Assembly (NCBI GenBank): GCA_000934665.2
Contig: JYFJ02002787.1
Span: forward strand, 1-51,332
Direction of reading: 5' to 3'
Length of the DNA stretch: 51,332 nucleotides
Source: Catajapyx aquilonaris
Taxonomy: Eukaryota
The notes below the pieces were generated by a model. It was not told the origin of the DNA. It saw nothing but the letters and a program-made list of their open reading frames with translations, and made no database searches. The position numbers and the translations under genes were made by a program. Shown here piece after piece: positions 1-51,332 of this stretch. Numbering within the stretch: the first letter of the stretch is position 1; each line of letters starts with the position of its first letter.

Positions 1-284
1 ACTGTCCCCAAAAGGGGCTGGAGTACAAGTAACAGGAGGGGTACCAAAGTGCAGGAGCTGAGGGCTCCTTCTGGTGGCCCCACCCACCAGGGGGGAAGTA
101 ACTGGGTCAGCCCAGCCCCCTGGTGAGTGGGACGTCACATTATTTTCAGCTGCATCAAATTCTTCAGAAGCAAATTGTTAGAGAATATCTACCATGTTGA
201 TATATACGTATTAATAGGATAATGAATTTGGGCTTCAATATTTGTACCTACATTAAATGTAAATTAACAATTTTGGCTACTTAC

Positions 285-1018
285 CAGCACAATTTAGTAA
301 TGTTGAAGGTGTTGTCATAAGAAGACAAAATGTCCTCCAAATCGTTTCCTAGTTGTTGCATGCATGGTTCCAAGTTATCAATTTTACTGTTTAAACAGGT
401 AGCAGATCTAAGGTACACTGAAAAGATCATAATAAATTACATCTTTGTTTAGCAGGTTAATAAATTGTAAGGCAAGCCTATTCATACTCATGTACAGCGT
501 ATCATCTGGATTGCAAAGTCTCCCTAGAAAGCCATGAACACGTAGTTCCATCTCAGATATTATAAACTTCTTCGAAGGAGGAAGACATGGCTTCACAATG
601 TTGTCTAATACTACAGTTTCAACATCACACACCAGCCTGATATCACGAAGAGAGGTGAATTTAACCACTTAACAGCATATAAGGAGATAAATAAGCTCAA
701 TACTTACTGGCATTCAGTTGACAGTTCTTGGCTACTCAATGGTAGGTGTCTCCCAAAACTCAACGTCAAAATTTCTGAAATTCTTTTGGATAGACTCGTA
801 TAGTCACACGCAGAGTTTTGAGCCGGGATAGACAGCGCATCTCCTGAAAGAAAGAAAAAGTAAGTAGACGTGTGTTATTATGCGAGGTACGTTTTAGAAC
901 CTATTAAACCCATTTTGCTTAAAAGTAAAAATTATGAGGAAATAATACAATGGAAGATGATATATGCCTACTTACCCACCAATGCCACTAGCATCAGTAA
1001 AATGAGCGTGCCAGCCAT
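285..1018 (-). CDS. Secreted cysteine-rich protein (DUF19-like Cys spacing), multi-exon, 3' end not resolved
   Basis: Phase-consistent GT-AG exons 1018-976 (MAGTLILLMLVALVG, signal peptide), 843-708 (..SACDYTSLSKRISEILTLSFGRHLPLSSQELSTEC), 636-488 (QLVCDVET..KPC..RLCNPDDTLY) and 417-285 (MYLRSATCLNSKIDNLEPC..KLC). The next exon was not found in the window. The family label comes from cysteine spacing only. Confidence 0.65.
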
Positions 1019-1693
1019 AATGAATATGCGCTTTCACAGAATCACCAACAAATATGAGTATAAGCACTGCACTGCCCGTACTTGACCTATGGCACCACTT
1101 GTACATAAAACTGCTTATATACAGTCGTTTGGATGGTCTAATCATTTCCGAGATAAATAAGAACAATGGAATAGGGCATCATTGGTCAACTATTATCCTG
1201 ATATTATAGTGATACTGATTTTATTGCCGGTACTCAAAAATAAGAGATACAATAAAAGGATGTGGCCAGATAAAATCTATATGTGCGCATCAATCATCAT
1301 GCAAAAAATGTCCGTGCTGCGAAATGTATCTGAACAAAAGAGCGCCTTTTATTTTGTTCCTAAAGAATGTCAGACATATATGAATGGGACAGATGCCCAC
1401 CCCTCGGATTTGACAAAAGACCCTGACCTTGTACTGCCCCAATTTGCATTCATTGATGGAAAGATCCCCCTTATCTTTTCATCAAAGTTTCTACGTCTTC
1501 AGTTTCATTATTCCGTTTCTCAATAGCAGCTATATGTTGGTTATTTAAAAGTCAAAATGACATAGCCATTGTTAAGGTTACTAGACAAAGGTAACAAAGG
1601 TTACATTTGAAGAAATCGGAGTGTCTTTCACAATGTACCGAGAAAGTACTTTAGTACGTGCAGAATTTTTCGGATTGTCATACGACAGGAACC

Positions 1694-3960
1694 ATGCACC
1701 TCCTAAACGTCCTGCTGACCTTGCTGGTCTTGTCAAGAGTTGGCAACCATGCCCTAAAGGTCAGGTCACCATCGGCCACACCTGAATCCCTGGTGACCTC
1801 ATTTGTGGAGCGTATGCACGGGGAAAAACCAGACTGCCTTCTGGTCATAGGTCACGACTACAAGGTCACACCTCCGGCCATACTCAACCTACTAGACAAC
1901 GTGGCCAAAAATGGCGGTATATCGGTGCCGGTACACTGGAACGAATCTAGTCCGGTTCCAAAAAAGTTCACCAACTCCGGACCAGGAGACTACGAGTACT
2001 ACTTCTCATGGCTGGAACGGCCCACAGCCAGACACCTGACAAACTGCGGCTTCTTCGTCATGATGTACCACGACACCCACTTTGAGCCTCTGATCAAGTA
2101 CATGGCCAGCATCGTCAGGATGGACCCTCGAAAGGACCGATTCGTGTACTTCAGTCCGGATTCGGACATTCGAATCAACATGTTGCACCGAGACTACAAC
2201 TTCTTGCACCAGCTGGGACTAGTGCACGACCAAACAACGGGTTCGATCAACATCACCAACAACTGCCTGTACTGCGATGGAGGCAACCCGACGGTCATCG
2301 ACAGAGGCAGGTACAACCTGAAGGAAGGGATGACCCCAGAAGACCTCGAGTACTACCCGGAGTTTGCTCGGAACTTCCATGGTCGACATCTGAACGGGTC
2401 GTTCTCAATCGGAGCCTCGCCGGACGAGTTTGATTTCATGCTGGCCAATGGACTACCGGTGTTTCCGTACCTGCGAGTCTACCTGTCCGTGGGGAGGGCC
2501 TTGAACTTTGACTGGCATCTGGATGCAGCCCCTGAGGTGCCGGGACAGGATTCGGAGAAGCTGATGCCAGATGGAAACTGGACTGGAATGACAGGACAGA
2601 TGGTGCACAGGTACAGTACACTGCCCGACACTTGGACGTAGTGCCACTACCAGGTGGCACACTACTGCCGTTCGCAGGGAAAAGTAGTACTACATGCACG
2701 TTGATATTGCCCAGTCAATTCTACGAGATGGGTCATCCTTTGTTGTAATGTCTTCTGTTGTTATTCCTCCATTTCTCAGGGAAGTGGAGATATCGTCTGC
2801 CATGTCCAGGGCCGATGTATTCACGGTGATGGACGTGCCGTGGCCGTACTACATGAGCGATCCGACGTTCCTCCGACGCACGCCTCGACGTCTCTTCTCC
2901 TGGTACTCCATCGCTTCGCCATTCACCAAGGACATGTGGGCTGCCATCTTCGTCACCGGAATGATCGCCAGTCTGGTGTTTCTCTTCATTCTTAAGGTCA
3001 GAAGCAAGCTGGCCAACTGCTTCGACACCGCTCCTCCAAGGTACTGTCCTGAACGAAGGGATATCAATGTACTGATTCAAAACGTCATATTTGACATATC
3101 GTTACTTTCAATGCCTGTACACTCCTAGGTCCTATGTCCTGTACTCGTTCCGGTACATATTTTCTGCCTTGATTGAGGAGAACCCGAACCTGGTACCGAC
3201 TGCCGATTCCCTGCGTGTCCTAATCGCCCTGTGGTGGATCGCCTGTGACGTCTTGATCTGCGGGTACGAGGCCAAGTTCTTCGGGTTTCTGGTATCACCT
3301 CAAATGGAGGTCTTGCCCAACAACCTGAAGGAAATGGTGGAGTGGCCCAGCTGGCAGTGGGGGGCACTGGACTGGATCAAGCCATACATCGACATGTTCA
3401 CGGTCGAGTCGGAGGTAGAGTACCACCGGTACATCAAGCCCAAGCTGATCAACGGAGGGGACATGAAGAACTGTCTGATGAAGGCCATCAACGAGGACTT
3501 CAGCTGCATCGCTGTTACTGAACTTCTGGTAGCCATGTCCATGATGCAGATTGACAAAGAGGGCACTGTACCGGTGGAGATTGCCAGCGACAGTTCTCTA
3601 AGCATCATCTGCGGTATCGCCTTCTCCAAGTACACTCCGGTGGGTCCCATCGTGGGTCGGATCCAGATGTACATACCCGAAGCTGGACTGTACGACAAGT
3701 ATCTGGCAGACTTTGTGCACGCCTTTTTCGTCATGGGTCTGAAGGATGCCAGGAAGGCAAATCGACTCTACTCTGAATCAATGGCGCTGAACGTGCGGCA
3801 GATGAAAGGGACGTTTGTGCTGCTGTGTATATTGTTGGCTGCCAGCATTGTCAGTTTTGTTGGGGAGGTAGTGCAGTATCGGGTGAAGAAATCGAGGGTT
3901 AATTTTGCACATGGTGAAGTAGATATCGATGGATCGTTCTACTCTGCTGCTCAAAAATAA
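1694..3960 (+). CDS. Divergent ionotropic receptor (IR, variant iGluR chemoreceptor), 3 exons, ~669 aa
   Basis: Exons 1694-2610, 2780-3040 and 3129-3960 join in phase. Signal peptide MHLLNVLLTLLVLS, S1 motif DGNWTGMTGQMV, pre-M1 SIASPFTKDMW, M3 SLRVLIALWWIACDVLICGYEAKFFGFLVSP, S2 EAGLYDKY and M4 ALNVRQMKGTFVLL. Confidence 0.85.
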
Positions 3961-4312
3961 TATTACTGACTACAATAATAAAAATTACACAAAAAGTGCA
4001 CATCAATGCGATTACAGCACAAGTAACATGGTCTGTACTATCCTTCACATTAAACGTTTAGATTACTGCAGCCATATTTTAGTTTTCAGATTGCTAGATT
4101 GACCATCAGATGTTACGCGTCGAGGACTGCATTACACACAATACCTAACTTCATTAAAATGTGACTACCCTGTAGCCTACTGAATTTTACTTTATTTGTT
4201 CGATCCTATACACATTACACAATGCCATATTATTGTGCATGATGATTTGCCCTTGACACAAGTGGCCATGCTTTTCCTACTATGATCAAAATAACTCAAT
4301 TTTGAAAATAAC

Positions 4313-4399
4313 AGTCTTAAGGTAGATGGCTTGTAGTTGACATTCATGTGAACTATATTTACATATAAATGTCAACTACAAGCCATCCACCTTAAGACT
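4313..4399. repeat. 32-bp inverted repeat hairpin, TTAA-bounded (MITE-like, possibly Kolobok type)
   Basis: agtcttaaggtagatggcttgtagttgacatt (4313-4344) pairs with aatgtcaactacaagccatccaccttaagact (4368-4399), one mismatch. Confidence 0.7.
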
Positions 4400-4430
4400 T
4401 AAGATAACAGGTTACGCGTTACATATACGT

Positions 4431-4453
4431 TATCAGTTTCTTGTAATCTTATC
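4431..4453 (+). promoter_or_regulatory. Initiator (TCAGTT) plus GATA (CTTATC) core-promoter motif shared by the three tandem paralogs
   Basis: TATCAGTTT..AATCTTATC recurs ~95-100 nt upstream of each ATG (4431, ~7965, ~10760). Confidence 0.55.
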
Positions 4454-4525
4454 TTGAGTGAAAAGTGTTCAAAATGATTCAATGCAACGACAGCCGACGA
4501 ACAGGGGGCAAGAAAAGGTAAAGTT

Positions 4526-6503
4526 ATGGGGAGAGTTGGTTATTTCTTTCTTGGATTGGTCCTTGTCATTTTGATTTCTTCAGAGTCCAGTGGTCAGATA
4601 CCTCAATGTTCTCTAAATATGGTAAGTGTACAGTTACCTTAGGACTTATAGGTCTGCATATACACGTCATGCATAAGGAACGTTGCTAAATGTTGGTTTG
4701 ACTAATAATGACTTTTTATAAAAGTCATTTGAGACCTTTTATTACTGTAGTTTCAACTGCTACAATAGAATAATACTTATACAACCAAAACTGGTCTGAA
4801 GGTGATTGGCCTTACTATAGAGTTTCAAATGATTTGCAGGCCAAGTCTACTGTATAAAACATAGTGCTAAATACTCAATCTTTTCAAAAACATAAAACTG
4901 GCGCAATGATAATAATATTACAAGAATCATGTTCTTCCTGAGGAGAGTGTGCGATTAATTTATTGTTTTTTTTGGACAGGGACGGCAACCAACATCAGAA
5001 TTGGGAGGAGGTATTTCGCAAAATGAATTTGGCGAGATTCCTCAGGTGGGATGTCAGAAACCAGGTGAGCAATCTCATACAGAGTTGTTTGTGTAAAACA
5101 GATAATGTGTTTTTAAAGAGCTAATACAATATTAGAGAGAAATGTTATTTTGCCCCATACATGTAGAGCTATTTCGTGAAGATTATTTAGTGGACAAAGT
5201 AATATGGGGAGCAATGTATGCTTTTGTTTTTGAAACCTTTTGGCATTGATCATAAGTTTTCTCTTCGAGACAATGATGGAAAAACTAGCCTATAAATTTT
5301 GTTTTACAAAACAAACTTTCTGGTGTCTAGTCCAATAACAGAAATATCAAGTGCATGAAATTAAAATAATATTTCTCTTTTTTTCAGTTGTTATTACAAA
5401 ACCTGTAATAATTGTCACAAAACATGCCGTGCAGTTAAGTTTTGACATAGAAGAAGAGAGCATTGTTGATCCTGATGACTACATAAGCATCTGCCTTTAC
5501 ACAGTAAACAACTATGGTGGTAGCCTAGCCCACTATAAATTCAATTTTAGAACCATGTGCCCGAATCAATCTCCACACTGCCAAAGCCAAATTTTGGCCT
5601 TTGTAGAGCCTTGTGATATGTTCAGCGCTACTGTCCAAGTTTTCGGCAATGACCAATACATGCCTACTCCATATGCATGTAGCTCACTGTTTCACTCTTC
5701 TACTGTGGAAGCATTGCCAGAATTAGGTATGGTATGAACCTACATAATATGATTATAGTATACTGTAATTGCATTTTTACTTTATTCTAAGTTCCAGGAC
5801 CACCTACAAGCATGAAAGTGGACCATGCATCTGATGGTAAATCGGTAGGAATGTCGTGGAATGGACCTAATGGTCAGCTCAGCTCTAGATGCGTTGCTTC
5901 TTACCGGATTGAATACCAGAAAAATAATGAAAGTTGGTATGTTTTGGGAAGCAGCACTGACAACTACTTCAATATCGAGGATGATTCATCACCTTGCCAT
6001 GAACCATGCCCTATTTGCAATTATCGAGTGGCCGCAGTGACACCTTCCCGGAAAATTGTCGGCCCTTACAGTGACAGCGTCTGCTATAATGGTACTTGTG
6101 CCATTTGATAAGGACATTCTATCATTTATTTCCATTTGTTATCTGTTTTCATATTGTACGTAGTATTGTACATTCGCTTATAGTATTCTATACAGCATAT
6201 CTCATTAACTTCAAACTCAATAAACTATTTGTACACGGCTGAAAAATCTCTCGAGGGATGGATACGAGTTTTGTGCCTAATTAAATTCAATAGCTAGCCT
6301 ATTCATTCATTCTTATTGTATGGATGCACTAAAATATTTTCGAGGAAAAATCTAATATGAAACAATAGCATTAAAAGGCATTTTATTGTGGGCTCTCTGA
6401 TGCATACTGTATAGTCTACTACAACTTTCTCCTTTTGTTTTGCGGTGCTCTCTTGCAATTTTGCACTGGATCCTGAACCAGGTCTAAAGAGACCAATCAA
6501 CTC

Positions 6504-6574
<71 letters not shown>

Positions 6575-6679
6575 CAGTCTATTTCAATTGCAGGTTCTTC
6601 ACCAGTTGATTCACCTGGGCGTGTCTTTGTAATGTATGCATTGTTCATTATTGTTGCGAATGTTATTTTGAGTAACTAA
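4526..6679 (+). CDS. Paralog A: signal peptide + two Cys-containing beta-sandwich (Fn3-like) domains + GPI-anchor-type C-terminus
   Basis: Exons 4526-4621, 4980-5064, 5388-5726, 5792-6091 and 6594-6679, all phase-consistent. Exon 4 has Fn3 hallmarks (VPGPP..MSWNGP..YRIEY..YRVAAVT..GPYS). Tail GSSPVDSPGRVFVMYALFIIVANVILSN*. Confidence 0.75.
6504..6574 (+). repeat. (AAT)n microsatellite in last intron of paralog A
   Basis: Direct reading of the taataataa run. Confidence 0.95.
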
Positions 6680-7623
6680 TTACTTAACTGTTTTGTGGAA
6701 TCAGTGGATTAGGATATTTGAGTTTGTCAACAACATGTTTTTATTTACACCACTGATAACACGCCCAATAAAGTCATTTTGTTAATATCAATGTGGCAAT
6801 TTGATTAATTTTTTCATTCTGTAACATGACCAGCCCATGCTATTTACACAGATTTTGTCAAAAATAGTATAATTTTGTTTAATTTTATGTAAGTGATGGT
6901 GACATAACACGCCAAGAGAGGGGAAAAATATTAGCACTGCGTATTAATAATTAAGCACTCCAGGTACTTGCAATAATCTGCACTCCAAGTACGTAGTAAT
7001 CTGCACTCCAAATGAAAGTCTGGAGTGCAAACTTTGCAGCCGTACAAAAAAATATCAGATTCGGCCACTGTCATTATCATGACGACATGATGACAGGGGA
7101 GCAATATTGCAGCACTATAGTGCTGCAATATTGTGCAATATCGTGCAATATTGTTCCCCTTTTGTAGCCTATTTCTGTTGAAGTTGTGTTTGACCTTCAC
7201 TAAAACTTGTCCTTGGTCTCTTTATGCCACCTCGCACTCTTCATTTTCAATCTCAAAATGGTTTCTCTTAGGGACAATAATATTTATTGATCAAAAACCA
7301 GACTTGACCATCAGAAGCTAGACTCGTCAAGGACTACATTACACGCAATGCCTGACTTCATTTCAATGTGACCAATTCTGAATTTCACTCGATTTGTTTC
7401 ATGCAGTCATTGCAGAAGACATTGTCATGTGGTAATTTGCCCTTGACACAACATTGGCAGTACATTGTGCGATAAGAATGTGATTGGAACAATAACATTA
7501 TTTTCTTGATCTGAAGTTTATGCTCTAGATATAAGCTATGAGGAATTTGTTGATTTCAACTCTATTCACTGTGTGATAGGGTGTCGGACCAGGGAATTGC
7601 AGAATGCAAATCGTATTTTACTT

Positions 7624-7712
7624 GAACGAGGAAGATGGCATAGTGGTTAAAACCACAGCCTTCCACATCTGATAATGCCGAGTTCGATTCTCGCATGGGA
7701 GGCAGGAATTTA
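7624..7712 (+). mobile_element. tRNA-derived SINE head fragment
   Basis: Pol III A-box-like TGGCATAGTGG followed by B-box GTTCGATTC at tRNA-like spacing. No complete cloverleaf, and it is absent from the equivalent region upstream of paralog A. Confidence 0.5.
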
Positions 7713-8061
7713 CTATGTGGCAAGTAAACTTGCTAATCTCTCGAAAACCTCATTCAATTAAAAATAAAGTTTCGGAAGTCTTGATTAAGTATGTTCTAAC
7801 TTAGTTCATTAAGGGCGTTATTTTTCAAAACGAGTGGCTTGAACACAATTTATTTATATTTACCTGTACCATTAATAAATGAGCAGGGCTACCTGTTAAT
7901 TTAGAAGACATGTACTGTAGTTAGAATATTCATATCGTTGGAAAATAGTTTATGTCACATAAGATATCAGTTTCCTCTAATCTTATCGTGAGTGGAAAGT
8001 GTGCAAAATGATTCAATGCAACGACAGCAGACGAACAGAGCGCAAGAAAAAGTGAAATATT

Positions 8062-10318
8062 ATGGGCAGAGTTGGTTATTTCTCTCTTGGATTGGGCCTT
8101 GTCATTTTGATTAGGTCTACTTCAGAGTCCACGGGTCAGATAATACCTCTAAGATGTCCTCAAAATATGGTAAGTGTACAATATTATCATAGGCCTACAT
8201 GATTGTGATTGCATCGGAAACAATGCTACACGTAGGTTTGACTATTTAACAGCGACGTTTTATAAGGCATTTGAGAACTCTATAGTTAGTTTCAAATGCT
8301 ATAATAATACACAACCAAAACAGCTCTGAATGTCGCTGACACTTCGAGAGTTTCAAATGGTTTGCAGTCCAAGACTATAAAGGGTTGTGTAAAATACTCG
8401 ATATTTTAAGAACACAAAATTGATGATTATCTACGGTATACCTTGCTGATGAGAGTGGGCGATTAAATATATTGGCTTTTTTATCTGGACAGGGAGGACA
8501 ACCAACATCAGAGATCGGAGGGAGTATTTCGCAAAATGAATTTGGAGAGATTCCTCAAGTGGGATGTAATCCTCACAAATCAGAAGGTGATCAATCTCAT
8601 ACAGATGGGTTGTTAAAGCAGATAAACCGTTTAAAAACGTTAATACAAAGTAATTTTTATAGAATGGGCCTACAATGTTATTTTGCCATATAGAGCTATT
8701 TTGTAAGGATTATGGTATTTAGTGGACAAGGTAATGTGGAGAACAATAAGCCTCATATATGCTGGTGTTTTTGAAATTTACTAAATACGGATAATGATTT
8801 TTTCCATGAAAGCTTAATAACTTTCATGGCAATAATGGAAAAATCATTCATTTCTTTACAAAACAAACTTTCTGGTGTCTAGTTCAATAACATAACTCTC
8901 AAGTATATAGGAAATTAAAATTACATAATATGTCTATTTTTCAGTTGTTATTACAAATCCGGAAATAAAGAGGCCTAACACAGAAGACAGTGTGCAGTTA
9001 AGTTTTGACCTGGAAAAAGGGAGTGGTGTTGATCCTGGTGACTACATAAATATCTGCCTTTATGCTGTAATCCATGGCGGTTATAGCATAACCCAGTCTT
9101 ATTCCAAGGTTAGCAACATGTGTCAATCTTTACGCTGCCAAGACACAATTAAAACCCACGTATTTCCTTGTGTAATGTACAACGCTACGATCAGAGTGTA
9201 CGACGTAAACAATCACCTTTTATGTAGCGAACTCTATACGTTTCCTTCAGTGGAAGCTGCATTGCCAGAAGAAGGTACTATGGTGTGGACCAACATAAAT
9301 ATGCTATTGTAATTGCATTTTTTACATTATTCACAGTTCCTGGACCACCAATAGACGTCACAGTGTTCCATGCATCTGACACTAAATTGTTAGAAATTTT
9401 CTGGAATGAACCTATCAACTACATTTGCGCTGCTTCGTACCGGTTTGAATACCAGAAGAATGATAAAAGTTGGCAGATTTTGGGAAAGAGCACTAATAAC
9501 GGGCACTTTGCTATTCATGATGATTTATCACCATGCCATGAACCCTGCCCTATTTGCAATTACCGAGTGGCCGCAGTTACACCTTCCGGGAAGATTGGCG
9601 ATTACAGTGACAGCGTCTGCTATGGTGGTAAGTGTGCCTTAAGATAATGAGATTAATGACATTCTCTATCATACGTTTTATTCATAATATCTCTTCTCAT
9701 ATTATGCAGTTCTCTATACATAACTCATTCACTTCTAACTGCCACTACTGTACTTGTACACTGAGAATTCGATAGCTTTGAACTCCACAATTTGGTTACA
9801 ACCAAATATTTTTAGAAGAATTAAAAATCCGGCATAAAACAATAATTGACACTTAAAATTCCACATCACACATCAGTCCCACGAAAGAGAAAAACATTGT
9901 GAAGACGTGCAAATTGCTATAGCAAATGATCTTAAACCCCATGGAAGTTTAGAGAAGAAAGTATAAAAGTCTTTGTCTTATGGGGATGTGTGTGTTGGGG
10001 AGGCAGTTTTTTTTCTTAAAAATACTTCATTTTACTGTGGACTGATGGGTAGCCTACAACTTTCTCCATTTACGTTATTTTCTTTCCCTGTCCTGAAGCA
10101 ATTATATCATCAATCATATACTACAACAATAACAACAACAACATTTCTCAATAATTTCAGGTCCTTCGCCAGCTACTTCACCAGGTCCTTCACCAGATAC
10201 TTCACCAGGTCGTGCGCCTGGACATGGCTTTGTAACATATGATCCATTATTCATTATTGTTGCGAATCTGATTTTGAGTAACTACGTACTTCACCATTTT
10301 GTGGAAACAGTGGTTTAG
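8062..10318 (+). CDS. Paralog B of the secreted/GPI-type Fn3-like family
   Basis: Exons 8062-8169, 8493-8586, 8945-9274, 9337-9627 and 10161-10318, with the same intron phases as A. Shares SPCHEPCPICNYRVAAVTPS. The last exon has GPSP/TSP repeats and an extended hydrophobic tail. Confidence 0.75.
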
Positions 10319-10361
10319 GATATTTGAGCTTGTCAACAACAACACCTATACGACGACGCCC

Positions 10362-10362
<1 letters not shown>

Positions 10363-10406
<44 letters not shown>
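10363..10406 (+). repeat. (CAA)n microsatellite in 3' UTR of paralog B
   Basis: Direct reading. It explains the spurious poly-Q ORF 10324..10692. Confidence 0.9.
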
Positions 10407-10859
10407 GCATGTTTTTATTTATGGGTACACCACGGACAGCACGTCCAATAAAGTTATTTTGTTAATAAAATATGGCTGTTTAATTGATATTATCTCACTC
10501 TGTAACATAACCAGTCTCTACTATTTTACAGATTTTGTAGAATTTTGTTTGATTGATAGAAAGTGGCCGTGGCATACTGCGCCAAGAACGGTAAAAAATT
10601 ATCATTATACTAGTATATTAATATTAATTCAGCAGCTTTCTTCCATGCAAAATTCCAGAATTGAAACAGATTTCATTTCTGGGAACTCATAGTACAGACT
10701 TGGTGGTTGTTCGTGACAGTCACCAGACATTTTAAGCTAGTGATTTACGTAATAATTCCTATCAGTTTGTGATAATCTTATCGCTTGTGCAGAATATGTG
10801 AAAACTTATTCAACACGTCCGTAGGATGCGAACATCAGGGCGCCCGTAAAAGTGGAAGT

Positions 10860-12379
10860 ATGTTCAGGATTTATTTTACGCTTGGATTATTAGTTCTGTT
10901 TATTACAGTTATTTCTGAGTCCGATGGTCAGGTACAATATCCACTATGTCCAGTAAAAATGGTAAGTTTACTGTACAAGTTCGAAAAAAACTGCACGAGT
11001 ACCATATTTTGTTTGCAAGAACTTATCAAAGACGCACATTTTGGGATGCAATGATATCTCTAACATTCAGTAAAAGTAATTTTTTATATAATAATTATAC
11101 GGTACCTGTTGCTACTGTAAGATAGATATTATTGGCACACTACAGTATTACCTGCATGATTTAAGTTAGAATACTGTCAGAAGCATCCTGTAAGAAACAG
11201 TCATGCTTATAACTCTCTCGACAACATCAGTAAATACCATTGCTGATAAGAATGTTGAGAGAACTTTATCAACACTTTCTCCTGGGAAGGTTGGGCCAGA
11301 TCAGGCACCAGAGTTTCGAAGAAGTTTCACCCACGATCAAGAGCTTGCAGCAAGGACTCAACTTGGATGCCGTGGTCCAGGTGATCAAGTTATCACAAAG
11401 TTATTTTTATTTAGGGCACTCCAGACTCAGCAACTTTACACTCGATATTTTTCCAGTTGCTATTGAGAGCATCTCTGTAATTGTGACAAATGCTGGCATG
11501 CTGTTAAGTTTTGACCTGGAAGGAAGTGTTGCTGCAAACGACTACATAAACATCTGCATTATCATCGACGATTGGCAAGGAGGCTCCAGAGCCCAGTATT
11601 ACCTCGCAGCTAGTGTAGTGTGCAACCTGCAATATGCTAAGTGCAACTTCACTCTACCAGTCCCAGTACAGCCTTGCCATATCTATCATACCACTGTGCA
11701 AATATACAACCATGACATACACGTAATTACAAATTGTAGCATATTGTATCGATTGCCCTCTACTGAAGCTAACTTGCCTGAAAAAGGTATGATATTGTTT
11801 TATTATTGCCAACTATTAATATACCGTACGTATTACATGTAGCATGTTGAATTTATTCGCAGTTCCTGGGCCACCTGGAAAAGTTTCATTTGAATATTCG
11901 AAGGACAAGACGTTGTCAGGCATCAGCTGGACTGCACCGAGTGTCAATCCTGGTTGTGCTGCTTCATATTCGGTTGAATACCAAACGAACAATACAGGAT
12001 GGCTGCCTTTGGCCAACATCAGTGAGCTGCAATTTTATATGTTCGACGATTCATCACCTTGCCGATATTCGTGCGATGTTTGTGACTATCGTGTACGTGC
12101 CACTACGCCATCTGGTCAGATGGGTCCATACAGCAAGAGCGCCTGCTCTGGTTCGTATGTTAATCCTTACAAAGCATTTCATTCAATCAATTATAATCAA
12201 AATATCAATTAATTTCTTATCCATAATTATTGGATAGTTATGTATAATTTATTTGCCAATTGCTTTCTTCCATTACAGGTTCCTCACCAACCTGTGCGCG
12301 TGACCGGGACTTTGCAACAGTTGCATCATGCATGATTATTGCACTTATTATTTTGTGTAACTGTTGTCGTTTTCTGTAA
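10860..12379 (+). CDS. Paralog C (more divergent) of the secreted/GPI-type Fn3-like family
   Basis: Exons 10860-10961, 11290-11380, 11457-11786, 11863-12150 and 12279-12379, same phases. Conserved LSFDLE..DYINIC and SPCxxxCxxCDYRV. Tail GSSPTCARDRDFATVASCMIIALIILCNCCRFL*. Confidence 0.72.
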
Positions 12380-13493
12380 AACATTGTGAATAATAGCCTG
12401 TAAGTTCAGCTGGAAAGGGAACCTGGATTACAGAGGCTACAAGCGACTGCCTTCCCGCAGAAAGTGACAATGGCTGGGACGAGATGTCTTGGTCTGGTTG
12501 TCATGCCAGTTCCTGTTGGAGTGGAAAAATATTGGAAAACAAGAATAATAATATTGTTTCAAGACAGTTAGTGCTGGTAACATTTACCCCGATTTACCCA
12601 TTTTGCAATCAAGATAACAAAAGAACTGTGTATATGTTACAAGCTTGATTCGAAGTGGGACGTGGCCAAATAGCACGGTTGATTACTGAACTGATTATGT
12701 GAATGTTAACATTTGGGGATCATATGACAACAATATTATTTAATCACCAGGCAATCCTGTAAGCAAGGAGCGCTTCCTTCTGTTCTAATAAATTATAGTC
12801 ACCGAAGCAATAAAGTTAGTCTTACCGATCTCCTTATCCATATCGGTAACCTTCTCAAAAATCTCACATCTTTGATATTCCGCATCCATCTAGGAATCAA
12901 GTCATTGGGCGACATTATTACCATGCACTCCTCTCCAGGGTTGGAATGAAGACTTATTCTCTGAAAATAGTTGAAACATCTCTTACCTGTAATGCTATAC
13001 AAAATCTAGCCTGATTCACTCACACCCGTAAATGTCTGTTAGGTGTCTGAGTTGAAGGCATCATTGCGACGATAAAATTGCCATACAGAGACGATTCTAC
13101 TTGGGCCTCTCCTCAGTTATTTCCATGCATTAACCTTCTTCTAAGCCTCTCCCAGAAGCTAAAGTACCTACTGCCGTAGTTGCATGTATTTGATGAAAGA
13201 TGATCAGGTATTTTCTGTAAGCATACGCCTATGTTGCTCACCAATAGTATAAAATGTAAAGTATAAAATGCTGTGCTTCATTTCATTCCTACCAATTCCA
13301 GAAGACTCATTCTCTTCACCCGAGTTCTCAGTTTACTGAAATGCAATATTAATCATATACACGGTATGTTTGTCGTTATAATATTATAAAATAGTGTACT
13401 ATTTACTGGTGCTATTTCTAAATATTTATTTACTTTCTTCCATGAAGCCGGTAGGTATTGTTTCAATTGAAGAGATAAATATGAGAAACTTAC

Positions 13494-15598
13494 CTTATTT
13501 TTGCACCTACTCGTGCACCACCTGTAACACTGCAGTAGTATATTATCAGAATCATCATGGTCTTCGTCACTGCTCTGGTTATTGTTGTGTCCATCTGAAG
13601 TGAGACAACGCAGTGAAGTAGAAGTAGTTAGATACTCAAAATTCAGAATAACCAGAGTCACATTTGAGTCAAAATTGAGTAATCAACGAATGGTATTTTG
13701 TGACGGTCCAATAGTTTTCTGGCAAAAATCACAGCCTCCAGTAGAAGTTTGTGAAGGAAGAATCAGTCAAGGCGAGTAAGCTTAATTCACCTTCCCATTT
13801 TAAACTTGAAACCCTTCAAAAATCATTTATGACTCTGACCGTTCTTTAAACATTGCAGATCTTCATATCTCAGCGTCGTTATAAGGAAAACAATGCATTC
13901 TCATTTCATGAAAATAGTAATTTCGTAATTTTCTTACCTGTGTAGCCATCTCTCTTGTGACGTCTCTCCTGGAAAGAAATTCAATTTCTACACATCGTAA
14001 TGCTGTATCGTTTGATTTCACAGTGGTCTATCATTAGGGAGCATCATAGTCTTACATAGTCTTAAATATTGAACAGGTTTAAACAAAAAATGTGAAATTC
14101 GATTTATGAAATTAAACAACCAAAGATACAACTTGACTTCAGTGATTGATCAACTCATTACTAATAATGATGATGTAAAAAGTGCCTATAAAATGGCAAA
14201 ACTTTTCACTGACGTTGTGAGTTTTAATTTATAACATATATCTTTAAAAAAAAGCATTTGTAGCTAATAATAGAGGCGAAAATATCCATACCACAGTTTT
14301 TCTTCCTGTTGTCCCACTTTGATCAGTGGTCGACAACTTTGTCTTGTGCAGGGCCGATTGGGGTGTTTTTCGCGACTGAATACCTGCGGAAGAGTGGGCA
14401 GTGTAATTCTTATTTGGTACTGTACAACATTAAAATAGTGTGAAATAAAGATTTCGGTTGTAGTGGCTTACCATTCACTTGCTCCGCGTCGTCATCAGAA
14501 TCATCCAATTCATGGATCTTCTTGAATTTCCTGGGACGCATTTCATTTCGCATCACAACTATGCGCTTTTCTTTTCCTTTATTCGTGTGAAGGTCCTTCC
14601 ACTAAAAACAACTAGCAACTTGAGGAACTAAAATATTCTTAAAATATAATAAATTTTCTAGTTTCGCAGTGAAAAGAAGAAATAGCGTAGCGTTTCATCA
14701 GATATGGCTAAAGAGTGGCTTGATTGCAATGAATTGAAACAGTTGCATTGTTTCGCAAGAGAAATGTAATAATTATGTCATTAATCGGTGCTAATTTCGA
14801 TATGCATACACGTAGATCTGTTGCTGGTACATTTTATTATTATAATAATTTTACCGTTTTAATGTAGGACTTTCCGCTGCCCTTGGAAGGCCTTTCTTGC
14901 CCTGTTGAAACAAATGGAAATACGGTCATGAATTTGCGAATAATTCGTTTAAGTAGTTTACTTTGGGGGGAAAACTACAGCGTTTGCAGCTTGTCAGTTC
15001 GGTGTATCTTAAAAGTAATTAACTTATTAATATTTCTTACCTTCTTCGAAATGATGAAGGACCTTCCCCTTTTCCACAACCTTTTGACGGAATATCGTGA
15101 GTGAGCTGCTTGTGTCGGACGAAAGAGGAATCAATGTTTCCGAGCGTGGTGATGACGGACCAGGATGTTCGGATATGGCACTTATATTCAATGATTCATC
15201 GTCAATATTGATGTCAGAGTCACTTCCTGTAGTACCAACATAGAATGCGACAAATATTATTGTATAGCAATCAGTGAATACTAATGCTGCGGTCTGCACT
15301 CTATTAATCCTGATTGACAGACAATTTATTTAACCACCTTTGGGCCATGTAATAACAGACATCACTAATGTTTAATTGATATAATTGTTGCCAAAAACGA
15401 CCCGAAAAATTTTCTTTCATAATCTGGCTTGAGCATTTCATAACGGTAGCCTGCCTTTATGAAATGCTCAAGCCATATTATGAAAGACAATTTTTCGCGT
15501 CGTTTTTGGAAACAATTATTTGCATATGCTTTAAGATTTAAGATAGTAGGGGGATTATAATTATATTAATAATATCCTGCCATACCTTCGTCCGACAT
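13494..15598 (-). CDS. Orphan low-complexity, charged protein (~200 aa), 7 small exons; 3' part uncertain or degraded
   Basis: Exons 15598-15586 (MSDEG), 15226-15041, 14901-14855, 14601-14472, 14383-14292, 13968-13938 and 13594-13494 join open and in phase at canonical GT-AG sites. No recognisable domain. Confidence 0.5.
15381..15519. mobile_element. Fold-back MITE-like palindrome (~63-bp arms, short loop)
   Basis: ataattgttgccaaaaacgacccgaaaaattttctttcataatctggcttgagcatttcataa is followed by its near-exact reverse complement (about 4 mismatches). Confidence 0.75.
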
Positions 15599-16183
15599 AA
15601 TCCGCCGATATAACAAGTAGGAGTCTAGCAACGAATTTGGAGTAGGCCTATCTGACTATTCAACGATGTGGGAAATACTCGAACTACATCTGAAAGGGAA
15701 ATTTAGCCTCCAATAATGTAAATGTCATTTCCCTGGATACCTTCTACAACACGGTTGTCAGATTATCACTAGCCAATTGAAATCTTGTTGTGCTGAGTGT
15801 TCCAGCTACATCCATCTTTACACAATATAGGCTAATTTTTAAAAGCCATACATTTATGAGATAATATTACTTTTTATTGCCACCAGTTCATGTACTGTAC
15901 ATTATAATTACAATGTACTATAGTAACATAATAGCTGGCCGTGGTAAAACCTACTCTAAAATAAATTGTTCTGTACATAATCGGTGTACAATAGTTACAA
16001 GAGAAATTTACAATGACCACGCACAGTAGAAATATTAAATGAAATTCATGGGCAATAGACTATCACTACCTGATTGAGGTGAATAAAATGCTGCTTATTG
16101 TTATTTGGTTGAATTGAGACTGGATCTTACAAAACTCATCACGCAAAAATGAATAAAATTATTGGGTTAAATTGCACATCCTT

Positions 16184-19100
16184 CTACTGATTGGAGGACT
16201 TTGTTCTCCTGGAGATCTGCATCCGGAGTCCATTTTTCGGGCGCAGAATTAAGTCTCCAAGGTGAATAATATCTTCTCGGCGGTCTAGCGCCTTGATGCG
16301 GTAGTTGCGCAGAAACGTCGACAGAAGTACTTTTTCTTCCATCAGTGCAAACCTTTGACCTGAAATAATATACTGTCAGTCCATCAAAGGCGCATTACTC
16401 AGTCAAACAAATTTTCATAAAATAATCCACTATTTTCTATCCTTAAAAACCATTCACCAATCCAGGTGGTCATCATCTAATGGAGAAATTATTTCCCCCC
16501 GCGAAACATCCCGATTATTGTTTACTGCTATCTTGCCCTCAACATCAGCCATACCTATGCAATTTCTTGGTCCAGCACTAAACGGGATGTAAGCGTACGG
16601 ATGTCGACGTTGAACTCTGTCCGGAAGGAAGTTGTCCGGTTGGAAATGATCCGGTTTAGGAAACACGTTTGGGTCCCGGTGAAGGAGGTACGGCAGGACA
16701 ATCAATGTGGCCCCAGAAGGAATCACGGTATCTCCTAATATTAACGAGTGGGTCTTCATGATATAAAAAAGAAAGAGTGTACGAAATAAATATTATAGTT
16801 CCCTTGAACTTGCCAATTTTTGTGTCCTGTTTGATGGACCTGCCAATTGCAGGGACGCTGGGATACAGTCTGAGGGTTTCTTTAAGGCACATTTCCAGGT
16901 ACTTCATTTTGGTCAGATCAGCAGATGTGGCAGGGCGGTCAGACTCACCAAATATCTCCTCCAGTTCTTCGTACGCTTTGTCCTGTGCAATGTTAGGATT
17001 GCGTTATGGGATAATAATGGCTTGCATGACCATATTTTATATTCTTCTTCTTGAAGAGTTGAAGCAGTGGGAAGAGGTTTATAGGGACTCACCTGATACT
17101 CTTGATGACATCCCAGCAGAAGCAAGCACCAGCAAAGGGCCATAGCGGTTGTGTCATGACCCTGTCCCACAATCATCATGTTAGTGATAAAATATGAATA
17201 TCATGCCATAAACTGACTATAGTATGTGAAATGTACAAGTGAACCATATGGATGGAGATAGGAGAACTAATTACGACTTATTTTGCAGCAGCAAGCAATG
17301 CTGACTGTTGTATAGTACCAGAGTGGCGTAGGTCGAAACCTTTCTGAAATCTAGTACATAAATGCATCTAGAAAAATATTCAGGATGTAACACAGCGTAC
17401 CTCAAACATGAAAGTATCCACTTCCTCGCATATATCCTTCTCTGTAAATTGGCTGTCATTCTGGGCAGTTTCTATTAGCAGATCCAAGAATGCCAGGCGA
17501 CGCTTCTTACGACCTGAAACATGTCTTACATTAGTACCAATTATAACCTGGAGTAATTTGTAGATTGATGAAATTAACCGGATATGTAGATGTCATCATC
17601 AAGGTTTTTGTCCTCTACGCCAATGGTTTCTTTGGCTTTGTACTCTCTCATCCTATCTTGTACCACCTGAACGAAGATAAATAACAATAATTAGAATGCT
17701 CGAACTACTGATATTGGAGAAAATGCTGACGGATACGTCATTTCGACTGAATCCACATGATGAAGTGTAAATGAATCATTGAATCAGTATCTGAATTAGT
17801 GAATCACTTTTGGACCAGGCATTCAACAAATGCGGCACAAATTTTTCAAATATGGTATGTTTTACCCCTCAGAATAATAATTATAGTATACTTGTTTCAT
17901 ACTCTGCTGCTAAATCCGTGTAGTGTCTTCAGGCAAGACCGATGTTCCCTGCCCGATGAGGTCAGAGCATAAATCCAGTCTGGATGAATCCATGGACGAG
18001 CTTGACGATGCTGAATCAATTCGCTGATTCTGTCGCGAAACACAATCAGCCTGCTTGTTTACAACTGAAGTAATGAGGAATATTACCTGGAAATTGCTTT
18101 GACGTAATCTGAATCGCTGTGGGCTTGAGCATTTACGGTTGTTCCCATGGCAGTTTCTGAAAGATTAATGAGTTTGATATGTGGGAAATTAAAATTATAA
18201 AATGGAAAGTTGTACCACAGATTATATCTAGAGTGCACAGGGTGGCATAAGGAACAATGTCGAATTCTGGCTTTCCAATTTCTTTAGCAAGATTCTGAAC
18301 CATCACTCGGCTTTGTTCGTTGAAGACATCCATGAAATCTTCTAGAATTTGGAAATGAAACGCAGGAGTTAACATCTTTCTTCTCTGAAACCACTTCGAT
18401 CCTGTAATTAGTTAATGCCGCGTGTTACAAACATATTAGTCAAAAGTGCTCTTCATACTACCATTGGACCAAATAAACTTACCTGTGCTGGTCAGCAACC
18501 CTTGACCAAGCCAAGGATGTAAGAATCTATAGTCCACACTCTTCTCAATAAATTCCTTACTGCTCATTACAGTCTGGAAAATTACCAAAGATTTTACAGC
18601 TTTTAAAATGTACACTATAACCTTCAATTTGTTAGAATCTTCAAATTAGATTTATACGTATGGTACGTGTGTACATAATAAACAAAATGCACCTGCCATT
18701 ATGACACTCTGTTGATTTTTGGGAACAGAACTTCTAAACGTTATTGTTAAACGACTTATTTTTAAAACATGGAAATATTTTTCTGATTAATCAAAAAATA
18801 GTGTACTCACTTCTACTAATTCTGGGGTAAGTAGGCCTACAAAGAGTCGGTGTCCAATTTGGAGTCCTCCAATTTTATAGCGATGAATGCCACACATTAT
18901 GAGGCAGAAAACTCTGTAGAACACTTCTGTTCAAATCAATGACAATAAATTGCGCACATTACTACTTCAGAACAATATCTACACTTGAGGAGGGACAAAA
19001 ATACTGTACCGTCAGTGTCAACGTTGATTACGGAAGGAATGGATGACAACAGCGGAAGTCCGATTGGTCTGGGGATTTTCATCGACATCTTGTATTTGGT

Positions 19101-19202
19101 CGTGTGAGAATACAGGTAGAAAAATATCCATACTAGTGCGAATATTAAAGTGCATAAAACCGCACCAAAACACAAGTAATTACTGCAAATGAGCACAGTC
19201 AT
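16184..19202 (-). CDS. Cytochrome P450, CYP4 clan (CYP4C/4V-like), copy 1, ~12 exons
   Basis: N-terminal TM anchor, [44 protein letters not shown], heme motif [15 protein letters not shown]. Stop TAG at 16186-16184. Confidence 0.92.
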
Positions 19203-19574
19203 TTTTCAGCAGTGTCGACTTCTCAAACCTCGGTGTCTGAATGCAAGTAGGCCTATCTGAAGGTTACAATCAGAAGAGGTCATGCGTGTCGATTACACTT
19301 GACCCTGCCGGTCGGAAGGTCATCGGTAGGCTGTGTTTTTGCTTACAAAACGTAAATAGTACAGTGCATCCGTGTCCTTGAATCTGATAACATAACTGGA
19401 GTGTAACTATTCTCCTCATTAAGCTGTAAGAGTATTGTAGGCCAAAAAATAATATGATATTTTAAATTAGCAATTCCATGTTGTCAAAGCCAGGTTCGTT
19501 TAAATAGACGACACTGCTTTATATACTTAGGTAAGACAATATTTATTAATAGGACTAAATTGCACATCCTTCTA

Positions 19575-22445
19575 CTAATTGGAGGACTTTGTTCTCCTGG
19601 AGATCTGCATCCGGAGTCCATTTTTCGGGCGCAGAATTAGGTCTCCTAGTTGAATAATATCTTCTCGGCGGTCTAGCGCCTTGATGCGGTAGTTGCGCAG
19701 AAACGTCGACAGAAGTACCTTTTCTTCCATCAGTGCAAACCTTTGACCTGAAATAATATACTTTCAGTCCACCAAAGGCATTGCTCAGTCAAACAAATTT
19801 TTATAAATCCACTATTTTCTATCCTTATAAATCATTCACCAATCAAGGTGGTCATCATCTAATGGAGGAATTATTATTTTCCCCCGCGAAACATCCCGAT
19901 TCTTGCCCTCAACATCAGCCATAGTACTTACCTATGCAATTTCTTGGTCCAGCACTAAACGGGATGTACGCGTACGGATGTCGACGTTGGACTCTGTCCG
20001 GAAGGAAGTTGTCCGGTTGGAAATGTTCCGGATTAGGAAATACGTTTGCATCTCGGTGAAGGAGGTACGGCAGGATAGCCAATGTGGTCCCAGAAGGAAT
20101 CACGGTGTCTCCTAATGATCAAAGACGCTTCAGAATATTCCAAAAAACCAAATTAATATTATTTGGTCTGTAGTACACTTGACTTACCAATTTTCGTGTC
20201 CTGTTTGATGGACCTGCCAATTGCAGGGACGCTGGGATACAGTCTGAGGGCCTCTTTCAGGCACATTTCAAGATACTTCATTTTGGTCAGATCAGCAGAT
20301 GTGGCAGGGCGGTCAGACTCACCAAATATCTCCTCCAGTTCTTCGTACGCTTTGTCCTGTGCAATGTTAGGATTGTGTTACAGATGGCTTACATGAACAC
20401 ATGTTATATCCTTTAGTTGAAGGGTTGAAGCACTGAAGGGAGGTTAATAGGGACTCACCTGATACTCTTGGTGACATCCCAGCAGAAGCAAGCACCAGCA
20501 AAGGGCCATAGCGGTTGTGTCATGACCCTGTCCCACAATCATCATGTTAGTGATAAAATATGAATATCATGCCATAAACTGACTATAGTATGTGCAATTT
20601 CCAAATGCACTCTGTTACCTACCTCAAACATGAAAGTATCTACTTCCTCGCATATATCCTTCTCTGTAAATTGGCTGTCATTCTGGGCAGCTTCTATTAG
20701 CAGATCCAAGAATGCCAGGCGACGCTTCTTACGACCTGAAACAGGTTTTACATTAGTACCAATTATTAATAATTAGTTATGAACTTTACCAGATATGTAG
20801 ATGTCATCTTCATTGTTTTTGTCGTCTGCCCCAACGGTCTCTTTGGTTTTGTATTCTCTAATTCGATCTTGCACAACCTGAACGGATATAAATAACAATA
20901 ATAATAGAGTGCTCAAACTACTCAAATAAATGAAAATAAGCTGACGAATATGCTATTTCGACTGAATACATAATTATATGAAATCTAAACACAAATCATT
21001 GAATCAGTCTGAAATAGTGAATCACTTTTGAATCAGGTGGTTTTTCAATAATTGTTCACAATTTTTCAAATGGCGTAAATTGCCCCTCAGAATAGTACAC
21101 TTATGTCATACTCTGCCGCTCAATCCGTGTAGTGTCTTCAGGCACTTCCGATGTTCCCTGCCCGATGAAGTCAGAGCATAAATCCAGTCTGGATGAATCC
21201 ATGGACGAGCTTGACGATGCTGAATCAATTCGCTGATTCTGTCGCGAAACGCAATCAGCAGTCGTTTACAACTGAAGTAATGAGGAATATTACCTGGAAA
21301 TTGCTTTGACGTAATCGGAATCGCTGTGGGCTTGAGCATTTATGGTTGTTCCCATGGCAGTTTCTGAAAGATTAATGAGTTTGATATGTGGGAAATTAAA
21401 ATTATAAAATGGAAAGTTGTACCACAGATTATATCTAGAGTGCACAGGGTGGCATAAGGAACAATGTCGAATTCTGGCTTTCCAATTTCTTTAGCAAGAT
21501 TCTGAACCATCACTCGGCTTTGTTCGTTGAAGACATCCATGAAATCTTCTAGAATTTGGAAATGAAACGCAGGAGTTAACATCTTTCTTCTCTGAAACCA
21601 TTTCGATCCTGTAATAATTAATGCCGGGTGTTACAAACATATTAGTCAACAGTGATCTTCATACTATCATAGGACCAAACTTACCAGTGCTTGTTAGCAA
21701 CCCTTGACCAAGCCAAGGATGTAAGAATCTATAGTCCACACTCTTTTCAATAAATTCTTTACTGCTCATTATAGTCTGAAAAAATTGCCCAATGATTAGG
21801 TTTACATGGAAGGTTTTTACATCATTTAAAATGTAACCTATAGCCTAGAATTTTGAAAAATCTGCAAAGTAAGAATGCCTCAATTAACACGGTGCATGTG
21901 CATGTGTACAAAAGAATCAAAATGTAAGTATGCAGGTATGCGGCTATACTGATTTTTGGGGATTAGAACTTCTAAGATTAAACGCCACTTATTTTTGAAA
22001 CGCAGTAATATTTTGATGATATATATTTCAAAATAGTGTACTTACTTCCACCAGTTCCGGACTATTTATGCCTACAAAGAGTCGGTGTCCAATTTGGAGT
22101 CCTCCAATTTTGTGACGATGAATGCCACACATTACGAGGCAAAAACCTCTCAAGAATGCTTCTGCTCAAACCAATGACAATAATTGCATGACTGTGTTAC
22201 TATACTGCAGAACAATATCTATACTTAAAGAGAGAGAAAAATACTGTACCATCAGTATCAACGTTGATTATGTAAGGAATGGCTGACAATAGCGGAAGTC
22301 CGATTGGTCTAGGAATTTTCCTCGACATCCAGTATTTGGCCGTGTGAAAATACAAGTAGAAAAATATCCATACTAGTGCAAAAATGAACGTGGATAAAAC
22401 CGCACCAAAACACAAGTAATTACTGCAAATGCTCGCGGCAATCAT
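19575..22445 (-). CDS. Cytochrome P450, CYP4 clan, copy 2 (tandem duplicate)
   Basis: Same exon structure and motifs as copy 1 ([15 protein letters not shown]). Start [14 protein letters not shown], stop at 19577-19575. Confidence 0.92.
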
Positions 22446-23121
22446 TTTGTAGCAGTGTCGACTTCTCAGAACTTGGTGTCTGAATGGAAGTATATCAATG
22501 TTACAATCAGAATAGGTCATGAGTGGCTATTGCGCTAGTGATGACTCTGCCTGTCGGAAGGTCATCGCTCCGTTATCGCACTGTTACTAGGCTGTCTTTT
22601 TGCTCACAAAATATGTGCAGTACATCCGGCACCTTGAATTTGATAACAGAACAGTGAGTGTTCATTTGCCAGTTATAAGAGTATTTTAGCCAAAATTTAA
22701 TCTTTTAAATCAGCAATATGATAGTGTATCCTCATCACCATTGTGACTGCTGTATTAGTAACCAGTTACAAAAATAATGGTGGTGTCATTATTTGCTGAT
22801 AACTCGCCAAACTATTTCATCAGTAGGGGTTTGCCTCCATGGCGCCTCAATTACTCATAGTCAGTAACGTCTCCCTTGTCAGATAGGTACTGATATCACC
22901 AAAAAAAAACTTATAAACCTGGATCCACATCAGTCAACAGATAGGCCCAACCAACAGTGGCATTCCATAAACCGATTAGTTCATCTCCAGGTGGGGCACC
23001 TTTCCTTATACGAATCACAACAGGGCAGATGGTTACACGGACGTTGATCTAGCCTTATCGGAATCGACTGACACGACCGTTAATTTTTCCGGGTCATTCT
23101 GTCTCATTCCGTGCAACGAAG

Positions 23122-23739
23122 ATGTCCTCATCAGGAAGGCTCGGGAACGGTCAGTCCTGCAACGGAGTTATCCGGAAGAAGCTGGTGATTGTTGGAGACG
23201 GAGCTTGTGGCAAGACCTGTCTGCTCATAGTGTTCAGCAAGGACGAATTTCTGGATAAGTACATTCCCACAGTGTTCGAGACCTACGTGGCAGCCATCGA
23301 AGTGGACCGGAAACATGTGGATCTAGCCCTTTGGGACACTGCTGGACAAGAAGACTACGACAGACTCAGGCCACTCTCGTACCCGGACACGAACGTCATC
23401 TTGATCTGCTTCTCCATAGACTCACCCGACTCTCTGGAGAATGTCATGGAGAAGTGGCGTCCGGAGGTGAAGCACTTTTGTCCCAGCGTGCCTATTGTAC
23501 TGGTGGGCAGCAAGAAGGACCTGAGGAACGACCCGGAGAAGATCAGGGAGCTGGCCATGATGAAGCAGAAGCCGGTCAGGTACGAGGAAGGAAGGGCCAT
23601 GGCGGAGAGGATCGGCGCTTTTGCCTATGTGGAGTGCTCCTCCAAGACAAAGGAAGGGGTGAGAGAGGTGTTCGAAACGGCCGTCAGAGCGACGCTGCAG
23701 GTCAAGAAGAGAAGGAACAATATGTGTGTCCTTTTGTAA
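23122..23739 (+). CDS. RhoA/Rho1-subfamily small GTPase, intronless CDS
   Basis: [32 protein letters not shown], Rho insert, polybasic tail and CAAX box CVLL. Confidence 0.95.
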
Positions 23740-24920
23740 ACTCAATGGTGGTAGAGAGTACGCTCTCACAGGTACTGTACCTGCATATGATGCATACTAC
23801 CTGGTTTAGTTTGCTCTATATAAAATTTGACAGCTTTAAATGTGACTGGGTATGGTACATGTAATTTATACCAAAGTAAACATTTATGGAAAATGTGAGT
23901 AAAATATTTTAAAAACACCACGCCAATATTGGGATGTGCACACAACTGTTGAAAAGAGCTCATTTGTACTAACTTGAGTTCTTTTTGTATTTTTCAATCA
24001 GTTGGCCTAATACATTATGTAAATAAAGTTAGCATCTTGAAATTGCCATAAGTGTCGTTATCATTTTCCCAATCTTCTGTCAAATCATATCAAACATCTC
24101 TCCTTTTATTTTTTTATTGGTGCTGAATCCAATAAACCCTGAGGATAGACATGAGATAAAAGAATGATTTCAATGCTGTAAACGAAAATACCAGGAGAGC
24201 ATAATATATTATACGCACGTAGAGCCATTAGAATTATATACTGATTGTCTCTTATTGTATGGCATGACAACATTCAGTTGCAGAATATTTAGAAAGAAAT
24301 ATATAATATTAAATCAAAAAATAATGGGCGAGCACTTCATGCATAATTATTACCTAACCTTGTGCAGGAGTGCTTCATCAGTGTGTGCGACTAAAGTACT
24401 GTTGGGGGCCTCTATTTTTATCAGAAAATGGCGTCGAGATTGTGGTGATAATTAACGAGTACAATTCCTGAAGTGAGACACACCTAGAGGGCCCCCTCTT
24501 CCACACCATCATTCCTCGTGTAATTCCATTCGCAGATTAAGTTGGCAGCACTGTCGCTCTTGCTGCAGGCATGTGCAGTGTATGCTTGGAGACAATATCA
24601 CGTGTCATCAGTAATCCTTTCTACACAGAGCCCACTACGTCCTTTGTTTGGTATCGGACTAACAACATTGGCGACACAATCCTCATTGACTATCAGCAGT
24701 GGAAGGATTTACCTTTTGTAAGTATTGACTTTTGAAGGTGTGAATCATAGAAGGTGTGCTACTGTACTACATCAATATGTAGCTGCATATATAGGAAGTA
24801 GTACAGTAGCCTATTAGGCAGTGACCAACCTGCACTGATTGTTTGCAATCAGTATAAAGTAATTTGCCTAAAATTGTTTCTAAGTGTTTTGTCCAATATT
24901 TTGACTGTAGTGTTTCAGAT

Positions 24921-25499
24921 ATGATCCAAAAGAAGCTGGTCATCGTGGGGGACGGCGCTTGCGGAAAGACTTGTCTGCTGTTGGTGTTGAAAAATGGGGA
25001 ATTCGACGAAAATTACGTGCCAACAGTCTTCGAAACCGACAGCGTCAGGATTGCTGTCGATGACAAGCTAGTGGACATGATCCTCTGGGACACAGCAGGA
25101 CAGGAGGACTACGATCGACTGAGACCCCTGTCGTACCCAAACAGCGATGTAGTCGTCATGTGCTTCTCCATAGCATATCCACCTTCGCTGGCAAACATCA
25201 CCCACCTCTGGGTTCCAGAGATCAAACATTTCTGTCCAAACGCTCCAATTGTTCTTGTAGGAAACAAGAAAGACCTGAGGAATGACCCCGAAACATTGAA
25301 CCAGCTTTCTAAGTTGAATCAGCAACCGGTGACATATGAGGAAGGCATGAGAGTGGCCAGGGCCATCAAGGCTCACGCGTATGTGGAAAGCTCGGCAAAG
25401 ACAAAGGAAGGTGTGGACACAGTGTTTGATGTCTCCACCAGGGCTGCCCTGTCTATGAAGAGGAGATCGACTCGTAAGAACAAGTGCGTCCTCTTGTAG
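24921..25499 (+). CDS. Second, more divergent RhoA-like GTPase, intronless CDS (192 aa)
   Basis: ATG at 24921 just after an acceptor (ttcag ending 24918), with a probable 5' UTR intron from the donor at 24718. [21 protein letters not shown] and CAAX CVLL. Confidence 0.9.
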
Positions 25500-25717
25500 T
25501 GTGTTGCTCTTTAAGAGGATGAAAATAATGTTAAACTAAATCTTGTCAATGTGCTTGTAATAAAATTGCTTAATGCATGTACGGTACTTGTTTTTATACC
25601 TGATATCTGCTACAGAAATTGTTATTTCCGTTCTCCTGCAATTGGAATCATTCGCCTCCAGCTCCATCTTGGGTGGGATTTCAGGTAGACTGACCACCCG
25701 GGGGCCTGTACCTGAAA

Positions 25718-25778
<61 letters not shown>
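25718..25778 (+). repeat. (CTA)n microsatellite
   Basis: Direct reading. It explains the poly-L and poly-S ORFs. Confidence 0.95.
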
Positions 25779-25779
<1 letters not shown>

Positions 25780-27155
25780 CACTTAGGGAATAATTTTGGC
25801 CTTCTTTTCACATTATCTTGCTGATAATTGAGTTATTTATAAAGTTTGTAGCAATTTTTCTTGGAAGTATGTTCTTATCGGGTTACGTTTTATCGCTGCG
25901 CCTGCAAAAAGGTCAGACTCCAAATTTAGATTCAATGGATTAATTTAAAAAATCATTATAAATTAAGGACTAGTAGGGGGCATTGAGATTTTGCATGTCG
26001 ACAATGAGAGAAGAGAGGAACAGAATTTGTCAAAAGCCGTTTCTCCGTGCAGTAAAGTAAAGGCTGTCCAGTAGATATTTAGCTGGTTGTGGGAAATGGA
26101 AGTTTTGTCAAGAGATGGCGTGTATGCGGGGAATGGATGACGGCTTGCAAGTTTGTAGTCAGTCGTGCGACATCCTCGTGCAAGGCTAGTCTAATAAATG
26201 GCTTTGCTGGCTGCAGGACCTCAACCTGAGGTAACCTCACGTGGCCACAGGTTTGACCTGTAGGAAGGTCACAAAGTCCACTCCTGCATAGATGATACGT
26301 AGATCTATCATGAATTAAGTCACAGCAAGATTGAAAACAAGTTACTAACGGATAGCATTTGCTCCATTACTGTCCTATTCATTAGTGATTAGTGCATCAG
26401 TCAGCTCAGAGTTAACTTTCCTTGCAGGATACATTTTTCTTGCCAAACAACTCAAGTTATCAGAGTGACACCTAGGTCACCAGGTGATAAGATAATGACG
26501 AGAAGAATTTGCTTCGTTCATTTCATCCAGCTGCATGATAGTACATCACTGCTGGTGAGTGTTATGTATAGCATAGCAAGGATTATTTCATGACTTAAAC
26601 GGCAGTGTAAGTGAAGTAGTTTTATTTGCTGCGATTTGACAGGAACCGATATGGGACGTGACGGTTAAATTTTAGTGCCAATATTTAAGTGCCGTACATA
26701 ATTTTTAAGTATCGTATTTCTCTTGTCCAGAATTATTTTCCACAGAGGTTGTTTTCTTTTTCACTCAATTAACTGCCTATAGATTAAGGGTGACAAATTA
26801 ATTTGACGTGAATGATTTAATTACTGTAATACGTGACTTGGCTGAATGTTTCCATTGACGTGGAAGGCAGTTTTTTCAACATAGTTTATGCACTACCTAT
26901 ATGGACCTCTAATCATGGAATTTATTAAAGCTTTAGCATTATAAGTTGTCAATTAGTTATGTGTACACTATTGTAATTATATCATTAGAATGTAGTCTTG
27001 TAATGTTTAATGTTTTTGGTCGGTAAAAAATGTACTTTCTCTGCAACTGCAAACATACTCGTAATACTGATGTCAGTGTTTGTACAACATAATGTTCAGA
27101 TTCCAGGAAAATGGTTGCGTGATAAATATGCAGAAACTAGCTGCCTGTAGTGAAA

Positions 27156-30100
27156 ATGGCCCACATACTCAAAGCAGCGGAAAATGGACATTCAGATATT
27201 TTGGAAACGATCCTTAAATGCGGCGGAAATGTGGAAGCCAGGAACCACATGGGTGCCACACCATTAATGTTGGCAGCCAAAGGTGGCCATTTGATGGCCG
27301 TTTCGATGCTTCTGAAACACAAAGCCGACATCAACGTTAAAGACCAAGACGGTCGCACCGCATTGTCCTTCGCATCCGAAGGTGGGTATGTCCAAATATG
27401 CGATGACCTCCTGGGTCTCGGCGCCGAAGTGAACCTAGTTGACAACGAGGCCAACAGTCCTCTTCACTATGCGGCGGCCAAAGGACGCCTGCAGATTGTC
27501 AAGCTGCTCTTTGTTCGAGGTGCAGATGCCGACAGGCCCAACGAAAATTCAAAGACACCCACGATTTTGGCCACTGAAAATAACCATGTTGAAACTGTCA
27601 ATTATTTAATGCCCATCATCACGAAGCCAGAGGCAGAAGTAACTAGCCCTTTACCAGCACCTGCATTGTTCCCGCCCAGAGAAAATGAAGTGTTAAACAT
27701 ACTACCTGATGATAAAGTAAGTGTCACGATTTTCATTCAGGAGTGTTTAACTTTGTATGCCACTCGTAATATTGGTGTGTTAAAAGTGTGGTGACGTCTT
27801 ACCTGGACCGTATGTCAGAAGCGAACACGCTAACCCGGAACTACGTGATGTTTCACTGCAACGTCCAACCAAAAGACACGAAAAAGTCAATCAGGAAGAT
27901 CTCTCGGAACCAGCAGGTATGACCGCATTTTCAGTTTTCTATTCTCCAAACGCTTTACTCTGGTGTCTAATATCAGCACATAATGTTCAGTCCAAAAGCC
28001 GGACCAGGCCACTGCAGATGGAGACAAACATCGAAGAAAATCAAAGGTCCCCAAAAAACCAAGGTCTCCTTCAAGTCCAAGCAAGAAGGAAATGTTTGCT
28101 GCAGGAATGATGGGACTAATTAACGCTTTTGCTTCGTTGGAGCCAGTTGATCCAAATAAGCCTCTTCAGTGTGATGGCAGAAAGGACGGAGAAGACCAAG
28201 TTTCTCCTCATATATCCAAAATTGTAAGATTTCACACGGATAATTTTTACGAATTACCTGTCAGTTTTATAACATCTTGAGATTTTGGGCTGTATTCATG
28301 AATTTTACGTCTTTCTACAAGGTCACTATACCAGACGCTGAGCTGACCCGTCAGCTTCATGATGCCATCGAGAGCAACGATGAACAGAAAGTGATTAGTT
28401 TATTGCACCAAGGAGCTCAGATAAATGCAAATGACGAATCGGGCAACAGTCCACTGTTTAATGCTGTTTACTATAAGAATCCGGAAATAGTCAACATTCT
28501 TCTGAAAAGTGGGGGTGATGTCAACTTTAGAGGACATGATGGTAACACTCCTGTTCACATTGCCGCCCACCAGAAAACCCAGGAAATTCTGGACGCTCTT
28601 TTAGCTGTTGATGGGGTTCAACTGGACGTATTCAACAAGTTTGGAGAATCGCCGAGGGATCTATTGAAAAAGGCGGGGTATGGTGATCTGTAGCAGAAAA
28701 AGAGGTTGTAAGTTGAGACATATATTGAAAAACATTGTGGAGGCCATGTTGGGTATATTCATCCAATAATACCTACTGTATGATTTATAAGAAAAATTTC
28801 AAAATATTTTGGGGAGTAGTTAAAAAATATTTCAAGTCTTATTACCTGCCAAGAACTACAGAAATGTAAGAATAGTGAATGCAGATCATACTAAAATAAA
28901 AACGTACGACATAATAGCTGATATGAACTCAGTGTCTTATTTAACAGGATGAAGGACAAACGAAGAGAATCCATGAAGAAAATAATTGAAAGAGGTAAGA
29001 GAAATCATAGAATGAGGAAAAAATGGGACTGTATTTCTCAGCTTGTGTGTTATCTCTCGATTACAGTTTGCATCAATACATCATTTTTATTTCTAGGATG
29101 GAGGCAATATTGGGGAGTGACAGCCAATGACTCTGAGAAAGGTTTAAAAAATGACACGGTAAAGAATACCGAGAATGGCTTTTCTGTTCCCGCTGAAGAA
29201 ATAGGAAATGTTCAAAAGGTAGAAATAATAACTCAAAGTACATCGTGGTGTATTATTTAAAACGTTCACATTTCATTCTCTTGTATTAAAAAAACTAATG
29301 TCAATGAAATTTTTCTTAGGAAGTTCCGGGCATATCCGAAGAACCAGCCAAAGATATTATTCAAAAAACTGAGAATGATGTAAATATACAAACTTCACGT
29401 GAAGCTTCAAAAAAAGAAGAGGCAAGAATTTATATCAGATTTAATGATACTTTTTTACAATCTGTTTTGTAGTTTAAGCCATTTTTACTGTAGTTTAGTA
29501 ATATTCATTTAATTTCACAATAATCCAGTTTAGATGCATTTCGGCTCTTATATTGTGCTGTTTCACCCACAGGGTACGATGGAAACGAGCAAGAAACAAA
29601 GACCCGTTATTTTTTCAAGAAGCTTTTTTCGCAAAAAGGTAGCCGCATATTTAGGAGTCCTGGTTCTCACCACCGCAATACTCATTGGGCTCTTATATCC
29701 ACCATGGAGTTTTAAAACTGTGAGTACACAACATGTAGACTAATGTCAATGGCATTATTTAATAACGCCCGGATTATACAGTTTTTCCTCGTTTCATTTA
29801 ATATTTTTTCTGCTATTTTTTCTGATATTCGTCCTGCAGGATGACACTGAAAATCGCCAGGAAATGAGCACTGATAATATGGATGATCGTCTCCATGAAG
29901 CTGCATTGAGCGACAACATCACGTTGATCATCTCACTACTGGAGCAAGGAGTTGGGATAGATTCGAAGGACGAGAACTGCAACACCCCGTTACACTACGC
30001 TGTCGACGAACAGAACATGGCCATAGTCAACCTGCTTCTAAGCAAAGGAGCCGATGTGAATGCTCAAGGACTTGATGATAACACTCCCTTGCATATCGCT

Positions 30101-30244
30101 GCATTTGAAGGAAGTGAACAAATACTAGCAGCTCTTCTGGCAAAAGGCGCCAGTTTGGAAATGCGAAATAAGTATGGAAAATCGCCAGTGGATTTAGCAC
30201 AGGAGGCCGGGCACCCAGAATTACTACCTGCAATGGCCGGTTAA
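27156..30244 (+). CDS. Ankyrin-repeat protein with internal transmembrane helix (ANK5-linker-ANK-linker-TM-ANK, ~700 aa), or two adjacent genes (27156-28693 and 28949-30244)
   Basis: Phase-consistent exons 27156-27716, 27787-27916, 27991-28223, 28322-28677, 28948-28994, 29097-29218, 29320-29421, 29573-29719 and 29840-30244. Three TPLH-type ankyrin blocks. Hydrophobic VAAYLGVLVLTTAILIGLLY follows RKK. An in-frame stop at 28693 is reached if the 28678 donor is not used. Confidence 0.7.
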
Positions 30245-31137
30245 TTTGTAATTAAAATGCATGACACATGTCGCCAAAAACAAATTGTCAATTATTTGGG
30301 GTGAACAACTAAGGAATTTCTTACCTTGTACAGGGTTATCCAGGCGTTCAAATAATTGGACTCATCCAACAACATTTAATATTCATATACAAGTACAGTA
30401 CCTTGTTATTTAGTAATAACTGTATGGACCTATCCTATGGCATGAACAGGGCATGAACTAATTTTTACCTGTATTTCACGAATAATAATGGCCTTGATAA
30501 TTAAATCTAATATTTGGAGATATCAGAACTTGACTCACACCATTAAAAGAGTTCCATAAATATTACCGGGTACACACCACAACGAATAAAAACACTTGAA
30601 CGCGTCTGATAATCTTATCAAGCAAGACCGACGATCCATGCCGTGGATTTACAGAGAAAGCGATAACGACTAAAAGGTCTGGGGCCAGTGGTATTTGCCA
30701 GTTTGCTGTGACGTAGACCATTTCCATTATAGAAGGGTAAGTGTCAACATTATTAGACCTCCGTATATACACATATGACTATTAATTAGAGAACCTAATG
30801 AAATTTGGAATTTTGCCTTTGAAATAATGCTGTTATCGCAGCCAAGATGATTGTCACAAACGTCTATCTTAGGCTGGTAGACTAGGCCTATTTTAATTTG
30901 AGGGCAGATATAGAATGCCTCTTCCCGAGTTGAGACTCCCAAACACATTCATAGAGTGTTCCATGAACCTGTAAGTGTATCTTATTATTTTTGTAAAATA
31001 CCATGTCCTTATCTTCATACGTGTAAGCCAATCTAGGCGATGGCTGGTAGCGAAGGGGTTAATGATCAAGGAGTGGTGGTCAATAGTGCTCTCTCAGTTA
31101 CCAGCATTTATTTTCTAGCCTTCCATAGTGCAAAAAC

Positions 31138-33304
31138 ATGAACAAGCAGGACCTAGGAGAATCCCTGCACATAGCTTCTGAAAAAGGCGACTTCCATATG
31201 TTGAGGGAGATTGTGAGCAAAGGAGCAGACGTGAACTACCGAAACTCACGAGCCGTCACTCCCTTGATGGTGGCATCCGGAAAAGGGTACTACGAAGCAT
31301 GCAGGACATTACTGGACCTGGGAGCAGATGCCAACGCCCAAGACGGTGAAGGTCGAACACCCTTATCTGAGGCCGCCAAGGGAGGGTGGCGGACCGTTTG
31401 CGAACTGCTGATCAAAGAAAACGCGCGAGTGGACGAGAGCGACAAAGACTCCAACATGGCCATTCATCACGCTGCCAGCAACGGACACCTGCAAACTGTG
31501 CGTTTGCTCGCAGAGCATGGGCTAGTCGCAATCAAGAACAAGTTTGGAGCTACTCCTTTTAAGCTGGCCATTCAAAACGAGCACAGTCAGACAGCGAGCT
31601 TTCTCCTGGAGTTTGTGCCTATAGCAGCGTAAGTATCGCTTATAGACATATGTGAATGCTAGATTCACACTTGACATCCTGTCTTTCTTTATGAAGATCG
31701 CCAACACCAGCCGAACCTGAGAATCACCATTATGACCAGACTTTCAAGCACGTGAGGATACTGGGACAAGGGGGATTTGGCATTGTCTTTGAGGCAGAAC
31801 ACAAGGACACCAAAACCAGATACGCCATCAAGAGGATACGAAGAGACCCAACCTCCAAATCAGACATCAGCATGGAAGTTAAGGCTCTGACCAGGCTGCG
31901 ACACCCAAACATCATTGTGCATTATGACTCGTGGGAAGAAAATCCGTCACCAGAGTGGCAGGACAACTGGGACCTCACGCACCTTTCTTCTGGAAATAAT
32001 CATACACCGGTCCTATCTCAAGCATGCCTTACAAGCACTAGAACATACTTGTACATACAGATGGAATTGTGCAGGGAAAACACGCTGGAAACGTATTTTG
32101 AAGAACACGTGCGTTCAGTGAATCAGGAAGAATTTATTTCAATTTTCCGGCAGATATTGTCTGGGGTGAAATATATCCATAACCAAGGATACATTCACAG
32201 GGATCTCAAACCGGCCAACATATATTTCTCTCCAGATGGTTGCATCAAACTGGGAGACTTTGGATTGGCAAAGCAGATTGCAGGGTTTTCAACTTCAGTT
32301 TCTGCTCTTAGTTACACAAAAGGGGCAGGGACCTATTTGTATATGAGTCCAGAGCAGATGTTCTCAAAATGTTACGATTTCAAGACCGACGTGTTCACAT
32401 TGGGAGTATTGTTTTGCCAGGGGTTGGTGTCCTGTTCAAGTACTGAAGAGTCTCAATTGTTGCTTGATATTTTAAGAGCGGAGAAGATTCCAGCAGAATT
32501 CAGGAACCAGAATCCACCAGCTAGGCAACAGTTATTGTCACTTATGGTGAGGCGAGATCATACTCAACGCCCTACAGCAGAAGAAATCGAGAAAGAACTT
32601 GACTCCATTGTGCAGGCCGCTGAGAGGTAGAGTACTGTTCAGCAAACAACTACCTAGCATTTTTCTCATTTGCATGTGAAGAAAAGTGACTATAAGATAT
32701 ATAAAATGGTGGACCTTCACTGCCTGAAGGGGTTTTCTCAGCCGTAAACTTTATTTCTTTCATTCAATAACATGAGTCAATAATTTTTCATTCTTTTTAG
32801 CAAAGCCTCATCACCAGTAAACAATTCGGGCGACATTGAGAAGGTGAGTTACAACTTCTAAATTAAAATTTAATAATTTCATTTGCGCTTCTTATCTAGC
32901 TTAGTGACGTGCGTCTTGAGGATCCCAAGAGTGATGCAGTCGATCAGCAAAACACCACTGATCAAGTGGGCGTCGCTCCGGATATTTTACATGTACAGTC
33001 AGTTCCAGTGCAAGATCTTCAAGTTTCCGATAATGTCAAGGATAAAGATTCGGAAAATACTGTCGAGACCAAAATCGAAGGTTCTGTCGCAGAACCGACT
33101 TCAGCCCAGGTCGAATCTGTTGGGCACGAAGAAGCAGGCAACCAGCAAATTCCAAAAGATGATGTCACTATCCAAGACTCCGTGGCAGCACCTGTTGTCG
33201 CACAAGCCGAACATGTTGTGAAGAAAAAACTACCGGAAATAGTCGGCAATGAGTTAAAGAGATTGGAGAGGGATGCGAAGAAAGTTTGGAAGAAATGGCG
33301 ATAA
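31138..33304 (+). CDS. Ankyrin-repeat / eIF2alpha-kinase (PERK/PKR-like) fusion protein, 4 exons, ~622 aa
   Basis: Exons 31138-31628 (5 ANK), 31697-32626 (kinase: LGQGGFG, YAIKRI, WEENPSPEWQ, LYIQMELC, HRDLKPAN, DFG, GTYLYMSPEQ), 32801-32843 and 32900-33304 (acidic tail, basic end). The 68-nt phase-2 GT-AG intron joins ANK to kinase in frame. Confidence 0.85.
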
Positions 33305-35365
33305 TTAAATAATATTATTAGAGTGGTCGGTAAGTCATGAACGTTAATGTGAAAGTGAAGTAAGAATATACGGCACATTCCCATATTCAGGAATGATTAC
33401 ACTGTCAGAGTGTATACAGAGTGTTTCTCTGTTTACTTTGATCTATACAGATCCTCCTCCACTGTGAATATATTTATTTTCAGAATTTTGCCTCCGAGGT
33501 ACAGTACATTATGGCTGAAGGTTACTTACAGTCTACACAGTGATGTTTTCGTGGAAGTCAAACACTGTCTTGTAATATCCAATCACCAGAGTTCACCCCG
33601 AAATATATAAATGCAGTGCTTGCATTTATGTCACGGTTGCCTATAAATATCGAGCCCTATAATTACGGTACTTGTAAGCATTTTCCAGAGGAAGGCTCTG
33701 GGCCCTTCCTCAGGGCTTCAAGGTGTGACTTCATCAGTAATTACACAAAGTACATGTATGCCAAACCCTCACTCACAAACACCATTGTGAAACAGAAAGA
33801 AGCATTCTACTAATATCTAAATTACTAAATATCAAGTGCAAACCAATGCAGCCCAAAGAAAATTTATGTATGGGTGAGTCTTTGACGGCAACAAATGGCA
33901 CGATGTACCAATGTTTAAACTAAGCATGTATGTGGCTGAGAACCAGTGTCGGTGGTCACATACAGGGTTAGGCATGTGACCACCAGCATGGCTAGAATCC
34001 CTTCCAGGTGTCAAAATCCAAGTTTCCAAGTCTTGGGTCTCCAGAATAAGAAATAAAAAAATTAATCGAATGCGATTAGGTTGAAAATCTATATGCCATT
34101 GACAGTGGATATATTCATACTCAAGGTTGCTAGAAAAAAACTCCCAAGACATGTGGGTAATATATTCTGGCATTCCTAGTGATAGCATTTAATAAGGAGC
34201 CACCCGTGGAGCCACCATTATGACATTGACTTTTAAAAATTAATCGTGTTTGCTGAAACCAATGTAATAGTCAGTACATGTTAACATAAATCTCATTTAA
34301 ATTTTAAATTTTCTTGGCTGCACATTAGAGCATCTCTGATCTGCGATGAGTGGTTATAACAAAACTTGAGAAAAAAATTCTGTAATTATTTTGTATGCAT
34401 CCACCCTTCTGTGTGCCATTCTGAGCACACCACTCCAGCGTCAAATTAATTTCGTGTATCTAAAACTTCGGAGGGGGTGTACAGGGGGGGATGTTAGCAG
34501 TTTTCAATTTTAGCTAAATATGATTTATTTTGTTCAGAACCATGTGTTCCATATTTTGGACGGGGGTACCGATGATAGGTTCGAATTTTTAATATAACAT
34601 CCCCCCTACAGTTTGAGCCTAACATATACAAGCCTCTAAATGCTTTACATAAATGCATGAAACACATGATGAACTTCCTCGGGAAAGTGTTTGAGAGTGT
34701 GGAATCCCGCTCAGAGGAGCTGTGGCGCTACCAGATGGCCCTACTGCTGGAAGAGTTTGATTCGTGCCCTTTGCTCCTTTGTCTCCTGTGTGCCTCCCAT
34801 CCAGACTGGTGTTGTCCTCTTGGCGACGCTTGATTCCTCACCACGACCAAAAAATCTGGACACCCTGCCTCCCACAGCTCAACAAAGCTTGCGTGCTTTG
34901 GACATGACTGTGCCTATGCCCTCAGTACCAAGACCGCTCCTGCACTATCTCACAGTCAACTGGACCAAATGCAGGCACACCTGAACTGTATAGCTGCTAC
35001 TGTTGAAGCCAAAGCAGTAGACCCTGGGACTGAAACTCAATCGGAGTTCTGATGGAAGAGGTGAGAGAATTGAGGGAGGCTGTACAAATGATGGAAACTG
35101 CGGGTCAGCCAGACTAAGTTTTATTAAATTGGCTTGCTAATACATACAGTACTTGTTCATCTACTTTGTGTATACAAATCCCCACTTTCAGAACCACCAG
35201 GCTCAGTCAAAAAGACATTGGTTTGTATAAACTGGCGACAATGTGTTTAAACTAGTAATAACGATTTAACTACACATACTGATTCATTCAGTTCATTAGG
35301 GAAGGAATGTGATGTCATATTAACTCGACACCAGGCATGTTTCCTGCTTGCCTTACTCCGCAGTC

Positions 35366-35631
35366 CTACGAGGCATACTACTTTATAATTGATATTTAAG
35401 GAGGTTGGCCCAGCATTTGCCATTCAACCTCCAAGGATAGGGAAGGAAGGAGCGGCTGTGGCCTATTATACGGAAGCGACCCCGGAATTATCCTAGAAAG
35501 ACAGTGGAAAACCACAGAAAACCACGGTCAAGGTTGCCGGCCCCGGGATTCGAACCCAGGACCTCCCGATTAGCAGTCGGACGCCTTATCCACTATGCCA
35601 ACCTACTTCGGTAATTGCTACGAGGCATACT
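35366..35631. mobile_element. SINE / truncated non-LTR retroelement insertion with 14-bp target-site duplication
   Basis: ctacgaggcatact at 35366-35379 and 35618-35631 flanks ~238 bp containing the tRNA-like gggattcgaacccaggacctccc (B box on the - strand). Confidence 0.8.
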
Positions 35632-36899
35632 GTAAAATGTTATGTAGCCTACTTGGATAATCAGAATTTCACTAATTTTCCAAGGGGTTTACTTTATGGT
35701 TCGATTACTAGAAATTATTACTCAAAATGGGAGCGAGCCATTTGGCATTTGATACCATTTCACATATCAATCTAAAAAAATACATCGTCGCATTACATTC
35801 ATACCGATTCACACCCTTTTTACTATGAAAATTCATATAAATCATATTGCAAAAAAACTGACACAATTAGTCAAGAAATTCGCCTGATTAAGAGGCCAAC
35901 AATTCTTATTTCTAATAAAATCACTCTTTTTCATCATAACAGAGGCTTCTGTCACATCCTTTATATGCAGATCTATAGGAATGCATATTATAAATCATAT
36001 CAACCGTGAAGTATCCCCTATTTAAATAATTTTTGTCATCATCTTCATAAGTGCAAAAAATATGCCTTGCAAAATCGTATTCTAAATTTTAACTCCACAA
36101 CAATTCTTTATATTTGAGGGCAAGAACTAGATGGCTTCTCATAATTATAAAAATATAAGTGACACCACCAAAATCTCAATTGCGACATCATTGATATCAA
36201 CCATGCTTACTTTCTTGGCTATTTCTAATACTCGTTAATAAAGATTACATAAGGTATAATAGGAGCATCAGAACTTTGTACTTTCATCATTGTAGATGGT
36301 AAGCAGTGATGGTAGGAACGTCCTAGGACGTCCGTCCAGCTGGCACCGCCATCTTGGAAATCCGATGTCACGCCCATGTCACTAATTACTGCTTGATTAG
36401 TGCTCATTTGTGCTTCCAGTTTCGGAATTTGTGCTCAACTATTTCCGGCCAAAAATCACTTTTCAATGTGGCTGCGCCAGATTCCTTGTTTGAAGTAGCC
36501 GGGCAGTAGCCATGGCCCTGGGGATTCCCCTCTGAATATACTTCTCTAATATCATTGGTCGGAAGGGATTTTTTCGGAAGCGAATGCACACAAAGCCAAA
36601 TATTCCATTCTTCAAGAAGTACTGTACAAAACAGTACCGTATGCTTGAATACCCTTGATTTATCTGTATAACTTGCTGTCATGAACGACAATGTGGACAT
36701 TTCCGAGCAACAATGACCAGGGCAGAAAAGGGCCGTTTCTCCATGACTTTAGGAGCCTGGCATAATTTTCATGCAATAGATAAAACAAGTAGTAGCCTAC
36801 CACATGTGCCACTCATACTGCACTTTCATATGCGAAGTATCAAAGTTCCGGCTAAAATGGACAATAATCAATTTTTTTCGCATGTATTTCTCGTTTTGG

Positions 36900-37185
36900 A
36901 CCGTTAAACTGGCCCAACCGCTTTCGAATTTCGAAATTTGAACGATGGCAATAGTTTGTGATGCGTTTGTGCTGATTTGTGCTCGAATATGGGCGTTTGT
37001 GCTGGTTTAGTTTCAGAGTTATCGAGATTTCAATTTCGTTGGGCCAGTTTAACGGTAGCCCAACCACTTTCCAATTTCAAAATTTCAACTGGGCCAATCG
37101 TTTGTGCCCTGTTTGTGCTCATTTGTGCTCGACTATGGCCGTTTGTGCTGCTTCGGTTTCAAAGCTATCGCGATTTCAATTATGG
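36900..37185. repeat. Diverged tandem and inverted repeats (gtttgtgct units), probable DNA-transposon/MITE remnant
   Basis: ~36954-37034 is repeated at ~37100-37180, with inverted aactggcccaac / gttgggccagtt motifs. Confidence 0.55.
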
Positions 37186-39081
37186 CGTTACTTATATTCA
37201 GTAAGCAGATACTAAAACAGCAGCTTATTAGCTGTAAGTGTCAATTTCCGGTATAAAATTGCAAATAGATCGTTAAAATGGAATTCACACATGACACATG
37301 AGTAAATTGCATGTAATAATAATAATAATAATAATCGGCCCCCTCAAGAAATATCTGAAAGGTCAAAGCGTGGCAAAGGTTTGCATCGGACGCCGAGATG
37401 CAGAACCTCGTGACAATAAACTGGTTGCTCGATCATAATTTATTTACCAAAATGTTGGGTCAATTTTATGAACCCAAATTTTTGATAAATATGTCTACCC
37501 TGTTTGGGTTATTCTGGTGACCCAATAATAAAGTCAGAATGTTGTGACTGAATTATTGGGTCATATTATTGGGTCACCATCTGATCAACACTAGTGAACC
37601 AGTTCTAATGATGCAATGAGAAACAAATTTTTGGGTCGCTTTGTTGAGTCACTGCTGATAGAGTAAAACAAAGGAGTAAAATATCAGAATTCTGCAATCA
37701 TCACGACAGTTTCTTTTATTTTTCTAGTAATCAAAAATGTTACAGGTTTAGCAACTACAGTCCACATACAGCAGGTTCATTCCCCCCCCCCCCAAAAAAA
37801 AAACACATAATTCCATAACCACATAATATTTTAAAATACAGTTGAGAATTCTTTATTCCAAAATCCGAAAGCTATATTGTTCCCAAGGATTACCAACTGT
37901 CATAACACTCATAACTAAGTTATACAGAAGTAATCCGAGAATTATGATTTAGAATATTGCTGTATACATGACATATGGACAGCCATATTTTTGATCAAGA
38001 TCATAACAAATTGAGCGAGCAGTCAACGAATTCAATATTATTTTGCTAAGGCGGCATGGAATCACGACTAATTGGTAACCTTGATTGCGAACATTGAACT
38101 AGCACATAGTTTGGCTGCATTGTGCCGCTGTTTCCACACGGATTTCAGCCAGGAATCTCATTATTACGCTCTTTCCCAGTAAATGACTGCATATCAGTTA
38201 TTTAATATTCCGCTTAATTATGTGACTGTTAGAGTATCCCATATTTCTCCCATAATTGTGCAGATCCAATACCACTTTATGGTCACTCAATCCCCATTCA
38301 TGAATTCTTTTTTATTTTTATTTTTCCCCTGATTTTACAACAGACTCACCACATCCCCCATACCCCCCTCTGCTGGAGTCCGCTACTTTCTCTACATATA
38401 ATCTGTTCTCTACACAGTCTTAAAAGGCGCAAACTATTTTGTCTGCAATACAATATACTATATGCTTTCTTACTGACCTTTCGAAGTCATCCAAATGGGT
38501 GGTGAGGGCAGGCGAGTCTGGCGGGGGTTGAGTGCGGCCGTGCGGAGGGAGGAAAAACCCGAGAAAACTACCATCCCTGTCATCGGTTGAGTCAGAAGTT
38601 GTTGCAAATTTTCCACTTCCTTCCCACCTTTCATCTTTATTTATTTTTATTTTTATTTTTATTTTTTATTAGGTGCCATTCTGGCAACAGTTTCGGACAG
38701 AGATGAATACATAATCGGTTTTCCCTCCCTCCACGCCCAAAGCGCCCCGCCTGACTAATCTGCTCTCCCCACACACTTGGACGAATGCGAAAAGTCCACA
38801 ATAAAGTGAACAGACAATAATATTTTCTATTTGCAAAATTGAGTGTTAAAATTACATTGGCGTACCTTTGAGTTGTTTCTGCACTTGTTTTGTTCATACA
38901 AAACCTATATGGGACGATTGAAAAAAATATGTTCGCATGTCTTTCGCATCCTCACAATGGTGTTTCTCTCAACATTACCAATCTAAATCCGCATCAAGGG
39001 CACCCCCGAGCAGTTCATAATAAGGAAACATTGCAGATGACATGGTGGATCCAGATAACCTGATAGTCTTGAGCACCAAAA

Positions 39082-42000
39082 TTACTTTTCCTTTGTGTGT
39101 GTTTTCACATGCTTTTTCCAATTTCGTGAGTCTGCAAACATCATCTTGCAAATCAGGCAACTGAATGGCTTCTCCCCTGTGTGGGTTCTCATATGTGTAT
39201 TCAATTGTTGTAACGTAGTAAACTTTTTCTTGCAAACTTGGCAACTGAATGGCATCTCCCCTGTGTGGGTTCGCATAACATGCGTATTCAATTGTTGTGA
39301 ACTACTAAACTTTTTCTTGCAAACTTGGCAACTGAATGGCATCTCCCCTGTGTGGGTTCGCATAATATGCGTATTCAATTGTTGTGAACTACTAAACTTT
39401 TTCTTGCAAACTTGGCAACTGAATGGCTTCTCCCCTGTGTGGGTCCTCATATGTGTATTCAAATTTCCTGACTGACTAAACTTTTCCTTGCAAATTGAGC
39501 AACTGAATGGCTTCTCCCCTGTGTGAGTTCTCATATGTGTATTCAATTGTTGTAACGTAGTAAACTTTTTCTTGCAAACTTGGCAACTGAATGGCATTTC
39601 CCCTGTGTGGGTTCGAATAATATGCGTATTCAATTGTTGTGAACTACTAAACTTTTCCTTGCAAACTTGGCAACTGAATGGCTTCTCACCTGTGTGGGTC
39701 CTCATGTGTGCATTCACATGTGCTGACTGACTAAACCTTTTCTTGCAAATTGAGCAACTGAATGGCTTCTCCCCTGTGTGAGTTCTCATATGTGTATTCA
39801 ATTGTTGTAACGTAGTAAACTTTTTCTTGCAAACTTGGCAACTGAATGGCTTCTCCCCTGTGTGGGTTCGCATAATATGTGTATTCAATTGTTGTGGCCT
39901 ACTAAACTTTTTCTTGCAAACTTGGCAACTGAATGGCTTCTCACCTGTGTGGGTACTCATATGTGTATTCAAATATGCGGACCTACTAAACTTTTTCTTG
40001 CAAACTTGGCAACTGAATAGCTTCTCCCCTGTGTGAATACTCATATGCCTATACAAATTTGCTGACAGACTAAACTTTTTCTTGCAGACTTGGCAACTGA
40101 ATGGCTTCTCACCTGTGTGGGTCATCATGTGTGTATTCAAATTTGCTAACTGACTAAACCTTTTCTTACAAATTGAGCAACTGAATGGCTTCTCCCCTGT
40201 GTGGGTTCTCTTATGAATCTTCAAATTTCTACGTGAAGGGAATTTCTTCATGCAAATCTGACAAACCTTCCCCTCAAACTGCTTCTTTCTCTGCATGTCT
40301 TGCTGGTTTCCATTCTTCACATTATCTTGAGCATCGTTTACCTAAAATGGATATCAGCTCATCACGTTTTTGAAATAAACGTTTTTTGTTGGGACTCTCT
40401 ATGCTTGCTATGCAAAACCCCCGAATGTGTATAAATTGACACCCTTGTGCCTTGTTTTTAATATTCAAGGATGGAGATATAATTGTAGTACCTCCCTCAG
40501 AGCACTTCTTTTGTGTCTACATGCTCACACTCTTTGCTTCACGTAGGCCTATTCATTCTCGTCATTAATATATCTCTGCCAGTACTCTCATCATAATGTT
40601 AACTATATTTGTCACTATAAAGGCCAAAAATATCGTCATCATTGATTTAGTAGTGCGAGATTTCAGGAAATATTTCCAAACATGTTTATTGGGAATTATT
40701 ATGTAATCTCAAGCAGTCAAAATCCCTTCGGCTATCTCCCCCACTACCCTCCTATACCCTCCTCCACCTATACCACTGCCAGCAGTTGTAGTGGTGCCCG
40801 TCTTACGTGTCCTGCCTTGCACGTTCAGTCTCTCCTGATGAAAGATACTTACTATGAAATTTTGTAACTTCCTACTTAAATGGCTTGCACACAATTTTTA
40901 TAAATCATGTACACCGTAACTAATATTCAATCTAATTGCACGTTTCATATTGGTAATAAGGCAAACAGACATTCCCGAATTTCACCAGCTGTCCCGGTTT
41001 TTTGTCAAGGGTCATTCGGGACGCCCATTTGTCACGTCTATGGCAGCATTAGTGGCGTAAGTACAGTAAGAGTAAATATGATTACTTGCCGAGGTGGCTG
41101 GTTGGAATCAGCGACTTGGATTATGTGTCTGGGGAGACCTGGGAAGATCCAAACCGCCATAACATCTCATGGTTGTAAAAACTAAGTACTGTTATAGTCA
41201 TGTTTAATTAAAATAAATTGCCCGCTTGCAATGGTCTTTTATCATCACCTCCTTCTCACTCAACATTGTTGAAGTATCCCTAATTTCGGGCTTGGAAATC
41301 TGGTCACCTTAGTATTGGCCATTGTTACATTATTGTCTCATCTCTGTGCAAGCAAGTACTATGGCAAAAAAAACAGTTTCAGGGTATAATAGCCTACATG
41401 ACTCATAATCATTAACCAAGTTTCATTTGCCATTGCCCTTGAAATTTAAATTCCTGGCATTATTAGCACTTATTGTGGACATTTGAAAGAAGAAGAATCC
41501 AGAACTTCAAACTTGATTAGCACAACTCAATAAACAGGGATGATAAAACTGATTGTCACTTTTTAGTTCGATAGGCATAGGCCTACTGTAATTCATGTAC
41601 CAGCTATGTCCTGCTTCCCGGCTAGTAGGCTACATGTGGCCTTAACCAGTACATAGGTATAGGACGCACCGAGGTACAGAGCCCGTGTCATAGCTGTAGC
41701 CAGTACACAGATGGTCCACACTTCGAGATGGTATCGAGCTGGTATATTTTGAGGAACCTTGAGAACACGTGTCGACAGGATTTAGGGGGGCAAAAAAGAT
41801 CCGCCCATTTATTTCCGAGTCGATTTTTTTTGCTTGAGTAACCTTAAAGCCGGTATCCACGTTAGAGTTTCTCTCATAAGAGTCCTCTTACGCGAGAAAT
41901 CTTGTACGTCGAGACGGACTCTTTGTCGCCTCAGGGCCCCTCTTGTCCCTCTAAAAGGGGATGAAAGTTGAAAATTTTCAACTTTTCCTCTTTCCTCGTA

Positions 42001-43303
42001 TCCGGGCATGCGCAGTTGGCTCCTCTTATGAGAGAAAACTCCACGGAGCCTTGAGTCATCCAAGCACTGTGCTTGGATGACTCAAGGCTCCGTGAGAAAA
42101 CTCTTACGTCGGTACCGGCTTTTAGCAGTGGCCCATCGGCAAAGACTTCAAAAATGACGCAAGATTTTTTTCTCCTCCCCCCCTCCCTCCCTCTGGGTTT
42201 TCCCCTCTAACGGTAATGGTCGCATCACAGCCAGTATACGGAATGTTGCATGTTCAGTTCAGTCCTTAGTGTCTCTCAGTCTGCAGCAATGGACAGTGGA
42301 TGCAGCATATGTGTGGTGACTGATAGAAATCACAAGAATAAATTGCAGCTGGACATGTGGCCAGCGCATGTTGTGAAGGGCCAGAGTGCTACCTACGATA
42401 ATCTATAAATAAATATACAAAATCACATATTAAATTACAAAAATATGACGCTGATGTCCGAGGTGCAGTTGCACCCAAAACAATATCGGCCTTGCGCTAT
42501 TGCAGTCGTAAGTAGCACTCTAGACGTCACTGTTGATGACGTATACATTGGAGGTGGGGGGCGGCAAGAAGGGGGAGGGGTGGTGGTGAGAAACGGGGGA
42601 AGGGGTTCGGGTGGTTGGGGAGGGGGGAATTCGATTTTATTTTTTGCCTAACGCAGCTGCGCGCGCACCTGCGGATGTTTACAACATGTACCGGTTGCTA
42701 GCCATGACATTTCCAGGACATCAGCCAGTACCCAGGCGGTATTTTGCGATCGCGAAATACCGGCTCCGAGCCTACTATTAGGAACATCCTGCACTAAAAA
42801 TTAGTCAATATTCATGAGCAGACCCTGTGTTAAAACTGACAGCATATTAGATCTCCTTTGTCCCTCAATTTCCGACCCCATCGTGTGAATATGCACAACT
42901 CGCATAATTATCTCACCTGGTTTTGCCTTCCTACGCCTCCATCACTTCCACCACCTGCCTCCTCCCTGTCTGGATCAGTGTCAGCCTCATGCCTGCCCCT
43001 GCACTCTGCCTCTGCTGCTGACCCGGGGTCACTTTCCTGGCTCCTGTTGCCCTCCTCCCCTGGCTCCACTTTGATCATCCTGACCCCTGAGGCACCTCTT
43101 CCTTCCCAACATTTCTTGACCGTCTCCTCCTCCTCCTTAGTGAACCTGATTGTGACCTCCACTGGTTCCTCCTCCTCTGGCTCCACCTTGACCCTGTCCC
43201 ACTTGGAGTGAGTGAAGCTGTGCGCCCGCAGATCAATCCTCCTTTGGAAGACCTTGTCTGGGCAGCACGGGCAGGGGAATCTGCCTAATTTCATCATCTC
43301 CAT
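39082..43303 (-). CDS. C2H2 zinc-finger protein, 2 coding exons, 1+14 fingers, ~548 aa
   Basis: Exon 43303-42917 (GCCATGG start, one finger CPCC..H..H, acidic VKVEP/IKVEP motifs) is spliced in phase 0 to exon 40341-39082, which carries 14 tandem fingers with TGEKPF-type linkers. Confidence 0.85.
41846..42123. mobile_element. MITE (PIF/Harbinger-like ends) in zinc-finger intron, carrying a nested palindromic insertion
   Basis: Left TIR aaagccggtatccacgttagagtttctctcataagag matches the right ctcttatgagagaaaactc..ttacgtcggtaccggcttt, which is interrupted at 42042-42094. Confidence 0.65.
42042..42094. mobile_element. 53-bp perfect palindrome with 9-bp target-site duplication (Mutator-like mini element)
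   Basis: cacggagccttgagtcatccaagcac-t-gtgcttggatgactcaaggctccgtg is flanked by agaaaactc at 42033-42041 and 42095-42103. Confidence 0.8.
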
Positions 43304-45362
43304 GGCTGGGATATGGGTCTCTCTCCTCTAACTCTGATACACCTTTGTCTGGAATACGAAGAGTGAATGAGACCAGTCGTCAGTCTGATTCCCTCTCTTC
43401 ATGCCCCCCAACCACCCAACCACAGGCCCCACATAATAACGTCCTCACCTTACAATTGTGTGCTGACCCTAGTCCACACTTGCACTTGGTGGTGACTGGT
43501 GAGGAATGAGGCAGGCGACCAACAGGCGACGCAGGTCCAAGCATGCATGGGACTGGTTTCTGCTCCCCTACCACACAGCGCGTGGGCAAGACCAGACAAG
43601 ACTCTCCCTCCCCCAGTCCCACTGTCTCCTCTAGCAAGAGGGCAAAAGGGGGAAGGAACTTTCACTTTTGTGCCCGGGAGGAAGTAATGGTAATCCTTCT
43701 GCTGCCAATGAGTCTACATGGTCATANCCCCCCCCCCCCGACAGGCGCAAACTGTTGACTTTGCAGTGGGGTAATACGGAAACCCGCCAAATATTTTGCA
43801 TGCATATGTCTGGAATAATTATTCACCTGCCGGGCTGTGACTCCAAGCACACGCGCTGTGCCGCTATATGCGTCCCAGGCATAGCCTCAGGTTGATCCGC
43901 GGTCAACAAGTGACTCACGAATTCCGCCGTTTACGCCTGGCCTTACTCCTTATGGTTAAATAAGAAAAGCAAAATTATCGTTCCGTTAAACAGGTTGCGA
44001 ACAAGCTGTCTCGTGTGTTGAGTCTAAGCTAAGCATATATACTATATTTGGGAATAAATACGAGCTTTTGGCGCCGCGCAGTGGTCAGCAGATAATAATC
44101 GCAAAAATGAGCTGGTCAAACTCCTAGAGGACAAAAAGATAATCTAGATGCGCCTTGTTGGTAGCACGGCCGTGGTTGGTAGTAGGTTCTGTAATTTCTT
44201 ATGAGGGCCTGAGCCCTGAGGCAGAGGTTCTGAAAATAAAATTAGCATGAAAAAAAGGGTAGGAAACCTCTTCAAGTGCAAGGCAAATGAGGTACTAATG
44301 TACAATAGTATGGAATTATCTCTAGGAATTTTATAATGGGGGAGGGGCGTTAAAGAATGCTTATTCACAGGCTTGGAAAATGGTGGAACATGTTCATTCA
44401 CTGAAAGTGATACTTCCGGGTTCCGGCTATATATACCTTTCCATTGAATGCATAGATTAAGAAGGTAGCTTAATCTATGATTGAATGAACAGTAGTTTGT
44501 TATTATTTATGATTTTGTGATATCCAGCCGAGGAATAAATCACTGATCACGTGAGTAGTAGGTTAGGCAACCAAGTCCAAAGTCACCCAAGTGCGGTTTT
44601 TGTCAGGGAAAGTCTGAACCAAGTCCGTGAATGTTCAAAAAATCGAGGGGGTGAAGGATTCGATTGTTCACGAGCGACAATCTGCAGGAGTGTGCGTCTT
44701 TTTAAAATGGATTTCTCATTTAAAAATATTCTTGCAATTTTTTAAAGGTCTACTATTTACTGGTTGGTTAACTTACGGAGCCTAATTAACTACAGGTGTA
44801 AATGGGAGAATCCTGAGTAAACTCCCCTAGTGATAAAAGGTGACAGTTATCAGACCTTACCACATTCTAAGACCATGGGTATAGGATTATTAGGGGTCCC
44901 GAAATAGTGGCGCCGATGCCCGCTGTAGTGCCTTATTGTTCACATTACTACATGAGCCAGTTTAAACTGAAAATCGATCATTTGCTTGTGGGTCAACATG
45001 CTACGTCCAAATGTTACCCAGAATTTTGCCATGTCAGTACAGTAGCCTCATTGGTCGTCGCCATTGGTACTCCTGGATCTGCCAACGTCAATGTTTCATC
45101 AACTGTATGCAATATGATCGCACTACACCCTCCTATAGGCAAAGTTCACGTCGCGTCGCGGAGTCATTTGACAGGGCTCCTGGACTGTGGGCGTTGAGTT
45201 TATCTCTTTCCTACAACCTTCCGCATGTGTCAATACAACCTATCAGTGACGTCATTTAGAGCCGATTGGACCACCAGTATATTAGATCGCGATATCTCCA
45301 GAAGGCGCATATTTTTCCTCAGGTTTCAACCAGTCAGGAGGACCGCATCACTCTTCACAACA

Positions 45363-47095
45363 ATGTGGTTCTGTGGCTCAACAGAGAACGGTTTAGACCA
45401 GGTTCACCAGACAAAGAAAGCGAAGGAGGCTTTGAAGCCTCTCTTTCTGACTCCGTTCATCAAAGCAGGCCACATCCAAAAGGGTCAGAAAAAGGCGAAG
45501 GTGCGCGACCTGTACCCTAAAGGAGACAAAAATGTGAAGAGCTACTCGGGGTACCTCACAGTCAACTCGGAGTACCAGTCCAACCTGTTCTTCTGGTTCT
45601 TTCCTGCCATGGTAAGTAGACAGTGTGTTCCAAATCAACTGTGCAGTTCAGATAGATAATTACTACAACAGTGCATGACTAAAACACAACTTGTGTCTAA
45701 GTAAACAAACTAATATCAACAGAAGAATCCTGAAGATGCTCCACTTATGGTGTGGCTAGAAGGAGGACCCGGTGAACCCGGATTCTTCGCCGTTTTTGTA
45801 CAAAACGGACCCTTCTCCGTGAACAATCGACTTCGATTAGAACCCAGAGACACTTCTTGGACCAAAGTCTGCAACATGCTGTACTTCGACCAACCCGTAG
45901 GCTGCGGGTACAGTTTCACCAGAGACGACAAGGGTTACGCCACCAGTCTGGCTCAATCAACTGACGATTTGTACGAAGCTCTGACTCAATTTTTCGATTT
46001 GTTTCCAACGTTCAGAGATAACGATTTCTACGTCGCAGGAATATCATACGGAGGTAAATACAGAAGATTTCATAAAATAAAAATGTCTTATCTAATTAGC
46101 TACTGTCAATACTATTTGTTGCACAAACCATAATTTGCTGTCATCAAGAAAATATTTCACATTTTTGCAGGAAAGTTTGCAGCAGGATTGACTGAGCGGA
46201 TCATCAAAAAGAACCAATCCGGAGCAGGCATTAACTTGAAAGGGGCGATTATTGCGAGCGGTTTTTTGGACCCTGTGGCCATGTTGGACAAGTGTGATTA
46301 TTACTATCACTTAGACATTATTGACAAGATTACGATGGACTGGGGCAAGGACAGATACGCGTCACTTCTGAGACATCACAGGAACGGGAATGTGAAAGGT
46401 GGAGTTTCGGTAAGAATTATTGCAAGATCCACATTCCTAAGGTAGAAAGGAGGATAAATTATGAGTTGTTTGTTCCATAATCTGTAAAGATAAGCCAAAA
46501 TCATGAGCGCCTGATAATTCTGCGAGTAACCATCAATCTCATAATATTCCAGGCTTACTTGGAAATGAACAACAGGTTCCTGCAAGTGGCTGGCTATGAC
46601 GAAACGTCCGACTTCCTTCCGTTAGACAAGGCTCCGGATGACTACTTCCATTTCGAAAAGTTCGTCCAGAAGAAGCGTGTTCGTCGCTCATTGCACGTTG
46701 GCAACGAGGAATTTCGCCCGTACTATGGCGAAGAACAAATAGTGTTCAGCAAGATGTCGCCGGACCTGATCAGTGGGATAGATCACCTGATGGAGGTGAT
46801 CATGAACGAGTCGTCCTTACGGGTTTTGATATACCACGGAAACATGGACACGACCCTGGTCCACACACATTTGACCAATTACCTGAAGAGGCTGGACTGG
46901 CCAGGTGCGAACGTGCTGAAGGAGACTGTGCCGTCTGTCTGGAGAGTCAACGGACATAACGCGGGTCATGTGACCGTGGCCGATAAACTGGTATATGTGA
47001 TTGTGAGGAATGCGGGCCATATTGTAGTGCACGATCAGCCAGAGTGGAGTTTCGACATGCTCAACAAGTTTCTGTATCCGCTTGATTGGTCATGA
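45363..47095 (+). CDS. Serine carboxypeptidase family S10 (CPVL / venom serine carboxypeptidase-like), 4 exons, ~453 aa
   Basis: Exons 45363-45611, 45723-46053, 46171-46409 and 46553-47095. PLFLTPFI, SYSGYLTVN, NLFFWFFPA, WLEGGPG, DQPVGCGYSF; triad GISYGG / GNMD / NAGH. The start codon is uncertain. Confidence 0.85.
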
Positions 47096-48382
47096 AGAGA
47101 AATGATATTTAGGTAATTTATTTGTAACTTATAAAGCATTTGGGACCGATCGCTGTCTTTCCGATTATGTACTGAGACATAATAAAAGAATTCTCTTAAT
47201 TTGTGTTCAAAGTGGGCCTTATGGGGCCGCTTGTATCAAAGCAAATTTTATTAAAAATCCGCGATTATAAGTACTCCTTCTCCAAGGTCACTTCTTCCAG
47301 TAAGAAATTATTGTGCACCACAATATAGGAACTTCTCACGACTTCTATATTACGAGTACGGTAAGTTATTATGTCACCATAATTATGGTACCCTTTTAAT
47401 TACTCATTTCTCTTGATTTTTTTCAAATTAGCCGTCTCATTCTAAGGTTACATTCCATACTGCACCTCACAGTTGTCCCCGACTGCTTAGCCGTTGACGC
47501 AGTTGTCCTGTAGCATGTTGGTTTCTCATTCATTGCACGTATCTCTTTATAAGGAGTGGCGATTTTACGAGTTGAAGCGTCGAATCGTGCCAACCCCAAC
47601 AATGACATGACGCCTTTCAAAAAATAAGCAAGTGTCCTGCATGGTGATCATGCTGCAGATACTCCCAAAAACTTCCGTCTATTTATCGGCATCCGCCCAT
47701 AAACCATTTTTTAATGAATGTTTCACTGCACCTTCTTCTCTATACGTGAGTGTGTCTTTATGCTCTTGGGTCCGGGAAAATGTGAAACAACATCTACGCA
47801 CGAGAGGATGGGCATGACTGTATCCTCCTTCTTTTGTAGCAGCATGAAAGGCCCTTGGAAACCGTGTCTTTTATACCACAAGCATCTCTGCTGCTTCGGT
47901 GCTTGGTCCAGTATTGTTCACCTGTGTTTGAGATTACACTTTCGGACGTTGCTGGTACGAAGATGGCGTCGTTAGCAGAGGTCGCAGGATGTTGCTTGCT
48001 GCTCTCTTTGGCTGTGAGATGATGTTTCATTTAATCTATCAATGATTTCAGCCACGGAATGGCACAGGATGTCATAAGCCCTCAATATTATTGTTATAGT
48101 TACATGGTTGATATTGTTGATGGTTATTTTTGATCATTGTGACGTCAGCGTCAGCCCTAACCTAACGCTGAATATACTGCATTATACTGTGAGAAAAAAA
48201 AATCTTCCAGGTACAACAAACCACTTTCGAGATAACCAAAGGAAATATTTGACCATGTACATATGCCAATATAAATGCAGAAAATTCTGACATTTTGGCT
48301 CATTATGATTCTTTAGGACTATGTATAGGAAATGAAATTCGCAGCTGATTCTCATAATTATATGTTGTCCATTACTCTTCAG

Positions 48383-50004
48383 GGATGCTGCTTAGGAGAA
48401 GGATGTGACGTTCCGCCCAAGGACACTATACTGATGAAATCCTTAATGGAATGCATCAAAACCAACAAAGGGTTTGTAAGTATCATAATAATTATGAACT
48501 CTATCAGTATTGTAATTAAAATAATACCGATACTGATAGTCTTAGAATATACAAACTCAACTATATTAGGCATCCTAGGCTGGAGTTTGAGAATGCAACA
48601 ATACATAATTACGCGTATCAGAGAGAGATAAACCAGAATTTGTGAAATATTACTCCAACTCGATTTAGGCATATGCGTAGTCTATTAGGTTTTATGGTTG
48701 CCAAAATATTGTCACTTTTAAATAAAATTATTAATCACTCTATTCTTTTTGTTCTAGTGCATCGTGCAGTGTATTTGCGTCGACACAAATATTGTGAGTA
48801 ACTACAGGGATGTTAACCATACATCCTACATACAATACTTTCTTATTTCCTATTAATATTATGACTTCTTATGCGGAGTATTTCAGCAGACTTCTAGGGT
48901 AAACCCTCCCGAGTCCCTTTATACTTACAGTTAGTGTCATTATGCTAGTCTTTGTACTTACTGAGTTATTGACATGAGTGTTAACATTACAGTACTCAAA
49001 GAGTGCATTTTATCACCTATGTCGCGGATAATAACCTACAATAATGCAATCTCTTTGCTGCCTACGTTGGTAGCTTAATAAGATCGCAACGGTGGTGAAT
49101 AGGTCTACATGTTATAATTTTGATCCTCAAATGTCGGTAACGCCGCAATGTTGTAGTGGCACAGCTTTCTTATTACGTGCAAGTGTACATAACATTATGA
49201 AGATGGGATTGTTTCTCCCATTGTGAAGGTATGGGAAGCATAACATTAAATATTGACCCGCAAAAATTAGAGTCTTGCATTTGAATTGATGAAGGCAAGT
49301 ACCGTGGAGGATACTCGGCCGAATATTTTTGAAACGTTTTATTAGAAGCCATTCATGTCGGTAAGAAGCCTGACAGGAGAATATAATATATTATAACCGC
49401 ATATAACGACACTTCACAGTAGCTATAAGTGATGATCTGGTGCACAGTTGTTTTCTTGAATCAATATGGAACACCCTGTAAAGACAAAGTATGAAATTTG
49501 TATTTATTTTGAATGATTGCAGGTCTCCTCTGATGGCCAAGTGAATCCAGAAGCAATGAACAAACTCCTTTCCGACTTACCTGAAGGGGGTATAAAAGGT
49601 GCAATGGAACTAGTAGCGAAAAGGTGCATGAAGACAGGTGAGATACGCTTCTGTTGTGTTGTGCTGAACGTGCTCCGCAGACATTATTCAATGGGATGAT
49701 TAGTATAATATAGTATAATAATGTACAGTACGTAATGCGATATTTTCATTTTAGATAAAAAATACAACACGAATGATAAAGAGTGCATGCCATTTACACC
49801 AGTTGGATCATGTCTCGCCAAGATATTTGACAAGGTAAGTGCTTTAGTCTTATTTTTCCATAATGTTATGTAGGCCTATTGAGCCTTTTTTCAGCTGCAC
49901 CCATGTGTATAGGTACTCATACCATAATACAAGTACATTCATGCAAGGTATTTTCTTTGCAGAGGTGTCCGGAATTTTCTGCTAACATCAAGAAGCACAT
50001 GTAA
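48383..50004 (+). CDS. Odorant-binding protein-like (Plus-C-type cysteine pattern); signal-peptide exon unresolved
   Basis: Exons 48383-48475 (GCC..C..MECIK), 48758-48793 (CIVQCIC), 49523-49637 (VSSDGQVN..KRC), 49755-49834 (ECMPFTPVGSCL, C-X8-C) and 49963-50004 (RCP..*) join in phase. Confidence 0.7.
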
Positions 50005-51332
50005 TGCAATATGTCGAAGGTGATTGCATGTCTCATTAGTAAGAAAGTAATGCACCCTGTAATATGGAAAACTATTGCATAGCCTACTATAAAAGAAGCA
50101 AAATAAAAATATTAGCATAAAATCGACCTTGTACTATGTATTTTTTGTGGAACAAGCCGGTTTACCTACGATATTGAAAGTCATAAGTTCTCTGAATGTT
50201 GGTGTCCCTAAATAACATTTACGTCTACTTTAAATTTCCCTAATACCTAATTCATATCAATTCGGCCGATCCCTCTCCATTCGAGGATTTCGAATTGAAT
50301 GGAAATCTTACAAGTTCCAGTAATTCAATTCCATTCTGGATTCATTGTTCGAATTGGTATCATTCACCTAAATTCCAGTCTCTTCCCACTAATTTCCATT
50401 AAATTCCATTCACGTCTGTTGTTTTAGTGAATTCAGCAGTCTTAGGCCTACCTGTAATTAACTTCAATTCCTAAGAATGGTTCAATTGCAAATCAACTCA
50501 AATCCGATTGATTTCTCGTATTATTGCTTATAATTGACTGGGACAGTGATAGGTAATGTATAGCAAAGAAGCAGCAACACTTTTGAAACTCTCCGCATCA
50601 CTTCATGGGAGCCTTTTTCTGGGCATTTGCTCTCCGCCATTTGACAAACCAGATGTGTAAGTCCTGGTATTGCGTTTTGTTTTTGCCAACGAAGTGATCT
50701 TGATTGAGTTCTTATAGCAGGGTTGCTGAGAAGGACTGTTCACCGCCCATCAGGTTACTGCTGTTCCCAGATGACATTTCTGTTCTAAAAAGCGATGTAA
50801 GTATCACACGTGATTTAAAGTCTCAAAGACACCAATTAGGGTGCTTATCGAAGGATTAACAATATAATGCATCTATTGTTAAAAATATTTAATGTAACCT
50901 TGAACTGTGTACTTGGGCCACTATCATGTATGATTAGAGAATACAGTTGCGGAATTGGCGAATAATTGTGTGTAATATCAGGCTCGATGTTTCGGGCTTC
51001 ATTATCATTCTGCTGGCGATTCCCACCACTGTCTTCTAGACCTTATCATAGCTATAAAAGTGTTGTTCCCAAACCAGGATTCGAGTTCCCACAACAGGAA
51101 GTCAAACCTGAACAAAAAATAATAATATGAACTGGTTACTTTTTATGGGATCACAATAATTATTCAAGGCTCAGGAAATAAAAGAGACGAACAAACTGTG
51201 AGGTCATTTACACTGTTACAGGTGGGTCATTGTTACACATCTAATACATATTTCTAGACGTATGTCTGTCTCTCCTGTTATTCGCTATGCAAATCCGTAC
51301 GGAGGCCCCGACATATGCCCCAGGGGTTTCAC

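Follow-up and report, generated by a model that had tools for sequence, protein, structure and literature searches.

Gene structure at the locus

We identified a predicted four-exon gene for an ankyrin-repeat protein kinase at positions 31138–33304 on the plus strand of the window, that is, the whole 51,332-nucleotide stretch of Catajapyx aquilonaris DNA that was analyzed (contig JYFJ02002787.1). Its 1869 coding bases specify 622 amino acids with zero internal stops, in the predicted order five ankyrin repeats, a linker of ~15 residues, a kinase domain, and an acidic tail (Table 1). The exon joins are predictions from splice signals and phase. A preliminary description of this DNA had reported five ankyrin repeats in frame with a kinase, and its coordinates and 31628/31697 junction are correct on the sequence. 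Regarding the gene span, the start, exon 1, and the junction stand, and the end of exon 2 is corrected to 32626, which is followed by a donor GT at 32627–28.

Table 1. Features of the ankyrin-kinase gene and its upstream neighbours (positions in the window).
Feature	Position	Strand	Description and basis
Neighbour gene A	27156..28693	+	Five-ankyrin exon 27156–27716 (38% identical to exon 1), small middle exons, three-ankyrin last exon 28322–28693
Neighbour gene B	28950..30245	+	Charged N-terminus, transmembrane exon 29573–29719 (hydropathy 2.44), three-ankyrin last exon, stop 30243–45; Pfam for ankyrins
Pyrimidine tract and AG	31111..31128	+	Just 5' of the start codon; candidate acceptor (5'UTR intron or upstream coding exon); sequence reading
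Exon 1	31138..31628	+	Start codon and five ankyrin repeats; residues 1–163 and two bases of codon 164
Intron 1	31629..31696	+	68 nt; GTAAGT, pyrimidine tract, AAG; AG at 31695–96
Exon 2	31697..32626	+	Whole catalytic domain in a single exon; Pkinase 3.7e-51, profile positions 2–258 of 263
PERK-type motif W-E-E-N-P-S-P-E-W-Q	31929..31958	+	End of β4 and start of insert; HMMER and MAFFT alignment to the PERK motif
Short β4–β5 insert	31938..32042	+	~35 residues; exon residues 81–115, between the W-x-E motif and LYIQMELC
Kinase residues (exon 2 numbering)			G-loop 23–28, K45, αC E60, HRD D169, DFG D187, T207, T212, SPE 217–219
Intron 2	32627..32800	+	174 nt; GTAGAG to TTTTTAG; sequence reading
Exon 3 (predicted)	32801..32843	+	43 nt; frame-consistent splice sites; frame 0 best coding score
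Intron 3	32844..32899	+	56 nt; GTGAGT to CTAG; sequence reading
Exon 4	32900..33304	+	Acidic low-complexity tail, basic end, TAA at 33302–04; open frame
ATTAAA polyadenylation-like signal	33304..33309	+	Overlaps the stop codon; sequence reading

Exon 1 matched the Pfam families Ank_2 (1.6e-41), Ank_4 (5.1e-30), and Ank (1e-26). The modelled frame gave the top coding score in all four exons; in exon 1, frame 0 was the best of six frames. The split codon GC/A preserves the frame across intron 1, and the phases match. A TGA precedes the kinase frame, which opens at 31695 and has its first Met only beyond the AIK lysine, with none before the glycine loop; therefore, an upstream coding exon is needed. 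The coding scores, the matching phases on either side of intron 1 (68 nt, GTAAGT donor, pyrimidine tract), the inability of the kinase frame to start by itself, and a 930-nt stop-free kinase frame that keeps every invariant catalytic residue at ~60% divergence argue against the absence of a functional fusion, in which the exons would be unjoined in RNA or would form an unexpressed or decaying chimera (e.g., an ankyrin-only gene beside a start-less kinase relic). That alternative draws on the exonic halves of both intron 1 splice sites, which are weak (C at donor −1 and A at acceptor −3), and on a hypothetical retention of intron 1, which would bring in a stop at 31630–32 and leave a tidy ankyrin-only product of 164 amino acids. 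It also draws on the long branch of the kinase and the lack of an orthologue among the proteins searched (both below). We consider it unlikely.

Were intron 2 left unspliced, a TAG at 32628–30 would terminate the protein directly behind the kinase domain. The coding score of exon 4 was 0.152, compared with 0.081 and 0.041 for two other frames, and the coding status of this exon is weakly supported; its tail contained no Pfam family above the cut-off. In accordance with the preliminary description, a transmembrane segment is absent from the 622-residue product, in which hydropathy over 19 residues peaks at 1.24, and its predicted N-terminus comprises no signal segment and only ankyrin repeats by Pfam.

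The ATG at 31138 has an A at −3 and lies after an in-frame stop (31126–28) in the unspliced sequence. Both features count against a longer gene, in which an upstream coding exon, possibly the transmembrane exon of gene B, would join the acceptor-like site at 31128 and produce a membrane-anchored ankyrin-kinase isoform. A pyrimidine tract with AG does extend to 31128, with an open phase-0 frame from 31129 onward, and the hydrophobic exon of gene B, also in phase 0, has its last base at 29719, followed by GTGAGT. However, phase agreement of this kind has a one-in-three chance of arising, gene B has a stop in a last exon of its own, and the 31128 site may be a plain 5'UTR intron acceptor. Such an isoform is very improbable.

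The promoter region (30246–31137) was scanned for ISRE, NF-kB, ERSE, UPRE, CARE, CRE, and TATA patterns, and none was found. Matches were confined to a single palindromic TTCnnGAA site and a single TTCnnnGAA site, which are meaningless by themselves.

Ankyrin exon and neighbouring ankyrin genes

Exon 1 has a paralogue 4 kb upstream, the five-ankyrin exon of gene A. Inclusion of the upstream ankyrin exons in the ankyrin-kinase gene by ordinary splicing was considered and rejected, because genes A and B each stop in their last ankyrin exon. A tblastn search of the window with the kinase gave no second copy or relic. The best matches of exon 1 among PDB sequences were designed ankyrin proteins and ankyrin-1. 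A single-sequence AlphaFold2 model of this exon had a pLDDT of 39.8 and was unusable.

Catalytic and substrate-docking features of the kinase domain

The motifs listed in the preliminary description are all present in the translation: GQGGFG, YAIK, the αC Glu, HRDLKPAN, DFG, SPE, LYIQMELC, GTYLYMSPEQ, and SWEENPSPEWQDNWD. The query retains every one of the 17 columns that are invariant in an alignment of 46 sequences, including K45, H167-R168-D169, N174, D187, T212, and E219. The activation loop, Y-T-K-G-A-G-T-Y-L-Y-M-S-P-E-Q, aligns with both Thr columns, and T212 is invariant (46/46). The activation-loop threonine is given as T980 for PERK in a preprint (10.64898/2026.07.28.741179) and as T451 for PKR (PMC11556786). 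The kinase is ~40–44% identical to any relative, and the retention of the catalytic residues at this level of identity argues for long purifying selection. These features predict that the kinase domain is catalytically competent.

The substrate specificity of eIF2α kinases has been attributed to helix αG, and a non-canonical αG, a shortened αF–αG linker, and a conserved Thr (PKR T487) have been described for the family (PMC11556786). In the MAFFT alignment, the αF–αG spacing of the query is equal to that of the PERK rows, with no gap, and the conserved αG Glu (43/46 rows) is retained. The αG Thr column (Thr in 43 of the 46 rows) and the Arg/Lys that follows it (42/46) are both Ser in the query, and the αF Glu is replaced by Gln.

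An AlphaFold2 model of the kinase exon had a pLDDT of 87.5 with a low-confidence loop around residues 100–115. Foldseek searches with this model returned PERK (3qd2, 5e-23) at the top, with PKR and GCN2 also among the best folds and the first non-family fold at rank 39. The kinase chain of the PKR–eIF2α complex (2a19_B) overlaid the model with an rmsd of 2.3.

Placement within the eIF2α kinases

The best 19 distinct PDB sequences in a phmmer search were all PERK, GCN2, PKR, or HRI, with scores of 175.8 to 116.4 bits. PERK scored highest (3qd2, 175.8 bits, 9.2e-51), followed by GCN2 (151.6), PKR (139.1), and HRI (124.2); outside the family, the highest score was that of EGFR, at 93.7 bits. We then examined a maximum-likelihood tree (52 rows × 305 columns; rows without HRI and without metazoan GCN2), in which 47 rows including the query formed an eIF2α-kinase clade with 100/100 support against a small outgroup of five kinase domains that the same search had returned within multi-kinase proteins. 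The PDB ranking, the tree, and the Foldseek folds indicate that the kinase belongs to the eIF2α-kinase (PEK) family, as had been proposed, and the kinase-domain phylogeny that had been suggested as a check places the query inside this family.

The position within the family depended on the outgroup. With the distant outgroup, the query was sister to all 46 other eIF2α kinases (90/82), and with the outgroup removed it fell on the PERK side with a support of 48/71. Holding the query with PERK (delta lnL 3.14, p 0.39) or with PKR (delta lnL 8.9, p 0.20) was not rejected in AU tests. The query branch is long (0.99–1.66).

We further compared the PERK-type motif at the start of the insert. As described earlier, this segment resembles the PERK W-x-E-x-P-P-x-x-W-Q motif; HMMER and MAFFT both align the two, and the query carries 5 of the 6 consensus positions. 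Under a pattern that was defined after the alignment had been seen, the motif is present in the query, in 23/25 PERK-clade rows, and in 2/4 unplaced rows, and it is absent from the 14 PKR-group, 3 GCN2-group, and 5 outgroup rows. The description of the kinase as PERK-derived finds support in the best match and the motif, whereas the clade support of 48/71 and the AU tests, which reject neither PERK nor PKR, do not settle it. PERK ancestry is favoured on the present sequence comparison.

Residues at the dimer interface

Activation of PERK, HRI, and Gcn2 has been described as driven by back-to-back dimerisation; the PERK contacts reported in the same preprint are an R584–D588 salt bridge and the insertion of V610 into a pocket of V636, A653, and L655 (10.64898/2026.07.28.741179). 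In the query, H stands at the position of R584, T at that of D588, D at that of V610, E at that of L655, and S at that of A653, and only V636 is retained; four of the six positions are non-equivalent and one more is a conservative change. Among the other family rows, Arg is found in 30/46, Asp or Glu in 31/46, and a hydrophobic residue at 610 in 41/46. Across the six positions compared, the query sequence departs from the canonical back-to-back contacts, and therefore activation probably does not proceed via the standard PERK/PKR interface. The loss of the PERK dimer residues is a new observation beyond the preliminary description, and it suggests that activation may differ from the canonical mechanism. 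A homodimer prediction with two copies of the kinase exon scored 0.01 ("no answer") and is evidence neither way.

The interface replacements, together with the αG changes (Thr to Ser and Arg/Lys to Ser), the αF Glu to Gln change, and the long branch with its basal or unresolved placement, are consistent with a gene spliced as modelled whose kinase no longer serves the integrated stress response and is now a neofunctionalised PEK-derived enzyme, with other substrates recruited by the ankyrins. However, the eIF2α-docking features are mostly retained (αF–αG spacing, αG Glu, and both activation-loop Thr), the modelled fold closely matches the kinase chain of the PKR–eIF2α complex, and the R/D pair is missing elsewhere too, the salt-bridge Arg being absent from 16 of the 46 other family rows. 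We regard neofunctionalisation as a minority prospect, though one of some weight.

Search for relatives with the same architecture

Ankyrin repeats were found in 0 of 370 retrieved relatives. No orthologue or close relative was detected among ~15 billion proteins, the best identity being 43% among the best 150 of 1169 representatives at E ≤ 1e-30. A metagenome scan with the kinase yielded 49 loci whose best-matching segments were each 22–41% identical, with no orthologue, and the protein atlas matches were to generic kinase clusters only. Three proteins of the window were looked up by exact sequence, and the protein collection contained none of them. A search with a Rho GTPase reached at most 81% identity, the top matches being from spiralians and arthropods, which indicates no more than an invertebrate-like lineage that is poorly sampled. 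A full-text literature search found no ankyrin–eIF2α-kinase architecture; the passages that mention ankyrin in PMC5666893 and PMC3019232 refer to other proteins. The relatives and the literature searched agree with the earlier statement that none of PERK, PKR, GCN2, and HRI uses ankyrins.

Comparison with known systems

PERK (EIF2AK3) is the best match of the query in both sequence and fold, and it is also the closest in identity (40%) and in path length on the tree. The two share the catalytic and activation-loop residues and the W-x-E motif. In contrast, PERK has a signal peptide, a lumenal sensor, and a transmembrane segment where the query has five ankyrin repeats, and its R584, D588, V610, and L655 are replaced in the query. 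The insert, which had been described as short, comprises ~35 residues in the query and 76–240 residues in 16 of 17 PERK/PEK-named rows (one row not stitched).

PKR and PKZ (EIF2AK2 and the fish Z-DNA-binding kinase) resemble the query as cytosolic eIF2α kinases in which a short-insert kinase stands behind a swapped-in sensor, dsRBD or Z-alpha (PMC11305385). The same source reports PKR solely from jawed vertebrates (PMC11305385). The sensor of PKR and PKZ is a nucleic-acid-binding domain, whereas that of the query consists of ankyrin repeats, and the PERK-type motif of the query is missing from the whole PKR group (14/14 rows).

RNase L consists of nine N-terminal ankyrin repeats, which bind 2-5A, followed by an IRE1-like kinase-fold domain from the ER-stress sensor lineage; its pseudokinase is followed by a KEN ribonuclease domain. 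The query and RNase L are alike in layout, both being cytosolic derivatives with ankyrins in the place of a lumenal sensor. They differ in the number of repeats (five in the query), in the KEN/RNase domain, which the query lacks (Pfam returned Pkinase-type families only in exon 2), and in the kinase, which in the query retains all catalytic residues, unlike the RNase L pseudokinase. No RNase L chain occurred among the best 60 PDB sequences for the ankyrin exon, the similarity of which is generic to ankyrins. The parallel with RNase L drawn previously thus holds for the layout and fails for domain-level likeness.

Short "eIF2AK3-like" paralogues of aphids (P0376, 367 amino acids; P0378, 417 amino acids) and a caddisfly (P0142, 802 amino acids), which are automatic annotations only, resemble the query in possessing a PERK-like kinase with the PERK-type motif and in having lost the lumenal and transmembrane part. 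The R/D salt-bridge pair is also absent from P0376, P0378, and P0142 (H/N, H/N, and E/T, respectively). Unlike the query, these proteins have no ankyrin repeats, the aphid proteins lie firmly inside the insect PERK clade, and the V610 position is Leu in the aphid rows and non-hydrophobic in the query. Ankyrins and a kinase also occur in one chain in ILK, TNNI3K, ANKK1/RIPK4, and DAPK1. The query differs from these in that its kinase is of the PEK family, and none of them was among the best 60 PDB sequences listed.

Discussion

The locus probably encodes a lineage-specific eIF2α-kinase paralogue with a new N-terminal module. We hold it somewhat better than an even chance that this is a real, lineage-specific gene of Catajapyx aquilonaris for a 622-residue cytosolic protein of ankyrin repeats, a PERK-like PEK kinase, and an acidic disordered tail, with the following history and function. 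The present single-exon kinase domain would go back to a PERK-type copy that shed its lumenal and membrane regions and ended up behind an ankyrin exon from the local tandem ankyrin gene family. The kinase would autophosphorylate its activation-loop threonines and phosphorylate eIF2α at Ser51, which would lower translation initiation. The ankyrin stack would immediately precede the helix of the N-lobe that PERK and PKR use as their dimer interface, and as a regulatory module it may bind a protein or ligand and thereby control self-association or relieve autoinhibition.

A stronger version would make the protein the PERK counterpart of RNase L, a cytosolic eIF2α kinase gated by a ligand or pathogen: the ankyrins would bind a small second messenger or a viral or stress-derived protein and switch the kinase on via a non-canonical interface, giving an invertebrate without PKR an innate-immune shut-off of translation whose origin is independent of PKR. 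We judge this version very improbable.

Animal eIF2α kinases are usually given as four sensor types (PERK, GCN2, HRI, and PKR), with fish PKZ as a variant. Under the preferred explanation of a lineage-specific ankyrin–PEK protein, a fifth N-terminal module would be evidence that re-wiring of the PEK kinase domain to a scaffold for protein interactions is possible, and the fusion would parallel the origin of RNase L from an IRE1-like domain behind ankyrin repeats. The replaced interface residues would constitute a natural test of whether back-to-back dimerisation is obligatory in eIF2α kinases. If the gene is not expressed, it would be a further domain shuffle confined to one lineage and of minor importance. 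If it is expressed and active on Ser51, it would offer a handle on how a cytosolic signal leads to translation shut-off in an animal lineage without PKR.

Gene structure and domain composition

Splice-site and frame reading reproduced the 31628/31697 junction of the preliminary description, and exon phases, an open CDS and Pfam matches confirmed at the sequence level that ankyrin (ANK) repeats are joined in frame to a kinase. The intron-1 donor matches perfectly on the intronic side, and the exonic halves depart from the ideal, with C at −1 of the donor and A at −3 of the acceptor. The four predicted exons join into a CDS of 1869 nt (622 aa) with zero internal stops, whose stop codon is overlapped by an ATTAAA signal. 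The kinase frame is closed upstream by a TGA and does not open before 31695, and its first Met lies past the AIK lysine; therefore, the kinase exon alone cannot yield a kinase. At the sequence level, one ANK–kinase gene is supported mainly by this start-less frame together with an ANK exon 68 nt upstream in fitting phase. Retention of intron 1 gives, on translation, an immediate stop and an ANK-only product of 164 aa. We consider it likely that a single product is encoded by the ANK and kinase exons together.

Features of the window
Feature	Position	Strand	Description
Recurring open frames, first exon type	5339–5737, 8929–9312, 11234–11842
Recurring open frames, second exon type	9228–9647, 11820–12212
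Rho GTPase genes 1 and 2	23122–23739, 24921–25499		Intronless tandem pair
Gene A (ankyrin neighbour)	27156–28693	+	Five-repeat first exon 38% identical to kinase-gene exon 1
Gene B (ankyrin neighbour)	~28950–30245	+	Charged N-terminus, transmembrane segment, 3 ANK repeats
Gene B transmembrane exon	29573–29719		Hydropathy 2.44; phase-0 end before GTGAGT
Acceptor-like site	31111–31128		Pyrimidine tract and AG; ends 10 nt upstream of kinase-gene start codon
Kinase gene, exon 1	31138–31628	+	Starts at first ATG past in-frame stop; ends before GTAAGT
Kinase gene, intron 1	68 nt	+	Pyrimidine tract; AG at 31695–31696
Kinase gene, exon 2	31697–32626	+	Split codon GC|A carries frame on from exon 1; end set by donor GT at 32627–32628
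Kinase gene, predicted exon 3	32801–32843	+	Sequence reading
Kinase gene, predicted exon 4	32900–33304	+	Sequence reading
Strong negative GC and AT skew	38–44 kb
C2H2 gene	39085–40341	−	One long exon, 13 zinc fingers (zf-H2C2_2, 4.7e-105)

The kinase gene can be read in phase 0 from 31129 onwards without meeting a stop. Because the transmembrane exon of gene B also ends in phase 0, a TM–ANK–kinase isoform would be in frame; this agreement may be chance, and the acceptor-like site may merely be that of a 5'UTR intron.

Exon 1 encodes five ankyrin repeats (Ank_2, 1.6e-41; Ank_4, 5.1e-30; Ank, 1e-26). Its closest solved structures are designed ankyrin proteins and ankyrin-1, and no RNase L chain was among the 60 matches listed. 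Exon 2 holds a protein kinase domain in full (Pkinase, 3.7e-51, spanning profile positions 2–258 of 263). All 17 columns invariant among 46 family sequences are kept, including K45, H167-R168-D169, N174, D187, T212 and E219 (exon-2 numbering), in agreement with the earlier claim of intact catalytic motifs. The AlphaFold2 model of this exon, built with the 46-sequence alignment, is confident (pLDDT 87.5, pTM 0.87). The tail (exons 3–4; 148 residues, pI 4.8) matched no Pfam family above the cut-off, and its codon-usage coding support is weak (0.152 vs 0.081 and 0.041 in two other frames). Hydrophobicity of the membrane-segment kind was found nowhere in the 622-aa protein (maximum 1.24), as expected from the description of a kinase lacking a transmembrane segment.

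Relationship to the eIF2alpha kinases

The 19 best distinct solved-structure sequences for the kinase exon were all eIF2alpha kinases: PERK 3qd2 (E 9.2e-51, 175.8 bits), GCN2 (2.1e-43, 151.6 bits), PKR (1.4e-39, 139.1 bits) and HRI (4.9e-35, 124.2 bits) were represented, and the first kinase outside the family scored 93.7 bits. The fold ranking of the model placed PERK 3qd2 first (5e-23), then PKR and GCN2; the PKR–eIF2alpha complex chain 2a19_B was among these (rmsd 2.3), and the first non-family fold appeared only at rank 39. A maximum-likelihood tree (LG+C20; 52 rows, 305 columns) split the 47 eIF2alpha-kinase rows, among them the query, from an outgroup of five other kinase domains at 100/100. 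These results indicate that membership of the query in the family by homology, as first proposed, is well supported.

The narrower proposal of a PERK-derived kinase is our best guess. PERK is the top match by both sequence and fold, and PERKs are nearest to the query by identity (40%) and by tree path. The reported PERK-like motif was recovered: W-E-E-N-P-S-P-E-W-Q aligns with PERK W-x-E-x-P-P-x-x-W-Q, and the pattern, written once the alignment had been seen, occurs in 23/25 PERK-clade, 2/4 unplaced divergent, 0/14 PKR-group, 0/3 GCN2-group and 0/5 outgroup rows. However, tree support is weak. With the distant outgroup, the query was sister to the other 46 family rows (90/82, unstarred) on a long branch (0.99), as is typical of attraction to the outgroup. 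Without the outgroup, the query fell in a 28-row set free of PKR rows with support of just 48/71 and 33/10; in a quick tree, a 29-row set on the PERK side had an SH-aLRT of 95. The tree covered GCN2 through a fungal group only and contained no HRI. Constraining the query to the PERK clade (p 0.39, delta lnL 3.14) or to the PKR group (p 0.20, delta lnL 8.9) was not rejected by the AU test, for which the groups were named once the tree had been seen. Three divergent relatives (P0219, P0242 and P0142) scored 234–277 bits to solved PERK vs 182–192 to GCN2, whereas the margin of the query was just 176 vs 152; judged by these scores, the query is much more diverged.

Dimer interface and substrate side

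According to passages of a preprint (10.64898/2026.07.28.741179), the PERK dimer is held by a reciprocal R584–D588 salt bridge and by V610 in a pocket of V636, A653 and L655, and autophosphorylation is slowed by D588N and abolished by V610G. Mapped through a HMMER alignment to 3qd2 and a MAFFT alignment, the residues of the query at R584, D588, V610, V636, A653 and L655 are H, T, D, V, S and E. Among the other 46 family rows, the R584 column holds Arg in 30 and the D588 column Asp or Glu in 31, so the salt bridge is dispensable in part of the family. The V610 column is hydrophobic in 41 of 46, and an acidic residue there is exceptional on this alignment. Short PERK-like paralogues lacking a lumenal domain, known from automatic annotation only (P0376 and P0378 from aphids, P0142 from a caddisfly), lack the R/D pair (H/N, H/N and E/T) and keep the PERK-type motif; in such paralogues, the salt bridge may be lost along with the membrane part.

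The substrate side is better kept than the dimer face. Both activation-loop threonines, the alphaF–alphaG spacing of PERK and the alphaG Glu are retained. Ser occupies the Thr column matching PKR T487, described in passages of PMC11556786 as among the few highly constrained PKR sites, and the next Arg/Lys column is also Ser. The activation loop of a Nicrophorus PERK (P0043), Y-T-K-G-A-G-T-Y-F-Y-M-S-P-E-Q, is almost identical to that of the query and unlike those of other PERKs (H-T-x-Q-V-G-T); this likeness is probably convergence.

The N-lobe helix preceding beta1 lies ~15 residues from the last ankyrin helix, so the ankyrin stack must adjoin what is the dimerisation face in relatives. The kinase would retain catalytic competence, and most likely it still acts as an eIF2alpha kinase. 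It may be switched via the ankyrin module instead of the canonical dimer interface, either by partner-driven clustering or by relief of autoinhibition.

Genomic context and search for the same architecture

The window is unremarkable chromosomal DNA of an animal, with genes for a ligand-gated ion channel, a P450, two intronless Rho GTPases, a 13-finger C2H2 protein and a serine carboxypeptidase. The recurring open frames at 5339–12212 had no Pfam match; they comprise two kinds of exon, each present two or three times, and look like a tandemly duplicated gene. Genes A and B lie directly upstream of the kinase gene on the same strand and have in common a last exon of three repeats, which is 49% identical between them and ends in a stop in both. 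In gene A, a linker separates five ANK repeats from three further ones. The kinase is single-copy within the window, its whole domain in one exon. In the simplest history, an ankyrin exon from the local tandem family would have been joined to a kinase-domain copy. Passages of two papers place PKR in jawed vertebrates only (PMC11305385; PMC5666893), and the short introns and invertebrate-leaning top matches appear to fit a lineage without PKR.

At E≤1e-30, an exhaustive representative search yielded 1169 proteins; of these, the comparison covered the best 150, which were ≤43% identical. Two word-indexed searches covered lengths of 170–543 and 544–2000 residues. The ANK exon matched none of 370 returned eIF2alpha-kinase-like proteins (phmmer), no ankyrin family occurred in the 240 rows with precomputed Pfam lists, and 47 of the best 150 representatives, scanned with Pfam, showed either dsRBD, Z-alpha or no match, in no case ankyrin. 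A full-text literature search found no paper describing an ankyrin–eIF2alpha-kinase protein. The first Rho GTPase shares no more than 81% identity with any protein in the collection, so the lineage seems poorly sampled. Given also that the window's own genome is absent from the collection and that the comparison covered the best 150 of 1169, orthologues in unsampled relatives are quite possible.

From the preliminary interpretation of a PERK-derived kinase with a swapped ankyrin sensor, the eIF2alpha-kinase family and the ANK–kinase layout stand, but PERK origin is no more than a best guess. The locus is probably a genuine gene, specific to its lineage, for an eIF2alpha-kinase paralogue whose N-terminal module is new and whose dimer face has changed; we lean slightly towards the full explanation, action on eIF2alpha included. 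Known here from one locus, the case is attractive for its parallel with RNase L and for its changed dimer interface.
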